Source: an uncultured Chloroflexia bacterium
GTDB taxonomy: Bacteria > Chloroflexota > Limnocylindria > Limnocylindrales > CSP1-4
DNA: 64,000 nt
Direction: 5' to 3'
Assembly: GCA_963712745.1 (NCBI GenBank)
Contig: CAVQJC010000006.1
Coordinates: forward strand, 224,001-288,000
Part shown: piece by piece, positions 1 through 64,000 of the stretch
Position numbering within the stretch: position 1 is the stretch's first letter
How the letters are laid out: every line of letters starts with the position of its first letter
Notes under the pieces: model-generated
Database searches by the model: none
What the model was told of the DNA's origin: nothing
What the model saw: only the letters and a program-made list of their open reading frames with translations
Made by a program: the position numbers and the translations under genes

Positions 1-1183
1 CAGCGTCTGGGGCGAGGAGACCATCACTAACGACGGCGGGTCCTGGGTCGGTGAGTTCATCGGTCTCATCAGATCGGGACCCACCTGGGAGAACAACATC
101 ACGGCGTGGCTGAACGGCAGCGGGGACTACGAGGGCTGGAGCTACGTGGTGAACTACTCGGGCCCCATGTCGGCAAGCTCAGCCGAAGGTCTGATCTCTC
201 GTGTGCCGCTCCCGCCGACGGTGGCCCTGGGCATGACCGAGGCTTCGGCCGTGATCCCTCCGGCCCAGGCGGCCGAGGAGCCTGAGGTCGGCGAGCCCGT
301 GACCGACGTGTCACAGGTACCACCGGACGAGACCATCGGGGAGCCCGCCGATGACGGTGCCGCCATCGTTGCCGTGGAGCAGCAGGACGAGCGGACGGTC
401 GACCTGACCATCGACTCCCCGGCCGTGGGCACCCGGAAAGCGCGACTGCTCCTGCCGGCCGGGTTCGACTCCGAGGCGGGTGCGACCTGGCCTGTCCTCT
501 ATCTCCTCCACGGGGCGATGGGGAACCATTCAGACTGGACGACCCTGACGGACGCGGCCGACCTCGTCGCCGACCTCGGCCTGCTCGTGGTCCTGCCCGA
601 TGGCGGCGCCGACAGCTGGTACTCCGACTGGTGGAACGGTGGTGAGGGTGGACCGCCGATGTGGGAGACGTTCCACCTGACCGAGCTGCGTCAGCTGCTG
701 GAGCGGAACTGGCAGGCCGGCGAGGATCGCGCGGTGGCCGGTGTCTCGATGGGTGGCCTCGGTGCCATGTCGTACGCGGCACGGAACCCCGAACTGTTCA
801 AGGCTGCGGCCTCGTTCAGCGGCCACCTGAAGCCGCTCGGTTCCGAGTTCCACCCGGACGGGCGGATCTGGGGCGACAAGGTTGCCCAGGCCGACATCTG
901 GGAGGCCCATGACCCGATCAGCCTGGCGCCGGCGCTCGAGGGCATGGCGCTGTACGTGTCGTATGGAAACGGCGAGGTCGGCCCCTTCGACGACGCCGAT
1001 GCGCTGCCCGACCAGCTCGAGGCATGGCTCGCCGAGATGAACGAGGCTTTCGTCACCCGGCTGGATGAGCTCGGCATCCCCGTCACCGTCGACGCCTACG
1101 GCCCTGGCAGACACGACTGGCCATACTTCGAGCAAGGGCTGCACGGGGCCATGCCGCTACTGCTCAAGGCTCTCGACGGCTGA
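1..1183 (+). CDS. 5'-truncated protein with C-terminal antigen-85-like esterase (alpha/beta hydrolase) domain
   Basis: Frame is open from base 2 (SVWGEETITNDGGSWVG...) into ORF 146..1183; PVLYLLHG, GVSMGG nucleophile elbow and C-terminal GRHDWPYF His motif. Confidence 0.8.
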   Translation, partial: SVWGEETITNDGGSWVGEFIGLIRSGPTWENNITAWLNGSGDYEGWSYVVNYSGPMSASSAEGLISRVPLPPTVALGMTEASAVIPPAQAAEEPEVGEPVTDVSQVPPDETIGEPADDGAAIVAVEQQDERTVDLTIDSPAVGTRKARLLLPAGFDSEAGATWPVLYLLHGAMGNHSDWTTLTDAADLVADLGLLVVLPDGGADSWYSDWWNGGEGGPPMWETFHLTELRQLLERNWQAGEDRAVAGVSMGGLGAMSYAARNPELFKAAASFSGHLKPLGSEFHPDGRIWGDKVAQADIWEAHDPISLAPALEGMALYVSYGNGEVGPFDDADALPDQLEAWLAEMNEAFVTRLDELGIPVTVDAYGPGRHDWPYFEQGLHGAMPLLLKALDG

Positions 1184-2631
1184 CGACGCTATCTCGGACC
1201 CGACCGGCCGAGCCGGGGCATCGCGCCCTCCAAGGAGTAGCGCACGAGGGGAGGGAGTGGCGCCCCCAAGGGGCCTTGAGGGCGCGGGAACAACGCGGCC
1301 GGTGCGACCCGCTGGCGTGGTATGCCGAACGTGCGTGATCTGCCTCTGCGTCGGGCCAGCCGGGCCGACGTCGAGCAGGGTCGCTAGCGCCCCGGACGAA
1401 GCCCCGGCGATGACGCCTGCGACCTTCAGGCCCTCGAACACGATGGTCACGCCGAACGCCGCGAGAAGCACGCCCTCCACGAGGACACTGGACTGGTCTG
1501 CGAGCGGCCTGAGGACACTCGGCTCCATGGCGAGGGGTGAAGGTCCTCAGGGACCCGCGCAGGATGCCCGACCCGGCCGCATTCAGACCAGCACGACCAG
1601 CGGTCGCAGGTCGCGCACGCTCAGAGGGTGCTATCCCTCCTCGGCTCCTGCTACGGGCAGCAGGTTGATGAGGATGGTCGACGGGATTGCCATTCGTGAT
1701 GACCGGGATCGAGCATCCGTAGAGCCGAGGAGGGCGCCCGTCGCCACATCCTCCAGACGGGCCTCGATGACATAGCTGCCGGCCTCGTCGACTTCAGCGA
1801 TTTCATACTCGATCGAGAAGACTCGGGCTGGCCGCAACCGAAACCGACCGTCGACGATGAACTCGCCCACCAGCGCAGCGGCAGGTTCGGTCGCGAACTG
1901 TCTGACAGGGTCACCACCAAGCGCGCGTCGGTTCCGAGGTCCGCGAGATCGGAATCAGCGATCGGAGTCCTGATCCACCCACGTAACCGGTGGTGCCATC
2001 GTCGGTGGCCTTCACCAGCTCGATCTCGATGTCTTCCACGGGGTTGCCGTTCGTGATGACGGGAATGTCAGTCTCGCCGGATCCGGGTCAGTGCCCAACG
2101 CAACGAGGCGCTTGACCTCCGACTCCTCCATCCGTGTCCTCAGCACATACGCTACCGACCGTCGTCGATCGTCTGGATGCTGAAGTCGTACTCGATGCTG
2201 CACTCGTAGGTCCACGACCGCGCTGCGGCATTCTCGAAAACGGCCTCACCCAGCGGAGGGGTTCCAGCCTCCGAAGCCTGGGCGTCCTCGAGCGCTACGC
2301 ACGATCCGCACTGACCTCTGTGGCTGGGCGATGGCTCCAGTATTCACCACGCCACTCACGCTCGGCGGCAGCCGAGGCGATTTCTGCTCCTGCGGCCGCG
2401 CTCGCCCTGCCGCGTCGTCAAGACACCGGCTAGGAGGAAGCTGCCGAACAGCGCCACGATGGCACCGGCGAGAACGAACTTGGTTGCACTGAACATGGTC
2501 TGAAATCTCCGTTTGGGTGCCTGGGCGGCGACCGAGTGGGCCACGGCGAGCGCGTCGACAGGCGGCTCTGGGCCGGCCATACGGCTGAGCTCCTCGGCAA
2601 TGTCGTGTTCGAATGACGTCCTGTCACCCAT
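1157..2631 (-). pseudogene. Frameshifted membrane-anchored anti-sigma-like protein (possibly more than one gene)
   Basis: Starts overlapping the ECF gene stop; N-terminus MGDRTSFEHDIAEELSRMAGPEPPVDA followed by TM helix (FVLAGAIVALFGSFLLAGVL); only short ORF fragments downstream. Confidence 0.45.
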
Positions 2632-3181
2632 CGCTGAGCTCCTGTCGAAGTCGCGAGAGCAGCCGTTCCAGACGGTTGCGGGTGCCCGATGGGGTCAACC
2701 CGATAACCGTCGAGAGTTCGGTCGCGTTGAAGCCGGCGACATAGCGCATCGCGAGTAGCGCCCGTTCGTCCGGATCGAGGCCTTCGAGCGCATTCCGCAG
2801 GTCAGTGAGCCAACGCGCCTGCTCGACTGCACAGCCCGGACGCCGGATTCGCCGAGGCATCCGCTGTCGATCTCTACCTGTGAACGACGGCGCTGCTTGC
2901 GCAGCAGCTGCTGACCTCGTTCACGGCGATCGACACGAGCCAGGGTCTTACCCGTTCGGGTTCGCGGACCTTGCCGAGCTTGTTCAGGCGATGCAGCCGA
3001 GGCCGCTTGCACGGCCTCTTCGGCGATGGCCCGGTCGCGACGCGACGCAGACGCGCGATGCATCGTCACCGTTGTAGGCAGCGACGATGCGAGCGAACGC
3101 GACTTCCGATGTGCACCCTTCGCCGCTGATGCGACGACTCCGGAGAGTTCCCGGTCTGCAGTCCTGCGTCATGGCCTCCAT
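2624..3181 (-). pseudogene. ECF sigma-70 factor, frameshifted
   Basis: Fragments in different frames: EVAFARIVAAY, AIAEEAVQA (region 2) and DLRNALEGLDPDERALLAMRYVAGFNATELSTVIGLTPSGTRNRLERLLSRLRQEL (region 4). Confidence 0.8.
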
Positions 3182-3537
3182 GCCTGTAGATGCACCGAGA
3201 GTGTCCCGTGCCTGGGTAGGAGAGACAGAGTAGTGCGTTGTCCGTGCTTGCTCGGGCTGGCGCCCTGAGTCGATCGGGAGTCGGGCGTCAGGTGCAGTCC
3301 GACTCGAGACCGTCGGCGCGGGGCGTCCTAAGCATCCGGGTCACGGAGTGCGTGTCCGCCACGCAGGAAGGCGCGCCCTTGAGGGCATGACGAACGTCCA
3401 GCGCAGGCTGTTCGAGGATGGCCGCCACAGGGGCCATGACCCGTAAGTCAATCGTCATCGAGAAAGTCGCCGTGGACGACCGGAGTGTCGACTCAATCAC
3501 GTGGACGCCGCAAGCGGCGCCCCTCTTCGAAAGACAG

Positions 3538-3555
3538 TGGTGGCGCCCCCAAGGG
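3538..3555 (-). repeat. Duplicated tRNA-Glu 3' end (CCCTTGGGGGCGCCACCA)
   Basis: Near-identical to 4767-4780; TGGGGGC pairs with the tRNA 5' GCCCCCA; abuts the IS left end TGT at 3556. Confidence 0.75.
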
Positions 3556-4766
3556 TGTCTGAGTTCAGGACATAGGTGACACCTGATAGGTCACAGGTGA
3601 GTCGGGACATAGGTGACAGTCCGGTGCATGTCGAAGCATCGGGTGGCCGTCCTGAAGGTCCTCACGCATCAGTCGTCCGTCACCGCTGCCGCAGCCGAGG
3701 TGGGATCGGGGCCCTGCGCGAGCGCCGCTGCCGCGAGGGCGGACTCGAGGCGCTCGAGCCGCGGTCGCGGCGGCCACGACCAGCGGCCGCATACGCCGAG
3801 GCGGTCCGCGAGCGCATCGTCGCGTTGCGCACCGAGCTCACCGCGCAGGGCCTCGTGCCCGCCCCGACGATCGTCGGCACCTCGAGCGCGAAGGGCTCTG
3901 TTCGGACTCGACGATCCGGCGAGGTCCTCCATGCCGCGGGCCTCGTCGTGCCCGAGCCGCGCAAGCGCCGCGCAGCTCGCGGACCGCTCGAGGCGACTGA
4001 TCCCAACGCTGTGGCAGTCGGACGTGCCCACTGGCGAGCTGCGAGGACAGCGACGCTCGTCGACCCACTGCCGGCTCGCTCGACTGCGGCCGCACTCGAC
4101 GGTGACGACGTGGTGGCCTCGTTCTGCGGGCGAGCCCACTGGCTCCGCGGCACGCTCACGACGCGCGGTCTACACCTCGCGCTTCACGGGTGGGCGCAAC
4201 GCTTGAGTACCTGCTCGCCTACCTCGGTAGTCAAGCAGAAGAACGGGGCGCCTGGCCATCCCCAGACGCAGGGCAAGATCGAGCGCTTCCACCAGACCTT
4301 GAAGCGCTGGCTCGCACAGCGACCCGCGGCACGGACCATCCCTGGCTGCAGGCCCAGCTCGAGACCGCTCGGCGCCGAGCCTACGGCGCGACCGCACCGG
4401 GCTCTCGGGCGCCGGCACCCCGGCCGAGGCCTACCGGGCGAGCCCGAAGGCCCACCCCGCCGGGCGCGGCGCCCCAGGGCATCTGCGCCTGCGCTACGAC
4501 CTGGTCGACAAGGGCGGCCGCATCACGTTGCGCCGGGCCGGTCGCCTGCACCACCTGGGGATCGGGGCCGCCCATGCCCGCAAGCGCGTGCCTGGCCATC
4601 GTCGATGAGCGCGCGGTCACGGACGTGCGACCGTCGGACCGGCGAGGTCCTCTCAACCATCGGATCGCGCCCGTCGGTGACTGGCGCAACCAACGACGAC
4701 CGGCAGCTGGTTCATCGGTTGTCACCGATGTCCCGACTCATCTGTCACCTATGTCGCGACTATGCA
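3556..4766 (+). mobile_element. IS481-family insertion sequence with frameshifted transposase
   Basis: Ends with repeated GACATAGGTGACA / TGTCACCTATGTC boxes in inverted orientation; fragments MSKHRVAVLKV (ATG 3628), LWQSD, PGHPQTQGKIERFHQTLKRWL, RPHRAL. Confidence 0.85.
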
Positions 4767-4767
4767 G

Positions 4768-4834
4768 CGGCGCCCCAGGGATTCGAATCTCCACCTTGAA
4801 AGGGTGGCGTCCTAGGCCTCTAGACGATGGGGGC
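4768..4834 (-). tRNA. tRNA-Glu (TTC), apparently missing bases in the variable loop/T-stem
   Basis: Reverse complement GCCCCCATCGTCTAGAGGCCTAGGACGCCACCC-TTTCAAG-GTGGAGATTCGAATCCCTGGGGCG; anticodon stem CCACC/GGTGG around TTC, TTCGAAT T-loop. Confidence 0.8.
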
Positions 4835-4887
4835 CAGCGACCGAGGGAGTGTACCCGAGGCGGCGACTCCACCCCGGGCGGCGTCAA

Positions 4888-5184
4888 TCAGACGCGGATG
4901 AAGGTGAACACCGAGGCCGCCGCGAGACAACCTGCCGCGGCCATCGCGAAGATCCCGCCCATGGCCGCGCCCAGCAACGAGCCGCCGGTCCGGCCCCAGC
5001 GTGCGTCCTTCAACGCCCGCGTCAGGAACCAGGCGGAGATGAAAGCCAGCGTCAGGCCGAGAACGGCAAGACCGGCGACGGTGAAGGCGATGTTCTGGCC
5101 GGAGCGGTCGAGGATGAGGCCGTAGAGGACGACGAGTCCCGAGGCGACGAGGACGACCACGACCGCGATGCGTACGAGCGCCAC
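4888..5184 (-). CDS. Small membrane protein, 3 TM helices
   Basis: Hydrophobic ORF downstream of the GH13 gene; GTG start chosen. Confidence 0.7.
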   Translation of the reverse strand: MALVRIAVVVVLVASGLVVLYGLILDRSGQNIAFTVAGLAVLGLTLAFISAWFLTRALKDARWGRTGGSLLGAAMGGIFAMAAAGCLAAASVFTFIRV

Positions 5185-5237
5185 GGACCGAGTATAGGTA
5201 CGCCCGCCGATGTGGGCCGACGAGCAGCCGTCCGCCC

Positions 5238-6782
5238 TCAACCGAGCCGGACGACCACGCCGTCACGCCCGGGCAGGCTCACCCGCAGGTTCCCTGCGAC
5301 CACGCGGGCCGACCGTTCGCCTGGAGCACCTCCGCTCAGCTCCACGAGCCGGGCAGTACCAGCGTCGAAGGGCAGCGTCACATCCCAGTCGAGGGCGTGG
5401 GTCTCGGCGTTGGCCACGACCACGAAGGCGTCCTGGCCATGACGCCGCAGATAGGCGACAGCGGCGCCCGCGGTCCCGAGCAGCGACAGCTCCCCGTCGC
5501 GCAGAGCCGGGCTCGAATGGCGCAAGGCGATGAGGTCGGCCAACCACCCGTTCGGCGCTCGCTGCCACTGGCCCGGATCCTCGGGGAAGGCGCGCCGGCA
5601 CTGCGGGTCCATGGAGCCTTGCATGCCGATCTCGTCGCCGTAGTAGACGCAGGGGGCGCCTGGCAGGGTCATCTGCAGGAGCATGGCCAGCCGCATCGAA
5701 TCGAGGTCACCGCCGCAGAGCGTCAAGGCCCGCGGCGTGTCATGGGAGCCCAGCAGGTTGAGCTGGACGGCGGTCACGGCCGGGTCATTGAGCCGCCGCA
5801 GCTCGTCGATCCGCCCCCACAGACCCTCACCGTCGAGAGGCACCACCGCATGCAGTCCCTGGTAGCCCACCGGGATGGGCTGGGACGTGTCCCATCGCTC
5901 CTGCGCGGCGAACCCGAGCATGGCCCGCGTCAGCGGGTAGTTCATGAAGGCGTCGAACATGCCGCCGGCAAGCCAGTCGGGCTTGTGCACCCAGACCTCC
6001 GCCACGAGGTAGGCCTCGGGGTTCACCGCGCGCACCCGCTGGTGGAACGCACGCCAGAAGTCGGCCCCCACCTCCTCGGCCACGTCCAGGCGCCAACCGT
6101 CGATACCGAAGCGGATCCAGTGCTCGGCGACGTCGAGGATGAACGCGCGGGCGTGCGGCTCGTCCAGGTCGATCTTGGGCAGCTTGGGCAGATCCCACCA
6201 GGCTTCGTAACCGAGGATCTCCCTCGACACCGATCCCATCGGTGCCCCCGCCGCGTGCCGTGCTTCGATCTGGGCGGTCTGTGCGGCCGAGGGGAACGGA
6301 CTCAGCTCCTGGGTCCCCGCGAGCACGCCCTCCGAGAGATGGAACCAGTCGCGATACGGAGAATGGCGCCCGTTCTCGAGCACATGATGGAAGGGCCACC
6401 AGCCACGGCCGGAGTGGTTGAAGACGCCATCCAACACGACCCGCATGTCGCGCCCGTGGGCTTCGTCGAGCAGCACACGCAGCGCCTCGTTGCCGCCGAG
6501 CAGCGGGTCGACCGTGTAGTAGTCGTCGGTGTGATAGCGGTGGTTGGAGGCGGAGGCGAAGACCGGGTTCAGGTACAGCGCCGTGATGCCCAGACCCCGG
6601 AGTCGGTCAAGGTGGGATACGAGGCCGTAAAGGTCGCCGCCCTTGAACCCGTCGGTGGTGGGCTCGGCAGCCCAGGCTTCCAGCTCCCCCGGGGCCTCGA
6701 CACGGCCGCTCCGGGCCAGCCGGTCCGGAAGGACCTGGTAGAAGACGGCGTCTCTGACCCAGGCCGGCGTCTCGATCCTCAT
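5238..6782 (-). CDS. GH13 neopullulanase/cyclomaltodextrinase-like glycoside hydrolase
   Basis: DAVFYQ, GGDLYG, SNHRYHT, VLDGVFNH, GIDGWRLDVA, YLVAEVW, NLLGSHD, YYGDEIG. Confidence 0.95.
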   Translation of the reverse strand: MRIETPAWVRDAVFYQVLPDRLARSGRVEAPGELEAWAAEPTTDGFKGGDLYGLVSHLDRLRGLGITALYLNPVFASASNHRYHTDDYYTVDPLLGGNEALRVLLDEAHGRDMRVVLDGVFNHSGRGWWPFHHVLENGRHSPYRDWFHLSEGVLAGTQELSPFPSAAQTAQIEARHAAGAPMGSVSREILGYEAWWDLPKLPKIDLDEPHARAFILDVAEHWIRFGIDGWRLDVAEEVGADFWRAFHQRVRAVNPEAYLVAEVWVHKPDWLAGGMFDAFMNYPLTRAMLGFAAQERWDTSQPIPVGYQGLHAVVPLDGEGLWGRIDELRRLNDPAVTAVQLNLLGSHDTPRALTLCGGDLDSMRLAMLLQMTLPGAPCVYYGDEIGMQGSMDPQCRRAFPEDPGQWQRAPNGWLADLIALRHSSPALRDGELSLLGTAGAAVAYLRRHGQDAFVVVANAETHALDWDVTLPFDAGTARLVELSGGAPGERSARVVAGNLRVSLPGRDGVVVRLG

Positions 6783-6841
6783 GGCCGCAGGGTATCGCCT
6801 CCGACTCCGAGCCGGCGCGCCGGCGTGGGACAATCGAGCCC

Positions 6842-7216
6842 ATGTGGGAGACGGTCAAAGCGATGCCGCCGGGCGTGCTCTTCTTCATGGGCTATGCCTT
6901 CGTCGTGCTCTCGGTCCTGGGGTTGTTCATGTCCCGTGTCATCGACGAGGCCGTGCAGGCGCCGATCTCGTTCATCGGGATCGTGTGGATGGCGTTGCTG
7001 GCATACCTCATCTTCACCATGACGCTGGTGCTGCAGAAGAAGCAGGCTGCCTACGGGCTCTCGCTGGGCCTGACCTCGCTCTTGCTGCCGCTGGCCGCCG
7101 TGCTGCTCTTCGCGCCGGCCGGCTGGATCATCTCGATCGCGGCCATCGTGCTCTTCGCGGTCGTGGTCCTGTCGCTGCGGCGGCCGCGCAGTCGCGCCTG
7201 GTTCTCGGAGCCGTAG
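6842..7216 (+). CDS. Membrane protein, 4 TM helices
   Basis: 124-aa hydrophobic ORF. Confidence 0.75.
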   Translation: MWETVKAMPPGVLFFMGYAFVVLSVLGLFMSRVIDEAVQAPISFIGIVWMALLAYLIFTMTLVLQKKQAAYGLSLGLTSLLLPLAAVLLFAPAGWIISIAAIVLFAVVVLSLRRPRSRAWFSEP

Positions 7217-7218
7217 GC

Positions 7219-7878
7219 GTGAGCGCGATGGGTGGTCGCCGACGCTGGGTCATCCTCGACGTGGGCGAGACCATCATCGACGAGTCGCGCTTCTGGCGAG
7301 CCTGGGCTGACGAGCTGGGCATCGCGGAGATGACGTTCATGTCCGTGTTCGGGGCCATCGTCGCCCGTGGTCAGGGCTATCAGGACATCGCGAGCTACTT
7401 CGACATCGCCGACTGGCGGCTCCACCGCGAGGCGGTCGACGCACGCATCGGTGGCTTCACGGCGGAAGATCTCTATCCCGACGTCGTGCCGGCCATGCGC
7501 GCTCTTGGTGAGCGAGGCTATCGAGTCGCGGTCATGGGCAACCAGCCGGCCGAACGACACGCTCAGCTGCAGGCGATCGGCGTGCGGCCTGAGGTGATGG
7601 CCATGAGCGAGTCGATGGGTCCCATGAAACCCGATCGGGCATTCTTCGCAGCCGCCCTCGCTCTGCTCGGCAACCCCGATCCCGGCTCCGTCGCGTACGT
7701 GGGCGACCGCATCGACAACGACGTGGTCCCCTCCTCGGTCGCGGGTATGCGCGCCATCTGGCTGCGTCGCGGTCCCTGGGGCATCGTTCCGATCGGCGAA
7801 CCACCCGAGGCCGACCTGGTGGTCGACTCGCTCACCGAGCTGGCAGCCCGCATCGATGAGGCCTGGAGCGATAGCTAG
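7219..7878 (+). CDS. HAD-family hydrolase
   Basis: LDVGETIID motif I, KP motif III, YVGDRIDND motif IV. Confidence 0.9.
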   Translation: MSAMGGRRRWVILDVGETIIDESRFWRAWADELGIAEMTFMSVFGAIVARGQGYQDIASYFDIADWRLHREAVDARIGGFTAEDLYPDVVPAMRALGERGYRVAVMGNQPAERHAQLQAIGVRPEVMAMSESMGPMKPDRAFFAAALALLGNPDPGSVAYVGDRIDNDVVPSSVAGMRAIWLRRGPWGIVPIGEPPEADLVVDSLTELAARIDEAWSDS

Positions 7879-8846
7879 GCGTCGGCCGGCACCGGCAGCT
7901 CGGCCAGTCGAGCCACCGTGTCCCACAGCCAGCGACGCTCGGCCGCATCGAGGCGGGTCATCGGCGCTCGGTCGAAGGGTCTGGGCCGTCGGTCGAGGTA
8001 GAGCCGGCCGTCGGGGCCGGGCACGGACGCGGCGGCCAGCCAGGTGATGGTGTCTACGGCCTGTGCGGGCGTGCGCAGCAGCGGCCGCATCAGCCGATAG
8101 AAGCCGGGCAGCTGCTCGGCCAGGCCGGGCGTGTCAGCCCAGCCGGGATGCATGGCATCGAAGCGCACGTTGCCGCGGTAGCGCCGCGCCCACTCACGGA
8201 TGAGCGCCGTCGCGGCCCGCTTGGCTCGGGCATAGGCGATGGTGCCGTTGAACCCGCCACGTTCGAACTGCAGGTCGTCGAGCGGCAGCGCCTGAAAGTA
8301 CATGCCACCGGAGACCACCGTGATGACGCGGCCGTCGCCGGAGGCCTCGAGCATCGGCAAGAGCCCATCGATGAGGGCGAACGGACCCACGACCATGGTG
8401 GCGAAGGTAGCCTCCAGGCCCTCGTCGGTCTCGATCCGCTGCTCATGGATGGCACCGGCGCTGTCGACGAGCACGTCCAGCCTTGGCTCTGCCTCCGATA
8501 TGCGCTCCACGACCTGGTGAACACTCTGGAGCGAGGACATGTCTGCCACGAAGAGGGGAAAGCGATCCTCGCCATGACGCTCGACGAGTTCAGCGCGGAC
8601 ACGTGCGAGACGCTCGTCGTTGCGTCCCACGAGGATGACGCGGGCGCCGCGCCCGGCCATGGCCTCCGCAGTCGCCCGACCGAGCCCGGACGTCGGCCCG
8701 GTGATGAGCACGGCCTTCCCGGCCAGCGCATCGGACGCAGGCTCTGCCCAGTCGAACAGCCGTCGGCGCAACTGGTAGCCGGGGCGGCTGAAGCTGCCGA
8801 CGATGCTCAGCTCGAGGAAGCCGTCGACCAGGCTGCTAGCGTCCAC
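7875..8846 (-). CDS. Short-chain dehydrogenase/reductase (DHRS12-like)
   Basis: ITGPTSGLG, VSGGMY, YARAK, MHPGWADTPG. Confidence 0.9.
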   Translation of the reverse strand: MDASSLVDGFLELSIVGSFSRPGYQLRRRLFDWAEPASDALAGKAVLITGPTSGLGRATAEAMAGRGARVILVGRNDERLARVRAELVERHGEDRFPLFVADMSSLQSVHQVVERISEAEPRLDVLVDSAGAIHEQRIETDEGLEATFATMVVGPFALIDGLLPMLEASGDGRVITVVSGGMYFQALPLDDLQFERGGFNGTIAYARAKRAATALIREWARRYRGNVRFDAMHPGWADTPGLAEQLPGFYRLMRPLLRTPAQAVDTITWLAAASVPGPDGRLYLDRRPRPFDRAPMTRLDAAERRWLWDTVARLAELPVPADA

Positions 8847-8848
8847 CG

Positions 8849-9292
8849 TCAGCTCCGCACCTGCGCGTCGAGCTCGCGCTTCATACCCTCGACCGCGCCC
8901 TTGGCGATGCCGTCGAAGCCCCGGCCGAGGAGGGGCTGGATGACGCCCAGCAGGCCGCTAAGCTTGATCTCAGCCTGGTAGTCGACGCGGGTACCCGTGG
9001 CCGTCTCGGCGAAGGTGAGGACGTCCTCCGTCCACACGCCTGAACCCTCGCCGATGAGCACGATCCGCGTCGGCGCCTCGAGCTCGGTAATGCGATACTC
9101 CATGGGCACGGCCTTGCGGACCGTCTTCACCTCGAGCTTGTAGCGACTGCCGACGGCCGGGCCACCCTCGCCGATCTGTTTCGCGGACATGGTGTTGGGA
9201 TCCCATTCCGCGTTCCGGCTCCAGTCCGCCACATAGGCGAACGCCTCTGCGCGCGGGAGCGCCGTTTCCAGGGACTCACTCAGCTTGGTCAT
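8849..9292 (-). CDS. SRPBCC/polyketide cyclase family protein
   Basis: AFAYVADWSRNAEWDP and C-terminal helix typical of SRPBCC. Confidence 0.85.
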   Translation of the reverse strand: MTKLSESLETALPRAEAFAYVADWSRNAEWDPNTMSAKQIGEGGPAVGSRYKLEVKTVRKAVPMEYRITELEAPTRIVLIGEGSGVWTEDVLTFAETATGTRVDYQAEIKLSGLLGVIQPLLGRGFDGIAKGAVEGMKRELDAQVRS

Positions 9293-9322
9293 GGGTCTTC
9301 TCCGTCTGGGGGTTGCGTAGGC

Positions 9323-9350
9323 TGTACAAACATTGTACCATCTTTGTACA
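9323..9350. promoter_or_regulatory. CarH/LitR-type operator (3 repeats, 11-bp period)
   Basis: TGTACA 9323, TGTACC 9334, TGTACA 9345 in a divergent intergenic region. Confidence 0.75.
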
Positions 9351-9417
9351 CCACGTAATCAGAGCGTGATTCGTCGTTGCAGAGGCGGCAATCACGAACC
9401 AAGGGGGAAGAGGAACC

Positions 9418-10698
9418 ATGGACATCGCCATCATCGGAGGGGGCGTCAGTGGACTGTCTGCCGCGTGGGCCCTGCACCGGGACCACCACATCCGACTGTT
9501 CGAGCGCGAGCTGCAGCCGGGCGGCCACGTCAAGACCGTGACTGTGCCGACCGCGAGCGGCCCCGTCAACGTCGATACCGGCTTCATCGTCTACAACGAG
9601 CCGACCTACCCCTACCTGACAGCCCTCTTCGAGGAGCTCGGCATCGAGACGCAGGCCACGGAGATGACCCTCGGCCATGCATGCAAGGCGTGCGGACTGG
9701 AGTTCGGCTCGCGGCGTCCGTCAAGCATGTTCGCCCAGCCCGATGCCCTGGCGCGGCCGTCGCACTGGCGCATGATCGCGGACATCCGCCGCTTCTACTC
9801 CGTCGCCCGTGAGAGGCTTGACGCCGACGTGTGGACGCGCGAGACGCTCGCCGAATTCCTCGAGGCCGGTGGCTACGGCAACGCTTTCCGCAACCACTTC
9901 CTGGTACCGGTCGTCTCGGCCGTGTGGTCGACCTCTGCCGCCGAGATCATGGACTTCCCGGTCGACTACCTGCTGCGCTTCCTCGACAACCACGGGCTCA
10001 TCGGGTTCGGCAACGGCAAGCCCTGGCGCACCGTCGTCGGTGGCTCGATGACCTACGTCGAGCGCATCATCGAGCGTCTGCCGAACGATGCCCTCGTGGC
10101 GGGCGATCCGGTCGTGGACATCCGTCGAGACGCCGAGGGCGTGACCGTGACCACCCTGTCCGAGCGCACCGAGCGTTTCGACGCGGTCATCATGGCCACG
10201 CACGCCGATGTCGCCCTCACCTTGCTCAACGATGCCGACAAGGCCGAGCGAGAAGCCCTGGGGCTCTTCGAGTACACCACCAACCAGGTCGTGCTCCATA
10301 CCGACGAGTCGGTCCTGCCCCGGCGCGCACGCGCACGCGGCTCGTGGAATGTCGATACCGTGGACTGCCGCATCCCCGGGGAGCAGCTCATGATGAGCTA
10401 CTGGATGAACAGCCTCCAGCGTCTGGACACGAAGGAGCAGTACATCACCTCGGTCAACCCCGGCGACCAGATCCCCGATGAGAAGGTCATCGTCTCTCGT
10501 CCGATGTCGCACCCCAAGTACACCTTCGACACGCTCGACGGCCAGGCGACCCTGGGCAAGCTCCAGGGCCACCGCCGCACGTTCTACGCCGGCGCCCACC
10601 TTGGGTACGGGTTCCACGAGGACGGCTGTCGATCGGGGTTCCAGGCCGCGGAGTTGGCCGCTGCCATCGAGCCGGCTGCGCTCGAGGTGGCGGCGTGA
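9418..10698 (+). CDS. FAD-dependent oxidoreductase (amine-oxidase-like, usually linked to DUF1365 and cfa)
   Basis: IIGGGVSGL, VDTGFIVYNEPTYP, GYGFHEDG. Confidence 0.9.
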   Translation: MDIAIIGGGVSGLSAAWALHRDHHIRLFERELQPGGHVKTVTVPTASGPVNVDTGFIVYNEPTYPYLTALFEELGIETQATEMTLGHACKACGLEFGSRRPSSMFAQPDALARPSHWRMIADIRRFYSVARERLDADVWTRETLAEFLEAGGYGNAFRNHFLVPVVSAVWSTSAAEIMDFPVDYLLRFLDNHGLIGFGNGKPWRTVVGGSMTYVERIIERLPNDALVAGDPVVDIRRDAEGVTVTTLSERTERFDAVIMATHADVALTLLNDADKAEREALGLFEYTTNQVVLHTDESVLPRRARARGSWNVDTVDCRIPGEQLMMSYWMNSLQRLDTKEQYITSVNPGDQIPDEKVIVSRPMSHPKYTFDTLDGQATLGKLQGHRRTFYAGAHLGYGFHEDGCRSGFQAAELAAAIEPAALEVAA

Positions 10699-11444
10699 AC
10701 GACCTGAGGTCACACCTGCTCACGGGCAAGGTGCGCCATCGCCGCACACAGCCCAGACCCTATGAGCTCGAGCACGACGTCTTCTACCTGGCGCTCGACC
10801 TCGACGAGATCGATGAAGCGGCCCGGCGCCTGCGCCTGTTCAGCCGCAACCGTTTCAACGCCCTGACCCTGCGTGACCGCGACCACTGGCTGCCCGAGGC
10901 GAGCGACCTCCGGTCTTCAGCCCTCGAGCACCTCCGCGAGGAGGGCTTCGACCCGGACGGTTGGCGCATCACGTTCATCGCCACCCCCCGGGTGCTGGGC
11001 TACCAGTTCAACCCGGCCAGCTTCTATCTCTGTCGGGACGAGCAAGGCTTGATGCAGGTCGTCATCATCGAGGTCCACAACACGCATCACGAGCGGCGCC
11101 TGTATACGCTGCGGCCGCAGCGGCAGGGCAAGGCCTGGGTGGATAGCATGGACAAGGACTTCTACGTCTCCCCCTTCATCGACATGGACGCGCGCTATAC
11201 GGTTCGGGTGCAGGACGACCCGGACCGAGTGCGCATCGCCATCACCGAGACCGAGCATGGTGAGCCAGTGCTGACGGCCACGCTGGTGGCCGAGCGCAAG
11301 CGCCTGACCGACCGGAACCTCCTGCGCACGCTGATGCACGTCCCGCTGGCCACGCAGAAGACGATCGTGGCCATCCACCTGCACGCCTGGCGCATGTGGC
11401 GCCGCGGGTTCAGCTTCCGACGACACTCCCAGACGGCCCCATGA
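10695..11444 (+). CDS. DUF1365 family protein
   Basis: VRHRR, PRVLGYQFNPASFY, EVHNT, KDFYVSPF. Confidence 0.9.
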   Translation: MNDLRSHLLTGKVRHRRTQPRPYELEHDVFYLALDLDEIDEAARRLRLFSRNRFNALTLRDRDHWLPEASDLRSSALEHLREEGFDPDGWRITFIATPRVLGYQFNPASFYLCRDEQGLMQVVIIEVHNTHHERRLYTLRPQRQGKAWVDSMDKDFYVSPFIDMDARYTVRVQDDPDRVRIAITETEHGEPVLTATLVAERKRLTDRNLLRTLMHVPLATQKTIVAIHLHAWRMWRRGFSFRRHSQTAP

Positions 11445-12682
11445 GCGCGCCGACCGTCTCGAGCAGGGCGGCCACTCCGGTCGACTCCCTCCTCACCCGG
11501 CTCGCGGGACGGATCGCCCTCTCGGCCGCTTCGCGGCTGCAGGTCGGCCGCCTCACGGTCCAGCTGCCCGATGGCTCTCGGCGCGTATTCGGCGACGTCG
11601 ACTCTGACCTGAGCGGCGAGATGCATATCCACGACGCCGAAGCGTTGCAGCGCCTGCTGATCGGTGGCGAGGTCGGCGGTGGTGAGGCCTACATGGACGG
11701 CCTGTGGTCCAGCCCCGACCTCGTCGGACTCATCTCGCTGGCCGTCGCCAACCGCCATGCGCTGGCCCTGTCCAAGGGCTGGTGGCGGCTTCCGGCCAAG
11801 GCCGCCCGGACCGTCTCCCACCGCCGTAACCGCAACACCAGGTCGGGCTCGAAGCGCAACATCACCGCCCACTACGACCTGGGTAACGACTTCTACCGCC
11901 TCTGGCTCGATGAGACGATGACCTACTCGTCCGCGGTCTTCGAATCGCCCCACCAGTCCCTGGCCGAGGCGCAGCGCAACAAGTACCGGGCGATGGCTGT
12001 ACGGGCCGGCCTCGAACGCGGCCAGCACGTGCTTGAGATCGGTACCGGCTGGGGCGGGTTCGCCCTGTACGCGGCAGGTGAGCTCGGCGCCCGAGTCACC
12101 AGCGTGACCATCTCGCAGGCGCAGCACGACCTTGCGCGCGAGCGGATACGCGAAGCGGGACTCGATGACAGGGTCACCGTAGAGCTGCGGGACTACCGCG
12201 ACATCCGCGGCGAGTACGACGCGGTCGTATCCATCGAGATGCTCGAGGCCGTCGGGGCCGAGTACTACCGGGACTACTTCGAGGCTCTCGCGACAGCGCT
12301 CAAGCCGGGTGGCCGGGCCAGCATCCAGGTCATCACCTTCCCGCACGACGCCTACCAGGCCCAGCTCCGCAGCGCCAACTGGATCCAGCGCTACATCTTC
12401 CCGGGCGGCGTGCTGCCCTCGCTGGCGGCCATCGAATCGTCGCTGGAGGGCACAGGCCTCCTGCTCACTGACGTCCGCGACATCCGCGACAGCTATGCCC
12501 TCACGCTCAAGACGTGGCGGGAGCGATTCTTCGAGCACATCGCCGAGGTCCGGGCAATGGGCTTCGACGACCGTTTCATCAGGATGTGGGACTACTACCT
12601 CTCGATCAGCGAAGCCGGCTTCCGCACGGGCATGACCCAGGACCTGCAGATCGCCTTCGAGAAGAGCCGCGGCCGGCCGTAG
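11441..12682 (+). CDS. cfa: Cyclopropane-fatty-acyl-phospholipid synthase family methyltransferase
   Basis: NITAHYDLGNDFY, MTYSSA, VLEIGTGWG, SIEMLEAVG, YIFPGG. Confidence 0.9.
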   Translation: MSAPTVSSRAATPVDSLLTRLAGRIALSAASRLQVGRLTVQLPDGSRRVFGDVDSDLSGEMHIHDAEALQRLLIGGEVGGGEAYMDGLWSSPDLVGLISLAVANRHALALSKGWWRLPAKAARTVSHRRNRNTRSGSKRNITAHYDLGNDFYRLWLDETMTYSSAVFESPHQSLAEAQRNKYRAMAVRAGLERGQHVLEIGTGWGGFALYAAGELGARVTSVTISQAQHDLARERIREAGLDDRVTVELRDYRDIRGEYDAVVSIEMLEAVGAEYYRDYFEALATALKPGGRASIQVITFPHDAYQAQLRSANWIQRYIFPGGVLPSLAAIESSLEGTGLLLTDVRDIRDSYALTLKTWRERFFEHIAEVRAMGFDDRFIRMWDYYLSISEAGFRTGMTQDLQIAFEKSRGRP

Positions 12683-12703
12683 GCCAAGAAGGAATCGGAT
12701 CGT

Positions 12704-14173
12704 ATGCGCATCCTCATCGTCGGTGCCAGCGGCTATGTCGGTGGGCGCCTGGTGGCCTTGCTCGCCGCCCAAGGCCATCACCTGCGACTCGCCAGCCGCG
12801 ACCCTCGGGGGCTGAAGGAACGCTTCCCCGGTAGCGACGTCGTACGCGTCGACCTGCTCGACCCAGACACGCTGGCGCCGGCGCTCGAGGACGTGGACAC
12901 CGCCTACTACCTGGCCCACTCGATGGCCGGCGGCGAGGCCGATTTCGCCATGCGCGACCTGCGTGCGGCCCGCTGGTTCGGCCAGGCAGCCCGGGAGGCC
13001 GGCGTCGGACACGTCGTCTATCTGGGGGGCCTCGGCGACCCCGACAGCGGGCTTTCGCCGCACCTGGCCAGCCGCCAGGAGGTCGGAGCCGAGCTGGCCG
13101 CGCACGGCGTGCCGGTCACCGAGTTCAGGGCGGCGGTCATCATCGGCTCGGGCAGCGCGTCCTTCGAACTGCTGCGCAGCCTCGTCGAGCATCTACCGGT
13201 CATGGTCACGCCGCGCTGGGTGCGGACCCTCTGTCAGCCCATCGCCATCCGCGACGTGCTCGACTACCTGGTCGCGGCCGCGAATCATCCGGAGCGCGTC
13301 GGCGTGGTCGAGATCGGCGGGCCGGACGTGATCTCCTACGCGGAGATGATGAACACCTACGCCCGGCTTCGCGACATGCGCAGGCTGATGATCCCGGTGC
13401 CGGTGCTGACCCCGCGTCTCAGCTCCTACTGGTGCAGCCTGGTCACGCCGATCCCGAGCTCCATCGCACGACCGCTCATCGAGGGCTTGCGCAACGAGGT
13501 CGTCGTGCGTCATCCCGAGCCGGCAAGCGCGTTCGGCCTGGAGACCACGCCCTTCGAGACGGCGGTGCGCCGGGCCATCGACCGCAGGGACCGCCACGAC
13601 GTCGAGACCACCTGGTTCGACTCCCTCGGGCTGCCGGGTCGGCCCGACCTCGACCAGGATGCGAACCGCGAGGGCATGATGCTCGACCGTCAACGCCGCC
13701 GGGTGCGCGCGACCGCGCATGACACATTCGTCCAGATCGAGCGGCTCGGCGGGAGGGCGGGCTGGCCCTACGGCAACGCTCTCTGGCGCGTGCGCGGGTG
13801 GCTGGACCGGATGGTGGGAGGCCCGGGCATGCGACTCGGTCGGCGCGACCCGCGACACGTCCGCGTCGGCGATGCCGTGGACTTCTGGCGCGTCGAAGAG
13901 GTGCGGCCCGATGAGCTGCTGCGGCTGCGTGCCGAGATGCGCGTCCCCGGCCGGGCCTGGCTTCAGTACGAGGTCAGCGAGGATGGCGACGACGGCTGCA
14001 GGCTCGTGCAGACGGCCTTCTTCGAACCGCGCGGCCTCAGTGGTCGGCTCTACTGGTACCTCCTTCTCCCGGCCCACCTGTTCATCTTCCGCGGTTCCAT
14101 CCGCGAGCTCGCCCGCCGGGCCGAGCGTGCTGCCGCGGGCGTGGACCGGGGATCAGCCGCGGGCCGTGGCTGA
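12704..14173 (+). CDS. Atypical SDR with C-terminal DUF2867 (YbjT-like)
   Basis: GASGYVG, RAAVIIGSGSASFE, VGDAVDFWRV, AEMRVPGRAWL. Confidence 0.85.
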   Translation: MRILIVGASGYVGGRLVALLAAQGHHLRLASRDPRGLKERFPGSDVVRVDLLDPDTLAPALEDVDTAYYLAHSMAGGEADFAMRDLRAARWFGQAAREAGVGHVVYLGGLGDPDSGLSPHLASRQEVGAELAAHGVPVTEFRAAVIIGSGSASFELLRSLVEHLPVMVTPRWVRTLCQPIAIRDVLDYLVAAANHPERVGVVEIGGPDVISYAEMMNTYARLRDMRRLMIPVPVLTPRLSSYWCSLVTPIPSSIARPLIEGLRNEVVVRHPEPASAFGLETTPFETAVRRAIDRRDRHDVETTWFDSLGLPGRPDLDQDANREGMMLDRQRRRVRATAHDTFVQIERLGGRAGWPYGNALWRVRGWLDRMVGGPGMRLGRRDPRHVRVGDAVDFWRVEEVRPDELLRLRAEMRVPGRAWLQYEVSEDGDDGCRLVQTAFFEPRGLSGRLYWYLLLPAHLFIFRGSIRELARRAERAAAGVDRGSAAGRG

Positions 14174-15538
14174 CTTGAAGGCGGCCAGGGCACGCTCTCG
14201 GCCTACAGCCAGGTCGACGATGGGCGAGGGGTAGTCGGCGACCGGTTCAGGTGACTCCCACGGCGCGTGTACGTAGGCCGAGGGCACGTCCGCGAGCTCC
14301 GCTACCCAGCGCCTCACCCATGCGCCTTCCGAATCGAACCGCTGACCCTGGCGCACGGGGTTGAAGATGCGGAACCAGGGCTGCGCGTCCGCACCCACGC
14401 CGGCAGTCCACTGCCAGCCGCCGCGGTTGTTGGCCACGTCCCCGTCGATGAGGTGGCGCATGAAGTGACGCTCGCCGATGCGATAGTCCATGAGCAGGTG
14501 CCGGGTGAGGAACGAGGCCACCACCAGCCGCGCGCGATTGCTGAGCCAACCGGTCCCGGCCAGCTGACGCATACCCGCATCCACGACCGGCACACCGGTC
14601 CGTCCCTCGCGCCAGGCAGCGACCGCGTCCGGGTCCTCGGCCTCGGAGCGGAAGGCAGACATCAGCGGCGAGGCGGGGGGCGCCCCAGCCTCGCGACGGT
14701 GGAAGAGATGGTGGTGGTAGAACTCGCGCCACGCCACCTGGCGCACGAACGGTGTCGCGTCGGCCGCGGCCTCCAGGGCCGCGTTCTCGACCTGCAGCGG
14801 GGAGAGCGTCCCGAAGTGCAGATCGGCACCCAGATGGGACGACCCCTCCCCGTGCAGCACGTCCCGCCGCGATCCATAGTCGTTGAGGCCGTCCGCCACC
14901 CACGACGCGAGCCGGTCGTGGGCAGCAGCTTCGCCGGGGCCGGGCAACCCGGCCAGCGGTGCCGGGTCAGTGGGCGGAGCCGACGGCGCTGCTAGGACCT
15001 CCAGCGGCGTCGGGATGTGCATCGGCTCACTCGCCATCGCCCGACGGGGCACCCGCTGCAGGGTCTTCCAGAACGGGGTGAAGACGCCGTAGGGCCGGCC
15101 GGACGCGGTCAGCACCGTCTCCGGCTCCGCCAGCAGCAGGCCCGACCGAAGGCCGAGGCGCCGACCGTCGTGCTCGAGAGCGGCCGCCACCGCCCCGTCG
15201 CGCAGGTGGCTGAAGGGCGTCACGTCACGGGCGGCGAGGACTACATCAGCACCGATCTCGCGAGCGACCTGGGGTACGACCATCGCCGGGTCCCCACGCC
15301 GCAGGAGCAGGCCGCTACCCCTCGCCCGCAGCGAAGCATCAAGCTCGGCCAGCGAGCGATGGAGGAACCAGGTACGCGCGGGCGACCTGGCCACGAGGCG
15401 GTCGTCGAGCACGAACAGCGGCACCACCACGCGGGCTTGCGCGACGGCTTCGACCAGGGCCGGATTGTCCGCTGTGCGCAGGTCGCGCCGGAACCACACG
15501 ATGGCGGTCGACCATCGCCGTGCCGGGTCGATGCCCAT
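14153..15538 (-). CDS. phrB: DNA photolyase / cryptochrome family (class I CPD-like)
   Basis: VWFRRDLRTADNPAL, WREFY, GRTGVPVVDAGMRQL, NRARLVVASFL, GGWQW, FRIFNP. Confidence 0.9.
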   Translation of the reverse strand: MGIDPARRWSTAIVWFRRDLRTADNPALVEAVAQARVVVPLFVLDDRLVARSPARTWFLHRSLAELDASLRARGSGLLLRRGDPAMVVPQVAREIGADVVLAARDVTPFSHLRDGAVAAALEHDGRRLGLRSGLLLAEPETVLTASGRPYGVFTPFWKTLQRVPRRAMASEPMHIPTPLEVLAAPSAPPTDPAPLAGLPGPGEAAAHDRLASWVADGLNDYGSRRDVLHGEGSSHLGADLHFGTLSPLQVENAALEAAADATPFVRQVAWREFYHHHLFHRREAGAPPASPLMSAFRSEAEDPDAVAAWREGRTGVPVVDAGMRQLAGTGWLSNRARLVVASFLTRHLLMDYRIGERHFMRHLIDGDVANNRGGWQWTAGVGADAQPWFRIFNPVRQGQRFDSEGAWVRRWVAELADVPSAYVHAPWESPEPVADYPSPIVDLAVGRERALAAFKSATARG

Positions 15539-15563
15539 CGTTGGCTCCTTTCGTGTCGAACGT

Positions 15564-15657
15564 TGTACAAGCGCAGAAAACATTGTACAACCCCTTGACA
15601 CTCGGCGCCGGTACTCCTAGTATCGTCCTTGTACAAACCATGTACATATCAAGGACA
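15564..15657. promoter_or_regulatory. Divergent promoter with CarH-type repeats
   Basis: TGTACA 15564; TGTACA 15584 and TTGACA 15595; TGTACA 15630, TGTACA 15641, AGGACA 15652; TTGACA-17 bp-TAGTAT (15618) promoter on +. Confidence 0.75.
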
Positions 15658-15662
15658 GCCTG

Positions 15663-17102
15663 ATGACGAAGCACATCCTGAACAGCACCCACACCATCTC
15701 GGCCGATATCGATCGCGTCTGGGACTTCTTCTCCCGCGCCGAGAACCTGGGGCGCATCACGCCACGTTCGATGAGCTTCGACATCCATACGCCCGAGCCC
15801 TCGACGAAGACCGGAGCGACCATCGACTACACGGTGCGACCGCTCTTCGGTATCCCGACCTCGTGGCGCACCCTCATCGACGACGTCGACGCCCCGCACC
15901 GCTTTCGCGACATCCAGGAGAAGGGCCCCTACAAGACGTGGGTCCACGAACACCGGTTCGCAGAGGTCGAGGGCGGTGTCCGCATGGACGACCGCGTCGA
16001 GTACGAGATGCCCTTCGGGCCTCTGGGCTCGCTGGCGCATCGGCTGGCCGTTCGGGCCCAGCTCCAGCACGTCTTCGACTTCCGGACCTCAGCCATCGAC
16101 AACATCTTCGAACCCCCTGGTGACCCCGACAGTGCGACTCCCGGCACCATCGCGGTCGCGGGCGGGACTGGGTTCGTGGGCGGCGAGATCGCCCGAGAGC
16201 TGCGCCGCCGCGGGCGCCTCGTCAAGGTCCTCTCCTCCCGAGGCGAGGGCGCCCGGGGCCAGCTCCCTGATGACGTCGAGATCGTCAAGGCCGATGTGCG
16301 CGACCCCGAAGGCCTGAAGAAGGCACTCGCGGGTGTCGACGAGCTGGTCATCTCGCTGGCCTTCCCCGGCTTGCCCGTAGAGCAACCCTCCAAGGGCTTC
16401 ACCTTCGAGGAAGTGGACGCAGCCGGCACCGAGCGGCTCATCGAGGCCGCCAAGTCCGCGGGCGTCTCGCGCGCCCTCTACATCTCCGGGGCCGGTGCGG
16501 GTCACGATGCGGACAAGCACTGGTTCCGCTCCAAGGCGCGGGCGGAAGACGCGATCCGTGGGTCGGGTCTGGGCTGGACCATCATCCGTCCGACCTGGGT
16601 CTTCGGCCCAGGCGACGTCTCCTTGAACCGTTTCCTCGGCTTCGCCCGGGCCCTGCCCTTCGTGCCCATGACCAACTTCGGGCGGCAGCAGCTGGCGCCG
16701 GTGTTCGTCCGCGACGTGGCTACGTTGGCTGCCGACTCACTGGAACAGGAAGCGGCGAACGAGCAAGTCTTCGAACTGGGTGGGCCCGAGACACTGTCGA
16801 TGCGCGAGATCCTGCACCGGGCGATGGCGGTCGCCGGGATGCACAAGCCCCTGCTGCCGGCACCGGCGGCCATGGTCAAGCTCGCCGCCTGGCCGATGCG
16901 CTTCCTTCCGAATCCGCCCTTGAGTCCCGATGCGGTCGACTTCGTGAACCAGCCCGCGACCGTGGACATCGAACCCCTGCTTGCGAGGATGCCCAGGACA
17001 CTGACCACGCTCGAGGACGGCCTGGCCACCTACCTCGGTCCCGATCACTCGGACGTGTCCATCTCCGATTCGGTCAACGGGGAGGTGCCTGTCACCGCCT
17101 GA
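15663..17102 (+). CDS. SRPBCC domain fused to NAD(P)-binding NDUFA9-like epimerase domain
   Basis: N-terminal VWDFFSRAENLGRITP...GPYKTWVHEHRF; C-terminal AGGTGFVG, WTIIRPTWVFG. Confidence 0.85.
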   Translation: MTKHILNSTHTISADIDRVWDFFSRAENLGRITPRSMSFDIHTPEPSTKTGATIDYTVRPLFGIPTSWRTLIDDVDAPHRFRDIQEKGPYKTWVHEHRFAEVEGGVRMDDRVEYEMPFGPLGSLAHRLAVRAQLQHVFDFRTSAIDNIFEPPGDPDSATPGTIAVAGGTGFVGGEIARELRRRGRLVKVLSSRGEGARGQLPDDVEIVKADVRDPEGLKKALAGVDELVISLAFPGLPVEQPSKGFTFEEVDAAGTERLIEAAKSAGVSRALYISGAGAGHDADKHWFRSKARAEDAIRGSGLGWTIIRPTWVFGPGDVSLNRFLGFARALPFVPMTNFGRQQLAPVFVRDVATLAADSLEQEAANEQVFELGGPETLSMREILHRAMAVAGMHKPLLPAPAAMVKLAAWPMRFLPNPPLSPDAVDFVNQPATVDIEPLLARMPRTLTTLEDGLATYLGPDHSDVSISDSVNGEVPVTA

Positions 17103-17122
17103 GCCGCGACAGGACCACCGCC

Positions 17123-19321
17123 ATGATCGAAGTCCCCCTTAGCTACGACGGTGCGCGCCGCCCGAACCCCTCCCTCGAGTGGTATCGGAGCCCTGCGAGA
17201 CCGGCCCTCCAGGTCGCTTCTGCACTCGACCGGGTGCGGCGCGCATCGGCCATCCTGCCAGCGACGCGACTCCTGCCTGACGTCCTCCACGCGGTCGATG
17301 AGGCTGTGCGGCAAGGTATCGCGGCGCAGTCAGTCCTAGCCCCTCTCCTCGAGGCCGTCGCTGACGTGCGAGACACGGTCACCGGGCTAGCCGCGGTCCA
17401 CGCGCTGGCTCGTGTGCCCGGCCCTGAAGCCCAGACAGAGCTGGCGAGACTGCTGCTCGCGTCCTCGCCTGGCTTCGCCGAGCATGCAGCGTGGTCGCTG
17501 TCGCACCGACCCGCGAGCAGTTGGCTGGCCGCTCCGCTAGCGGCCTCTGTCGCGCGCGGTGGCGTCCTCGGCATGCACGCCCAGCAGGCCCTGGCCCGCT
17601 GGGCCGAGCGAGACCCCGACGTCGTCGTCGCAGCCCTCGCCGACGTCCTGGGCGAGACGGTCGCCAGTGACGAGCGCCGCTACCTGACCGAGACCGTGGG
17701 CCTCGTGCCCGGGGCTCGGGCAAGTCGCTTACTCACCCGTGTCGGGAGCGATCCCGATGAAGCCGCAGAGGTACGCAACACGGCCGTCGGGGCCTTCACA
17801 GAGCGCCTTGATGAGCGGCTGCCTGCCCTCTTCACGCGCCCAGGCCGGCTCGACGGCGAGCTCGTCGAAGCCCTCCGAGCCGTGCGTGCCCAGCGCCGGT
17901 TGATCCGCCGCGGGCCGCGACTCGCCGACCAGCGCCACCAAGGACTCCGCGTCGCGCACATCCACCTCGGGGAGGCCGGGGGTCTGGCTACCCTTCTGCC
18001 CCAGCTGGGACGTCACTTGAGCGACCGACCGCGAGTAGCGGAGACGATCACCGTGCTGCGGGCGAATGAGACGGCGGAACCGTTGACGAGCATCGACTCG
18101 GGCCACCGGCTCGAGCGTGTACGACTGGAACCGGGCGAGGGCGCGACCTTCGCCAGTCGCTGGCCATCACTGGTGGCGGCCCGGCGGGGCATCCGAGCTG
18201 CCTTCCTCGCTGGCTATCGCCCAGACGTAGTCCACCTGCGGATGGCCGATCCGGGCAGCCTCGCCGGTGCGATGGTCGCACGCGAGCTGGGGGTGCCGAT
18301 GGTCTTCACCCTCGCGGCCGACCCCCACAGTCATGTCGTTGCCGCCGAATCGGCGGGGAGACTCGACCGTCGCTCGTTCGCCGCTGAAGACGCGCGCGGT
18401 GCCTTGTGGCTTCGAACCAGCCTGGTCGGCCGTCTCGCGGCCGAGGCGCGAGAGCTGGCGGTGTTCCCCAGGCCTGACGTGAGGGGCCAGCTGAAGGATC
18501 TCACCGGTATCGCCATCGACGCCGGGCGGCCCCGCAGCGTGGTGGTCGCCGAGGGCGTGGACACTGCACGGGCAGACGAGGCCAGCGCCACCCTCGAGAA
18601 AGCACGGGAGATGCCGCCGGTCATCGGCGATCTGCAGCAGGCGGTAAGCCGGCTGCCCGCGGAGCGTCGCGGCCTGCCCCTCGTAACCAGCGTAGGGCGG
18701 CTGCATGAGGCCAAGGGCATGGCCCGTCTCGTCGAGGCCTTCGCCGTCGACGCTGAGCTCGCAGCCCGAGCCAATCTGGTGATCGTCGGAGGCAACCTCC
18801 GACATCCGTCCGCCGCCGAGGCCGGAGAGTTGACGCGCATCAGGCATCTCTTCGACCGCTACCCCGGTCTGCAGGATCGTGTCGTTCTCCTGGGCCACCG
18901 CTCGCACGAGGAGGTCGCTCTCGTCCTCGCCGCCACCAGGGCCGGCTGGGGCTCGCTCATCGCTCCGGCCGGCGCGTATGCCTGCGCCAGTGCCAAGGAG
19001 GAGTTCGGGCTCGCCATCGTCGAGGCCATGGCTGCCGGCCTGCCGGTCACCGCTCCCCTGCGAGGTGGACCCAGCACGTACGTCACGGTGGGGCTCGACG
19101 GGTATCTCGCGGATACCCTCCAGTCCCCGGAGATCGCGACATCCGTCCGCGCCACGCTGGACCTGGCGGCCGATCCAGAGACCGCGCGCCGGACGCGGGC
19201 GGCCGTGGAGAAGCGCTACACGGTCGAGCGGATGGCACGCACCCTCAGCGCCGTCTATCGCGTCACGGCCGGCGCCTCCACCCTGGCCCTGCCCGTCTCG
19301 GTGGAGGCCGTGGCGCCATGA
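17123..19321 (+). CDS. GT4 glycosyltransferase with N-terminal helical (HEAT-like) region
   Basis: SVGRLHEAKG, EEFGLAIVEAMAAGLPV. Confidence 0.85.
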   Translation: MIEVPLSYDGARRPNPSLEWYRSPARPALQVASALDRVRRASAILPATRLLPDVLHAVDEAVRQGIAAQSVLAPLLEAVADVRDTVTGLAAVHALARVPGPEAQTELARLLLASSPGFAEHAAWSLSHRPASSWLAAPLAASVARGGVLGMHAQQALARWAERDPDVVVAALADVLGETVASDERRYLTETVGLVPGARASRLLTRVGSDPDEAAEVRNTAVGAFTERLDERLPALFTRPGRLDGELVEALRAVRAQRRLIRRGPRLADQRHQGLRVAHIHLGEAGGLATLLPQLGRHLSDRPRVAETITVLRANETAEPLTSIDSGHRLERVRLEPGEGATFASRWPSLVAARRGIRAAFLAGYRPDVVHLRMADPGSLAGAMVARELGVPMVFTLAADPHSHVVAAESAGRLDRRSFAAEDARGALWLRTSLVGRLAAEARELAVFPRPDVRGQLKDLTGIAIDAGRPRSVVVAEGVDTARADEASATLEKAREMPPVIGDLQQAVSRLPAERRGLPLVTSVGRLHEAKGMARLVEAFAVDAELAARANLVIVGGNLRHPSAAEAGELTRIRHLFDRYPGLQDRVVLLGHRSHEEVALVLAATRAGWGSLIAPAGAYACASAKEEFGLAIVEAMAAGLPVTAPLRGGPSTYVTVGLDGYLADTLQSPEIATSVRATLDLAADPETARRTRAAVEKRYTVERMARTLSAVYRVTAGASTLALPVSVEAVAP

Positions 19322-20697
19322 CGCTTCTGGTGGTGGCCCCCGACTACGCGTCCCATGCCACTCCCCTGCTCACTCTCGCCGACTCCTGGAAGCAACGGGG
19401 CCGGCGAGTAGTAGTCGCCACCGGTCCGGCCATGGCGCCGCTGGTACGGGCGGCCGGCATGGAATACACCGAGCTCATCATGTCGCGCGGCTCCAACGCG
19501 GGGGTCATCCGCACCCAGCAGGCCCGCGATGAGGAGGCACGGTCACTCGGGGCATTCTTCGCAGCGACCCGCAAGGGCATGCTCCCGACGCTCACCTACC
19601 AGGCCGAGCAGCGCTCAGTCGACCTGCTCTGGCGACCACGGCAGGTAGCGCTCCGCACCATGCGCATCATCGAGGGCCATCGGCCCGATGCCGTCCTCGT
19701 CGACCACCTCGCGTTCGCCCCCACCATCGGCCTGCGCGCCCTGGACGTGCCGTATGGCGACGTGGTGCTGGGCCACCCCAGGGCTCTGCCGCTGGACGGG
19801 GAGCTGTATGGCGTGCCCTCCGCCTGGCCGCCCGTCCTCAACCCCGACGCGGTCGACCTGGAGCGACTGCGGGCCGCGGCACGCCGAGCTACCGAGGTCT
19901 TCACCGATGCCTACAACGAGACCCTCCACGAGCTCGCGCCTGGGGTCGGAGCCGTGCCTGACGCCTTCGCGGCGCACGGTGATCTCGTGCTCTACAACTA
20001 CCCCGCCGAGCTGCACGGACCGATCCGCTCAGCGCGCCTCCCACGACACGCCTTCCTCGGCAGCGCGGTGCGCACCGAGACGGCCGATCCCGGCGTCACG
20101 GCCTGGCTGGCGCGTCCCGACCGCCGGCCGCTGGTAGTCGTCACGTTCGGCACCTTCCTCTCCGCCCGCTCCGACGTCCTCGCGCGCGTGGCCGCCTCGT
20201 TGCGCCGGGTCGATGTCCGCGTGGCGATCGCTGTCGGGGCCAACGAACCGGCCGTCCTCGGCGATGTCCCGGACGATTGGCTGGTTCGCTCGAGCCTGCC
20301 CCAGGTGACGCTCCTTGGGCATGCCGACCTGCTCATCACCCACGGCGGCAACAACTCCGTGACCGAGGCCTTGACCTTCGGCGTGCCCATGCTCGTGCTG
20401 CCGTTCTCGACCGATCAGTTCGACGGTGCCGCAGCCGTGGAGCGCAGCCTTTCCGGCCTGGCGCTCGATCCCAACAGCGCGTCGCGCCCGCTCATCGCTG
20501 GAGCCGTGCGCGGCCTGCTCAAGAACCCACCCCCGCTGCCCGGCCAGCTGAGCAGACGCCTGCGAGCGAATCCAGGCCCGGAGGTCGCCCACGCCGCGAT
20601 GTCCTCACTCCCCGCCGTGCTATCCCCGCAACTCGCTCGCCAGCCAGAGCCTGAGTCTGTCCGGAATCTCCTGGCCACCGGCCACCCAGCAGCCTGA
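19318..20697 (+). CDS. GT1 (UDP-glycosyltransferase/MGT-like) glycosyltransferase
   Basis: VTFGTF, LPQVTLL, ITHGGNNSVTEAL, PFSTDQ. Confidence 0.85.
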   Translation: MTLLVVAPDYASHATPLLTLADSWKQRGRRVVVATGPAMAPLVRAAGMEYTELIMSRGSNAGVIRTQQARDEEARSLGAFFAATRKGMLPTLTYQAEQRSVDLLWRPRQVALRTMRIIEGHRPDAVLVDHLAFAPTIGLRALDVPYGDVVLGHPRALPLDGELYGVPSAWPPVLNPDAVDLERLRAAARRATEVFTDAYNETLHELAPGVGAVPDAFAAHGDLVLYNYPAELHGPIRSARLPRHAFLGSAVRTETADPGVTAWLARPDRRPLVVVTFGTFLSARSDVLARVAASLRRVDVRVAIAVGANEPAVLGDVPDDWLVRSSLPQVTLLGHADLLITHGGNNSVTEALTFGVPMLVLPFSTDQFDGAAAVERSLSGLALDPNSASRPLIAGAVRGLLKNPPPLPGQLSRRLRANPGPEVAHAAMSSLPAVLSPQLARQPEPESVRNLLATGHPAA

Positions 20698-20814
20698 CGA
20701 CACGCAGCTCCGTGCGGCGGGCCGACACGGCTCCTGCACCCGCCGTTGGGCCATGGAACGGCTGCAGCTGGTGCGGACAGCCACGAGGGCCCGGCCAAGG
20801 CCGATTGGCCGGGT

Positions 20815-21736
20815 GGTCCGCCCAGGGCAGTGGGAAAGTCCCCACTGGTGGCCATCAAGCAGTCCCCACCCTCGATCGATCCTGACCACCGGGTGAGGCC
20901 CCGGGGTCGCACAGTGGCGATGTCAAGCCACCACCAGCGACCCCGAGGCACACCCATCGTGAAGACTGCGAGGAAACGGTTAGACATCCTCACACATACC
21001 AGGAGCTGGGCTCGTACCGGGCCACGGCGGCGCTCTGCGGCACGACCCGCAAGACGGTCCGGCGGATCGTCGAGCGCCGCTCGAGACCGACGGTCGGGCG
21101 ACCATCGCACCCACGGAACACCGACCCGGTCGCAGAGCTCATCGCCAAGCGGGTCGAGGCCACCAGGGGCCGCATCAGCGCCAAGCGCCTGCTGCCCACC
21201 CAGCTGACACACATCGCCGAGCTCGAGCCTTCCCAGGGGTCCGGGCCGTGCGAGGCACTCTCGCGTGAGCACCTCACCCGGCTACGCCAGAGCGGGGACC
21301 GCGAGGCCATCCGCGTCCTGCTCTGGACTCGTGAGGGCGCAGTCCTGGGCCGGACCCGGGCCATCGCCCACGTCCACGGCCTCGTCGTCAACGCACCCGA
21401 GGGCTTTCGCAATCAGTTGCGAGAGCTCGGCACCGACGAGCTGCTCGAGCGCTGTGCTCGCCTACGCCCCGACCGGCCCAGTCGGCCGAGCGACGCTCGA
21501 TGATCGTGAGCCCGCACAAGACGTGCAGTGCCTGGGCCGAGATGATCTTCGGTGATCCGGTCGCGGTCGCGGCCATGATCGACCCGCTCGTCCACCACGC
21601 TGAGGTGATCGCCTTGAAGGGGAATCACCTCAGGCTGCGGGGCAAAGGAGAGGAGGTGCTGACCGGCTCCAAACAGCGCTGAGACTGTCCAGGTTCCAGC
21701 CGGCGACATCTGTTCAGGTCTGGGCCGGCGCTGACA
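20815..21736 (+). mobile_element. Composite IS remnant: IS21 istA 5' end, IS110-like transposase fragment, IS21 istB 3' end
   Basis: VKTARKRLDI...YQELGSYRATAALCGTT (istA N-term, GTG 20959); GDREAIRVLLWTREGAVLGRTRAI (IS110-like); AWAEMIFGDPVAVAAMIDPLVHHAEVIALKG (istB C-term); end repeats GTCCCCAC at left and GCCGGCG..TGACA at right. Confidence 0.75.
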
Positions 21737-21980
21737 GGCAAGCGGACTGCGGAGACGAGACGGACAACACGCCCCGAGTGAAGGCCATCGCGACCACGTC
21801 CACGTCGGGGCGGCGCAGCGGCGGCATCAAGCCACGTCTCCGCTACCCATCCCTCCCGAGCCCGTGGCTCGCCGGCCTGACGGCCACCGGTCGCGCGCCG
21901 CCATGTCGACGAGCAGGACAGCCCGCGTTGAGCTGGATGGCAAGGGGTCTTGGGTCACGTCGACGAAAGCAGTACCAAAC

Positions 21981-22012
21981 AGTCGGACCGGCCCCGAAGG
22001 ACCGGCCCGACT
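21981..22012 (-). terminator. Hairpin downstream of the fasciclin gene
   Basis: AGTCGGaCCGGcCC-cgaa-GGaCCGGcCCGACT inverted repeat. Confidence 0.55.
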
Positions 22013-22033
22013 GGCAGAGGGAGGGAGAATGGA

Positions 22034-22621
22034 CTAGGAGAAGGTGGGAACGAGGACGTCGTCCACTGCGTGGATGATGCCGTTGTTGGCCCAGATGTTC
22101 GCGCGCACGACACGCGACGTGCCCAGCGGATTGGCCGTCGCCAGGCGGAGCGTGAACCAGCTCCCCTTGAGCTTCGCGGTCTCACCAAGCGCCATCGGCA
22201 CATGGGTGGGGCTCAGCTTGACCGCTTCGCGATAGGTCACACGGCCCAGGTTGGCGGCAGGGTCGATGACGTGGTAGAGAAGGATCTTCTCGAGAGCATC
22301 GTCCACCTCGAGGACCGCGTCGAAGTCAAGCTCGCAGATGTTCCTGGCGGTGATCGGGGTGTCGATCAGAGCGCGGCCAAGCTTGCGGAATGCGCGATCG
22401 GTGGGGCCGAACAGGGTCAGCCTGAGGTCTTCGTTGGTGAGCGTGTCAGCCACGCTGGGCGTACACGCAGCGGCGGCATACAGCGTGTCGAAGTAGCTGA
22501 TGTGCTTGACACGTTGGGCGATGTTCTTGCCGCCTGACGTGTGGTGCGCGCTCGCCACCGGGGCGAAGGCGCTGAGAGCGAGGGTAGCCAGCAGGGCGCC
22601 GGCGATGAGCTTCTTGAACAT
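22034..22621 (-). CDS. Secreted fasciclin (FAS1) domain protein
   Basis: Signal peptide; TLFGPTDRAF (H1), ILLYHV, NGIIHAVDDVLVP (H2). Confidence 0.9.
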   Translation of the reverse strand: MFKKLIAGALLATLALSAFAPVASAHHTSGGKNIAQRVKHISYFDTLYAAAACTPSVADTLTNEDLRLTLFGPTDRAFRKLGRALIDTPITARNICELDFDAVLEVDDALEKILLYHVIDPAANLGRVTYREAVKLSPTHVPMALGETAKLKGSWFTLRLATANPLGTSRVVRANIWANNGIIHAVDDVLVPTFS

Positions 22622-22680
22622 GCGCGATGCCTCCTCGTTTGACTTCGGTATCGATGTTGTCTAGTGAACTGAGGTGGACA

Positions 22681-22725
22681 TCCCCTGCGAGGCCCGGCAG
22701 GGGGAGACCGGGCCTCGACAGGGGA
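22681..22725 (-). other. Intergenic stem-loop between DUF4397 and fasciclin genes
   Basis: TCCCCTG-CGAGGCCCGG ... CCGGGCCTCG-a-CAGGGGA. Confidence 0.55.
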
Positions 22726-22737
22726 GTGCGGGGAGTG

Positions 22738-24039
22738 CTAGTTGACGGATGCCTCTTCGACGAGGATCACGTCGAACGAGTCGGGGAACTGGCCGATAGC
22801 GATGGCGCTGTAGGCCTTGCCGTCTTCGAGGGTGAGGGCCGGGATGTCGAAGGCGGTGGCCTTCTTGCCGGTGGGGCGGATCTCGAGGTCGACCTCGCCT
22901 GCGGGCACGTCGAGGTAGCCCTTGGCCTTGCCGAACTTGAGCTTCGTGACGATGGCCTTCTTCTTGGCCGCACCGTCGGGCGCGATGTCCACCGTGGGCG
23001 CGTTGGCGCTCAGGTGCACGACGCGGACCTTGGCGCCCTCGGCCTCGGGGGTCACCTTCTTGTCGTTGAGCACGACAGGAGTGATGTTGGCGAGGTCGTT
23101 GGTAGCCGCGACGGTGGTCAGCGTGCCGCCGTCAAACGTTAGCTCGGCGTCGATGACGACGGGTCCCTCGTCGAGCGAGAAGCCGGTCGGGACGACCTGG
23201 ATCCGGTAGCTGCCGGCGGGCACGTACAGGTACTCAGAGAGCGCGCCGAAAGGCACGTCAGTGAGGATTGCGCCACCATTAGCATAGACATCAACGTTGG
23301 GCGCGTCGGCGCTGAAGTGACCCACACGCACGCCGGCGAGCGAGTCGTCGACCGCGGGCAGAACGGTGAAGCTGGCATCACCGAGGCTGCCGATGGCGAA
23401 GACGGTGTAGCTCACGCCGCTGTCGACGGTCACCTCGGGGATGTCGAACGCGACTTCGGTGGTGCCGGCAGCGCGGATCTCGAGGTCATAAGGGCCAGCC
23501 GGGAGATCGAGGTACTCGGTCTTGTCGGGGTACTCGAGGTCCTGGATGAGCGCGTCGCCGCCATCAGGAGCGATGTCGACCGCGGGAGCGTCGAAGCTCA
23601 GGTGCGCGACGCGGACCTGCGCGTTCTCGGGGCTGGGCGCTGGGTCGTCGACGATGACCTGCGGGATGATGCCTGCCTCGCCGGCGAGGGTGCCGGTGGC
23701 AGCTACCGTGGTCTTGGTGCCGGCCTCGAAGGTCAGGGGAGCGTCGATGACGATAGGACCCTGCTCCAGAGTGGCACCGCTGGGCACGACCTGGATCTGG
23801 TAGGTGTTGGCCGGGACTTCGAGATAGGGGGTGATGTTCGCGAAGGCCAGGCCCTCGCTGATGAGTCCGCCGTCGGCGTAGATGTCGACAGCGGGCGCAT
23901 CGCCGGCGCCGTGCAGGACGCGGACCATGGCATTCTCATCCTGAGCGCCGACCGCGGTGGGGATGGCGAGCGCGGCGGTCAGCGCGGCAGCGGTGCCGAG
24001 CAGACCGAATTTGCGGCCACGGGAGAGCTGGGAGTTCAT
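22738..24039 (-). CDS. Secreted protein with tandem DUF4397 domains
   Basis: Signal peptide; four repeats of the VRVxHxSxDAPxVD motif. Confidence 0.85.
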   Translation of the reverse strand: MNSQLSRGRKFGLLGTAAALTAALAIPTAVGAQDENAMVRVLHGAGDAPAVDIYADGGLISEGLAFANITPYLEVPANTYQIQVVPSGATLEQGPIVIDAPLTFEAGTKTTVAATGTLAGEAGIIPQVIVDDPAPSPENAQVRVAHLSFDAPAVDIAPDGGDALIQDLEYPDKTEYLDLPAGPYDLEIRAAGTTEVAFDIPEVTVDSGVSYTVFAIGSLGDASFTVLPAVDDSLAGVRVGHFSADAPNVDVYANGGAILTDVPFGALSEYLYVPAGSYRIQVVPTGFSLDEGPVVIDAELTFDGGTLTTVAATNDLANITPVVLNDKKVTPEAEGAKVRVVHLSANAPTVDIAPDGAAKKKAIVTKLKFGKAKGYLDVPAGEVDLEIRPTGKKATAFDIPALTLEDGKAYSAIAIGQFPDSFDVILVEEASVN

Positions 24040-24134
24040 TGTCGAAGAGGATCCTTTCAGGGAGGTGTGGGCTGACGGCGCGGGTAGTAGGTGGGTCAGG
24101 GAGGCGCCGCCAGCCCGTAGAGAGTCGGAGGGGA

Positions 24135-24893
24135 CTACTCCTCGTCGTCCATGTCCTCGTCGGCCATGTCCTCGTCGGCCATGTCCTCGGCGGCCATGTC
24201 TTCGGCGCTGGCGTCGAGGGCCGGGATCACCGTGAAGGTGCCCTCCTCGAAGGAGCCGATGGCGTAGGCGGAGTAGCTGTTGCCGGCCGCCAGGTCGAGC
24301 GTCGGGATGGTGAAGACAGCGTCAGGGCTGCCGGCGCCGCGGATCTCGAGATCGATCGCGCCAGCCGGGAGGCTGAGGTAAGCGGAGGTCGCGCCGAAGG
24401 GCACGTCGGTCAGGACGGGGTCACCACCAACTGGGGCGATGTCCACGGCCGGAGCGTCGAAGCTGAAGTGCGAAGCGCGGAGCTGCGTGCCGTCAGCGGT
24501 GGGCTCGGGCGTGTCGACCACGACCTGCGGGATGATGCCTGCCTCGCCGGCGAGGGTGCCGGTGGCAGCGACGGTGGTCATGGTGCCCTCACCGAACTCA
24601 AGCTCGGCCTCGATCACGACGGGGCCTTCCTCGATGGTGGCGCCGTCGGGCACGACCTGGATGAGGTAGGTGCCGGCCGGGACCGTAGCGTAGTCGGTGA
24701 TGTTGGCGAACTCGAGGGCGTCGATGAGCTCCTCGCCGTTGGCGTAGACATCGACGGCTGGGGCATCGCCCACGCCGTGGAGGACGCGGACCTTGGCACC
24801 TTCGTGGTTGTCAGCAGCGGCGAAAGCGGGGATGGCCATGACCGCGGCGAGGGCGGCGGCGGCGCTGACGAGCTGGATCTTGTTCTTGCGCAT
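24135..24893 (-). CDS. Secreted DUF4397 protein with acidic EDM-repeat tail
   Basis: Signal peptide; VRVLHGVGDAPAVDV, LRASHFSFDAPAVDI; tail AEDMAAEDMADEDMADEDMDDEE. Confidence 0.85.
   Translation of the reverse strand: MRKNKIQLVSAAAALAAVMAIPAFAAADNHEGAKVRVLHGVGDAPAVDVYANGEELIDALEFANITDYATVPAGTYLIQVVPDGATIEEGPVVIEAELEFGEGTMTTVAATGTLAGEAGIIPQVVVDTPEPTADGTQLRASHFSFDAPAVDIAPVGGDPVLTDVPFGATSAYLSLPAGAIDLEIRGAGSPDAVFTIPTLDLAAGNSYSAYAIGSFEEGTFTVIPALDASAEDMAAEDMADEDMADEDMDDEE
24140..24205. repeat. 15-bp tandem repeat (~4 copies, CCATGTCCTCGTCGG)
   Basis: Directly visible; encodes the (D/A)EDMA pentapeptide. Confidence 0.85.
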
Positions 24894-25061
24894 TTCGGTC
24901 GGTTCCTTTCGGGGGATCGGTACTAAGGGATCGGGGTGGCGAGTCTTTTCCTCACCGTTCGGTGTCGGGAGAGGCGCTCTACGCCTCGTTGTGTGGGCCC
25001 CTCAGGGGGACCACCGCTTGGTCATGTATCGGACCTCCTCGCTGTCTGCTGTCGTTGCGCT

Positions 25062-25168
25062 TGTTGAGTGTTTGTTCAACCGTTGCTGCGCAGAATACAG
25101 GTGTGTTCAAGGCTTGTCAAGAGTTTGTTTTTTCGGGCAGAGGTGATATCGTCGACAAAGCATGTACA
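25062..25168. promoter_or_regulatory. CarH-type operator repeats overlapping divergent promoters
   Basis: TGTTGA 25062 / TGTTCA 25073; TGTTCA 25104 / TGTCAA 25115 / TGTTTT 25126; TCGACA 25152 / TGTACA 25163; minus-strand TTGACA(25120-25115)-17 bp-TATTCT. Confidence 0.7.
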
Positions 25169-26121
25169 GCATCAAGCAGGCTTCGATCCGCTCCGGCGTC
25201 AGCGTTCCCCTCATCCGCGCATGGGAGCGCCGCTACGGCGTGGTCAGTCCCCAGCGCACGCCCTCGGGCTATCGCCTCTATGACGATGAAGCCATCGCCA
25301 CGCTCACGCGCGTCCGCGAGCTGACCGAGGAGGGCTGGACGGCCAGCGAAGCCAGCCGCGCGGTCCTGGCCGGAGAGGTCCCGGTCACTACGATCCCGTC
25401 ACAGCCGCCCGTTCCGCTGAGCGACGAAGCCGCGCACGCACGGCAAGCCGACCTCGTCGATCGCTTCGTGAACGGCGCCGCGGCCGTGGATATCGCTGCG
25501 ACCGGAGCTGCGCTCGATGAGATGTTCGCGCAGGGCTCGTTCGAGTCGATCGTCGACGACCTGCTGATGCCCGCTCTCACCGCGCTCGGCGTGGCCTGGA
25601 GCGAAGGACGGGTGGATGTGGCCGGCGAGCATGCCGCGAGCGCAGCGGTCCATCGCCGACTGGCAGCCTTGTACGAGGCAGCCGCCTCGGTGGGTGATCC
25701 CCGGGTCGTGGTCGGCCTTCCTCCCGGTTCCCGCCACGAGCTGGGGGCGCTGGCCTTCGCCGTCGCCCTGCGTCGCAAGGGGGTCGGCGTGCTCTACCTC
25801 GGGCCGGACGTACCCGTCGCCAGCTGGGTCCACGTGATCGAGCGGAACCGTGCGCGGGTGGCCATCATGTCCGTGGTCCAGGATGCCGACCGGGCGCCGG
25901 CACTCGACGTAGCCGAAGCCCTCCAGGCCATCGGCCACAAGCCCGTCCTCGCGCTGGGCGGGAAGAGCGCCCGCTGGGCGGGTTCGGAGGAAGTCGGTAT
26001 CGTGGTGCTCCCCGACCGCATCAACGAGGCCGCCGTCGTCGCAGCCAGACTGGCCGCGGGGACCCTCCCAGCCAGTAGTCAAGGGAGACAGGGACATGAC
26101 CCGAAGCTCGAACCTCAGTAG
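25162..26121 (+). CDS. CarH/LitR-type MerR regulator with cobalamin-binding domain
   Basis: MerR HTH (IRAWERRYGVVSPQRTPSGYRLY), W-x9-EH (WSEGRVDVAGEH), RHELG...YLGPDVP B12 motif. Confidence 0.9.
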   Translation: MYSIKQASIRSGVSVPLIRAWERRYGVVSPQRTPSGYRLYDDEAIATLTRVRELTEEGWTASEASRAVLAGEVPVTTIPSQPPVPLSDEAAHARQADLVDRFVNGAAAVDIAATGAALDEMFAQGSFESIVDDLLMPALTALGVAWSEGRVDVAGEHAASAAVHRRLAALYEAAASVGDPRVVVGLPPGSRHELGALAFAVALRRKGVGVLYLGPDVPVASWVHVIERNRARVAIMSVVQDADRAPALDVAEALQAIGHKPVLALGGKSARWAGSEEVGIVVLPDRINEAAVVAARLAAGTLPASSQGRQGHDPKLEPQ

Positions 26122-26124
26122 CCC

Positions 26125-26892
26125 GTGGGCCTGAAGCTCACCGTCCTGGGCGCATCGGCGGCGTGGTCTGAACGACCGGGCCGGCCGTCCTCCTGCTACA
26201 TGGTCGAGATCGGCGATGAGGCCATCCTGCTGGACCTGGGGCAGGGCTCGCTGGGCTCGCTCTTCCCGCACCGAGACCCCTCGACCATCCGGGCTGTCAT
26301 CGTCAGCCACATGCACGGCGACCATCACGTCGACCTCATCCCGCTGCGCAACCTGCTCTACTACCACTACGGGGAGCCGCGCCCCATCGACCTCCATCTA
26401 CCTGCAGGCTTGCGCCGGCGCTATGACGCGTTCATGGGCGAGGACGGCTTCCTCGACTTCATGGAGGGTGCCGATGTCAGCGAGGGCACCCTTGAGGTCG
26501 GCCCCTTCCTGGTGGAGGCCCAGCCCGTCACTCATTCGGAGAACAGCCATGCCTTCCGCGTGACCGACGGAGCCAGGCCCGATGAAGCCGGCCTGGTCTA
26601 CAGCGGCGACTGCGGCCGGGCGGATGACCTGCTGCCGCTCATCCGCGCCGGGGACACGCTGTTGTGCGAGGCCTTCTGGTCGACCCGGGAGCCGGTTCCC
26701 AGCGCCAATCACCTCAGCGCAGTGCAGGCAGCTGACGTCGCCCGACGAGGAGGAGCCAGTCACTTGATCCTGACCCACGTCCTCGAGTCCTACGATCCGC
26801 AGGCCGCCCTCCGAGTTGCCCGCGAGGTCTTCCCGGGGACGGTCCAGCTGGCTGAGCCGGAGATGGTCGTGACCATCGGGACGCTCTCGTGA
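26125..26892 (+). CDS. MBL-fold metallo-hydrolase (RNase Z-like)
   Basis: SHMHGDHH, YSGD, LLCEA, HLS, LTH. Confidence 0.9.
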   Translation: MGLKLTVLGASAAWSERPGRPSSCYMVEIGDEAILLDLGQGSLGSLFPHRDPSTIRAVIVSHMHGDHHVDLIPLRNLLYYHYGEPRPIDLHLPAGLRRRYDAFMGEDGFLDFMEGADVSEGTLEVGPFLVEAQPVTHSENSHAFRVTDGARPDEAGLVYSGDCGRADDLLPLIRAGDTLLCEAFWSTREPVPSANHLSAVQAADVARRGGASHLILTHVLESYDPQAALRVAREVFPGTVQLAEPEMVVTIGTLS

Positions 26893-28577
26893 GCACGGAG
26901 CCGGCAGCCGTCCTATCGGTCCGGTCCCGCGTCCGCGAGCTGGTCATAGATGCCTGGGCGCAGGCCACGGAGTCCGGTGCATTGCCGGCGGTCACAGACG
27001 ACGAACGTCCCGAGGTGGAGGTCGAGCGGCCGGGCAACCCCGACCACGGCGATCTCGCCACCAACCTGGCCATGAAGCTGGCACGGCCCATGCGGCGCTC
27101 GCCGCTACAGATCGCGGAATCGCTGGCAGCGGCCATGCCGTCGGGCTCGGCCGGGGTCGCCGTCAGCGAGGTGCAGGTCGCACCCCCGGGCTTCCTCAAC
27201 ATGCGCCTGTCGGCCAGCTGGCTCGAGGGCGTGCTGGATGAGGCCCGAGCGGCGGGCGACCGGTTCGGCCGCGTACGCCAGGAGCTCCCCCTCAGTTTCA
27301 ACGTCGAGTTCGTCTCGGCCAACCCCACCGGACCGCTGCACGTGGGCAATGCCCGCGGCGCCTTCGTCGGCGACCTCCTGTGCCGCGTCCTGGAAGGTGC
27401 CGGCCACCGCGTCACGCGCGAGTACTACTTCAATGACTCGGGCGCCCAGATCCGGAACCTCGGCTCATCGGTCATCGCGCGCAAGACCGGCGCAGATCTA
27501 CCCGAGGACGGCTACTACGGTGCCTACGTCGACGACCTTGCGGCAGAACTGCCAGAGCCCGTGTGGACCGCCGCGAACGAGCCCGGAGCCGACCGCGACG
27601 GCATCGTCAGCGATTGGGCCCAGGAACGCGTGCGGGCGGGCATCGAGGCCAGCCTCGAGCGACTCGGGGTCCACTTCGATGTGTGGAAGAGTGAGACGAG
27701 CCTGCACACGGATGGCTGGGTCGCACGCTCGGTCGAGCAACTGCGGGAAAGGGGCCACATCTACGAGGAGGATGGCGCCACCTGGTTCCGCTCCACAGCC
27801 TTCGGTGACGACAAGGACCGCGTGGTGTACCGCTCGGGGGGGCAGCCGACCTACTTCGCCTCCGACATCGGCTATGTGACCGAGAAGTTCAGCCGTGGCT
27901 TCGACAAGCTCATCTACATCTGGGGCGCCGATCACCACGGCACCGTTGCCCGCGTGCGCAACGCGGCGGAGGCGATGGGCTTGGACAAGGAGGCCGTGGA
28001 GATGCGGCTCGTGGCCTGGGTCCGGTTCGTCCGCGATGGCCAGGAGATCCCCATGAGCAAGCGCACGGGCGAGTTCCTCACGCTCGACGAACTGCTCGAG
28101 GAGCTGGGCGTGGACGCGGCGCGCTGGTCCTTCGCCTCGCGCGCTGCCAGCTCGCCCATCGACGTCGACCTGGAGTTGGCCAAGAAACAATCGGCGGAGA
28201 ACCCGGTCTACTACGTGCAGTACGCGCATGCCCGCATCAGCTCCATCCTGGCCAAGGCGGCGAGCGCGGGCATCACACCTGCGACCGGCTTCGGTGGCGT
28301 GCTCGAGGGCGACCCGGTCGCCACCGGCCTGGCGCGAGAGGCGCTTCGTCTGCCGGAGGTAGTCGAGGACGCGGCCACCTCTGAGGAGACCCACGGGGTG
28401 ACTGCCTACGCCATGGAGCTCGCGACCACCTTCCACGCCTTCTACCGTGACCGTCGTGTCGTCGACCCCGACGATCTCACGACCTCGGCCGGACGGCTCG
28501 CGCTCGTGAGCGTGACACGCGCTGCCATCCGCAATGCGCTCGCCCTCCTGGGCATCTCCGCGCCCGACTCGATGTAG
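26889..28577 (+). CDS. argS: Arginine--tRNA ligase
   Basis: VEFVSANPTGPLHVGN, WGADHHG, MSKRTG, NPVYYVQYAHAR. Confidence 0.97.
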   Translation: MSTEPAAVLSVRSRVRELVIDAWAQATESGALPAVTDDERPEVEVERPGNPDHGDLATNLAMKLARPMRRSPLQIAESLAAAMPSGSAGVAVSEVQVAPPGFLNMRLSASWLEGVLDEARAAGDRFGRVRQELPLSFNVEFVSANPTGPLHVGNARGAFVGDLLCRVLEGAGHRVTREYYFNDSGAQIRNLGSSVIARKTGADLPEDGYYGAYVDDLAAELPEPVWTAANEPGADRDGIVSDWAQERVRAGIEASLERLGVHFDVWKSETSLHTDGWVARSVEQLRERGHIYEEDGATWFRSTAFGDDKDRVVYRSGGQPTYFASDIGYVTEKFSRGFDKLIYIWGADHHGTVARVRNAAEAMGLDKEAVEMRLVAWVRFVRDGQEIPMSKRTGEFLTLDELLEELGVDAARWSFASRAASSPIDVDLELAKKQSAENPVYYVQYAHARISSILAKAASAGITPATGFGGVLEGDPVATGLAREALRLPEVVEDAATSEETHGVTAYAMELATTFHAFYRDRRVVDPDDLTTSAGRLALVSVTRAAIRNALALLGISAPDSM

Positions 28578-28627
28578 GCGCAGCGGAGCGGAACACCCCT
28601 TCGACTCGCAGCGCCGGCCGGTCATGA

Positions 28628-28656
28628 CGAAGGCCGGGCTCCGGGCCCGGCCTTCG
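28628..28656. terminator. Hairpin between convergent genes
   Basis: CGAAGGCCGGGC-tccgg-GCCCGGCCTTCG perfect 12-bp stem. Confidence 0.7.
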
Positions 28657-28683
28657 AGTCTGTGACGGTGGAGACGCGAGCCG

Positions 28684-31600
28684 CTACGCCGGAGTGGCGA
28701 GAGTGACGCCCAGGGCCTCTGCCACGGCCAGCAGCGTGTCATCGCTGCTGGTGAGCAGGACGAGCGCCGGGTTGGAGACGCCGCCCGATACGTCCTCGGT
28801 GAGCACCGCGTGCGCGCCGGCAAGATCGGCCACGATGCCGTTCGCGTTCTTGACGAACTGCCCGACATCCTCGGGTGTGTCCCACTTGGTCTGCCATACG
28901 ATGGCCCACTGACCGTCGCGGCCACCAAGGCTGACGAGGCGGTCACCGCCCCAGCCCGCAGCGGCCTTGGCACCCGGGAGCTTCACGGCAGCCTTGGCAT
29001 TGTCCTGGGTCCCCGGCTGACCATCAGCCAGCCAGACGTTGATACGCAGCTCGCCCATGGTCTGCTGCCACTGCTCCTTCCAGCCGTCCCCGAGCCGCCC
29101 GGCCACATCATCAAGGTCGATGGTAGTGGGGCGATCATCGGGGTAGAGCTTGGGATGGAGGATCTGCTCGGTGGACTCGGGCAGGCGTCCCCAGGCCTCG
29201 TTGACGCTGTCCCAGCCTCCCTGGTCACGCAGCTTGTCGACGAAGATGCGGCCTTCGAGGAACGGCAGTGAGTACTCACGCTGGAGCAGCAAGGGCATCG
29301 ACTGATAGACAGCATCGTCGCCGGGGACGATGACCTGGTTGGTCTTGTTCTTGTTGCCGAACTGCGCTGCCCAATCGAGCATCGTGGCGGTGCCGTCGCC
29401 CTGTTCCAGAGCGTAGGCCGCCAAGGCCTCGTCTCCGCGGCTCTTGTCATCCACACGAGCGGCATCGCTGCCGCTCCGCTGCAGGACCAGGGCCCGGCCG
29501 AACTCTCGCGCAGCCTCAGGGCGCTGGGTGGGATCGAGCTTGTCGATGGAGTCGACGATGGACTGGCGGCCTCGCTGCTCGATGTAGGCGACCGGCAGTG
29601 CCTGTCCGTAGAGCTGATCGAGCAGAGCGGCGAGGTCATCGCCGCTTTCGAGCAGGCCGAGCCGCTTCAGTGCCTTCTCCTCGGCCGCGATGGCATCTGG
29701 ATCGTGGACGATGCCCACCCGCCCAGCGAGTGCCCTTGCCTGGTCCTGGGCGCTGACACCGTCGTAGGGAGTCGTGCTCAGGTCAAGCTCGCGGACGCCT
29801 TCCGCCTGGCTGGCGATGGCGTCGAGCTGGGCGCTGACCTCGGGGTTATCGAGCGAACCACCCAGGCCCATCTGCTCGATCACGGGTCCGAGCGATACCG
29901 AGTAGGCCACGCTGCTGTTCTTGTCGACGGTAGAGCCCTCGACGGGCTCCTGACCGACGACGGTCCCGGCGGGCGCTTCGTCGTTGGCTTCCGAGCGCTC
30001 ACCCGGCTGGAGCTCGGCAGCGGTCAGAGCCGCCTTTGCCTCGTCCTCGGTGAGCCCTACGATGTCGGGGACGGTGACCGGCTTGGGGCCCTTGCTGACG
30101 GTCAGCACGACCGCGGAGCCGGCGGCGACCGTCTCGCCGGCGGCAGGTTCGGTCTTGACGGCGTTGCCGGTTTCGACCCCGGAGTTGAACTTCTGCTCGG
30201 TCGTGACCGCGAGGCCAAGCCCCTCGAGGGAAGCCTGGGCCTCGGCCGCCAGCTGGTTCCTGACGTCGGGGATGGTGATGGGGGGCGGACCGGCACTCAA
30301 CGTGTAGTCCACGGTGGAGCCCTTGTCGACCATGCTGTCGGCGGCCGGCTCCTGGTCGAGGACGGTGTTCTTGGGCGCCTGGTCATCGACGACCGTGACC
30401 TCACCCACGGTCAGCTCGGCGTCCTTGATGACGGTGTTGGCCTCGGCCCTCACGAGGTTGACGATGTCCGGCACCGTGACCTGCTTGGGGCCGTTGCTCA
30501 CGACGAGGGTGACGTCGGAGCCGATCTCGAGATCGGTGCCCGCGGCAGGCTCGGTCTTGACGGCGACGCCCTTCTCGACCTTGCCGTTGTTGCGTTCATC
30601 GACGGTGACCGCGAGGTCCGCGGCCTCGAGGGTCGCCTGCGCCTCGGCTGCGGGCTGACCCGCGACGTCGGGCACGGTGACGACCGGAGGACCGGCGCTG
30701 ACGGCGAGGTTCACGGCGGCGCCCTGGGGCACCTCCGAGTCGGCTGGTGGATCCTGGATGACGACGGTGCCCTGCGGCGCTGGATCGTCGACCACTTCGA
30801 CGGTCCCGACCGTGAGCCCGGCGTCGCTGATGGCCTCTTCGGCCGTGTCCTGCTGGCTGGCTATCACATCAGGCACGACGGCCATCTTGGGACCCATGCT
30901 CACCAGGAGCAGGACGTCCGAGCCGGCCGCGACCGTCTCGCCGGCGGCAGGTTCGGTCCTGATGGCGTTGCCCTCGGCGACCTTGGAGTTGTTGCGTTGC
31001 GCGACCGCGACCACGAGGTCGACCGCTTCGAGGGCGGCCTGGGCCTCGGCCGACGCCTGGTCCCTGACGTCCGGGATGGTGACCATCGGTGGACCAGAGC
31101 TGACCAGGAGGTTGACAGCCGAACCCTGCGGCACCTCGGCGGAGGCCGCGGGATCCTGGCCGACGACCGTGTTCTGGGCGGCGACGTCATCCACGCTTTC
31201 CACGATCCCGACCGCTAGGCCGGCCTCGTCGATGGCAGTGGTTGCAGCACCCTGCTTGAGCCCTACGATGTCGGGGACGGTGACCGGCTTGGGGCCCTTG
31301 CTGACGGTCAGCACGACCGCGGAGCCGGCGGCGACCGTCTCGCCGGCGGCAGGTTCGGTCTTGACGGCGTTGCCGGTTTCGACCCCGGAGTTGAACTTCT
31401 GCTCGGTCGTGACCGCGAGGCCAAGCCCCTCGAGGGAAGCCTGGGCCTCGGCCGCCAGCTGGTTCCTGACGTCGGGGATGGTGATGGGGGGCGGACCGGC
31501 ACTCAACGTGTAGTCCACGGTGGAGCCCTTGTCGACCATGCTGTCGGCGGCCGGCTCCTGGTCGAGGACGGTGTTCTTGGGCGCCTGGTCATCGACGACC

Positions 31601-34600
31601 GTGACCTCACCCACGGTCAGCTCGGCGTCCTTGATGACGGTGTTGGCCTCGGCCCTCACGAGGTTGACGATGTCCGGCACCGTGACCTGCTTGGGGCCGT
31701 TGCTCACGACGAGGGTGACGTCGGAGCCGATCTCGAGATCGGTGCCCGCGGCAGGCTCGGTCTTGACGGCGACGCCCTTCTCGACCTTGCCGTTGTTGCG
31801 TTCATCGACGGTGACCGCGAGGTCCGCGGCCTCGAGGGTCGCCTGCGCCTCGGCTGCGGGCTGACCCGCGACGTCGGGCACGGAACGGACCTTGGAACCT
31901 GTTGACACAGAAAGCGTGACAGGCGTGCCGATGGGAACCTCGGCGTCGGCCGCGGGGTCGGTCTTGACAGCGTTCCCGGCGGGGACCTTCTCATGTGTCT
32001 GTGTGACGATCTCGGCCACCGTCAGATCGGCGGCCTCGATGGCAGCCACGGCATCGGCCTCGGAGAGATCGCGTACGACAGGGACGATGGTGTTGGGTGT
32101 CACGCCCAGGCTCACGACGTAGTCGACGGCCGAGCCGACGGCGGCATCGCTGCCGGCGGCGGGGTCCTGGCTGATGACGTCGCCGGCCGCGACGGTGTCG
32201 CTGTAGTCGTCGCTGACGGTGCCACGGCTGAGACGAGCATCCGTGAGCTTCTGGTCGGCCTCGTCGGCCGGACCGGTGAGATCGGGGACCGCCACCATCT
32301 CGACGCCGCGACTCACGACGTAGCTGACGGTGGAGCCGACATCGACGGTCGAGCCGGCGGCGGGGTCCTGGCTGATGACGTCGCCGGCCGCGACGGTGTC
32401 GCTGTAGTCACTGGACGCGCTCTCGGCCACCAGCTCGACGGCCACAAGCGCATCGACTGCACCCGCCTCGGACATGCCGGCGAGGTCAGGCACATCGACC
32501 TGCCTGGGGCCACTGCTGATGGTGAGAACGACAGCCGAGCCCTTGTCGATGGTCTCACCGGCGGCGGGCGCGGTCTTCACCGCGGCGCCGGCCGGAACGA
32601 CGTCGTTGTTACGCTGCCGGACCTCACCCACGGCGAGGCCGGACTCCTCGATGGCAGCCACGGCGGCGGTCTCGGAGAGATCGCGTACGGCGGGCACCTC
32701 GACCTGCTCGAGGCCCAGGCTCACGACGTAGTCGACGGCCGAGCCGACGGCGGCATCGCTGCCGGCGGCGGGGTCCTGGCTGATGACGTCGCCGGCCGCG
32801 ACGGTGTCGCTGTAGTCGTCGCTGACGGTGCCACGGCTGAGACGAGCATCCGTGAGCTTCTGGTCGGCCTCGTCGGCCGGACCGGTGAGATCGGGGACCG
32901 CCACCATCTCGACGCCGCGACTCACGACGTAGCTGACGGTGGAGCCGACATCGACGGTCGAGCCGGCGGCGGGGTCCTGGCTGATGACGTCGCCGGCCGC
33001 GACGGTGTCGCTGTAGTCACTGGACGCGGCGCCGACGAGGTCAGCGTCGCTGAGCTTCTGGTCGGCCTCGTCGGCCGGACCGGTGAGATCGGGGACCTCG
33101 GTCTGGGGTAGCGGGATCGCGATCGAGAGGCTGACGCTCGAGCCGACCGCGACGGAGGCCCCGGCGGCGGGATCCTGGTCGAGGACGGTATCGGGAGCGA
33201 CGTCGCCGGTCTCGACCGGCACGGTCTGGAGCACGAGGCCCGCCGTATCGACGGCAGCCTCAGCCTCGCCAAGCGGCATGCCCACGAGCTCGGGCACCTC
33301 GACCTGCTCGAGGCCCAGGCTCACGACGTAGTCGACGGCCGAGCCGACGGCGGCATCGCTGCCGGCGACGGGGTCCTGGCTGATGACGTCGCCGGCCGCG
33401 ACGGTGTCGCTGTAGTCGTCGCTGACGGTGCCACGGCTGAGACGAGCATCCGTGAGCTTCTGGTCGGCCTCGTCGGCCGGACCGGTGAGATCGGGGACCG
33501 CCACCATCTCGACGCCGCGACTCACGACGTAGCTGACGGTGGAGCCGACATCGACGGTCGAGCCGGCGGCGGGGTCCTGGCTGATGACGTCGCCGGCCGC
33601 GACGGTGTCGCTGTAGTCACTGGACGCGGCGCCGACGAGGTCAGCGTCGCTGAGCTTCTGGTCGGCCTCGTCGGCCGGACCGGTGAGATCGGGGACCTCG
33701 GTCTGGGGTAGCGGGATCGCGATCGAGAGGCTGACGCTCGAGCCGACCGCGACGGAGGCCCCGGCGGCGGGATCCTGGTCGAGGACGGTATCGGGAGCGA
33801 CGTCGCCGGTCTCGACCGGCACGGTCTGGAGCACGAGGCCCGCCGTATCGACGGCAGCCTCAGCCTCGCCAAGCGGCATGCCCACGAGCTCGGGCACCTC
33901 GACCTGCTCGAGGCCCAGGCTCACGACGTAGTCGACGGCCGAGCCGACGGCGGCATCGCTGCCGGCCGACGGGTCCTGGCTGATGACGTCGCCGGCCGCG
34001 ACGGTGTCGCTGTAGTCGTCGCTGACGGTGCCACGGCTGAGACGAGCATCCGTGAGCTTCTGGTCGGCCTCGTCGGCCGGACCGGTGAGATCGGGGACCG
34101 CCACCATCTCGACGCCGCGACTCACGACGTAGCTGACGGTGGAGCCGACATCGACGGTCGAGCCGGCGGCGGGGTCCTGGCTGATGACGTCGCCGGCCGC
34201 GACGGTGTCGCTGTAGTCACTGGACGCGGCGCCGACGAGGTCAGCGTCGCTGAGCTTCTGGTCGGCCTCGTCGGCCGGACCGGTGAGATCGGGGACCTCG
34301 GTCTGGGGTAGCGGGATCGCGATCGAGAGGCTGACGCTCGAGCCGACCGCGACGGAGGCCCCGGCGGCGGGATCCTGGTCGAGGACGGTATCGGGAGCGA
34401 CGTCGCCGGTCTCGACCGGCACGGTCTGGAGCACGAGGCCCGCCGTATCGACGGCAGCCTCAGCCTCGCCAAGCGGCATGCCCACGAGCTCGGGCACCTC
34501 GACCTGCTCGAGGCCCAGGCTCACGACGTAGTCGACGGCCGAGCCGACGGCGGCATCGCTGCCGGCCGACGGGTCCTGGCTGATGACGTCGCCGGCCGCG

Positions 34601-37600
34601 ACGGTGTCGCTGTAGTCGTCGCTGACGGTGCCACGGCTGAGACGAGCATCCGTGAGCTTCTGGTCGGCCTCGTCGGCCGGACCGGTGAGATCGGGGACCG
34701 CCACCATCTCGACGCCGCGACTCACGACGTAGCTGACGGTGGAGCCGACATCGACGGTCGAGCCGGCGGCGGGGTCCTGGCTGATGACGTCGCCGGCCGC
34801 GACGGTGTCGCTGTAGTCACTGGACGCGGCGCCGACGAGGTCAGCGTCGCTGAGCTTCTGGTCGGCCTCGTCGGCCGGACCGGTGAGATCGGGGACCTCG
34901 GTCTGGGGTAGCGGGATCGCGATCGAGAGGCTGACGCTCGAGCCGACCGCGACGGAGGCCCCGGCGGCGGGATCCTGGTCGAGGACGGTATCGGGAGCGA
35001 CGTCGCCGGTCTCGACCGGCACGGTCTGGAGCACGAGGCCCGCCGTATCGACGGCAGCCTCAGCCTCGCCAAGCGGCATGCCCACGAGCTCGGGCACCTC
35101 GACCTGCTCGAGGCCCAGGCTCACGACGTAGTCGACGGCCGAGCCGACGGCGGCATCGCTGCCGGCCGACGGGTCCTGGCTGATGACGTCGCCGGCCGCG
35201 ACGGTGTCGCTGTAGTCGTCGCTGACGGTGCCACGGCTGAGACGAGCATCCGTGAGCTTCTGGTCGGCCTCGTCGGCCGGACCGGTGAGATCGGGGACCG
35301 CCACCATCTCGACGCCGCGACTCACGACGTAGCTGACGGTGGAGCCGACATCGACGGTCGAGCCGGCGGCGGGGTCCTGGCTGATGACGTCGCCGGCCGC
35401 GACGGTGTCGCTGTAGTCACTGGACGCGGCGCCGACGAGGTCAGCGTCGCTGAGCTTCTGGTCGGCCTCGTCGGCCGGACCGGTGAGATCGGGGACCTCG
35501 GTCTGAACCGGAGGAACGGCGATGGTCAGCTCGATGGTGGAGCCGACATAGATCGGAGTTCCCGCCTCCGGCCGTTGCGCCAGCACGGTACCCGGCTCTG
35601 ACTCGAATTCCTCGACTGGGTCGGTGACCACGATGACACCGACGCGCTCGGCTTCCGTCTGTGCCTCTTCGAGGGACATGCCCACGAAGTCAGGGGCATC
35701 CACGGGGGCGGGCCCGCTGGAGAGGACGTAGTCGACCGCACTGCCGGGGTCGACCTCGGTGTCGGCGGCCGGATCGGAACTCACGACGTTGCCCGCCACG
35801 ATGGTGTCGTGGTGGGCCTCGGTCACGTCACCGGCGATGAGGCCGGCGGCGGTGAGCTCGCTGATGGCGTCGGCCTCGGGCCGGTCGACGATGTCGGGCA
35901 CGGCCACGGGGGCGGGCCCGCTGGAGAGGACGTAGTCGACCGCACTGCCGGGGTCGACCTCGGTGTCGGCGGCCGGATCGGAACTCACGACGTTGCCCGC
36001 CACGATGGTGTCGTGGTGGGCCTCGGTCACGTCACCGGCGATGAGGCCGGCGGCGGTGAGCTCGCTGATGGCGTCGGCCTCGGGCCGGTCGACGATGTCG
36101 GGCACGGCCACGGGGGCGGGCCCGCTGGAGAGGACGTAGTCGACCGCACTGCCGGGGTCGACCTCGGTGTCGGCGGCCGGATCGGAACTCACGACGTTGC
36201 CCGCCACGATGGTGTCGTGGTGGGCCTCGGTCACGTCACCGGCGATGAGGCCGGCGGCGGTGAGCTCGCTGATGGCGTCGGCCTCGGGCCGGTCGACGAT
36301 GTCGGGCACGGCCACGGGGGCGGGCCCGCTGGAGAGGACGTAGTCGACCGCACTGCCGGGGTCGACCTCGGTGTCGGCGGCCGGATCGGAACTCACGACG
36401 TTGCCCGCCACGATGGTGTCGTGGTGGGCCTCGGTCACGTCACCGGCGATGAGGCCGGCGGCGGTGAGCTCGCTGATGGCGTCGGCCTCGGGCCGGTCGA
36501 CGATGTCGGGCACGGCCACGGGGGCGGGCCCGCTGGAGAGGACGTAGTCGACCGCACTGCCGGGGTCGACCTCGGTGTCGGCGGCCGGATCGGAACTCAC
36601 GACGTTGCCCGCCACGATGGTGTCGTGGTGGGCCTCGGTCACGTCACCGGCGATGAGGCCGGCGGCGGTGAGCTCGCTGATGGCGTCGGCCTCGGGCCGG
36701 TCGACGATGTCGGGCACGGCCACGGGGGCGGGCCCGCTGGAGAGGACGTAGTCGACCGCACTGCCGGGGTCGACCTCGGTGTCGGCGGCCGGATCGGAAC
36801 TCACGACGTTGCCCGCCACGATGGTGTCGTGGTGGGCCTCGGTCACGTCACCGGCGATGAGGCCGGCGGCGGTGAGCTCGCTGATGGCGTCGGCCTCGGG
36901 CCGGTCGACGATGTCGGGCACGGCCACGGGGGCGGGCCCGCTGGAGAGGACGTAGTCGACCGCACTGCCGGGGTCGACCTCGGTGTCGGCGGCCGGATCG
37001 GAACTCACGACGTTGCCCGCCACGATGGTGTCGTGGTGGGCCTCGGTCACGTCACCGGCGATGAGGCCGGCGGCGGTGAGCTCGCTGATGGCGTCGGCCT
37101 CGGGCCGGTCGACGATGTCGGGCACGGCCACGGGGGCGGGCCCGCTGGAGAGGACGTAGTCGACCGCACTGCCGGGGTCGACCTCGGTGTCGGCGGCCGG
37201 ATCGGAACTCACGACGTTGCCCGCCACGATGGTGTCGTGGTGGGCCTCGGTCACGTCACCGGCGATGAGGCCGGCGGCGGTGAGCTCGCTGATGGCGTCG
37301 GCCTCGGGCCGGTCGACGATGTCGGGCACGGCCACGGGGGCGGGCCCGCTGGAGAGGACGAGATCGATCCTGCTGCCGGCAGCTAGCTCGGAATCGACCT
37401 CGGGCTCCGTGCGGATGACGTTCCCGGCCTCGATCTCGTCGCTCGTTTCCTCGGTGATGTCGCCGACCGCGAAGCCGGCGTCCTCGATGGCCTCGATAGC
37501 CTCATCTCTCGAGAGGTCCACGACGTCGGGAACCGGGCTGGTAGGCACCGGCCGCGCCACGGCCAACTCGACGGTCGAGCCAGTCTCGACAGCTTCGCCA

Positions 37601-38379
37601 GGCGCGGGATCCTGGCTGAGCACCGTGCCGGATTCGACCTCGTCGGTCTGCACCGGGTTGACGCGGACGACGAGTCCGTAGTCGGCAGCTTCGGCTTCGG
37701 CTTCGTCCAGCGACATACCGCGGAAATTGGGCGTATCCACTGTCGGGATGGCTGATGGGCTCTCGCTGGGAATCTCGGTGACGACCGGCGATGGCGACAG
37801 CGACGTATCGACGTCGGTGGGGCTATCGAATGGGCGGAAGAGGATGAGCACGATGGCCAGCGCCACGATGAAGGCGCCCACGAGGATCGCACCGACGAGC
37901 AGGACGGGAGTGCCTTCGTCGGGCGGCTCGCCCCCTTCGCCGGGCGGTGGTGTCGGCGGTGCCTCGGGCGGCTCGAGAGTGACCTCGGGCTTGGCTGCAA
38001 GCGCAGCCAGGGCAGCCTCGGTGGCCTCGGGATCAGGCGCGACCGGGGTCGTGGTCCAGGCAGCTCCGGCAGCAGCGGCGTCGGCTGCCTCCGCCTCGGT
38101 CTCAACGACCGCCCCATCGGCGGCGTCGGCATCCTCAGCGGCGGTCTGCTCGGCTTCGTCCTCGTCGGAGACTTCGGCGCCTGCGTCGGCCGCACCGTCG
38201 GCCGTGGCTTCGGCGTCGATGGACTGCTCGGCCGCATCCTCGGCGGCGCCGGTGTCCTCGGTGCCCCCGGTGTCGGCGATGTCCTGGCCCGCATCCTCGG
38301 CCTGTTCTGCCGCAGGAGACGTTGATGCATCGTCGGGAGGCTGGGTCGTGTCGCCGGAATCCGGCTTCTGATCAGTCAT
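28684..38379 (-). CDS. Giant 3231-aa single-TM protein: acidic N-tail, ~39 PASTA domains, C-terminal degenerate zincin-like domain
   Basis: TM helix VLLVGAILVGAFIVALAIVLILF; repeats VPD.V....A...L...GL...G.V..QDP..G..V..GS.V...VS.G; no kinase or transpeptidase motif. Confidence 0.9.
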   Translation of the reverse strand: MTDQKPDSGDTTQPPDDASTSPAAEQAEDAGQDIADTGGTEDTGAAEDAAEQSIDAEATADGAADAGAEVSDEDEAEQTAAEDADAADGAVVETEAEAADAAAAGAAWTTTPVAPDPEATEAALAALAAKPEVTLEPPEAPPTPPPGEGGEPPDEGTPVLLVGAILVGAFIVALAIVLILFRPFDSPTDVDTSLSPSPVVTEIPSESPSAIPTVDTPNFRGMSLDEAEAEAADYGLVVRVNPVQTDEVESGTVLSQDPAPGEAVETGSTVELAVARPVPTSPVPDVVDLSRDEAIEAIEDAGFAVGDITEETSDEIEAGNVIRTEPEVDSELAAGSRIDLVLSSGPAPVAVPDIVDRPEADAISELTAAGLIAGDVTEAHHDTIVAGNVVSSDPAADTEVDPGSAVDYVLSSGPAPVAVPDIVDRPEADAISELTAAGLIAGDVTEAHHDTIVAGNVVSSDPAADTEVDPGSAVDYVLSSGPAPVAVPDIVDRPEADAISELTAAGLIAGDVTEAHHDTIVAGNVVSSDPAADTEVDPGSAVDYVLSSGPAPVAVPDIVDRPEADAISELTAAGLIAGDVTEAHHDTIVAGNVVSSDPAADTEVDPGSAVDYVLSSGPAPVAVPDIVDRPEADAISELTAAGLIAGDVTEAHHDTIVAGNVVSSDPAADTEVDPGSAVDYVLSSGPAPVAVPDIVDRPEADAISELTAAGLIAGDVTEAHHDTIVAGNVVSSDPAADTEVDPGSAVDYVLSSGPAPVAVPDIVDRPEADAISELTAAGLIAGDVTEAHHDTIVAGNVVSSDPAADTEVDPGSAVDYVLSSGPAPVAVPDIVDRPEADAISELTAAGLIAGDVTEAHHDTIVAGNVVSSDPAADTEVDPGSAVDYVLSSGPAPVDAPDFVGMSLEEAQTEAERVGVIVVTDPVEEFESEPGTVLAQRPEAGTPIYVGSTIELTIAVPPVQTEVPDLTGPADEADQKLSDADLVGAASSDYSDTVAAGDVISQDPAAGSTVDVGSTVSYVVSRGVEMVAVPDLTGPADEADQKLTDARLSRGTVSDDYSDTVAAGDVISQDPSAGSDAAVGSAVDYVVSLGLEQVEVPELVGMPLGEAEAAVDTAGLVLQTVPVETGDVAPDTVLDQDPAAGASVAVGSSVSLSIAIPLPQTEVPDLTGPADEADQKLSDADLVGAASSDYSDTVAAGDVISQDPAAGSTVDVGSTVSYVVSRGVEMVAVPDLTGPADEADQKLTDARLSRGTVSDDYSDTVAAGDVISQDPSAGSDAAVGSAVDYVVSLGLEQVEVPELVGMPLGEAEAAVDTAGLVLQTVPVETGDVAPDTVLDQDPAAGASVAVGSSVSLSIAIPLPQTEVPDLTGPADEADQKLSDADLVGAASSDYSDTVAAGDVISQDPAAGSTVDVGSTVSYVVSRGVEMVAVPDLTGPADEADQKLTDARLSRGTVSDDYSDTVAAGDVISQDPSAGSDAAVGSAVDYVVSLGLEQVEVPELVGMPLGEAEAAVDTAGLVLQTVPVETGDVAPDTVLDQDPAAGASVAVGSSVSLSIAIPLPQTEVPDLTGPADEADQKLSDADLVGAASSDYSDTVAAGDVISQDPAAGSTVDVGSTVSYVVSRGVEMVAVPDLTGPADEADQKLTDARLSRGTVSDDYSDTVAAGDVISQDPVAGSDAAVGSAVDYVVSLGLEQVEVPELVGMPLGEAEAAVDTAGLVLQTVPVETGDVAPDTVLDQDPAAGASVAVGSSVSLSIAIPLPQTEVPDLTGPADEADQKLSDADLVGAASSDYSDTVAAGDVISQDPAAGSTVDVGSTVSYVVSRGVEMVAVPDLTGPADEADQKLTDARLSRGTVSDDYSDTVAAGDVISQDPAAGSDAAVGSAVDYVVSLGLEQVEVPAVRDLSETAAVAAIEESGLAVGEVRQRNNDVVPAGAAVKTAPAAGETIDKGSAVVLTISSGPRQVDVPDLAGMSEAGAVDALVAVELVAESASSDYSDTVAAGDVISQDPAAGSTVDVGSTVSYVVSRGVEMVAVPDLTGPADEADQKLTDARLSRGTVSDDYSDTVAAGDVISQDPAAGSDAAVGSAVDYVVSLGVTPNTIVPVVRDLSEADAVAAIEAADLTVAEIVTQTHEKVPAGNAVKTDPAADAEVPIGTPVTLSVSTGSKVRSVPDVAGQPAAEAQATLEAADLAVTVDERNNGKVEKGVAVKTEPAAGTDLEIGSDVTLVVSNGPKQVTVPDIVNLVRAEANTVIKDAELTVGEVTVVDDQAPKNTVLDQEPAADSMVDKGSTVDYTLSAGPPPITIPDVRNQLAAEAQASLEGLGLAVTTEQKFNSGVETGNAVKTEPAAGETVAAGSAVVLTVSKGPKPVTVPDIVGLKQGAATTAIDEAGLAVGIVESVDDVAAQNTVVGQDPAASAEVPQGSAVNLLVSSGPPMVTIPDVRDQASAEAQAALEAVDLVVAVAQRNNSKVAEGNAIRTEPAAGETVAAGSDVLLLVSMGPKMAVVPDVIASQQDTAEEAISDAGLTVGTVEVVDDPAPQGTVVIQDPPADSEVPQGAAVNLAVSAGPPVVTVPDVAGQPAAEAQATLEAADLAVTVDERNNGKVEKGVAVKTEPAAGTDLEIGSDVTLVVSNGPKQVTVPDIVNLVRAEANTVIKDAELTVGEVTVVDDQAPKNTVLDQEPAADSMVDKGSTVDYTLSAGPPPITIPDVRNQLAAEAQASLEGLGLAVTTEQKFNSGVETGNAVKTEPAAGETVAAGSAVVLTVSKGPKPVTVPDIVGLTEDEAKAALTAAELQPGERSEANDEAPAGTVVGQEPVEGSTVDKNSSVAYSVSLGPVIEQMGLGGSLDNPEVSAQLDAIASQAEGVRELDLSTTPYDGVSAQDQARALAGRVGIVHDPDAIAAEEKALKRLGLLESGDDLAALLDQLYGQALPVAYIEQRGRQSIVDSIDKLDPTQRPEAAREFGRALVLQRSGSDAARVDDKSRGDEALAAYALEQGDGTATMLDWAAQFGNKNKTNQVIVPGDDAVYQSMPLLLQREYSLPFLEGRIFVDKLRDQGGWDSVNEAWGRLPESTEQILHPKLYPDDRPTTIDLDDVAGRLGDGWKEQWQQTMGELRINVWLADGQPGTQDNAKAAVKLPGAKAAAGWGGDRLVSLGGRDGQWAIVWQTKWDTPEDVGQFVKNANGIVADLAGAHAVLTEDVSGGVSNPALVLLTSSDDTLLAVAEALGVTLATPA
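30051..31883. repeat. Dispersed ~627-bp duplication (30051-30677 and 31257-31883), three PASTA domains
   Basis: Identical sequence at a 1206-bp offset. Confidence 0.9.
32692..35504. repeat. 600-bp tandem repeat, ~4.7 copies (3 PASTA domains per unit)
   Basis: Lines recur at 32701/33301/33901/34501/35101; differences seen only at the DP(S/V/A)AG codons; partial extra copy at ~32105-32420. Confidence 0.95.
35701..37360. repeat. 204-bp tandem repeat, 8 apparently identical copies (1 PASTA domain per unit)
   Basis: CACGGGGGCGGGCCCGCTGGAGAGGACG recurs every 204 bp from 35701 to 37333. Confidence 0.95.
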
Positions 38380-38519
38380 GGCAGCCGGACCTTACGGGAC
38401 TGCGGCTCGCGCTGCGAGCACCTCAAGACGGCCAACCAGGCCAATCCCGACACAAGTGTCAGTTTCTTCATCGTCCGCCGCTCCGTGCTTCACTCGCTGG
38501 CGGCTCGCGATGTGAGTCG

Positions 38520-39860
38520 TCAGAGACCCAAGGCGTCCTCAAGGGCAGCCATCGTCCCCTCGCTGTCAGCCACCAGTACGAGTACTGGAGAGGATAGACC
38601 CCCTGCGACATCGGCATTCGCCGCCGAGTGCGCGCCTGGCAGGTCCTTCATGGCGTCGCGAGCGGCCTCGCGGAACTCCCCTTGGTCCTGCTTGGTATCC
38701 CAGTCCGTCTGCCAGACCACGGCCCATGCTCCGTCAGGCCCATCGAGACTCACGAGGCGGTCGCCACCCCATCCCGCCGCGTCCTGTGCACTTGGCAGCT
38801 GAGCGGGCAGCCCCGGGAACAGGGAACGTGCCTTGCGCCCGTCGGCCACCCACACGCCGATCTGCATCTCGCCCAGTGTCTGCTCGTAGCTGGTCGACCA
38901 GTCGGGGCCGAGTGCGGCGGCGACATCGGGCAGGTCGATCTCGACCGGCAACTCGCCTGGATACAGCTCCGGATGGAGGATCTGCTCGGTCGAGACCGGT
39001 TGAGCCTCCCACACGTCATCGACGGCCGCCCAATCGCCTCGGCCACGCATGGCCATGACGAAGGCGTATCCGTCGATGTACGGGAACTCCAGCTGGCGCT
39101 GGATGATGACGGGCATGCGTGCGAGCTTGCGGCTGTCCGTGTCTGTCAGCGCCTGGGCCGAGACCCTCAGAAGATCGACCAGGTTCAGCTCACGCGCGGA
39201 CCAGTCGTACATCAGCGCCGTGGCATCGCCCTCGATGAGTGCCTGCTGGGCGAGTATCGCGTCGGACCGGTCGAGGTCCATGATGCGACTGTCCTCGAGA
39301 TCCCACTCGGCATCCTGCAGTGCGTGGCCGTACTCGTGGGCCACCACGATCGACTCCAGTGCGCCGATCTTGTCGACGGGGCCGATCAGCGAGAAGGTCT
39401 TCTCACGCGGGTCGTAGAAGGCGAGGACCTGACTGTCATACACCTTGAGGATGAGTGTCTTGAGATCCTGGCCCGGATCCAGCAGGCCCAGGCGCGTCCA
39501 GGCCGCGTCTTCAGCGGCAAGGTACTCGTCCGGGTACTCCTCGCTGAATAGGTCCTCAAGCTCAGCCAGGAAGGTCTCGTCGTCGATGACGCGGTAGGAG
39601 ACGCCCTCGGCCGGCGGCAGCCCGCGCACAGGATGCACGCTCTCGATGACCTCCCCGACCTTCTTGACCATCTTCCTGTCGAAGCCCTCGGGCAACGGCG
39701 TGGGCTCGGCGTCAGGGCTGGCTGGCGGCGAGGGCGAAGCATCCTGGCCGGCGACCGGGCCGATGCCGATCGCGGTCGCCAGCAGGGCCGGGAGCAACGC
39801 ATACGAGAGGACGCGGGCCACGCGGAGCCCGGGGAAGGCGTGACGATCGATGGGTGCCAT
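38520..39860 (-). CDS. Secreted HEXXH zinc metallopeptidase-like protein
   Basis: Signal peptide; AFYDP, VAHEYGHALQD, LIEGDAT, FPYIDG, PVSTEQILHPE, AAGWGGDR. Confidence 0.85.
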   Translation of the reverse strand: MAPIDRHAFPGLRVARVLSYALLPALLATAIGIGPVAGQDASPSPPASPDAEPTPLPEGFDRKMVKKVGEVIESVHPVRGLPPAEGVSYRVIDDETFLAELEDLFSEEYPDEYLAAEDAAWTRLGLLDPGQDLKTLILKVYDSQVLAFYDPREKTFSLIGPVDKIGALESIVVAHEYGHALQDAEWDLEDSRIMDLDRSDAILAQQALIEGDATALMYDWSARELNLVDLLRVSAQALTDTDSRKLARMPVIIQRQLEFPYIDGYAFVMAMRGRGDWAAVDDVWEAQPVSTEQILHPELYPGELPVEIDLPDVAAALGPDWSTSYEQTLGEMQIGVWVADGRKARSLFPGLPAQLPSAQDAAGWGGDRLVSLDGPDGAWAVVWQTDWDTKQDQGEFREAARDAMKDLPGAHSAANADVAGGLSSPVLVLVADSEGTMAALEDALGL

Positions 39861-39998
39861 AGGGATGCATTCTGCCAGCACATCACCCCAGAGCCCAACC
39901 CGACCATCGGGCGGTTGCGACGAACCCCTACCAGATGTCCGTTTCTTCATCATTCGTGGTCTGGTGCCTTCACGCGCGCTGGGTAATGTTGTCGGCAC

Positions 39999-40088
39999 GG
40001 AACCGCGAAGACAATTCTTCACAGTTCCCTCTCCCTCCCTCTTGGAACGAGGGGCGCTGATTGGGCAGGCGCCCCTCGTTCCTTCTTT
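39999..40088. other. Two-hairpin intergenic element (candidate sRNA or leader)
   Basis: GGAACcGcGAAGA/TCTTCaCaGTTCC stem, CT-rich linker, 14-bp perfect stem followed by TTCTTT. Confidence 0.45.
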
Positions 40089-40135
40089 GTGTGCGCCATC
40101 GGTGGCAAGGCGGCACGTATGGCACCATCGGCGCC

Positions 40136-40822
40136 ATGGAGATCACCTGGTACGGCGGCTCATGTGTTCGTCTCAAGGGACGAGAAGGGGTCGTCGCCGC
40201 AGACCCGTTCCGGTCCATCGTGGGGCCCACGGGCCGCGGCCTCACGGCCGACATCGTCTCGTACGGCCACCCCGACGAGGCAGTCGTGTCCGGTCGTGGC
40301 AGCAAGGCCCAGGCAGGCGTCACCTCACGGCAGCTCGGTGTGTCTCTGCCGACGAGCCTCGAGAAGGCCTTCGTCCTCGACTCGCCCGGCGAGTACGAGG
40401 TCCACGATGTGATGACCACCGGGGTGCGTACGTTCCGCGACAACGAGCAGGGGGCCGTCCGCGGTATGGGCACGTCCTATGTCTACGAGCTCGACGGTGT
40501 GTACGCCGCACACCTGGGTGAGGTGGGCCACCTGCTCGATCAGGACACCATCCGTGAGATGGGCCACGTAGATCTGGTCCTCCTTGGCATCGGCCCACAG
40601 CTCTCCGCTGCCCACGCGGCGGAGGTCGTCGGTCAGTTGGATGCCCACCTGGTGGTGCCGTTGCCCCTCACCGAAGCCGCAGCGCGGCCGGAAGGTGACC
40701 TTGAGCGCTTCCTCAAGGAGATGAGCGCGACGGACCTGCAGCCCGTCCCCAGCCTGAAGGTGACGATCTCGTCAGTGCCCAACGAGACCGCGGTAGTCCT
40801 GCTGGAGCAACGCGGACGCTAG
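40136..40822 (+). CDS. MBL-fold protein (Lactamase_B_3-like) with degenerate metal motif
   Basis: MEITWYGGSCVRL, DPF, ADIVSYGH, PGEYEV, HLGEVGH. Confidence 0.8.
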   Translation: MEITWYGGSCVRLKGREGVVAADPFRSIVGPTGRGLTADIVSYGHPDEAVVSGRGSKAQAGVTSRQLGVSLPTSLEKAFVLDSPGEYEVHDVMTTGVRTFRDNEQGAVRGMGTSYVYELDGVYAAHLGEVGHLLDQDTIREMGHVDLVLLGIGPQLSAAHAAEVVGQLDAHLVVPLPLTEAAARPEGDLERFLKEMSATDLQPVPSLKVTISSVPNETAVVLLEQRGR

Positions 40823-40826
40823 TCAG

Positions 40827-41816
40827 TCACCCTGTCCGACCGCCGCCGCGCGCCTGGGCCAGGCGGACCTCCAGAGCCATGTCGGGGTCGAAGCGGCGGA
40901 TGCGCAGCCACGCAGCAGCTTCGCGCAGGCGCTGCTCGGCGGTGTGGAATGAAGCTGAGCCGATGTGGTCCGCCACGGCCACGAGGGCTGCGGCCGGCGC
41001 CAGCCCGATGAGCTCGGAATCGAGGATGCTCACCCGCTCTTCCGCGGCCAGTCGCTCGGCCTCTTCCCACACGCGCCACAGGGGGGTGCGTTCATGATCG
41101 AGGATGTTCAGCGATAGCTGGGCGCAACCCTGCGACGCGAGATCGATGCCCAGGGCCTGCACCGCCGGCAGGCCACCGTCTCGGGCGCGGATGCGTGTGG
41201 CGATGCGCCGTGCCAAGGCCACATCGGTGGTCGAGAGCTGGATGTTGAAGGCGATGAGGAACGGGCGGGCGCCGACCACGGTGGCACCTGCGGTCGGATG
41301 CGGGCGCGTCGGTCCGAAGTCAGGCTCGCCTCCTGCTTCGGCCATGGCCGCGCTCAGCCCTTCGAAGCCTGGGCGACGGATATCGGCGAGCACACGCCGG
41401 GCTGGTCTGCGGGCGGCCTGCGCGTAGAGGTACACCGGAAGCTCGAACCGTTCGGCGATGCGCTCAGCGAATGTGCGAGCGCCTTCGACGCACTGCTCCA
41501 TGGTCGTGTCGCCGAGCGGGACGAAGGGGATGACGTCGACGGCGCCCAGGCGAGGGTGCCGGCCCCGCTGTCGACGCATGTCGATGCGTTGGATGGCGGC
41601 CTCGAGGGCGGCCTCCACAGCAGCCATCACCCGCCCGGGGTAGCCAGCCACGGTGTAGACACTACGCCCGTGATCGCGGTCGGCGGTACGGTCCAGCAGC
41701 CAAGCGCCGGCATGGGCCTCGATGGCCGACGCGACAGCGTCGAGGGTGTCCCTGTCGGTGCCCTCGCTGACGTTCGGCACGCACTCGACGAAGCTATCCC
41801 TGGCCAGACCGTCCAT
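40827..41816 (-). CDS. ftcD: Glutamate formiminotransferase
   Basis: VECVPNVSEG, DRDHGRSV, HPRLGAVDVIPFVP, GARPFLIAFN. Confidence 0.9.
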   Translation of the reverse strand: MDGLARDSFVECVPNVSEGTDRDTLDAVASAIEAHAGAWLLDRTADRDHGRSVYTVAGYPGRVMAAVEAALEAAIQRIDMRRQRGRHPRLGAVDVIPFVPLGDTTMEQCVEGARTFAERIAERFELPVYLYAQAARRPARRVLADIRRPGFEGLSAAMAEAGGEPDFGPTRPHPTAGATVVGARPFLIAFNIQLSTTDVALARRIATRIRARDGGLPAVQALGIDLASQGCAQLSLNILDHERTPLWRVWEEAERLAAEERVSILDSELIGLAPAAALVAVADHIGSASFHTAEQRLREAAAWLRIRRFDPDMALEVRLAQARGGGRTG

Positions 41817-41900
41817 GGTCGCGATGCTATCTCAGGCTGGCGTGGGCGTCGGGGGTGTCGGGGGCCAGTCGCGAGTGGTCAACGGGCCGGCACGGGTCGG

Positions 41901-42992
41901 TCATGGCCCCGCGGACGTGCTCACCCGGCGACCGAACGCGACCGTCTCGACGGCACGCAGGGTCACAGCTACCCGATCGCCGAGCGAGAGGTGCCGTACA
42001 CGGCTACCGGCCTCGACCCACAGACGTTCACCGTCGGGTGCTCGCAGTTCGAGCAGGATCTCAGATCCGGAGAAGCGGCGGTCGATGACCTCCCAGCTGG
42101 CAGGTGAGGCTGGCCGGTCCTGAGCCTCCTCGATACCGAAGTGCTCGGGCCGCAGCAGGCACAGCGCATGGCCTTCAGGGCGTTCGTCGTCGCGGCCGAT
42201 GAGTGGCACACGGCCAAATCGGGTGCTGGCGATGCCGTCGCGGACCTCGGCAGGCACCAGGTTGGCCACACCCACGAAGGTGGCCACATACGGAGTGGCC
42301 GGTTCCGCGTAGATGAGTTCCGGCGGTGCCACCTGCAGGATCCGGCCGCGCGTCATGACCGCTACCGTGTCGGCCATGGTCAGAGCCTCCGCCTGGTCAT
42401 GGGTGACGAAGATCGCACTCTGTCTGGCCTCTCTCAGGATCTGCCGGACCTCCGCGCGCAACTGTGTGCGCATTGCCTGGTCGAGCGATGAGAATGGTTC
42501 ATCGAGCAGGAGCACATCCGGCCGCGGAGCCAGGGCGCGCGCCAGCGCCACCCGCTGCTGCATGCCACCCGAGAGCTCGTGGGGCATGCGCCCGGCATCG
42601 GCCGACAGGCCCACCAGCTCGAGGAGCTCAGCGGTGCGTGCGGCTCTGTCTGCGTCGCGCCGGATGCCGTAGGCCACGTTGTCGCGGGTCGAGAGGTGCG
42701 GGAAGAGGGCCAGGTCCTGGAAGACCAGGCCGATCTTCCGTCGCTCCGGGGGCACCATCGACGAGGCCGAGGCGACTCGCCTGCCGCTGACCTCGACGGT
42801 GCCCGCATCCGGTCGCTCGAAGCCGGCGATGAGCCGCAGGGCGGTGGTCTTGCCGCAGCCCGAAGGACCGAGCAGGGCCAGCATCGTGCCTGCATCCAGC
42901 TCGAGACTGACGGTATCGAGCGCGACCTTGTCCCCGAAGCGCTTGGTCACATCGGCGAGACGGACGGCGAGTGAAGGATCGGTCCTGTTCAC
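41901..42992 (-). CDS. Fe3+-type ABC transporter ATP-binding protein
   Basis: GPSGCGKTT, LSGGMQQR, LLLDEP, TOBE-like C-terminus; GTG start overlaps the permease stop. Confidence 0.9.
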   Translation of the reverse strand: MNRTDPSLAVRLADVTKRFGDKVALDTVSLELDAGTMLALLGPSGCGKTTALRLIAGFERPDAGTVEVSGRRVASASSMVPPERRKIGLVFQDLALFPHLSTRDNVAYGIRRDADRAARTAELLELVGLSADAGRMPHELSGGMQQRVALARALAPRPDVLLLDEPFSSLDQAMRTQLRAEVRQILREARQSAIFVTHDQAEALTMADTVAVMTRGRILQVAPPELIYAEPATPYVATFVGVANLVPAEVRDGIASTRFGRVPLIGRDDERPEGHALCLLRPEHFGIEEAQDRPASPASWEVIDRRFSGSEILLELRAPDGERLWVEAGSRVRHLSLGDRVAVTLRAVETVAFGRRVSTSAGP

Positions 42993-44599
42993 GCTTCGAT
43001 CTCCCCGCGCTGCACGAGCAGACCGACCGACACGAACGAGACGGCCAGAAGCAAGGCCGCCGGCACCGCCGCCTGCGCATAGAAGGCCTCGCGGGCCGCA
43101 TCCCACAGCTCCGTTGCCAGCGTGCTCATCCCGGGCGGCGCGAGCAACAAGGTCAGCGGGAGCTCCTTGAGACCTGACAACAGCACGAGCGTGACGCCGG
43201 CGACCAGGCCGGGCCGCAGGAGCGGCAGCGTGACCGAACGCAGCACACCGAGGGAGCCCTCGCCCAGCGACCGGGCCGCCTCGATGGTCCGCGGCGAGAC
43301 TTGCAGCATCGGGCCACGCAGCGCGCCCACCGATTGCACGAGGTAGCGCAGCGTGACGGCCAGCACCAGCGCGAAGAGCGTCTGGTAGAGCACCGGGGTC
43401 GCGTTCAGGGTGAAGGAGACGATGGCCAGGGCCAGGGTGATGCCGGGTATGGCGTAGACCGCGTACAGCAGGCGCTCGGTGCCACCCGACCAACGGCCGG
43501 GGAAGTGCACGACGAGGCGGGCCAGTGGCAGAGCGAGCAGTACGGCCAGCAGGGCAGCGCTGCCGGCCAGCACGAGCGAGTCCCGAAGCGCGCCCAGCCC
43601 GACCGTGATCCCCGCGCCGCCGGTGATCCCGCCGATGAGCCAGAGCGAGATGGTGACGACAGGGATACCCAGCGCAAGGGCAGCGACCGATGCTGCGAAG
43701 AGGATGGCCGGCCAGCGCCAGGGCCCGAGCTCGATGAGCCCCGGAATCCGCATGCGGCCGTGCGGCGTGGCCAGCGCCGCCCGCCGGCGGACCCGGCCTT
43801 CGGTCCACACCAGCACGAGCGCAAGGCCCAGCAGCAGCAGCGCCAGCACCGCGGCACCAGAGCGATCGAACGAGAACCGGTACTGCGAGTAGATGGCGGT
43901 AGCGAGCGTGTCGTAGCGCAGGATGGACACGGCCCCGAAGTCGGAGATGGCATAGAGACACGCGAGCAATGCGCCTGCCCCGACCGCCGGCAGCAGCACC
44001 GGTACGACCGCCGTGCGGGCCGCCGCCCAGGGCCCGCGGCCGAGCGATCTGGCGGCTTCCTCGGTCGCGGGGTCGAGCCGGACCAGCGCTGCACGCGTGG
44101 CGATGACGACGTAGGGCATGGTGGCCAGGCTCAACACCAGGGCTGCTCCCCCGAAGCCATACACGGCTGGGCTGGCCAGTCCGAGCGGGCCCAGCAGCGC
44201 CGAGACCCAGCCGCGCGGAGCGAACGCCCCCACGAAGGCGAATGCCAGCAGGTACGAGGGCACCGCCAGAGGCGCGATGGCGAGGATCGACCAGGCTCGC
44301 CGTGCGGGGAGGTCCGTGCGCACGGTGAGCCAGGCCAGGGGCACGCCCAGGCCGACCGCACCGACGATGACCGCCAGTCCAAGCGCGAGCGTGGAGATCG
44401 CCAACTCGAGCGTGCGCTGCCGCAGGAGGGGCCCGAGGACATCGGTCCCGCCCTCGAGAGCCCTGGTGACGAGATAGGCCAGCGGCACCAGCGCCAGCGA
44501 CGCCACGGTCACCGCCACCAGCAGCAGGGCCAGCGGCGGGCGACGCGAACCGGAGGTTCGGTGGACGGCCGCCCGGCGGGCGGTAGCGATGATCGTCAC
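42989..44599 (-). CDS. Fe3+-type ABC transporter permease (two modules)
   Basis: Two EAA motifs (EEAARSLG, IEAARSLG). Confidence 0.9.
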   Translation of the reverse strand: MTIIATARRAAVHRTSGSRRPPLALLLVAVTVASLALVPLAYLVTRALEGGTDVLGPLLRQRTLELAISTLALGLAVIVGAVGLGVPLAWLTVRTDLPARRAWSILAIAPLAVPSYLLAFAFVGAFAPRGWVSALLGPLGLASPAVYGFGGAALVLSLATMPYVVIATRAALVRLDPATEEAARSLGRGPWAAARTAVVPVLLPAVGAGALLACLYAISDFGAVSILRYDTLATAIYSQYRFSFDRSGAAVLALLLLGLALVLVWTEGRVRRRAALATPHGRMRIPGLIELGPWRWPAILFAASVAALALGIPVVTISLWLIGGITGGAGITVGLGALRDSLVLAGSAALLAVLLALPLARLVVHFPGRWSGGTERLLYAVYAIPGITLALAIVSFTLNATPVLYQTLFALVLAVTLRYLVQSVGALRGPMLQVSPRTIEAARSLGEGSLGVLRSVTLPLLRPGLVAGVTLVLLSGLKELPLTLLLAPPGMSTLATELWDAAREAFYAQAAVPAALLLAVSFVSVGLLVQRGEIEA

Positions 44600-44627
44600 A
44601 GCCTGACCGACACTCCTCTCCGAGTCG

Positions 44628-45641
44628 TCAGTCGATGGCGCCTGTGTCCCGCAGCAGCTCGACCGTGCCTCGAAGGTCGGCCAGAGCTGAAAGGTCGACG
44701 TCGGGCGCACCGATGTCCTCGAGGGCCGGCAGCCGTGAGTCGGCAGCGATGCCGGCGCTGAGCGGGTACTCGAACGTGGACTGGCTGAAGTAACGCTGGG
44801 CGTCCTCCCCGAGGAGATACTCGATAAGTGCCTCGGCGGAGGCAGGCTGGTCGGTCGAACCGAGGCGGCCGATACCGGCGACATTGACCAGCGAGCCGAC
44901 GTCACCTTCCTCGAAGAACGCCTGCGCCACCGGGTATTCCTCACCGTGCTCGGCCAGCAGCCTCAGAAGGTAGTAGTGGTTGACGAAGGACGCGTCCACC
45001 TCGCCTGCCGCGACTCCCTCGACCGCGGCGGTATTGGAGGGGTAGGCCACGGGGTCGTTGGCCAGGATGCCCTCGAGCCAGTCACGCGCCGCAGCCTCGC
45101 CCTCGACCACACGCAGCGCCGTAACGAACGACTGGAACGAGCCGTTGGCCGGGGCCCAGCCGAGACGGCCGGACCACGCCGGGTCGGTGAAGTCAAGGAT
45201 CGAAGCCGGCAGTTCGACGTCCTCCGACGTCGTGTAGGCGACCGTTCGTGCGCGCCCGCTGACGCCGACCCACTCTCCGTCGGCGTCGCGGAAGCTGGCA
45301 TCGACCTGCTCGAGCAACTCCTCCGGAAGCGACGAGAAGAGGCCCGCGGCGCCGACCGCGCCGAGAGAGCCCGCGTCCTGGGCGAAGAAGACGTCGGCTG
45401 GAGACCGATCCCCCTCTTCGAGCAGGATGGTCGCCAGCTCGGCGGTGTCGGCATACTTCGTCTCGACCTCGATGCCGGTGGCCGCGGTGAAGGCCGCCAG
45501 CGCCGGGCCGACCAGCGACTCACTGCGGCCGGAGTAGACGGTCAGGGGGCCGTCTGCATCTTCCGCCAGGGCAGGCACCGACGTAGACAGGAGCAGAGCG
45601 GAGGCAAGACCGGCCAGAGCCAATGGGTGGGTTCGGGACAT
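44628..45641 (-). CDS. Fe3+ ABC transporter substrate-binding protein (FbpA/FutA-like)
   Basis: LTVYSGR, SPADVF, FVNHYY. Confidence 0.9.
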   Translation of the reverse strand: MSRTHPLALAGLASALLLSTSVPALAEDADGPLTVYSGRSESLVGPALAAFTAATGIEVETKYADTAELATILLEEGDRSPADVFFAQDAGSLGAVGAAGLFSSLPEELLEQVDASFRDADGEWVGVSGRARTVAYTTSEDVELPASILDFTDPAWSGRLGWAPANGSFQSFVTALRVVEGEAAARDWLEGILANDPVAYPSNTAAVEGVAAGEVDASFVNHYYLLRLLAEHGEEYPVAQAFFEEGDVGSLVNVAGIGRLGSTDQPASAEALIEYLLGEDAQRYFSQSTFEYPLSAGIAADSRLPALEDIGAPDVDLSALADLRGTVELLRDTGAID

Positions 45642-45747
45642 GCAGACTCCGGGGGCTGGGGTTGTATGACTTGTCGAGCGTACGCGACCTTGCCGGCGGT
45701 CGTCAAGGAGCCATGACTGTCAGCATCAGGGGCCCCTGATAGAACCT

Positions 45748-46503
45748 TCAGTCCAGTTCGCGCCGCATCACCGGGAATCGGTCGTCCGGGGCCGCAGTCC
45801 TGAACCCGCAGGCCTCCCAGAACAGGGGATTCGCCGCGGACGCCTCGTCGGTCGCGAGGGTCAGGTCGGGATAGGCCTCGACGGCAGCGAACCCGCGAGC
45901 CTGGAGGTCTGCCACGACGGCTTGGACCAACTCCGAGCCGATACCATGGCCACGAGCCGCCGGCGTCGTGGCCACGCAGGTGATGACGGCTGGCAGTGGC
46001 GAACTCGGCAGGCGGGGATAGAGCTCACGGACGTGCTGAGCGCGTGGGTATGCCGACAGCGGTCCGAATTGCGCGTACGCCGCGGGCTCACCATCGAGTA
46101 GCAGGACCTTGGCGTAGGAGCCGAACACGGCGCGACCACGACGGAGCAGGCGGAGCTTCGGCGACGCCTCGGACGTGATTTCATCCGAGCGCGTCTCGGG
46201 CTGCGGGGCGAAGGGGTTGAAGTCCGCCGGCGGGGCGACGACCGCGGGATCGAAGGGGTTGAAGCCCACGGGGTCTCGGGGTGGAGGCGCGAAGGGGTTG
46301 TCCGAGTGAGGCGCCGGCGCGGGTCGTGGTGCGGGCGCCTTTGCGCGCAACCATGATGGGCGGGCCCCCTTGGATCCGCGGACCTCGTCTTCCCAGTAGT
46401 CGCAGGTGCGGTGGTCGAAGCGTGGGTCTGCGCAGGGAGGCAGGAGCTGGAAGGTCGAGGCGTCGGTGATGTCGATGGTCTCGCGGCCGGCGGTGCTGCT
46501 CAC
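45748..46503 (-). CDS. GNAT-fold protein with Pro-rich insertion
   Basis: YAQFGP, VITCV, ARGHGIG, AVEAYP. Confidence 0.75.
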   Translation of the reverse strand: MSSTAGRETIDITDASTFQLLPPCADPRFDHRTCDYWEDEVRGSKGARPSWLRAKAPAPRPAPAPHSDNPFAPPPRDPVGFNPFDPAVVAPPADFNPFAPQPETRSDEITSEASPKLRLLRRGRAVFGSYAKVLLLDGEPAAYAQFGPLSAYPRAQHVRELYPRLPSSPLPAVITCVATTPAARGHGIGSELVQAVVADLQARGFAAVEAYPDLTLATDEASAANPLFWEACGFRTAAPDDRFPVMRRELD

Positions 46504-46522
46504 GCTCCGCAGTGTAGGACGG

Positions 46523-47233
46523 TCAGACCCCGAAACGAAGGCTGTCCGCGATGGCGTCGAAGACGGCCTCGGCATCGACAGCTACGTCGGCGGAGGCCAC
46601 GAAGTTCACGAGGTAGGCCTGGCGGCCAAAGCGGAAGAGGATCGAGCGGACCCGCAGCTCTCCGAGATCGGCATCGACGATGGTGTAGTCGAAGCGTACC
46701 CCTTTGGCCGTCGGCAGCGCGACATCCTGGGCAGAGAGCGGGCCGGTGCGGCCGGGCAGGGCGCCGATGCGCTCACGGACCCCGGTCTTGAGGACATGAG
46801 CGCGCTGGCCATTGGTTGGCTGCGCCAGCACGATGAGCAGGGGCGCGATCTGGCCGCTGCCGGACGGATCCGCGGCGATGGCGCTGACACGCGTCCCGCT
46901 GCCGTCCAGGACCGCATCGATGCGACCGGCCAACTCAGGCAGCGTGTCGGCCACCGCTTCGATGAGGTCGCTGGTCTGCTCTCCGCCCAGAGCCACGCCC
47001 GACCAACCCGCAGGCAGGACCATCGTGTAGCCATCCGGGTGCGGCCACCACATCGCCACTTCGCTGCTGGCAGCGCCATCGGCGGCAGGGTCGGCCTCCG
47101 GCGCAGACACGACTGTCGCGGCGGGGTCGAGCAGAGCTTGGAACACGGCAGCCGTCGGTGCGCTGCAGCCTACGGCGATGAAGCCCGCTAGCGCGATGAC
47201 AAGGATGCCGACTGGGGTCGTTCGGCTCGTCAT
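46523..47233 (-). CDS. Putative lipoprotein of unknown function
   Basis: Hydrophobic leader ending IAVGC (lipobox-like). Confidence 0.65.
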   Translation of the reverse strand: MTSRTTPVGILVIALAGFIAVGCSAPTAAVFQALLDPAATVVSAPEADPAADGAASSEVAMWWPHPDGYTMVLPAGWSGVALGGEQTSDLIEAVADTLPELAGRIDAVLDGSGTRVSAIAADPSGSGQIAPLLIVLAQPTNGQRAHVLKTGVRERIGALPGRTGPLSAQDVALPTAKGVRFDYTIVDADLGELRVRSILFRFGRQAYLVNFVASADVAVDAEAVFDAIADSLRFGV

Positions 47234-47360
47234 TCCGGCCACAGCATGGCGCAGAACCCCGGAATGTGCAGGCGACCGTTCGGCCCCTGCCAGTGGTGCC
47301 GAATGCCTTATGGGTCCCCTGCTGGCCCGCTGCTATAGTCGCCACACAACTCGCATACAC

Positions 47361-47520
<160 letters not shown>

Positions 47521-47641
47521 AGCCGCCGACGGCATGTCGGCGTGCGGTCGCTCGCGGCACGCGACCGGCCCGCCCCGGCGGGAGCGGTGCGTCCGTCTCT
47601 TCTTGTCGATGCCTCGATGGGGTGGCCGGAGGTCACCAGAC

Positions 47642-48418
47642 TTGGACGCCATCGAGCTCCACGCTATCGCTCGCAGTTTCGAGATCGACGGTTCGCGCCT
47701 GCTCGCGCTCGACGGCATCGATCTGCACGTGGCCGAACGCGAGATCGTGGCCATCGTGGGGCCCAACGGCTGCGGCAAGTCCACGCTGCTGCGCGTGGCA
47801 AGCGGTCTGCTGCCTCCCGATCGGGGCAGCGTGCTGGCCTTCGACTCGACGGTGGCTGGGCCCGACCCGCGGGTGGGGCTGGTGTTCCAGGAGCCACGCT
47901 TGCTGCCGTGGCGCGATGTGCTTGCCAACGTCGCCTTCCCGCTGGAACTGGCGGGGATCGGGCGGAGCGAACGAGAGGATCGGGCCAACCAGGCGCTGCG
48001 GCTGACGGGCCTGGAGGCCTTCGCGCGGGCCTATCCCGACCAACTGTCAGGTGGCATGGCGCAGCGAGCGGCCCTCGCGCGCGCCCTGGCACCCGAGCCC
48101 GATGTCCTGCTCCTCGACGAGCCCTTCAGTGCGCTCGACGCCATGACGCGTGAGCGCCTCGATGACGAGTTGCTCTCGCTGTGGGGCCAGACCGGAACCA
48201 CCATCGTGCTCGTCACCCACAGCATCTCAGAGGCCGTCTACCTTTCCGATCGCGTGCTTGTGATGTCCGCCCGACCTGGTCGCATCGTGGCCGAAGTACC
48301 CGTCGAGGCACCGCGTCCCCGCCACCTCCTGGGCGCCGGTGCCTCGATGTTCAGCGCCGCCGCCGACGATGTGCGTGCTCATCTCACCTCCAACGCTCAG
48401 GCTGGGGCCGCGGCATGA
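47642..48418 (+). CDS. ABC ATP-binding protein (NitT/TauT type), probable riboflavin uptake
   Basis: GPNGCGKST, LSGGM, LLLDEPF; TTG start after GGAGG; directly behind the FMN riboswitch. Confidence 0.9.
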   Translation: MDAIELHAIARSFEIDGSRLLALDGIDLHVAEREIVAIVGPNGCGKSTLLRVASGLLPPDRGSVLAFDSTVAGPDPRVGLVFQEPRLLPWRDVLANVAFPLELAGIGRSEREDRANQALRLTGLEAFARAYPDQLSGGMAQRAALARALAPEPDVLLLDEPFSALDAMTRERLDDELLSLWGQTGTTIVLVTHSISEAVYLSDRVLVMSARPGRIVAEVPVEAPRPRHLLGAGASMFSAAADDVRAHLTSNAQAGAAA

Positions 48419-49242
48419 CCGCCACTGCCCCGGGCAGGGATACGCCCGCCGAACTTGCAGCGGCCGATCGTCGGGTAAGCCGTGGACACCGAGTCATCCG
48501 CGACGTGGGCCCGGTCGCCGCCGCAGCCCTGGTCTTCCTCGTGGCCTGGCAGTTGGTCGTGATCGTCGGCGACTACCCGTCCTACATCCTGCCGGGACCG
48601 TTGGTCGTGGCCGAGCGCTTCGTCAGCGGCTGGTTGGAAGGCACCATCGGCCCACACTTCTGGACCACACTGGCCGAGGTGATGCTGGGCCTGGCCGTCG
48701 GCGGTATCGCCGGCATCCTCACCGGCATCCTGCTGGCCCGGTCTCGCCTCGCCGCGCGCATGCTCTCGCCCTACATCGTGGCGGCGCAGGCCACGCCCAT
48801 CCTGGCGCTGGCGCCCCTCATCGCCCTCTGGTTCGGCACCGGCCTGGGCAGCCGTGTGCTCATCTGCGGGCTCATCTGCTTCTTCCCGGTCGCGGTCGGC
48901 ACGATGGTGGGCATCCGCTCGGTCGACCCCAAGCTCATCGAACTGGGCCGCAGCCTGCGAGCCACGCGGCGGCAGCGCCTGTCGCGCATCGAAGTGCCTT
49001 CTGCCCTGCCGCAGATCATGGGCAGCCTGCGCATCGGCGTTACGCTCGCGGTAGTAGGGGCCATCGTGGCCGAATGGGCCGGTGGCGACAGCGGCCTGGG
49101 CGTGCTCATCAACCTCGCGCGCGGCAGCATGTTCGATATCCCCCTGATGTTCGCCGCTCTCTTGACCATCGCCATGCTGGGCGTCGCTCTCTACCTCGTC
49201 GTCGTACTCATCGAACGACACCTCGTCCGCAGTCCCGACTGA
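48415..49242 (+). CDS. ribX: ABC permease, RibX-like
   Basis: NitT/TauT-type permease in the FMN-riboswitch operon. Confidence 0.75.
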   Translation: MTATAPGRDTPAELAAADRRVSRGHRVIRDVGPVAAAALVFLVAWQLVVIVGDYPSYILPGPLVVAERFVSGWLEGTIGPHFWTTLAEVMLGLAVGGIAGILTGILLARSRLAARMLSPYIVAAQATPILALAPLIALWFGTGLGSRVLICGLICFFPVAVGTMVGIRSVDPKLIELGRSLRATRRQRLSRIEVPSALPQIMGSLRIGVTLAVVGAIVAEWAGGDSGLGVLINLARGSMFDIPLMFAALLTIAMLGVALYLVVVLIERHLVRSPD

Positions 49243-49266
49243 CCACGCGAAAGGATCAACTCCAAG

Positions 49267-50307
49267 ATGGACCGCTCGTTTCCGAACCTTCGTCGTGCTG
49301 TCGGCCTCAGCGCCCTCGCGGCCGTCCTCACGCTGTCGCTGGCCGGGGCAGCCGGGGCAGCCGGGGCATCGAGCGAGGACGACACGGTGCGCACAGAGCT
49401 CACGGTGGGCCTCGGCTACATCCCGAGCGTGCAATTCGCACAGTTCTACTTCGCCGACAAGGCCGGCTACTACGACGAGGCCGGCCTCGATGTGAACTTC
49501 GAGAACAAGATCGATCCCGAGCTGATCACGCTGCTGGCGCGCGGGGCCATCGACGTGGGCATGGCCGACGGCACGAGCGTGATCCCGGCGGTCAGCCAGG
49601 GGATCCCTGTCGTGTACGGAGCCACCATCTACGGCCGTGACCCGAACGTGGTCTTCAGCCAGGCGTCCAGCGGAATCGAGAGTGCAGCCGACCTGGCTGG
49701 GGCGACGATCGGCATCCCAGGGCGCTATGGCTCCTCGTGGGTAGCCCTCCAGGCCCTACTGTCGTCCGCCGGCCTGTCGCCGGAAGATGCTGAGATCGTG
49801 ACGTACCCCCACTTCGGCCAGGGCGTGGCGGTGGCGAACGGGCAGGTCGATGCAGCGACTGGTTTTGTCACCAACGAGCCGGTCCAGCTGGCGCTGCAGG
49901 GACTCGACGTGAACGTACTGCACGTGTCCGATGTCGCTCCCCTGCCCGGCCCCGGCCTGGTGACCGGCAAGGTGACACTCGAGTCCAAGGGTGATGCCCT
50001 GCGCGCCTTCACCGCGGCCACGATCCGGGCCATGGAGGAGATCGCGGCCGACCCTCAGCTCGGGCTCGACGCCACGTTCGCGCGGGTGCCTGAGCTGGCG
50101 GGCGACCCCCAGACCCAGCTGGCGATCCTGCAGGCGACCATCGCCTCGTGGGAAGGCGAGCACGCCGCCGAGCACGGGCTTGGCAGCGTCGATCGCAGCG
50201 CCTGGGAGTCGGGCCTCAAGATCATGCGCTCGATCCCCGGCTCGACCGTGGCGGAAGACCTGACGGTGGACGATCTCGTGACCGACGCGCTGCAGCCGGA
50301 ACGATGA
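49267..50307 (+). CDS. ribY: ABC substrate-binding protein (NMT1/THI5-like), RibY-like
   Basis: LGYIPSVQFAQFY, IGIPGRYGSS, NEP; FMN-riboswitch operon. Confidence 0.78.
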   Translation: MDRSFPNLRRAVGLSALAAVLTLSLAGAAGAAGASSEDDTVRTELTVGLGYIPSVQFAQFYFADKAGYYDEAGLDVNFENKIDPELITLLARGAIDVGMADGTSVIPAVSQGIPVVYGATIYGRDPNVVFSQASSGIESAADLAGATIGIPGRYGSSWVALQALLSSAGLSPEDAEIVTYPHFGQGVAVANGQVDAATGFVTNEPVQLALQGLDVNVLHVSDVAPLPGPGLVTGKVTLESKGDALRAFTAATIRAMEEIAADPQLGLDATFARVPELAGDPQTQLAILQATIASWEGEHAAEHGLGSVDRSAWESGLKIMRSIPGSTVAEDLTVDDLVTDALQPER

Positions 50308-50501
50308 CCGATACTACGGGTATGTCTCACCGCGACGCGACCCACGCCAGCGCCAACGACGAGCCCGATGGCGGCCACGGCCACGCACACGCAGGCGAGC
50401 CGCTCGGTCCGGTCGATGTGACTGCCTGGGGTTATGCCCTGGCCGGCTCGTTGCTGGGTGTTCTGGTGGTGCTGGCCCTTCTCGTCGCCCGCGGTTTCTA
50501 A
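50304..50501 (+). CDS. Small membrane protein with His-rich N-terminus
   Basis: ATGA overlap with ribY stop; GGHGHAHAG then one C-terminal TM helix. Confidence 0.65.
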   Translation: MTDTTGMSHRDATHASANDEPDGGHGHAHAGEPLGPVDVTAWGYALAGSLLGVLVVLALLVARGF

Positions 50502-50523
50502 CGCACGGAGTCCACGCCCGGGC

Positions 50524-51186
50524 TCAATCGCCCTCTGGTCGACGTAGCGTGCCCTTGGCCACGCGCTCACGAGCCCGGTCGGCCGTGCTCTGGATCTGCT
50601 GGAGCCGCTGGTCGAGCTCCGCGATCACCGCACCTGCGAAGCCATCGTCTCCGATGGAACCGATGTTCGCGCGCACATTGACCGCCGCCGCACGAGCGGC
50701 GCAGTCGAGCAGGAGCGCGGCCACATCCAGGTCGCTGGCGACATGGAGGTTGGTGCGCCCGACCAGCCGGTCTACGAGCTCGACCTGGGCGTGGCAGGCC
50801 TTGACCACACCCAGCGGCACGACCGTGGCCTCGCGAGCGGCATCACGAGTGGCTGCGGCGCGGGCTTCCTCCTGCTCCTCGGTCTCGCGCGGGAGGCCGC
50901 GTGCCGCACGATAGGCCGCATAGGCGGCAGCATCCGCATCGGCCAACTCGAGGCACCGCAGGCGAGCTGCGTCCGAGGCCGCCAACGCTTCGGCGTGCAG
51001 CTCGGCATGATTCGCGTACTTGGGCCGGTCAAGCGACAGCCGCACGACCATGGAGGTGAGACTCGCGGCGAGCGCGGCGGCGACAGCGGCGGCGGCCCCA
51101 CCACCCGGGGTCGGCTGCTCCGAGGCAAGCGCCCGGGCGAAGTCACCGAGGAGCATGTCAGCGACGCGATGCGCTCGTTCATCCAT
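50524..51186 (-). CDS. Formiminotetrahydrofolate cyclodeaminase family protein
   Basis: LASEQPTPGGGAAAA, DADAAAY, VPL, NLHVASD, NVRAN. Confidence 0.9.
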   Translation of the reverse strand: MDERAHRVADMLLGDFARALASEQPTPGGGAAAAVAAALAASLTSMVVRLSLDRPKYANHAELHAEALAASDAARLRCLELADADAAAYAAYRAARGLPRETEEQEEARAAATRDAAREATVVPLGVVKACHAQVELVDRLVGRTNLHVASDLDVAALLLDCAARAAAVNVRANIGSIGDDGFAGAVIAELDQRLQQIQSTADRARERVAKGTLRRPEGD

Positions 51187-51245
51187 CGCGCGCATTCTCG
51201 CATGCGGCTGGGCGGGGTGTCCCGGTCGACGGTGGCAGCGGCCAG

Positions 51246-51518
51246 TCAGGCTGCCTGGGCGATCGCAGAGCCGCGCCCAGGCAGCTCCTCCACGGTCCAG
51301 CGCCGGTCACGAGGGAGATGGATCAGGCGATAACGCCGATGCGCCGTCATCACGACGAAGACGGTGCGCGGTCCCGAATCGAGAGGGTAGGCCGAAGTCT
51401 CATCCCGGACGGACTCCAGCCCGGTCACGGCCAGCCGCTGGCCGTGGGCTCGGATCTCGCGAGGACGACCGGCGCTGTCGACGGTGACGGCAGAGGCGAT
51501 GGCGCGGAGGTTGAACAT
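51246..51518 (-). CDS. Small LexA-box-preceded protein (DUF6504-like)
   Basis: AAGGAG RBS, own promoter with two SOS boxes; VTVDSAGRP...YRL....DRRW pattern. Confidence 0.7.
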   Translation of the reverse strand: MFNLRAIASAVTVDSAGRPREIRAHGQRLAVTGLESVRDETSAYPLDSGPRTVFVVMTAHRRYRLIHLPRDRRWTVEELPGRGSAIAQAA

Positions 51519-51576
51519 GGCGATGGCTCCTTGCTGCGTGCGACGCGGCCGAGGGGCACATTCGGACCGGCAATGT

Positions 51577-51626
51577 CGAACATCTGTTCTGTTGCGGCCC
51601 TGGGATGCTAACCGAACATCTGTTCG
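51577..51626 (-). promoter_or_regulatory. Two LexA (SOS) boxes
   Basis: CGAACATCTGTTCT 51577 and CGAACATCTGTTCG 51613; the second lies between minus-strand TTGACG and TAGCAT. Confidence 0.85.
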
Positions 51627-51702
51627 AACGTCAACCCCGCGGCCGTTTCGTGGACGATCGTGGGCGTTGGGCGTGCCACCTCCGATGTCACGACCGGGAC
51701 GG

Positions 51703-52947
51703 TCATTCGCCGGGCCGTTCCTCTCGAGCGCGCCCGATGCTGCTTCCCTCCGGCGCGGTCATGGGGTCGCGCTCGAACGGCTCGGCCACACCGCTGCCCA
51801 GCAGTCGGGCCCGGCGGATGGCCTTGGATCCGTAGCGTCGGCGGATGGCATCTGCCGCTTCGGTGGCCCTTCGCCTGCGCTCGTCCTCGGCCGAGAACAG
51901 CGACATCTGTTCGCCGTCTCCCAGGTGCGATGCGCCCACGCCCAGCAGTCGCACGCGGATGCCTCGAAGCTGCGGTCGCGCCAGGTCGCGGGCGGCCGCG
52001 AAGATGACCTCGGTCTGATCGGTCGGCTCCTGCAGCGTGCGCTGGCGAGAGACCGTTGTGAACGAGGAATCGCGGACCTTGACCGCGATGGTGCGCGCCT
52101 TGACGCCACCAGCGCGCAGGCGGCCGGCTACACCCTCGGACAAGGCCAACAGCGTCCGCTCCAACACCTCCGGGTCGGCCGTGTCGATGTCGAAGGTGTG
52201 TTCGTGGGAGACCGATCGTGCGGGATCGGAGCCCGAGACCGGTGAGGGATCCACACCACGGGCTCGCTGTGCCAGCTGGGGACCCTGCTTGCCGAACCGC
52301 CGTGCGAGGAGATCATCCGGCAGGGCCGCCAGGTCACCGATGGTGCGGACGCCGAAGTCAGAGAGGGCGGCGGCGGTCTTCTCGCCCACACCCCAGAGGC
52401 GCGAGATCGGCAGCGGCGCCAGGAAGTCGGCCTCGCTGCCGGGTGTCACGGCCACCAGGCCATCGGGCTTATCGAGATCGGAGGCGACCTTGGCCACGAG
52501 CTTGGTCGTGGCTACACCGACGGAGACGACCAGGTCCAACTCACCCTTGACGGCGGTCTTGATGGAGCGAGCGATCTCCAGGGGGCTGCCGTGGAGCGCC
52601 TCGGAGCCGGCCACATCGAGGAAGGCCTCATCGATGGAGACCTGCTCCACCGCAGGCGTGAAGCGCCGCAGGATGGTCATGACCTGCCTGCTGACGGCGC
52701 CGTACTTGCGCCCATCGACAGGCACGAAGACAGCGTCTGGGCAGAGGCGAGCGGCGGTACGCAGGGGCAGGGCCGAATGGATGCCGTAGCGGCGTGCCTC
52801 GTAGGAGGCAGCCGAGACGACGCCGCGGTCATCCGGACCGCCGACACCCACGACCACGGGCTTCCCGCGCAGCTCCGGGCGGTCGCGCTGCTCGACGGCG
52901 GCGAAGAATGCGTCGAGATCGACGTGCAGGATCGTGGCGCGGTTCAC
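51703..52947 (-). CDS. dinB: DNA polymerase IV
   Basis: ILHVDLDAFFAAVE, AASYEARRYG, SIDEAF, KPDGL. Confidence 0.95.
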   Translation of the reverse strand: MNRATILHVDLDAFFAAVEQRDRPELRGKPVVVGVGGPDDRGVVSAASYEARRYGIHSALPLRTAARLCPDAVFVPVDGRKYGAVSRQVMTILRRFTPAVEQVSIDEAFLDVAGSEALHGSPLEIARSIKTAVKGELDLVVSVGVATTKLVAKVASDLDKPDGLVAVTPGSEADFLAPLPISRLWGVGEKTAAALSDFGVRTIGDLAALPDDLLARRFGKQGPQLAQRARGVDPSPVSGSDPARSVSHEHTFDIDTADPEVLERTLLALSEGVAGRLRAGGVKARTIAVKVRDSSFTTVSRQRTLQEPTDQTEVIFAAARDLARPQLRGIRVRLLGVGASHLGDGEQMSLFSAEDERRRRATEAADAIRRRYGSKAIRRARLLGSGVAEPFERDPMTAPEGSSIGRAREERPGE

Positions 52948-52985
52948 CGCACCATCATGTTCCGGAGGGCAACCCCGGCGGTCGG

Positions 52986-53432
52986 CTAGCCCTTGGGCTC
53001 GACCGCGACCGTGACCTCGGGGGTCAGGCCCGAGTAGACGCGGATGGCGACCTTGTAGGTGCCCAACTGGCGCAGGGGCTCCTCGAGGTCGATGCGATGG
53101 CGGTCGATCTCGATGCCGCGGCGCGCGAGCGCATCGGCGATGTCCTTGGCGGTGATGGAGCCGTAGAGCTTGCCGCCCTCGCCGACCTTGACGCCCATGG
53201 TGAGCGTGGTGCTGCTGATGCGCTGGGCAGCGATCTCGGCCTCCTCGCGCTCCTTCTTGCGCTGTTCCTCGCGGCTGGCGATGTCGTGCTGCCAAGCGCG
53301 GAAGGTACCGCCTGCGGCCGGCACGGCGAGGTTTCGCGGGATGAGGTAATTGCGGGCGTAGCCGTTGGCTACGTCCTTGAGCTCGCCGCTCTTGCCGAGC
53401 GGGTCGACATCCGCTGTGAGGATGACCTTCAC
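52986..53432 (-). CDS. rplI: 50S ribosomal protein L9
   Basis: MKVIL, GYARNYLIP, GKLYGSIT. Confidence 0.97.
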   Translation of the reverse strand: MKVILTADVDPLGKSGELKDVANGYARNYLIPRNLAVPAAGGTFRAWQHDIASREEQRKKEREEAEIAAQRISSTTLTMGVKVGEGGKLYGSITAKDIADALARRGIEIDRHRIDLEEPLRQLGTYKVAIRVYSGLTPEVTVAVEPKG

Positions 53433-53926
53433 GCTGAGATTGCCTCCTTGTCCTCTTCGTCTGACTCGATGTAGCCGCGGGCCTCCAGCTCTGTCCTCAC
53501 GACATCGGCACTGGCTTCGATGAGGGCCGGCAGTCGTCGGGCGAACGCTCTGATGGGCAGCGGGAGGAAGCGCCGTGCGGCTTCCATGTCGCGCTCCAGC
53601 TCACGGCCGTCGATACCAAGGGTATACATCTTCTCGATCATGAGCTCCCTGGGCACCCCTTCGAGGAAGAGGTCGAGCGCGATGATGGTGACCATGACGT
53701 CGTCGACCCGGCTGACGAAGGGGATGAAATCGGGGATGAAGTCGATGGGCGACAGGACGTACGCCACAGCCATCCCCAGGATCGCCTTCCTCGACCAGGG
53801 CACCCGTCCATCGATCGCCAGCTCGGCGATGAGCCGGCCGTAGACCGGCGCACGTGACGCTAGCGGGATGAAAGGCCAGAAGCTGAGCGCGGTCAGCCCC
53901 AGCCGGAAGGTGCTTCTCAGGGCCAT
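53429..53926 (-). CDS. DUF1232/YkvA family protein
   Basis: YVLSPIDFIPDFIPFVSRVDD. Confidence 0.85.
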   Translation of the reverse strand: MALRSTFRLGLTALSFWPFIPLASRAPVYGRLIAELAIDGRVPWSRKAILGMAVAYVLSPIDFIPDFIPFVSRVDDVMVTIIALDLFLEGVPRELMIEKMYTLGIDGRELERDMEAARRFLPLPIRAFARRLPALIEASADVVRTELEARGYIESDEEDKEAISA

Positions 53927-54042
53927 CGGAGCCGCGAGTCTAGCACCCGCAGGCCCGGGAACCTCCACGGCCGACGCGCCAGCTCGCGGCCACCGGCCAA
54001 GGCAGCCGATCGAACGAGACCTCCAGCTCCAGCCCGTCAGTC

Positions 54043-54071
54043 TTGACATTCGAACAAGTGTTCGGTAGTGT
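54043..54071 (+). promoter_or_regulatory. lexA promoter with LexA box in the spacer
   Basis: TTGACA 54043, CGAACAAGTGTTCG 54051-54064, TAGTGT 54066 (17-bp spacer). Confidence 0.9.
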
Positions 54072-54088
54072 TCCATCAAGGAGGACCC

Positions 54089-54739
54089 GTGACCAAGCAC
54101 GACGCTCTTCGCAAGCAGCGAATCATCGAGTACATCGCCGCTACCGTCCGGGAGAGCGGCTACCCGCCGTCCGTGCGCGAGATCGCCTCGGCGGTGGGGC
54201 TGGCTTCCACCTCGGCGGTCCACCATCACCTCTCAGCGCTGGAGAAGGAAGGCAAGCTCGAGCGTGACGCGACCCAATCGCGAGCGCTGCGACTGACTCC
54301 CTCGGCACTGCTCACCACGGGCGGTGGTGGTGATGTGCTGGCCCGCGGACCGGAGCCTGGCACCCGGGCCATCCCGGTGATCGGCGAGATCGCCGCCGGT
54401 GGCCCCATCGAGGCCTATCAGGATGGCAGCGAGTCCGTCAGTGTCCCGGACTTCATCAACACCAGTGCCGGCACCTATGTGCTGCGCGTGCGTGGGGACT
54501 CGATGGTCGACGCCCACATCATGGACGGTGACCTGGTGGTCATCCGCGAGCAGCAGAGCGCCCTCGATGGGGACATCGTGGTCGCCCAGGTGGAGGAGAA
54601 CGCGGTCACACTGAAGCGCTTCTTCAAGGAGCGTGACCGAGTGCGTCTGCAGCCGGCCAACGAGGCGTACGAGCCGCAGTTCTACGACGATGTGCGCATC
54701 CAGGGCAAGCTCGTCGGGGTCATCCGCAGGGTCGATTAG
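54089..54739 (+). CDS. lexA: SOS repressor LexA
   Basis: GYPPSVREI, IAAG cleavage site, VRGDSM, TLKRF. Confidence 0.97.
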   Translation: MTKHDALRKQRIIEYIAATVRESGYPPSVREIASAVGLASTSAVHHHLSALEKEGKLERDATQSRALRLTPSALLTTGGGGDVLARGPEPGTRAIPVIGEIAAGGPIEAYQDGSESVSVPDFINTSAGTYVLRVRGDSMVDAHIMDGDLVVIREQQSALDGDIVVAQVEENAVTLKRFFKERDRVRLQPANEAYEPQFYDDVRIQGKLVGVIRRVD

Positions 54740-54754
54740 CAGCGTAAACGGTCC

Positions 54755-54800
54755 TTATCGACGTTTGTCCACGGGTTATCCACAAGAATCGTGGAGAGTT
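54755..54800. promoter_or_regulatory. DnaA box cluster upstream of dnaB
   Basis: Perfect TTATCCACA 54776 plus degenerate TTATCGACG 54755 and TTGTCCACG 54765. Confidence 0.6.
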
Positions 54801-54907
54801 CGGCCCCGGTTCGTGGAGATGCGCCTTGCGGAGCGCCTTCGCGAACCGCGAACATCGGTGCAACAGTCCCACTCGCCCCTGACTTCCTGATGTCCCGGAG
54901 ACTCCCT

Positions 54908-56269
54908 GTGTCCATCGATCGCTTGCCGCCGCAGTCCATCGAAGCCGAGCAATCGGTCCTCGGCGCGCTCATGATCGACAAGGACGCCGTTATCGAAGTG
55001 GCGGAGATCCTCAAGCCTGACGACTTCTACAGAGGCCACCACGGCACCGTCTACGCTGCGGTTCTCGAGCTCTATGAGCGTCGTGAGCCCATCGACATCA
55101 TCACCGTCAGCGAAGTGCTGGAGCGGCAGGGCAAACTCGACGACGTCGGTGGCTCGGCCTACCTGACCAGCCTCATGAATCTCACGCCCACGGCCGTCAA
55201 CGTCACCCACTACGCGCGCATCGTCGAACGCAAGGGCGTGCTCCGGAACCTCATCAGTGCGGCTGGCCGTATCGCCGGCTACGGCTATGAGGAAGAGGGC
55301 GATATCAGTGCGGTCATCGACCGGGCGGAGTCGGAGCTCTTCGCCGTCAGCGAGAAGCGCGTGCAATCGGGATTCTCCTCGCTCGACTCACTCCTCCACG
55401 GAGCCTGGGATCGACTCGACTACCTCCACCAGCACAAGGGCGAGATCAGCGGCATCCGAACCGGCTTCAAGAGACTCGATGCGCTCACGACCGGCCTCCA
55501 GAAGTCCGACCTGGTGCTCGTGGCGGCCCGGCCATCGATCGGCAAGACCAGCCTCGCGCTCAACTTCGCCGAGCACGCCTCGGTCAACGAGGGCAAGGTG
55601 GTGGGCATCTTCAGCCTCGAGATGAGCAAGGAGCAGCTGGTGCTGCGCCTGCTCTCGTCCGTCTCCAACGTCGACTCCAACCTCTTGCGCACGGGCTGGC
55701 TGGAGGAGATCCACTTCGCACGCCTGGCGCCGGCCATGAGCAAGCTCGCGACTGCGCCGATCTTCATCGACGACACACCCAACATCAGCGCCATGGAACT
55801 CCGTACCAAGGCCCGCCGACTTCAGGCCGAGTCCGGGTTGGACCTTATCTTGGTGGACTACCTGCAGCTGATGCAGTCGAGCGTGACCTCGCGGGACGCC
55901 AACCGCGTGCAGGAGGTCAGCGACATCTCGCGAAGCCTCAAGGCGCTGGCGCGCGAGCTGCAGGTGCCCGTGGTGGCGCTCTCGCAGTTGTCTCGGCAGA
56001 CGGAGAACCGCGGTGAGAAGGGGGAACCGCGACTATCTGACCTGCGAGAGTCCGGTGCCCTCGAGCAGGACGCCGACCTGGTCATGTTCCTGTGGCGCGA
56101 GAAGGAACGCAATCCGGACGATGACGATGCGGACGGCGAGGTCATCAACCTGAAGTTGGCCAAGCACCGCAACGGCCCAACCGGGGACATGCAGCTCTAC
56201 TTCAAGAAGCGACAGACCCGTTTCGAGAACGTGGAGGAGGACCACTACGCGGAGAGCGCGTACGCCTAG
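54908..56269 (+). CDS. dnaB: Replicative DNA helicase
   Basis: PPQSIEAEQSVLG, AARPSIGKT, FSLEMS, DYLQL, SDLRESGALEQDAD, KHRNGPTG. Confidence 0.97.
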   Translation: MSIDRLPPQSIEAEQSVLGALMIDKDAVIEVAEILKPDDFYRGHHGTVYAAVLELYERREPIDIITVSEVLERQGKLDDVGGSAYLTSLMNLTPTAVNVTHYARIVERKGVLRNLISAAGRIAGYGYEEEGDISAVIDRAESELFAVSEKRVQSGFSSLDSLLHGAWDRLDYLHQHKGEISGIRTGFKRLDALTTGLQKSDLVLVAARPSIGKTSLALNFAEHASVNEGKVVGIFSLEMSKEQLVLRLLSSVSNVDSNLLRTGWLEEIHFARLAPAMSKLATAPIFIDDTPNISAMELRTKARRLQAESGLDLILVDYLQLMQSSVTSRDANRVQEVSDISRSLKALARELQVPVVALSQLSRQTENRGEKGEPRLSDLRESGALEQDADLVMFLWREKERNPDDDDADGEVINLKLAKHRNGPTGDMQLYFKKRQTRFENVEEDHYAESAYA

Positions 56270-56316
56270 ACCCGTACACTCATGGTCCGCCGGGACGAGG
56301 CAAGAGGAGGAGAGCG

Positions 56317-56523
56317 ATGGGCGTCATCATCATCCGTGAGATGGTCGGCAGCAGCCCTGAGTCGTGGAGCGTTGCAGCCGCAGAGGCCGTCGCTCGTGCG
56401 TCTTTGACCGTGCGCAATATCCGCCACGTGGAAGTTGTCCGCCATACGGCTCGTGTCGAGGACGGGCGGATCGCCGAGTACGAAGCAGAACTCAAGATCT
56501 TCTTCGAGTACGAGGGTACCTAA
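56317..56523 (+). CDS. Dodecin-family protein
   Basis: EMVGSSPESW..A...AV.RAS.TVRNI...EV...DGRIAEY. Confidence 0.85.
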   Translation: MGVIIIREMVGSSPESWSVAAAEAVARASLTVRNIRHVEVVRHTARVEDGRIAEYEAELKIFFEYEGT

Positions 56524-56529
56524 GGCCAC

Positions 56530-56538
56530 TTATCCACA
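56530..56538 (+). promoter_or_regulatory. Perfect DnaA box
   Basis: TTATCCACA in a short intergenic gap. Confidence 0.5.
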
Positions 56539-56554
56539 GCGTGGTAAGCGCGAG

Positions 56555-59500
56555 ATGAGCGCGTCTCACGATGATGCGCCTATGCCCGAGTCGGTGAGCT
56601 CCGAGCGCACTTCCGACGTCCAGCCGCAAGCGGCTGGAGCGTCATACATCTCTGTCCAGGCCGGGGACGTTGACCCCCACCCGTCGGGCCTGGCCATCAT
56701 CGCCAGCAAGATCAGTCCAGCCACGCCGGCACGATCCGTGCTCACGCGCCGGCGATTGTCCGAGTGGTTCGGCCAGCAAGTGCGGGCGCGGCTGATCCTG
56801 GTCTCAGCTGAAGCTGGCTACGGCAAGACGACGTTGCTCAGTGAGTTCGCGCTGGAAACGCGCGACAGGTGCGTGTGGTATCGGATCGAAACGTCGGACG
56901 GCGACTGGATCACGTTCCTCAGCTACATGGTCGCGACCTTGCGCGGGATCTCGCCGGACTTCGGCCGCTCGACGGAAGCACTTCTGCGCAACGTGGCGGC
57001 CATGGGCTCATCGAGGGAGATCGTGCTCGGCCAGTTCCTCGCGGACCTGAGTGCGCTCGATATCAGCCGGGTGGCCGTGATCCTCGACGACTACCACCTG
57101 GTGGAGGCCTCGTCCGACGTGCGCATGATCATGGGACGCATGCTCGAACGGGCGCCTGACGGGATGTACTTCATCCTTGCCGGTCGTGGAAGGCCCAACC
57201 TGGGACTCGGCCGGCTCCTGGCGCAGGGGCGCGTATCTGAGCTCACCATCGACGATCTGCGCTTCACGCGCGCAGAGATCGTAGAGCTGTTCTCCACCGT
57301 CTACGGGCAGCCACTCGATGACGAAGCCTGCCAAGTCATCGCCACTCGGACTGAGGGGTGGGCCGCCAGCCTGCAACTGGTCTCGGCCTCCATCGCCGTC
57401 AGCCAGCCTGAAGAGGTATCGGCCTTCATCGATGCCTTGAGCGGTGCTACGGGGCCGATCTACGAGTTCCTCGCTGAGGAGGTGCTCACGCGCTTGTCAA
57501 CACGGACCCAGCTGATCCTCACGCATGCGTCACTCGTCGATCACGTCCGTCCGGAGTTCGTCGTGGCGGCGCTCTCGGTGACATCCTCTGAGCCGGATCG
57601 CGCGGCTGTCGAGCGTGCCCTCGACGAGGTGGAGACGTTGGGACTGCTCGGTCATCGAGGCAATGCCGCGGGAGGGCGCCGACTCCATCCCCTCTTCCAG
57701 GAGTTCCTGCAGGTCCACCTGCAACGTGACTCGTCTCCGGGTCAGGTCAGGGCCATGCACCACGCCATCGCAACGGAAGCCATCCATGTCGATTGGCTCC
57801 TGGCTGCGCGCCACTTCGCTCTGGCCGAAGAACCAGACGTGGCCATGGATGTCCTCGGGTCCGCGGCGAGTGAAGCGCTGGGCACGGGTGCCTGGGGCGC
57901 GGCGGTCGAGATCGTGGAGTTGATGCCGGAAACGTCCCCACCGACAGCCGTCAAGGTGATCCAGGCACGCGCCCTGATTAGCGACGGCTTTCCCGACAAC
58001 GCACTCGAGGTGCTCGAGGGCATCGACAGGAGCGGGCTCTCGTCGGAGGAACGCGGACTCGTCGGGCTCACCGCCGCGGCGATCCACCACATGAACGGAG
58101 ACGCAGGCCTCCTCACCAGCGAGGTCGAGGCTGTCGCCGACGATACCCAGGTTCCGGCGCCGCTCCGGGACGTCGCCGTCTCCTGGCGCAGGCTGCTGCA
58201 CGCGATCTCGGCGGCAGCATCTCCGATGCCGTGCAATCACTCCGTCACCTCGCGGTTGACCAGCGTCGGGACGGACTCCACTACTTCGCGGTGTCACGCT
58301 TCACAACTCCGCGTACGCGGAGCTGGCTCGCGGTAACTACCAACACGCACGAAACCTGGCGTCAGAGGCGGTTGAGCACCTGGAGCGCACTGAGGACGCA
58401 TCGGGCATCATCGCCTCGACGTGCTCCAGTCGCAGCGACCGCCACCGCGGAGCTGGAGATACTCGAGAGAGGGACTTCGACTTGGCCATCTCGACTGCGA
58501 TGCGGCCGGACGCTACGGCGGACGCAATCGCGGACGCGGCATACATGCATGCTGTGTGCGGACGTCGGATCGAAGGCGAGATCGCTCCTCGCCAGGCTTG
58601 AGCGAGGTGACGCTCGCTGGTCCCGCGAACTGGCGACAGAGCGCCAGCGTCTCTACGCGACCATCGCGCTGCCCTGGCGAGGCGAAGGCAGGCTCAGGAC
58701 GCCGACAGGGCACGTCGACGCTCGATAGCCTGGAGTCGCAGATTATCGACGCACAATCCCGGAGGCAGTTCTCGCTGCCACTCTCGCGGTAATGAGGCGC
58801 GCTCCCGAGGCGCAGGACGCCACTTGCACAGGCGGCCCGTGGAGGCTTGCGGCAGGACAGAACGCCTGGCGATGGCTGGCACGCGCACGAATACTCGAGG
58901 CCGCAGCTCAGCGCGACGGCAGCGGGCCCTCGCACTCTGGATTCGGAGAGTGAAGAGGGTCGGCGCTCGCTATTCTGGAGCTGGCGGACGTGATTGCAGC
59001 CGGCGATAGGCACCCTGGTGCTCTCTTCCCGACGCGCTCGAGCGCTCCATCCTTCGCGAGCCATCTCGGTGGGTACCAGCGCTTCGTCGCCAGAGTCCAG
59101 ATATGGAACAGGACGAGGACGCGAGTGCTGCGGCGTCGCTCTCGCCCGCTTCGGCTCGCCGACGACGCCCAAGTTCTTCGTGACTTTGAACGCTCGGCCG
59201 ATGGCAAGTCACGGCGTCGGGATGGCGACACAGCTGATCCGCCGGGTTAGTCCGACTGTCCGTGTCCACGACCTCGGTCTCACAAGTTACGAAATCGGCG
59301 ACCGTATCGTGACTCTTACAGACACTCGGCGAAAGTCGGCCGCTCTATTGCTCTACTTGGTGACACGGCCAGGTTTGGCGGCAACACGCGAGCAGGTGAT
59401 GGACAGCCTGTGGCCAGACCAGAACCCGAAGTCAGCCACGAACAGCCTCCACCAGACCGTCTTCTTCCTTCGCCGAGATCTCGAGCCTTGGTATGAGGAC

Positions 59501-59997
59501 GGCTCCACTGCCGACTATGTTCACATGGAGACCGATTTGGTGTTCCTCGACAAGGACTTGTTCCAGGTCGACAGCGTGGCGTTCTCGCGACAGGCGTCAG
59601 ACATCTTGTCGACCGGCACCGCAATGGCGCGCGAGGCCGGAGATGCTCGCGCTCTACCAGGGCAGCTTCGCGCCCGAGTTCGAGTACGAGGAGTGGGCCG
59701 AGGAGTGGAGGACGACGCTCCACGGTACGTTTCTTCACCTAGCCCACGCGACCTCGATTGCGCTGGTGGACGTCAGGCGCTACACCGAGATGCATCGACG
59801 TACTGTCGCCGATTGCAGCGCTCGATCCCACTGCGTTCGAACTCCGGGCACGACTGGTTGCGTGTCTCGCCAGAGTCGGCGCGGTTGACGCAGCACAGGC
59901 GCACTATCGAAGCATGGCATCGGCTCACGAACGGGACTTGGGTCTGCCCGCTCGTTCATACGAGGAAATCGTCAAGGGACTATCGGACTCACGCTGA
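56555..59997 (+). CDS. MalT-like ATPase/TPR regulator with C-terminal SARP wHTH and BTAD domains (several frameshifts after ~58200)
   Basis: AEAGYGKTT, VILDDYH, TEGWAA; LLLYLVTR...REQVMDSLWP...SLHQTVFFLRR; LALYQGSF...EEWAEEWR; ERDLGLP in successive frames. Confidence 0.8.
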
Positions 59998-60207
59998 CTA
60001 GTCGTACGTACTAGTACTTATAGGGCCCCGAGCCACCCCGTACCTAACCTTGCCCATGCAACAGTCCCCCGAGGCTGAAGCAACGACCACGGAGCGGGAC
60101 TAGGTCCGCATCGAAGGGCTCGAGAGAGGGGACCTTCGAAGTCAAGCCCGAGAAGCGCTCCCCATCAAGCCGGACGCGGTTTCCGCGCCAGGCACGAGGG
60201 GAAACCG

Positions 60208-60339
60208 ATGAATCCCAACGGCAACAGTCAAGCCCTGGTAGTCGATATGCCTCGCAATCTCTTGTCGAGGCTCACGCTGCTTTCGACTCTTCTCGCGACA
60301 CTCGTGGTCGCGGGCAGCGCGGGCATCAGACCCATCTGA
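60208..60339 (+). CDS. Unannotated 43-aa signal-peptide-like ORF (alternative start 60247, 30 aa)
   Basis: GAGGGG RBS; MNPNGNSQALVVDMPRNLLSRLTLLSTLLATLVVAGSAGIRPI*; below the ORF-track cutoff. Confidence 0.6.
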   Translation: MNPNGNSQALVVDMPRNLLSRLTLLSTLLATLVVAGSAGIRPI

Positions 60340-60351
60340 AGGGACTAGCGC

Positions 60352-60380
60352 ACTCCCAGTACCAAGGTTGGATGGGGAGT
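60352..60380 (+). terminator. Imperfect hairpin after the small ORF
   Basis: ACTCCC...CCAA/TTGG...GGGAGT. Confidence 0.35.
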
Positions 60381-60438
60381 TGACAGCTATCAATCGAGAT
60401 ACTGAGCGGCCTCCTTGCTTCCACGGTCAGGAGTCGCG

Positions 60439-61823
60439 TTGCACTTGTCAAGACACCTTCGGATTCTTCTGGTAGTCGTTCCTCTGGCGGCTGTCACGCT
60501 GCTCGCGTGCGAGTTGGTCGTATGGCCCATCGATGAGTTTGATGGGCCTCTTGTGGTTGGTCGCCTCGCCTTCTGGGTCGCGGTCACTCTCCTAGCGTCT
60601 GCCTCACCTGTGCACGTGCCGCGCGGCTCGATGGTGAGCGTCGCCGCTGCCCCAATCATCGCGGCGGGCATGCTGGGCGGTCCTACAGCAGCCGCCGTGG
60701 TGGGCGTCTTTGGCACTCTCGAGGTTCGAGAGCTCCGGGGCCAAGTCCCTTGGTATGGGGTGGTGTACAACCACTCGATCGCCGTGGTCGCCGCCGTGGC
60801 ATCCGGGCGGTGTACGAAACCAGTCGTGCGGCGGGGGAGCATCGCCAGCACGAGCGGGCTGGTGGGGCGGCGTGGCGGGCGTGCATCGTCTTCGTGCTCG
60901 TCAATCACCGTCGCTATCCTCGCTTGCGGTCGCTCTCCGAGAGATGCGACCATATCGCGGCCGTGCTGACGGTCCGATTTCCGGTCGTTCGGTCTGGGCC
61001 TCGTGCGGCCTAACCCCCATCGCCTGGCTGATGGCGCTGGCGTACCTCTTCGTCGGCCCCCTTGTCGTGTTCGCGGTCGCGCATGCCGCTGTACACGACT
61101 CGTGCCGCCTTCAAGGCCGTGGTCGATGTCCGTGACATGTTCACGCAGACCGTGAAGGCGCTCGCGTCCGCTATCGACGCGCGGGATCCGAGCACCAAGA
61201 AGCACTCGGAGCACGTCTCCGGCATCGCCGTCGAGATCGGCCGGGCCATGCATCTCAGCGAGCCCGAACTCGAACAGCTCGAGTGGGCCGGTCTGTTGCA
61301 CGATATCGGGAAGATTGGCATCCGTGACTCGGTCCTGCTCAAGCCCGAGAAGCTCACCCGCGAAGAGCGGATCCTTATGAACGAACACCCGGTCAAGGGT
61401 GAAGAGATCCTCAGGGATGTCGATCAGCTGGCGGCGGAACGCCCGCTCATCCGGCACCACCACGAGTGGTACAACGGCTCGGGCTACCCGGACCGCCTCA
61501 TCGGCGAGGAGATCCCACTGCTGGCACGGGTGCTCCACGTTGCCGACGCGTTCGAGGCCATGACGGCGTCGCGCCCGTACCGCCCGGTCCCGCTGACCAC
61601 CGAGGAAGCGCTCGAGGAACTCCAGCGCTACTCGGGCATCCAGTTCGATCCTGTCGTGGTCGATGCCTTCTCGCGCACGAAGACCGCGACGCAGGCCTCA
61701 CAGGATGATGACGAGCCGGGCGAGCCTGAACAGCAGCCGATAACGGTGCCCACGCTGGGCCAGGTCGCCGCTGCCAGGACCAAGGGCACACTGCCCGCGA
61801 GCTCAGCCCCCGCCGAGCCCTAG
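60439..61823 (+). CDS. Membrane-sensor HD-GYP protein (frameshifts in the TM region)
   Basis: AGGAG RBS and TTG start; multi-TM N-terminus; AIDARDPSTKKHS, LLHDIGK, HHHEWYNGSGYP, VADAFEAMT. Confidence 0.85.
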
Positions 61824-61912
61824 TCGGAGAGTCCCGAGCATATGGCGGGCTCAGCCCCGCAGACTTCCGAGCGCGAGCGACCCTGCCTGATCGCGTCCGG
61901 ACCTGAAGTCTG

Positions 61913-63904
61913 ATGCTGCTGATCGCGATCGCCCTGGGTGTCGTCGCCGGTCTCATGGCAGGTGGCCGGATCTCGAATCTCCTGTCGGCGCAGCTTCGCT
62001 ATGGCTGGCTTATCGTGGCTGGCCTGCTTCTGCGCGTGATCACGCAGTGGCTCATCGACCAGGGCGTCGACGTGGTCGATCAGTTGCGTCTGCCCCTGTT
62101 CACGCTCTCGTTCGGCTTGCTGGTGGTCGCCCTTTGGCTGAACCGCTCGCAGCCCGGACTGCTGCTCGCGATGGTGGGAGTGGCCGCCAACGGGATCGCC
62201 ATCCTCCTCAACGCCGGCTACATGCCCGTGTATCTGCCGGCGGTGGAGATGGCCGGTCTTACCTTGGCCGACCTGTCGCCCACCTTCAACGTGCTGCTAC
62301 CCGAGGAACTGGGACTCGATTTCCTGCTCGCTGGTGGGCCATTGGGCGACGTCCTGCCCATCGCTATCCCGCTGATCGCAAACGTCATCAGCATCGGCGA
62401 TGTCCTCCTCGCCGCTGGAGTGGGCTGGTATCTGTTCTCGGCCATCGCCCGCGGCTCGGCCGACCCCGAGTCGGGCGTGGTCTCGATGTGGAACGCCAAG
62501 CCTGCCGCTGTGGACCACCCAGTCTTCACGGCGGATCAGGCCGGCCTGGACCGCCCAGTCATCGGTGGCTCGGCCATGGGACCAGGCCTGGGCACGCCAT
62601 CGGCTTCCGAAGCGGTGGATGCAGTCACCGCGGAACCGCGGACGGTCGCCCCCGGCCTCGGCCAGCGGGTCCGGGAACACCCCTACATTCGACTAGCCCG
62701 CGATGCGCGCTTCTCAGCTTTCTGGCTGGCGGGCACGATCAGCCTGTTCGGCGACCGACTCCACCAGATCGCCCTCGGCGTGATGGTTCTCGGCGTCACG
62801 GGCTCGGCCATGCAGACCGGTTTCGTGTTCCTGGCGGCGACCCTGCCCAACCTCTTCCTCGGGCCGATCGCAGGGACGTTCGTGGACCGCTGGGATCAGA
62901 AGCACGTGCTGATCGTCAGCGACCTCATGCGCGCAGGACTCGTGCTGACGCTGCCCTTCGTGGCCGATATCAACATCTGGCTCGTCTACCCGGTCGTCTT
63001 CGTGGTCACGACCATCAGCCTGTTCTTCCGCCCGGCCAAGGCGGCCATCATCCCCCGCATCGTGCGGCGGGAGGACTTGACCCCGGCCAACGGCGCCATC
63101 TGGACGGGTGAGACGATGGCCGACATCGCGGGCTATCCACTGGCCGGCGTGTTCGTGGCATTTCTTGGCACCAATCTGGCCCTGGCCTTCTGGGTCAATT
63201 CGTTGACGTACGTCGTCAGCGCGGTCCTGCTCGCGGGGCTCGTGATCCCGCCGGCGGTCAGGGAGGTGGGCCCCCGTGTCAGCAGCGCGATGGATGCCTT
63301 CGTCGAGGAGTTGCGCGAGGGCTGGGAGTTCCTGCGCCACGACGCAGCCCTGTTCCAGAACACGCTCGTGAGCGTCGTCGCGCAGCTGACGGTCGGAGCC
63401 ACCCTGGCCCTGATGGTGGTCTACGCCCAGCGCTCGCTCGAGGGCGAGACGATCCCGTATCCCGAGAGCTACGCCGTCATCGAAGCGGCGATCGGCCTTG
63501 GCAACCTCGTCGGCGGGTTCGTCGTCGGTGCCATCGGGGCACGACTGCGCAAGGGCTGGTTGGTCATCACCGGCTTCGCGGTGATGGGAGTGGCCACGAT
63601 CATCCTGGGGCTGACTTCCAACGAGCTCGTGGCTGTCGGTGCGGCGGTGGTCGTGGGCGTGTTCAACCTGGTCTATGTCATCCCCAGCCAGACGCTCTTC
63701 GCCGAGCGTACGCCCGAGGGCATGATGGGACGCGTCGTTGCCATCCGCTCCAGCATCGTCATGGGTGCACTCACCGGGGCCATGGCTATCAGCTCCGGAC
63801 TCGCCGACCATGTCGATGCGGGCATGATCATCGCGGCCACAGGTGTCCTCACGGTCATCGCCGCGGTCGTCGCCACCTGGCTGCCGGCTGTACGTGACGC
63901 GTAG
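61913..63904 (+). CDS. DUF5317-like membrane domain fused to an MFS transporter (DHA3/macrolide-efflux-like)
   Basis: N-terminal ANGIAILLNAGYMPV...PLGDVL...VISIGDVLL; C-terminal FWLAGTISLFGD, AGTFVDRWD, MGRV, 12 TM helices. Confidence 0.85.
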   Translation: MLLIAIALGVVAGLMAGGRISNLLSAQLRYGWLIVAGLLLRVITQWLIDQGVDVVDQLRLPLFTLSFGLLVVALWLNRSQPGLLLAMVGVAANGIAILLNAGYMPVYLPAVEMAGLTLADLSPTFNVLLPEELGLDFLLAGGPLGDVLPIAIPLIANVISIGDVLLAAGVGWYLFSAIARGSADPESGVVSMWNAKPAAVDHPVFTADQAGLDRPVIGGSAMGPGLGTPSASEAVDAVTAEPRTVAPGLGQRVREHPYIRLARDARFSAFWLAGTISLFGDRLHQIALGVMVLGVTGSAMQTGFVFLAATLPNLFLGPIAGTFVDRWDQKHVLIVSDLMRAGLVLTLPFVADINIWLVYPVVFVVTTISLFFRPAKAAIIPRIVRREDLTPANGAIWTGETMADIAGYPLAGVFVAFLGTNLALAFWVNSLTYVVSAVLLAGLVIPPAVREVGPRVSSAMDAFVEELREGWEFLRHDAALFQNTLVSVVAQLTVGATLALMVVYAQRSLEGETIPYPESYAVIEAAIGLGNLVGGFVVGAIGARLRKGWLVITGFAVMGVATIILGLTSNELVAVGAAVVVGVFNLVYVIPSQTLFAERTPEGMMGRVVAIRSSIVMGALTGAMAISSGLADHVDAGMIIAATGVLTVIAAVVATWLPAVRDA

Positions 63905-63978
63905 CTTCGGCACGGCGCGCTCGTCAACGCGATAATCATTCGAACGCTATCGCGCACGACCAGGGAGAGCCCCGCTAC

Positions 63979-64000
63979 ATGACCGACCAACAGAAGCCTG
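63979..64000 (+). CDS. Start of next gene (MTDQQKP...), truncated by the window end
   Basis: GGGAGAG RBS-like sequence upstream of the ATG. Confidence 0.45.

Follow-up and report, generated by a model that had tools for sequence, protein, structure and literature searches.

Two conserved micropeptide ORFs in a DUF5317 and HD-GYP membrane module of soil Chloroflexota

Gene order, frame breaks and the small ORF

Does the small open reading frame (ORF) in front of a membrane HD-GYP gene encode a peptide, and how might such a peptide work with the products of the neighbouring genes? The window (the whole 64,000-nucleotide stretch of DNA that was analysed) carries on its + strand, in this order, a regulator gene (REG), the small ORF, the HD-GYP gene and a DUF5317-MFS fusion gene (Table 1). 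The original prediction described four co-directional genes, the second being a single unannotated ORF. Order and strand were confirmed and the small ORF is real, but it is a fused pair, and in the assembly the reading frames of REG and of the HD-GYP gene are broken. Across the genus, the ORF2 locus has fixed synteny beside dnaB and dodecin.

Table 1. Coordinates of the features at the locus
Feature	Position in window	Strand	Remark or basis
REG: STAND NTPase - TPR - winged helix (Trans_reg_C) - BTAD regulator gene	56555..60001	+	frame-broken here
Conserved block directly after REG stop	60008..60046	+	alignment
Palindrome GTACTAGTAC	60008-60017	+	
TTATAG, followed by 17-nt spacer	60018-60023	+	
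TACCTA	60041-60046	+	
Subclade-specific structured RNA element, in place of c-di-GMP-II aptamer	60091..60163	+	
Shine-Dalgarno GAGGGG (60197-60202) and ORF1 (ATG 60208)	60197..60241	+	alignment
ORF1 in window	60208-60241	+	frame shifted by extra base
ORF2, 30 codons, signal-peptide-like single-pass micropeptide, C-terminus AGSAGIRPI-stop	60247..60339	+	
Inter-ORF RNA, ORF2 to HD-GYP gene	60348..60438	+	RNAalifold, 7 subclade sequences
HD-GYP membrane phosphodiesterase gene, TTG start	60445..61823	+	frame-broken here
DUF5317-MFS fusion gene, 663 aa	61913..63904	+	intact; ORF and Pfam
DUF5317, within the fusion gene	~61991-62434	+	
DHA3-type MFS transporter, within the fusion gene	~62723-63751	+	

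The reading frame switches in REG at ~58.1-58.2, 59.2, 59.63 and 59.78 kb, and in the HD-GYP gene at ~60.9-61.0 and 61.07 kb. In seven relatives of the genus, each of these genes is one ORF (1135-1158 aa for REG, 457-476 aa for HD-GYP). Short-read contigs from four public runs were identical to the window across its intact parts and differed by 1-base indels at 58207, 58287, 59002-59113 (seven), 59789, 60956 and 61081. These indels lie in the broken stretch, so the frame breaks are probably assembly errors, although they may also reflect real decay. Pfam detected AAA_22 and Trans_reg_C (7.5e-7) in the REG pieces of the window; BTAD scored 20.5 bits there, below the cut-off of 22.1, and passed with 33.9 bits in an unbroken orthologue (L031:2660-6064).

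The ATG ORF at 60208-60339 (+), 43 aa, is present with the sequence originally given. It contains one additional base (~60226) that is absent from 15/15 aligned relatives, which read a 10-codon ORF1 with its stop, a gap of 5 nt and a 30-codon ORF2. In this alignment, therefore, the 43-codon ORF is a fusion of two tiny conserved genes run together through one extra base. ORF1 follows the motif M-x-P-N-x-x-[VI]-K-P-W-stop in these relatives; the corresponding V-K-P-W-TAG of the window (60227-60241) is out of frame with the ORF1 ATG because of the extra base.

Conservation and features of ORF1 and ORF2

Entropy at the three codon positions was 1.39/0.99/1.75 for ORF2 (51 loci), whose residues -9 to -6 are near-invariant with saturated third codon positions (H3 1.8-1.9). 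For ORF1 (45 loci), it was 0.69/0.35/1.62 at the Pro at -8, and K at -3 and W at -1 were near-invariant. Judged by this coding-type conservation, ORF1 and ORF2 are probably translated micropeptide genes.

An ORF2-like peptide was found at the homologous site in 39/40 loci of the family and, for three further families, in 19/20. In f4, 11/11 loci combined ORF1 and ORF2 with the aptamer core of a riboswitch (see below); in f3/f5, 8/9 loci had ORF2 alone. Among 80 species-representative loci, ORF2 was detected at 69, ORF1 at 66 and the aptamer core at 52. ORF2-type peptides are thus co-conserved with HD-GYP, DUF5317 and MFS over four families of Limnocylindria-type Chloroflexota. It is hardly credible that the small ORF is a chance ORF or an assembly artefact of no biological meaning: the window is error-rich at 58.2-61.1 kb and the 43-codon form itself comes from one extra base, but the conservation, the codon-position pattern and the recurrence at >100 homologous loci contradict such an origin.

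Across relatives, ORF1 has about 10 codons and ends in K-x-W. ORF2 has a basic N-terminal end, a hydrophobic span, an invariant small-residue motif and a 5-residue tail. All 67 ORF2 peptides compared (24-32 aa) had K or R among the first nine residues, small residues at -8 and -6, and a hydrophobic or aromatic last residue; a basic residue at -3 was seen in 54/67 and G or P at -2 in 60/67. The bare signal-peptide shape with a short tail that had been read from the window is thus borne out for ORF2 by conservation and coding signature. When the genome was scanned for the tail pattern on such a peptide, ORF2 itself was the single instance. The small residues at -8 and -6 would satisfy the (-3,-1) cleavage rule ahead of the 5-residue tail. 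Conservation showed no helical periodicity and increased toward the small-residue motif, a pattern closer to that of a cleavage site than to that of a packing face.

Within the window's subclade most tails read IRPI or INPI, and across the family most read LKGF or LRGF. The last five residues were identical between ORF1 and ORF2 at L074, L110, L070, L077 and L068, and the shared tail Ser was encoded from different codon families in the two ORFs at L119 and L070. Matches at -2/-1 numbered 58 against 50.4 ± 2.15 in within-group shuffles (reached in 23/20000), a covariation that may come in part from relatedness within the shuffle groups. Stops were skewed to UAG/UAA in ORF1 (62/66) and ORF2 (57/72) when compared with long frames of the genome (910/2280).

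ORF2 might instead be the precursor of a secreted signal, Phr/SHP-like rather than Agr-like, which we consider unlikely. Signal peptidase I or DUF5317 would cut after A-G-G/S-A, and the 5-residue tail would be released outside, with or without help from the MFS. Passing between cells, it would target the HD-GYP sensor domain or, once taken up, the TPR part of the STAND regulator; ORF1 would provide that pentapeptide without a leader. The bare signal-peptide design with its small -8/-6 residues, the variable h-region beside a conserved cut-site-like motif and a moderately variable tail, and a tail type common to ORF1 and co-varying with it all speak for a secreted signal, but the tails of close relatives are far less diverse than typical pherotypes.

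Leader RNA and the c-di-GMP-II riboswitch

The conserved block after the REG stop aligns with the family promoter TTGACC-N17/18-TATAGT, found by promoter scan in the relative L079 as TTGACC-18-TATAGT (10/12), and would be the promoter in the window. Directly ahead of the ORFs, most relatives have a c-di-GMP-II riboswitch (Rfam RF01786) and a terminator stem that competes with it. It scored above the gathering score at 6/8 loci and below it at 2/8, and was found in 127/151 family genomes (87 above the cut-off); where both coordinates were listed, the top-scoring matches preceded the HD-GYP gene by a few hundred nt. In P1, P2 and the pseudoknot, 95.7% of cells were paired against 88.1% in shuffled alignments (0/500 reached this value), with a covariation score of 0.237 against 0.096 in shuffles (0/500). 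The 3′ strand of P1 doubles as the 5′ arm of the terminator-like stem, in which two pairs showed compensatory changes (7 sequences).

The leader of the window has no match in Rfam at E<=10 and no recognisable aptamer. At this place the alignment, together with folds of 10 individual subclade sequences, gave the element of Table 1, in which an outer helix (GGAGCG, 60091-60096, with CGCTCC, 60156-60161) surrounds a long hairpin. The invariant core of this hairpin, GGGCTCGAGAGAGGGGACC (60116-60134), occurs in exact form once in the genome.

Families f1 and f4 combine the SARP-type regulator with ORF1 and the riboswitch; at the examined f3/f5 loci none of the three was found, and ORF2, HD-GYP, DUF5317 and MFS persist. 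The proposal that the SARP/BTAD regulator drives transcription of the locus is not supported; the main recognisable control element is the riboswitch. For a secreted signal, the regulator with its TPR part adjoins in f1 and f4, but the peptide persists in f3/f5 where neither regulator nor ORF1 was found. Downstream of the peptide gene, 8/8 f3/f5 loci have a strong hairpin (dG -20 to -39 kcal/mol), mostly with a T-rich tail. Read-through attenuators are known after precursor genes, and the likeness of this hairpin to them favours a secreted signal; it fits a separate, highly expressed precursor gene equally well as a subunit.

A predicted helix in the window's subclade joins GCGCACTCC (60348-60356), which starts 9 nt past the ORF2 stop, to the HD-GYP Shine-Dalgarno region, GGAGTCGCG (60430-60438); between the two arms there is a -10-like GATACT (60398-60403). 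The interval had no consensus structure across 28 core-family loci. A conserved -10-like TAGAGT lies there in these loci, so the HD-GYP gene may possess its own promoter and may not require riboswitch control.

Could ORF1 and ORF2 be mainly cis-acting leader peptides with no job of their own, coupling or stalling at the K/R-G/P-aromatic-stop end remodelling the mRNA and setting HD-GYP translation? Both ORFs are part of the long structured leader that follows a riboswitch; ORF1, whose length rules out most protein roles, was found only alongside the riboswitch at the loci examined; the same motif immediately precedes the stop in both ORFs, the stops are skewed as described, and the pairing predicted past the ORF2 stop would suit such control. 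However, the full-length basic-plus-hydrophobic membrane design is kept in 67/67 peptides, and a stalling peptide needs its last residues only. In f3/f5, ORF2 has a Shine-Dalgarno sequence of its own and is followed by a strong hairpin, in loci with neither riboswitch nor ORF1. With the lack of consensus structure in the 28 core-family loci and a paralogous mini-peptide preceding DUF5317 at another locus, we regard a mainly cis-acting role as improbable.

Membrane proteins, proposed mechanism and known systems

The HD-GYP protein has HD_5 in its C-terminal part (61062-61823, E 1.9e-40, Pfam), with HD and GYP motifs. The N-terminal ~215 residues make up a sensor domain of seven helices, which models as the S-component fold of ECF transporters (pLDDT 90.3). 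ECF S-components occupied ranks 1-14 in the structure comparison of this model, the best match being 4m5c_A (Z 16.5, rmsd 3.1 A, 190 residues aligned of the 214-residue chain); the first unrelated chain had Z 7.7.

In the 61913-63904 product, Pfam found DUF5317 (E 4e-24, aa 27-174), MFS_1 (2.3e-29) and MFS_3 (8e-24). The fusion was absent within 2.5 kb at 2/40 HD-GYP loci, and 4/20 genus-level DUF5317-MFS matches were a paralogue that lacked both HD-GYP and ORF2. In DUF5317, two Asp beside the last helix (D146 and D163) are invariant. Its structure model is confident and matched none of the solved folds compared, LspA and prepilin peptidase included; Pfam holds no link of DUF5317 to peptidases, and hhalign gave 0.16% for Peptidase_A24 and 7.25% for LspA. 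Cleavage of the precursor by DUF5317, as first proposed, is thus not supported. The two Asp and the co-conserved exporter-type MFS would suit a secreted signal, but the lack of a detectable peptidase signature or fold in DUF5317 weighs against it.

On contig C20 of the same genome, a 28-aa peptide precedes DUF5317 and a GAF-GAF-GGDEF protein; this type of peptide is retained in 13/14 genus loci. The GAF-GGDEF enzyme is cytoplasmic and this second mini-peptide/DUF5317 unit has no exporter, which counts against secretion. At other DUF5317 loci of the phylum, an HD-GYP domain lay within 1.5 kb in 13/30 and a small signal-peptide-like ORF adjoined in ~10/30.

The explanation we prefer, with a probability of about 0.45, is that the riboswitch gates membrane micropeptides, which act together with DUF5317 and the sensor domain in a feedback loop on c-di-GMP. 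The unit would run from promoter and leader RNA through ORF1, ORF2 and the membrane HD-GYP phosphodiesterase to DUF5317(-MFS). In the relatives, bound c-di-GMP would allow transcription onward, an ON switch; high c-di-GMP would therefore induce the peptides and the c-di-GMP-degrading enzyme, giving negative feedback. ORF2 would be inserted as a single pass with its N-terminal end inside and its C-terminal end outside, which would bring A-G-G/S-A and the 5-residue tail to the outer face of the membrane. At that face, ORF2 of the same cell may be partner, ligand or substrate of DUF5317 and the S-component-like domain, and this contact may set phosphodiesterase activity. ORF1 has the same type of C-terminal pentapeptide but no membrane anchor. 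The feedback logic applies to the relatives with the riboswitch. In the window's subclade, another conserved hairpin takes the place of the aptamer, and the HD-GYP ribosome-binding site probably also becomes accessible when ORF2 is translated.

What survives of the original interpretation is a conserved, peptide-centred module, with which the cleavage-rule residues of ORF2, the f3/f5 hairpin and the recurrence of mini-peptide/DUF5317 pairs at other loci agree; the single ORF and the Agr analogy do not survive, and a DUF5317 peptidase is not supported. ORF1 and ORF2 open a membrane module of soil Chloroflexota composed of a mini-peptide, a DUF5317 protein and a c-di-GMP-destroying enzyme, of which a literature search found no description. 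An Agr-like layout fails: Cys occurs in just 2/67 ORF2 peptides and is not conserved, the cassette proteins have no AgrB-type domain, and there is no histidine kinase. A type-I-toxin-like or holin-like membrane-active peptide, gated by its leader, would also be short and hydrophobic, behind a tightly structured leader and an upstream coupling ORF, a part in which ORF1 would recall mok/hok. We consider this very improbable. ORF2 is single-copy in the genome, and its fixed synteny (dnaB and dodecin in the genus, the same three genes in four families) is unlike that of mobile, patchy toxin loci.

The cassette and its two micropeptide genes

The original prediction described four co-directional genes, a BTAD regulator, a very small precursor ORF, a membrane HD-GYP protein and a DUF5317-MFS fusion, and read them as an Agr-like cassette for peptide signalling. 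The ORF listing and Pfam searches of the window confirmed the gene order, with all of these genes on the plus strand. The next gene after the fusion, beyond the end of the window (locus coordinates L001:3567-4988), encodes a protein-L-isoaspartate O-methyltransferase whose N-terminus is extended by a long stretch of low complexity containing a PT repeat; it is not obviously part of the unit.

Coordinates of the genes and RNA elements discussed (window positions unless a locus or contig is named; G000 is the window's genome)
Feature	Position	Strand	Basis or remark
dnaB	54791-56269		upstream of cassette
dodecin gene	56317-56523		upstream of cassette
regulator gene (REG)	from 56555	+	pieces with AAA_22, Trans_reg_C and sub-threshold BTAD (Pfam)
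43-codon ORF	60208-60339	+	ORF listing
HD_5 (HD-GYP) end of membrane protein	61062-61823	+	Pfam PF13487, 138.8 bits (cut-off 27.2)
DUF5317-MFS fusion, 663 aa	61913-63904	+	intact; ORF listing and Pfam; last gene of unit
second peptide/DUF5317 unit	L250 (G000:C20:61200-66600)	-	peptide 3124-3210; DUF5317 (214 aa) 2400-3044; cyclase (657 aa) 421-2394
inspected sub-threshold c-di-GMP-II match	C10:172588-172673	+	
inspected sub-threshold c-di-GMP-II match	C5:98049-98135	-	
inspected sub-threshold c-di-GMP-II match	C5:101486-101572	-	
inspected sub-threshold c-di-GMP-II match	C5:82644-82727	-	
inspected sub-threshold c-di-GMP-II match	C15:65195-65281	+	
inspected sub-threshold c-di-GMP-II match	C17:159898-159982	+	

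A tblastn search with intact orthologues recovered REG in five frame segments and the HD-GYP gene in three, and GC3 frame tracking gave the same breaks. Seven relatives in the genus have single ORFs of 1135-1158 aa (REG) and 457-476 aa (HD-GYP); other relatives are also frame-broken, at different places. The window's genome consists of 20 contigs with 84.6% completeness. We compared the window with short contigs from four public runs (about 150-410 nt each, at low depth). They were identical to it over 56400-58154 and 61604-62000 and differed by 1-base indels at 58207, 58287, 59002-59113 (seven), 59789, 60956 and 61081. Among public RNA data sets, none was listed as carrying the region 56400-62000 of the window. 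The frame breaks are probably assembly indels, with real decay in this strain the less probable explanation. The indels relative to other samples cluster at 58200-61100, with identical flanks. This stretch is unsuitable for gene models without polishing, and the window's copy is an example of how long-read indels can disguise such a unit.

Homologous loci were fetched from 20 relatives in the genus. The order dnaB-dodecin-REG-HD-GYP-fusion was found in 15 of them, one locus ends at a contig edge, and the remaining four are a paralogous fusion in a different context. In the intergenic alignment, one base at about 60226 is present in the window and absent from all 15 relatives. These have a 10-codon ORF, ORF1 (M-x-P-N-x-x-[VI]-K-P-W-stop), followed after 5 nt by a 30-codon ORF, ORF2, which ends in A-G-S-A-G-I-R-P-I; ORF2 has frame errors of its own at the loci L022, L023 and L025. 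The 43-residue ORF of the original prediction is thus present, and its reading as a single gene gave way to a different one: because 15 of 15 relatives without the extra base carry two ORFs, the 43 codons of the window are the start of ORF1 joined to ORF2. One public contig spans ORF1 (60112-60262); it differs from the window by 5 substitutions and 6 gaps, belongs to a diverged relative, and is thus no direct evidence on the extra base.

Both ORFs have the codon pattern of genes. In ORF2 (51 loci, anchored at the stop), the mean entropy per codon position was 1.39, 0.99 and 1.75; residues -9 to -6 (A, G, G/S, A) were almost invariant, and their third codon positions were nearly saturated. In ORF1 (45 loci), the Pro codon had the same entropy pattern, and K(-3) and W(-1) were nearly fixed. 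Judged by sequence, ORF1 and ORF2 are coding. All 67 ORF2 peptides compared share a design with a basic N-end, an uncharged span (median 19 residues), small residues at -8 and -6, and a hydrophobic or aromatic last residue. The tail pattern of ORF2 occurs once in the window's genome, and no Pfam or NCBIfam family model matched ORF2. The stops UAG and UAA are favoured in ORF1 (62/66) and ORF2 (57/72), compared with 40% in long frames of the genome. These genes of 10 and 30 codons, presumably translated, have been missed in annotation at many loci: 80 further species-representative loci held at least 69 ORF2-like ORFs, at least 66 ORF1-like ORFs and 52 aptamer cores of the kind described below. 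At one locus (L065, genome G207, oriented positions about 1760-1858), ORF1 is expanded by tandem repeats, with four copies of a unit ending in T-K-G-W in one open frame.

Distribution of the unit and of the peptide/DUF5317 pair

At E<=1e-40, 188 of 201 family genomes have the HD-GYP protein (3 unpublished genomes included). We surveyed 40 loci of the core family, f1, from 40 genomes in about 30 genera. REG lies upstream in 40/40 and the fusion downstream in 38/40. ORF2 was present at 39 of the 40 loci, with the consensus M-K-x-R-L-x-R-L, a hydrophobic span and A-L-A-G-G-A-S-L-[KR]-G-F. A peptide of ORF1 type ending in K-x-[WFY] was also present at 39; 31 of these start with ATG or GTG and are exactly ten codons long.

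In a tally that included 6 unpublished genomes, the membrane domain of the HD-GYP protein was present in 56/60 genomes of f1, 54/66 of f3, 49/66 of f4 and 1/1 of f5, and was not found in the small-genome family f2 (0/7). Twenty loci from f3, f4 and f5 were surveyed. All 11 loci of f4 have the aptamer core, ORF1 (8-9 codons, ending in K-G-W), ORF2 (mostly ending in F-K-G-W), the HD-GYP gene and the fusion. The f4 loci also carry a TPR/wHTH/BTAD-type regulator or fragments of it, with no regulator match in either search at two of them (L123 and L129). In f3 and f5, ORF2 was found at 8 of 9 loci (about 25 codons, with its own ribosome-binding site, ending in G-G-G-A-G-x-x-G-aromatic or aliphatic), and the ninth ends at a contig edge. 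The aptamer core, ORF1 and the TPR/wHTH/BTAD-type regulator are all absent at 8 of these 9 loci, where the upstream gene is for thymidylate kinase or is a divergent LuxR-type gene. The HD-GYP gene comes next, and then an MFS gene at 9/9 loci, with a separate-frame DUF5317 match before the MFS gene where tblastn detected one (L118, L126 and L127).

DUF5317 itself occurs in 64 of 201 genomes of the phylum. Among 30 of these loci inspected with 1.5-kb flanks, an HD-GYP catalytic domain was nearby at 13 and an MFS gene at 4. A small signal-peptide-like ORF lies beside DUF5317 at about 10 of the 30 by a looser pattern, some of which may be chance ORFs; with the narrow ORF2 pattern, only one look-alike turned up next to DUF5317 across 30 other loci in the phylum. 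The window's genome has a second unit, on contig C20, which consists of a 28-residue peptide of ORF2 design, a stand-alone DUF5317 protein and a GAF-GAF-GGDEF cyclase. Its peptide is kept at 13 of 14 loci in the genus. The paralogous DUF5317-MFS fusion (54-59% identity; loci L033, L035, L036 and L037 in genomes G020, G017, G018 and G019) lies directly behind an MMPL-type transporter gene and a gene with a product ending in ...YWEGSQ...ELTGY, and has neither an HD-GYP gene nor a mini-peptide upstream.

Leader RNA, spacer and peptide tails

The window had no Rfam match at E<=10 between 59800 and 60700, and the gathering score of the c-di-GMP-II riboswitch model (RF01786, 53.5 bits) was not reached there. 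In relatives, RF01786 matched just upstream of ORF1 at 8 of 8 loci, six at 58.9-68.6 bits and two at 44-45 bits. It matched in 127 of 151 family genomes, in 87 of them above the cut-off (2 unpublished genomes included), and at 49 of 66 loci the aptamer core pattern is no more than 330 nt away from ORF1. Across 41 relatives (window excluded), 95.7% of the cells in aptamer pairs were paired, against 88.1% after shuffling (reached in 0 of 500 shuffles) and 25-40% in slid controls, and 69 cells were double changes against 19.3 in shuffles. The pseudoknot pairs are invariant and hence uninformative on covariation. P1 and P2 of the relatives are supported by covariation, and on this comparative evidence the element is a bona fide class-II aptamer.

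RNAalifold gave an alternative stem, CCGAC...GUCGG, with UUUU behind it in f1; the 3′ strand of P1 is part of the stem's 5′ arm. Because of this overlap between P1 and the terminator-like stem, the riboswitch of the relatives is predicted to be an ON switch. Class-II examples in Clostridioides difficile reportedly behave as ON switches. A promoter (TTGACC-18-TATAGT) precedes the aptamer in a relative.

Neither the window nor its closest relatives (L021-L028, L031, and partly L030 and L040) have the aptamer core. In its place, this subclade has a long conserved hairpin; GGAGCG/CGCUCC encloses it, and its top, GGGCTCGAGAGAGGGGACC, is invariant. Because other members of the same genus (L032 and L039) keep the canonical core, the window type appears to be derived.

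A perfect palindrome, GTACTAGTAC, lies at 60008-60017, right after the REG stop, and GTAC-containing repeats surround the -35 position (ATAGGTA...CGTATTGAC in the family; 60003-60046 in the window). Together they could be a binding site of the SARP-type regulator. GTAC also occurs after the ORF2 stop at many loci. Elsewhere in the window's genome, 25 matches to the c-di-GMP-II model fall just below the gathering score, at 43-49.5 bits. The six inspected have a consensus of their own, in which letters of the loop and pseudoknot are changed, and each is immediately followed by a ribosome-binding site and ATG. The products of the genes that follow are signal-peptide proteins, two paralogous methyltransferase-like ones and a protein of 148 aa. 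These matches may form a riboswitch subclass specific to the lineage; c-di-GMP-II matches also number 10-15 in several sister genomes.

The spacer between ORF2 and the HD-GYP gene is 62-88 nt long, mostly 72-79 nt, in 28 core-family loci, which showed no consensus RNA structure. It has a conserved GTAC adjoining the ORF2 stop, and a -10-like TAGAGT some 40 nt ahead of the HD-GYP start, so a separate promoter may serve the HD-GYP gene. In seven sequences of the window's subclade, a stretch from 9 nt past the ORF2 stop is predicted to pair with the Shine-Dalgarno region of the HD-GYP gene, which suggests translational coupling between ORF2 and this gene. Downstream of ORF2 in f3 and f5 lies a stable hairpin (-20 to -39 kcal/mol), and at most loci a T-rich stretch comes after it. 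A strict terminator scan found no terminator at loci L117 or L079; our own hairpin search found strong stems at 8/8 f3/f5 loci, three of them with only 1-3 T in the next 9 nt.

These features bear on a purely cis-acting role of ORF2 as a leader peptide. Leader peptides are known behind riboswitches and attenuators, such as mgtL (Mg2+ riboswitch), ermCL, tnaC and secM. Like them, the unit has a very short conserved ORF between the riboswitch and the regulated genes, and in the window's subclade the sequence next to the ORF2 stop is predicted to mask the downstream Shine-Dalgarno region. Unlike them, ORF2 is conserved as a membrane peptide over its full length and survives without a riboswitch. 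We consider a purely cis-acting role of ORF2 unlikely; a cis-acting role may be part of the working of ORF1, and of that of ORF2 in the window's subclade. An attenuator of the ermC/secM type as the main reading for the whole family was dropped in view of the lack of a consensus structure in the 28 spacers and of ORF2 standing alone in f3 and f5.

The C-termini of ORF1 and ORF2 have a pentapeptide type in common, [ST]-hydrophobic-[KR]-[GPS]-aromatic. The last five residues of the two are identical in five genomes (loci L074, L110, L070, L077 and L068). At L119, both ORFs have a rare Ser at -2, encoded by AGC in one and TCT in the other; at L070, both have Ser at -5, encoded by AGC and TCG. These different Ser codons argue against gene conversion. 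Matches at -2/-1 numbered 58 against 50.4 +/- 2.15 in within-group shuffles (reached in 23 of 20000), a figure that substructure inside the groups could inflate. That both tails answer to one partner would explain this signal, which is real but modest. The tail types of ORF2 follow families, so relatedness is inseparable from co-evolution with the sensor domain at these numbers.

Protein partners, readings and known systems

The translation of the window's HD-GYP gene contains the motifs LLHDIGK and GSGYP. The sensor domain in front was modelled from the intact orthologue at L031 (residues 1-240; 46-sequence alignment) with pLDDT 90.3. The 14 best structural matches of the model were all S-components of ECF transporters, with Z 10.3-16.5 and 151-190 residues aligned at rmsd 3.1-4.2 Å. 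A NikM-type chain was the best of them (Z 16.5, rmsd 3.1 Å, 190 residues), and RibU, FolT, PanT, BioY, ThiT and CbiM scored Z 12-13.5. After the S-components, scores dropped to Z 7.8 and 7.7, the first unrelated chain being at Z 7.7. A PDB sequence search gave nothing for this domain. By this one method, the modelled domain has the fold of an ECF S-component, a fold that alone shows neither ligand nor function. It fits, and would point to, ligand binding inside the membrane, as has been guessed for such membrane domains (10.1101/2021.11.05.467447).

DUF5317 (PF17248) scored 85.8 bits in the window (cut-off 25) and matched all 49 aligned orthologues, in which no other Pfam link was found. The model (49 sequences, pLDDT 92.9) consists of five long helices plus a small insert rich in strands. 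The invariant residues N100, G102, M104, D146, P149, S160, G162 and D163 lie in the insert and at the start of the last helix. Foldseek gave no matches at E<=0.001, the comparison with solved folds gave generic helical matches (best Z 8.4, rmsd 5.3 Å over 100 residues), and LspA, prepilin peptidase and presenilin-type chains were absent among the 50 best matches listed. By sequence, the best PDB match was cytochrome c′ at a non-significant E of 0.13. With prepilin peptidase (PF01478; alignment of 6 Peptidase_A24 proteins from the same genus), hhalign gave a probability of 0.16%. With an LspA (PF01252) alignment of the same lineage it gave 7.25%, for a 25-residue local match (G-G-x-x-x-N-L...R-L-R) in which the catalytic Asp of LspA falls on a non-Asp column. 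The S-x-G-D motif at 160-163 we take to be a motif-level resemblance to the GxGD aspartyl proteases and nothing more.

The MFS half of the fusion is nearest to DHA3-type exporters and passes the general MFS_1 and MFS_3 models. It scored 209.7 bits with TIGR00900, below the curated cut-off of 319.6, and fell below those of Mef(A) (110 against 675) and EntS (66 against 324); it is predicted as a member of the DHA3 neighbourhood only. The REG orthologue at L031 has BTAD (33.9 bits), AAA_22, TPR and, just below its cut-off of 26.2, Trans_reg_C (24.3 bits). The window's fragments scored 29.6 bits for Trans_reg_C and 20.5 for BTAD, below 22.1. By its domains, Trans_reg_C plus BTAD, REG is classed as a SARP-type regulator. 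The NTPase comes first and the DNA-binding part last, presumably the reverse of the order in the usual large SARPs.

The evidence fits best a membrane module that works within one cell, in which a c-di-GMP-induced micropeptide, DUF5317 and the S-component-like sensor would set c-di-GMP breakdown. ORF1 is the riboswitch-linked companion of ORF2. We infer the binding, topology, processing and switch direction of the module. We know of no input for the sensor domains of most membrane-bound c-di-GMP enzymes. A conserved peptide of 25-32 residues and DUF5317, travelling with HD-GYP or GGDEF enzymes, form a candidate input, and under a c-di-GMP riboswitch in Limnocylindria they would close a feedback loop through a micropeptide. 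DUF5317 would also gain a biological context. A full-text literature search found no mention of DUF5317. Searches of titles and starts of abstracts found no c-di-GMP-II riboswitch operon of such make-up with HD-GYP, and searches by title gave nothing relevant on riboswitches with small ORFs or micropeptides and c-di-GMP among the matches listed. Searches on small membrane proteins with HD-GYP phosphodiesterases gave only unrelated matches, and those joining Limnocylindria with c-di-GMP, or the energy-coupling factor S-component with HD-GYP, found nothing.

A processed and secreted peptide signal is a serious rival to the same-cell module. Phr/Rap and SHP/Rgg of Firmicutes (RRNPP) and enterococcal PrgQ use bare-signal-peptide precursors whose C-terminal 5-8 residues are active. 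ORF2 has this look, with a precursor-like shape and small residues at (-3,-1) in all 67 peptides, and a TPR-containing regulator adjoins it in f1 and f4. Unlike in RRNPP systems, REG is of the STAND/SARP type, the tails are poorly diversified, and the unit persists in f3 and f5 without the regulator. A far-reaching version strikes us as improbable. In this version, high c-di-GMP would turn on, through the riboswitch, a leaderless decapeptide and a membrane-inserted precursor with a common, co-evolving pentapeptide at their C-termini, and DUF5317 would be a membrane aspartyl enzyme of a new kind that trims the precursor after A-G-G-A. The pentapeptide, released or displayed, would be read within the membrane by the S-component-like pocket of the HD-GYP protein and relayed to GGDEF cyclases at sister loci, so that the messenger level of one cell is broadcast to, or checked against, its neighbours, with the mini-peptide/DUF5317 pair as an input to c-di-GMP enzymes across phyla.

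The likeness to Agr in the original prediction lies in a single cassette that combines a small precursor with polytopic membrane proteins and a membrane receptor. The analogy failed in its components: Cys, which a thiolactone would need, is present in 2 of 67 ORF2 peptides and is not conserved; the cassette proteins, to which this check was confined, matched HD_5, DUF5317, MFS and regulator domains and no AgrB-type domain; and the cassette has no histidine kinase or response regulator.

MASE9-HD-GYP proteins, such as TM1467 of T. maritima and HdgA of S. venezuelae, are described in the excerpted account as having a polytopic domain thought to bind a ligand within the membrane, with 8 predicted segments, two of them short, and conserved aromatic and Asn/Ser positions (10.1101/2021.11.05.467447). 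The present protein likewise has an HD-GYP domain behind a polytopic membrane domain, and the sensor model has a short adjacent helix pair (180-197, 199-211). As far as that excerpt goes, and compared by description, the MASE9 account is without a riboswitch, a small protein, DUF5317 or an S-component fold (10.1101/2021.11.05.467447). No MASE9 model was found in Pfam or NCBIfam. Like RF01786 operons, the unit has in relatives a class-II aptamer and then a competing terminator-like stem; unlike them, its aptamer precedes two micropeptide genes, after which comes the gene of a c-di-GMP phosphodiesterase, and in the window's subclade the aptamer is replaced.

The same-cell module comes closest to small membrane proteins which, as we take it, tune or complete sensors and transporters: MgrB and SafA with PhoQ, KdpF, AcrZ, and CbiN with the S-component CbiM. 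S-components of the CbiM/NikM type work with a small membrane partner. The modelled HD-GYP sensor domain has the same fold as these S-components. ORF2 resembles MgrB-type proteins as a predicted single-pass peptide of fewer than 50 residues that shares a unit with the membrane protein presumed to be its partner and would be induced by a signal which that partner controls. It differs from them in its unrelated sequence and in its output, a c-di-GMP phosphodiesterase. Two further members set the unit apart: DUF5317, a third partner that is conserved, and an additional peptide with the same tail but no anchor.

Follow-up and report, generated by a model that had tools for sequence, protein, structure and literature searches.

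Lipoprotein signal peptidase (LspA, signal peptidase II) recognizes a lipid-modified cysteine, and prepilin peptidases cut on the cytoplasmic side of the membrane. Small single-pass proteins such as MgrB (with PhoQ), AcrZ (with AcrB) and KdpF regulate or complete membrane sensors and pumps, and the AgrB/AgrD system encodes side by side a precursor peptide, the polytopic protein that processes it and a multi-TM receptor. The MASE9-HD-GYP enzymes, for example T. maritima TM1467 and Streptomyces venezuelae HdgA and HdgB, join a multi-TM sensor to an HD-GYP domain. In the available parts of papers on these enzymes (bioRxiv 10.1101/2021.11.05.467447; PMC6205966), no ligand is named for MASE9, no phenotype is reported for S. 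venezuelae hdgA/hdgB (presumably because the activating signal was absent), and neither DUF5317 nor the micropeptide discussed below is mentioned. A literature search for DUF5317, PF17248 and IPR035168 found nothing.

A signalling operon that ends in a DUF5317-MFS fusion

The window (the whole stretch of 64,000 nucleotides analyzed here, from an uncultured Chloroflexia bacterium) contains a DUF5317-MFS gene that closes a conserved signalling operon. The order of the operon is a STAND-type regulator, a riboswitch and leader ORF (in relatives), a micropeptide, a MASE9-type HD-GYP gene and finally the DUF5317-MFS fusion (Table 1).

Table 1. Features of the operon in the window
Feature	Positions	Strand	Basis
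STAND-type regulator (AAA ... Trans_reg_C)	56435..60001	+	Window ORFs, relatives
Tiny leader ORF remnant	60208..60241	+	Alignment A3, sequence, extraction in 8/13 loci
Single-pass micropeptide, 30 aa from ATG at 60247 (probable start; ORF listed from 60208, 43 aa)	60247..60339	+	Homologues, alignment A4
Multi-TM MASE9-type N-terminal part of HD-GYP gene	60445..61082	+	Relatives; MASE9 Pfam match in one relative
HD-GYP (HD_5) phosphodiesterase domain, upstream gene	61062..61823	+	PF13487, 1.9e-40
DUF5317-MFS_3 fusion, intact single ORF, 663 aa	61913..63904	+	ORF list, Pfam
DUF5317 domain with five predicted TM helices (residues 1-181)	61913..62455	+	Pfam PF17248, AF2 model, loop charge bias
TM4 outer half, N93 and N100-x-G102-x-M-P105	62189..62227	+	36/36 invariant; 80-81/82
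D146 to S160-x-G162-D163, candidate active or binding site	62348..62401	+	82/82 invariant; hhalign to LspA Asp (2/3)
MFS_3/MFS_1 transporter domain, 12-helix type, residues 264-659	62702..63889	+	PF05977, PF07690

The fusion protein belongs to both DUF5317 (PF17248; residues 27-174, 85.8 bits with the cut-off at 25, E 4e-24) and MFS_3 (PF05977; residues 264-659, 8e-24, 84.4 bits against a cut-off of 27), and a linker of about 80 amino acids joins the two domains. The MFS part also matches PF07690 (MFS_1; 2.3e-29); TIGR00900 gives it 209.7 bits, below the cut-off of 319.6, and no named NCBIfam subfamily matches it at or above its cut-off. Translation of bases 61913-62482 confirms the strings quoted in the preliminary description, N93-GIAILL-N100-AGYMPV (residues 93-106), GPLGD, whose Asp is D146 (bases 62348-62350), and VISIGD, whose Asp is D163 (bases 62399-62401). 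Its start at 61913 also stands, but its end at 62460 splits one ORF that runs to 63904.

The upstream gene resembles the MASE9-HD-GYP enzymes in that it consists of a multi-TM sensor plus an HD-GYP domain (62% identical to its relative in L075), and it is unlike them in that the window's copy lies in broken frames; in relatives the gene is a single ORF of 450-484 amino acids, and in the window its halves are in changing frames. Contigs from four other runs that are 98-99% alike display seven 1-base differences (net -5), and in these the halves share one frame. The STAND gene, one ORF of 955-1145 amino acids in relatives, is split in the window into 633 (56435..58336) and 335 (58994..60001) amino acid parts. 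Decay of the upstream half of the window's operon was considered and dropped, since the indels in near-identical contigs suit assembly errors at least equally. No RNA run was among the sequencing runs listed for the window, and the top DNA share was 0.16. A c-di-GMP-II riboswitch (RF01786) was found in six of six relatives tested (53.4-65.3 bits), five of which are at or above the gathering score of 53.5 bits and one of which (L076) scores 53.4; in the window none was found in 59000-62200 at E<=1, nor in 59950-60300 at E<=10.

The micropeptide and its linkage to DUF5317

The micropeptide has a basic N-terminus, one TM helix, the motif A-G-S-A-G and a 4-residue tail, and purifying selection acts on it, with pN<pS in all 10 pairs compared. 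The leader ORFs of relatives have 6-10 codons and end with Lys, a small residue, Trp or Phe and a stop; in the window the leader ATG is one base off frame from such an end (AAG CCC TGG TAG), so that the leader reads into the micropeptide frame. The preliminary description had placed next to DUF5317 a peptide with a VAGS lipobox mimic, in which Ser stands for Cys. The peptide does exist, as the ORF 60208..60339, but it is not adjacent, lying 1.6 kb upstream with the HD-GYP gene between. The lipobox mimic is not what is conserved: 12 of 13 relatives carry Gly at the position in question, it is G23 and A25 that never vary, and there is no Cys at or near the motif in any of the 13 sequences aligned (alignment A4). 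The small-residue motif differs by lineage: it is G-G-A in this class and mostly [AS]-G-A in the distant loci, and the copy beside the genome's own DUF5317 paralogue has A-A-P and Paenibacillus T-S-G. The tails also differ widely among lineages.

A same-strand homologue of the micropeptide precedes the HD-GYP gene in 13 of the 15 loci of the window's class, and same-strand single-TM micropeptide candidates turned up in 13 of the 16 distant stand-alone loci, four of the five without an HD-GYP gene among them; none was detected in the remaining two class loci and three distant loci. Those of the distant loci come from a general scan for single-TM small ORFs judged by eye (basic N-terminus, one helix, small-residue motif, short tail); a specific tail regex found no micropeptide there. 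One also lies beside the genome's own second DUF5317, and Paenibacillus thermotolerans has two tandem copies beside its DUF5317. The pairing of micropeptide and DUF5317 recurs across the phylum, and one Paenibacillus has it too; HD-GYP and STAND genes usually accompany it. An HD-GYP gene adjoins DUF5317 in all 16 fused loci and in 11 of the 16 that stand alone.

In this arrangement a one-helix peptide of some 30 residues is encoded in the operon of its likely membrane partner, much as with MgrB, AcrZ and KdpF. What sets the micropeptide apart from those proteins is its C-terminus, a conserved small-residue motif with a very short tail next to a protease-like site, together with a twin leader ORF whose tail is similar. 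The joint encoding of a small peptide, a polytopic membrane protein and a multi-TM receptor is also like that of AgrB/AgrD, but DUF5317 is unrelated to AgrB in sequence and in fold, the output here would be c-di-GMP hydrolysis rather than a histidine kinase, and release of a signal is hypothetical.

Conserved residues of DUF5317 and comparison with LspA

There are at least 1665 detectable relatives of DUF5317. Cultivable carriers named among the control matches include Thermus thermophilus and Thermotoga maritima, and Paenibacillus thermotolerans is another. Eight residues (N93, N100, G102, P105, D146, S160, G162 and D163) are invariant in 36 aligned homologues, and the window protein carries all eight. 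In a larger set of 82 sequences that span at least 85% of the domain, S160 and G162 are present in 82 of 82, as are D146 and D163, the pair on which the preliminary description had built its proposal of a peptidase; N93 is present in 81 and N100 in 80. Judged by the alignments, these motifs far exceed chance. The AF2 model (pLDDT 90.3) predicts TM helices at residues 2-15, 31-49, 59-76, 83-99 and 161-180, and an extracytoplasmic loop (101-160) with four short strands and two short helices. D146 lies at a beta-hairpin and D163, 17 residues further on, where TM5 starts. The loops TM1-2 and TM3-4 carry 2.87 and 1.24 K/R per sequence, while the loops TM2-3 and TM4-5 are acidic. By this charge bias the N-terminus of DUF5317 should be outside and its C-terminus inside; the C-terminus continues into the MFS part, so the Asp pair should face outwards.

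The earlier proposal was that DUF5317 is an LspA-type intramembrane aspartyl peptidase. The local layout around the two Asp, like that of the LspA active site, agrees with it, but family membership and an LspA fold are not supported: DUF5317 is a separate five-helix family and is not signal peptidase II. A search with PF01252 (Peptidase_A8) gave no match in the window protein at E<=0.01, and the best result against 36 DUF5317 members was a single one reaching E 2.5. The genome's own LspA scores 111.3 bits against PF01252. In the phylum sample 40 of 41 genomes have an LspA, while DUF5317 occurs in only 64 of 201. Three sub-threshold PF01252 matches in that sample were considered as DUF5317 candidates; the one inspected (L034) is a degenerate LspA-like ORF and not DUF5317.

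Three DUF5317 alignments compared by hhalign with 25 LspA sequences scored 29.5, 27.7 and 23.4 (P 0.001-0.003; hhalign probabilities 10-21%). Reversed profiles (21.0 and 22.5) and 40 column shuffles (at most 22.2) scored lower, as did decoys of MASE9 and MFS proteins (10.7-20.3). In two of the three runs D146 and D163 aligned to both catalytic Asp of LspA (D146 and D164 of the genome's own enzyme); the 82-sequence alignment gave only 24 aligned columns, which cover the helix of the second Asp. In structure, the model of residues 80-186 (pLDDT 90.3) superimposes on residues 91-159 of 6ryp_A, a confirmed lipoprotein signal peptidase, with an rmsd of 2.0 Å over 66 residues (23% identity); 5dir, 6ryo and 9emz are also listed as solved LspA structures. 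Whole-domain Foldseek of the PDB gave no match at E<=0.001, the C-terminal part gave a best E of 3.5 against the PDB, and LspA was not among the 50 matches listed by whole-domain VIA-align, an absence that is no evidence of a different fold. Sequence and profile searches of PDB chains with DUF5317 found nothing relevant, and the ESM Atlas returned DUF5317 clusters only (zero results after skipping PF17248).

DUF5317 and LspA are thus alike in being small polytopic membrane proteins that carry a pair of invariant Asp at a spacing of 17-19 residues, the first in the last extracytoplasmic loop and the second at the start of the last helix, with a conserved Gly six residues past the second Asp and Asn residues in the preceding helix, and their last thirds align by both profile and structure. 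In addition, the linked micropeptide resembles a signal peptide with small residues at its end. They differ in that DUF5317 has five helices with its N-terminus outside, whereas LspA has four and both termini cytoplasmic; the first three helices of DUF5317 and a 45-residue loop insert have no LspA counterpart; the micropeptide lacks Cys and so cannot bear the lipid recognized by LspA; and DUF5317 sits in a c-di-GMP operon, here fused to a transporter. It is very improbable that DUF5317 nevertheless belongs to the LspA family proper (MEROPS A8), as a divergent member processing lipoproteins or lipobox peptides. The likeness of the last third is all that speaks for it, and the lack of a PF01252 match, the helix number and orientation, the lack of Cys in the peptide and the presence of a separate LspA in this genome and nearly all those sampled, against the patchy occurrence of DUF5317, speak against it. 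Furthermore, the LspA invariants D38, K42, N79, G81, F84, N134 and R138 have no counterpart in DUF5317, and beyond the last third hhalign found no consistent counterpart of the LspA helix 1-3 and beta-cradle motifs, whose invariants in alignment A2 also include G130.

The S-I-G-D of DUF5317 also resembles the G-x-G-D motif of aspartyl proteases of the prepilin peptidase and presenilin kind. Membership in that group is hardly credible, as the likeness is one of motif only: where the motif would start with Gly, DUF5317 has an invariant Ser (82 of 82), hhalign scores against 25 prepilin peptidase A24 sequences (PF01478) are at decoy level (10.7-18.1), and the DUF5317 site appears to face outwards, whereas prepilin peptidases cleave on the other side of the membrane.

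Possible roles of DUF5317

The reading tentatively preferred here, with distinctly less than an even chance of being right, is that the outward Asp pair binds the micropeptide and cuts it in the manner of an intramembrane aspartyl peptidase. The last helix-loop-helix of DUF5317 copies the local layout of the LspA active site: the helix that carries the Asn comes to an end at the outer face of the membrane, the loop bears the first Asp and the last helix starts with the second. The Asp pair would bind the micropeptide where its helix exits the membrane, at the small-residue motif (G-A in this class), and cleavage would free or trim a tail of 4-9 residues; the fused MFS and the MASE9-HD-GYP protein could then link the cleavage event to transport and c-di-GMP turnover. 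Against such cutting stand the low hhalign probabilities, the loci in which no micropeptide was detected, the invariant S160, which an aspartyl mechanism leaves unaccounted for, the MFS fusion, whose role the reading does not explain, and a micropeptide motif that varies among lineages and lacks an LspA-type Cys. The analysis shows the domain, its invariant residues, its topology by charge bias and the gene linkage; binding, cleavage and any signalling role of DUF5317 are inferred from these, and the domain is an unproven candidate for a new peptide-cutting membrane enzyme.

The cytoplasmic loops of DUF5317 are also strongly conserved in the 82-homologue alignment (G17, G18 and R29; N77, R78, P81 and G82). 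This indicates a partner on the inside and suits a signalling or scaffold role equally with an enzyme. DUF5317 could then be a non-catalytic receptor, chaperone or scaffold for the micropeptide and/or the MASE9-HD-GYP protein, its Asn/Asp/Ser cluster binding a peptide tail, an ion or a small ligand and its inner loops relaying to the cytoplasm. This is somewhat unlikely, yet the gene linkage supports it equally with peptide cutting, HD-GYP partners that have no membrane domain (207-379 amino acids) would require a membrane anchor or sensor, and neither DUF5317 model significantly matches any solved enzyme fold. On the other hand, two invariant acids with a Ser and a Gly at the membrane interface are more typical of catalysis, the site is constant while the micropeptide tails vary, and the local LspA-like layout would have to be a coincidence.

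Fusion to MFS_3 raises another alternative. It is found in 24 of 47 long DUF5317 representatives, and 16 fused rows form one clade (99/97 support); in L095 an HD-GYP-MFS_3 fusion is followed by a DUF5317 that is sister to the fused clade. DUF5317 might perform some other chemistry or transport at the outer face together with MFS_3, as a lipid or cell-envelope hydrolase or transferase or as an ion or metal site. Its substrate would then be something else than the micropeptide, and the micropeptide no more than a co-regulated small subunit. The recurrence of the fusion fits this idea, as do the sub-threshold resemblance of the MFS part to the Aas-type lysophospholipid-transporter domain and to efflux pumps, and the presence of a GT2 glycosyltransferase, an AI-2E transporter and an MgtE_N-CBS protein among the neighbours in distant loci. 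It is nonetheless unlikely, as most family members stand alone without MFS, only the micropeptide, HD-GYP and STAND genes recur as neighbours, and no similarity to a lipid enzyme or channel rises above noise.

Cleavage of the micropeptide by DUF5317 can be extended to a fuller scheme, improbable as a whole, in which the family would be a new group of intramembrane aspartyl peptidases whose LspA-like site sits on a five-helix scaffold of another kind and whose dedicated substrate is the micropeptide, free of lipid and cut at the outer face of the membrane. The released tail of 4-9 residues would be sensed by MASE9-type c-di-GMP enzymes and the fused MFS would move the product, giving a peptide-to-c-di-GMP circuit across several phyla, which in relatives would be controlled by a c-di-GMP riboswitch. 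With a catalytic Asp pair, DUF5317 would be a new membrane aspartyl peptidase family with a non-lipoprotein substrate, and the micropeptide and DUF5317 form a small two-gene system that is directly testable. A catalytic pair would also supply the first candidate input for the MASE9 sensors, whose signal goes unnamed in the available parts of the literature on them.

The DUF5317-MFS protein and its invariant residues

The DUF5317 gene is one intact ORF of 663 aa in a 4.2-Mb metagenome-assembled genome that is 84.6% complete. Pfam places DUF5317 (PF17248) at residues 27–174 (E 4e-24; 85.8 bits, cut-off 25) and an MFS_3/MFS_1 transporter domain C-terminal to it at residues 264–659; no NCBIfam transporter subfamily reached its cut-off (best TIGR00900, 209.7 bits versus 319.6). 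The literature searched contains no mention of "DUF5317," "PF17248," or "IPR035168." Scanned in full, a set of 1.84 billion representatives yielded 1665 relatives of residues 1–190 at E ≤0.001; NCBI gives an Acidimicrobiales MAG as the source of one partial relative, 50% identical. Residues N93, N100, G102, P105, D146, S160, G162, and D163 are invariant in 36 aligned stand-alone homologs. In a wider count of 82 proteins (those of 178 with a domain coverage of 85% or more), D146, S160, G162, and D163 are present in all 82, N93 in 81, and N100 and N77 in 80 each. The motifs quoted in the preliminary description are all found in the translated ORF, and this invariance, which includes both of its proposed catalytic aspartates, D146 and D163, confirms that observation as more than chance.

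The AlphaFold2 model (36-sequence alignment; pLDDT 90.3, pTM 0.83) has five membrane helices (2–15, 31–49, 59–76, 83–99, and 161–180), and helices 4 and 5 are joined by a 60-residue loop with two helices and four strands, all of them short. Among the 82 sequences, loops 1–2 and 3–4 are rich in Lys/Arg (2.87 and 1.24 per sequence, respectively), and loops 2–3 and 4–5 are acidic. This charge bias and the MFS domain after helix 5 argue that the N-terminus is outside and the C-terminus inside, so that N100, D146, S160, and D163 make up an invariant polar cluster on the outer side of the five-helix domain. In the model D146 directly precedes a β-hairpin (148–150/157–159) and helix 5 carries D163 in its first turn; the two aspartates probably lie near each other in space.

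Features discussed in the text
Feature	Location	Coordinates	Strand
DUF5317-MFS ORF	Window	61913..63904	+
First 182 codons of that ORF, the range first described	Window	61913-62460	+
Micropeptide ORF with VAGS	Window	60208..60339	
Remnant of leader ORF	Window	60208-60241	
MASE9-type HD-GYP gene	Window	60445-61083	
One-base differences from the window in contigs of four other runs	Window	60806-61081	
STAND regulator (AAA ... Trans_reg_C)	Window	56435-60001	
Second, stand-alone DUF5317 of the same genome	L001 (contig 20)	1426-2488	-
DUF5317, micropeptides, and GGDEF-HD-GYP	L132 (Paenibacillus thermotolerans)	3501-6339	
HD-GYP fused to MFS_3, 845 aa	L095	5669-8206	-
Stand-alone DUF5317	L095	5078-5662	-
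ORF after DUF5317, sub-threshold match to the ribosomal-peptide family "Frankia_peptide" (45.7 bits, cut-off 48); AMP-binding enzyme next	L093	5796-6293	+
Short LspA-like ORF	L034	451-981	+

Comparison with LspA

DUF5317 had been proposed to be an LspA-type intramembrane aspartyl peptidase. It is not a member of the LspA family: the window protein has no match to PF01252, and only one of 36 DUF5317 members touches that model (E 2.5). The LspA helix 1–3 invariants (D38, K42, N79, G81, F84, G130, N134, and R138 in a 25-sequence alignment) have no counterpart in DUF5317, and a Foldseek search with the whole domain returned nothing (best E 3.8). An ordinary LspA lies elsewhere in the same genome (111.3 bits) and in 40 of the 41 phylum genomes sampled (a tally that includes the unpublished G038); DUF5317 is present in 64 of 201. 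In another genome of the phylum a short LspA-like ORF (L034) has altered motifs and a sub-threshold PF01252 match (23.9 bits), and may be a degenerate LspA paralog; it was rejected as a DUF5317 candidate, to which it is unrelated.

The part of the proposal that stands is a local profile resemblance. An hhalign comparison of DUF5317 with the LspA alignment scored 29.5 (P 0.0011, probability 20.8%, 97 columns) and set D146 on the Asp of LspA V-V-D-F and D163 on that of F-N-x-A-D; a second DUF5317 alignment scored 27.7 over 24 columns (second Asp helix only) and a third 23.4 over 44 columns (both Asp). Every control scored lower, namely reversed profiles (21.0 and 22.5), 40 column shuffles (at most 22.2), the MASE9 and MFS halves from the same loci as decoys (10.7–20.3), LspA against these decoys (13.0–13.5), and prepilin peptidase (25 PF01478 sequences; 10.7–18.1). 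The LspA-like signal in the profiles thus appears weak and local, but reproducible. True LspA membership, with this resemblance on its side and the family model against it, is very improbable, and GxGD kinship is barely conceivable. A structural match between the model of residues 80–186 and LspA (6ryp_A) has a Z tied with those of unrelated two-helix hairpins, and so proves nothing by itself. There is nevertheless a local likeness to the LspA catalytic hairpin, and profile and structure together support a layout of the last helix-loop-helix that is common to both proteins within an otherwise different scaffold.

The micropeptide and its operon

The "neighboring peptide" that had been read as a lipobox mimic is a real ORF, but it is not adjacent to DUF5317, since the HD-GYP gene lies between them. 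Of the 15 loci of the class, the window included, 13 have a small ORF on the same strand that stops 46–185 bases short of the membrane HD-GYP gene. The 13 aligned micropeptides are 28–32 residues long and comprise Met, basic residues, a hydrophobic helix, A-G-G-A-[S/G], and a tail of 4–5 residues; M1, G23, and A25 are invariant, and R8 and G24 nearly so. None of the 13 has Cys at the lipobox-like position, and at G24 only the window departs from Gly, with Ser; a Ser replacing Cys is thus not what is conserved. In all 10 pairwise comparisons of the five 32-codon micropeptide genes, pN is lower than pS.

The window's micropeptide probably starts at ATG 60247 (30 aa); ATG 60208 lines up with the point where a separate, tiny leader ORF starts in its relatives. 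This leader has 6–10 codons and ends Lys-small-Trp/Phe-stop in most relatives (13 aligned leaders; a script found eight, nested starts hiding others that the alignment shows). In the window a one-base shift separates its ATG from the frame of its end, and it merges into the micropeptide ORF. The leader's tail is of the same kind as that of the micropeptide that follows; the ORF might encode a second peptide or a leader peptide, or might act as a stalling signal. A c-di-GMP-II riboswitch (RF01786; 53.4–65.3 bits) precedes leader and micropeptide at the head of the operon in all six relatives tested (L069, L070, L075, L076, L078, and L079); none was found in the window's copy (59000–62200 scanned).

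HD-GYP lies upstream on the same strand in all 16 fused loci (1.5 kb away in L072), with its membrane domain in 14. The relatives' membrane HD-GYP is a single ORF of 450–484 aa in 9 of 13 loci listed, the other four being truncated. The window's gene occupies at least three frames, its two halves lying in different frames and its middle being unreadable. Short contigs from four other public runs, 98–99% alike, have one inserted and six missing bases relative to the window; the net change of −5 puts both halves in one frame, and the breaks are therefore either assembly errors or strain-specific decay. The STAND regulator is split in the window (633 + 335 aa, same frame, 658-base gap) and is a single ORF of 955–1145 aa in seven relatives. 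The portion consulted of the preprint that defines MASE9 (bioRxiv 10.1101/2021.11.05.467447) gives its ligand as unknown and HdgA as its only studied member; an excerpt of PMC6205966 describes hdgA and hdgB as encoding membrane proteins, with no developmental phenotype, and proposes that the signals that activate them were absent.

The window's own genome has 37 full-length sub-threshold c-di-GMP-II riboswitch matches (for example L099–L106; contigs 2, 4, 5, 6, 7, 8, 10, 15, 17, and 20), and all seven loci tested pass the gathering score of c-di-GMP-II-GCG (RF03170) or -GAG (RF03169). In eight loci read, the match lies 12–19 bases before a start codon, several being clustered, and the genes behind encode mostly proteins with signal-peptide-like N-termini. 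This regulon is unusually large for one 4.2-Mb genome.

Fusion history, gene linkage, and proposed role

MFS_3 or MFS_1 follows DUF5317 in 24 of 47 long representatives scanned, and HD_5 precedes it in one. In the phylum sample, every 620–753-aa DUF5317 reading frame falls within the window's family (f1) and a sister family (f2). Of the 17 rows labeled as fused, 16 group as a single clade (99/97) in a maximum-likelihood tree built from 34 domains; the other, L072, was so labeled by frame length only, has no MFS tblastn match, and groups with the own genome's stand-alone paralog. A topology constrained to unite all 17 is rejected (p-AU 0.022). The sister of the DUF5317-MFS clade is the stand-alone DUF5317 of L095, which lies between an HD-GYP-MFS_3 gene and one for an AI-2E family transporter; the former is a second, independent fusion joining the same three components. 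DUF5317 might act in transport with the MFS domain, or in some other chemistry, but this seems unlikely, and most DUF5317 proteins stand alone.

Neighbors were scanned at 16 distant stand-alone DUF5317 loci in other families of the phylum. HD-GYP adjoins in 11, as a membrane form (437–496 aa, one with a MASE9 Pfam match), bare (207–379 aa), PAS-GAF-HD-GYP, or GGDEF-HD-GYP; 10 loci have a STAND regulator (AAA-TPR-BTAD, ∼1070 aa) next to DUF5317, and a single-helix same-strand micropeptide is present in 13, including four of the five without HD-GYP. These peptides usually end [A/S]-G-A-[P/D/G] followed by 4–9 residues. At L087–L094, L096, and L097 the micropeptide precedes DUF5317, its end lying anywhere from 207 bases upstream of the start to 25 bases inside the called ORF. 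At L001 a single-helix peptide ORF tail ends ∼80–140 bases upstream of DUF5317, no HD-GYP lies within 1.5 kb, and a Nudix-like ORF is divergent from DUF5317 (ORF reading only). At L132, DUF5317 is followed by a tandem pair of nearly identical single-helix micropeptides (35 aa each) and then by a membrane GGDEF-HD-GYP (620 aa), which makes a micropeptide/DUF5317/HD-GYP trio in a Firmicute. Across loci, therefore, micropeptide and DUF5317 are the constant pair, often accompanied by c-di-GMP enzymes and the STAND regulator.

DUF5317 is thus co-inherited with a micropeptide that looks like a signal peptide; the conserved small-residue motif of this peptide would be expected at the membrane face that bears the DUF5317 polar cluster. 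Several points speak against a peptidase: the hhalign probabilities are low, the structural Z is tied, the micropeptide motif differs across distant lineages, the invariant Ser is left without explanation, and conserved cytoplasmic loops suggest a partner on the inside. DUF5317 could instead be a non-catalytic partner or receptor, which we consider conceivable but rather doubtful. The reading that we tentatively put forward is that DUF5317 would bind its co-encoded micropeptide and might cut it as a putative aspartyl peptidase.
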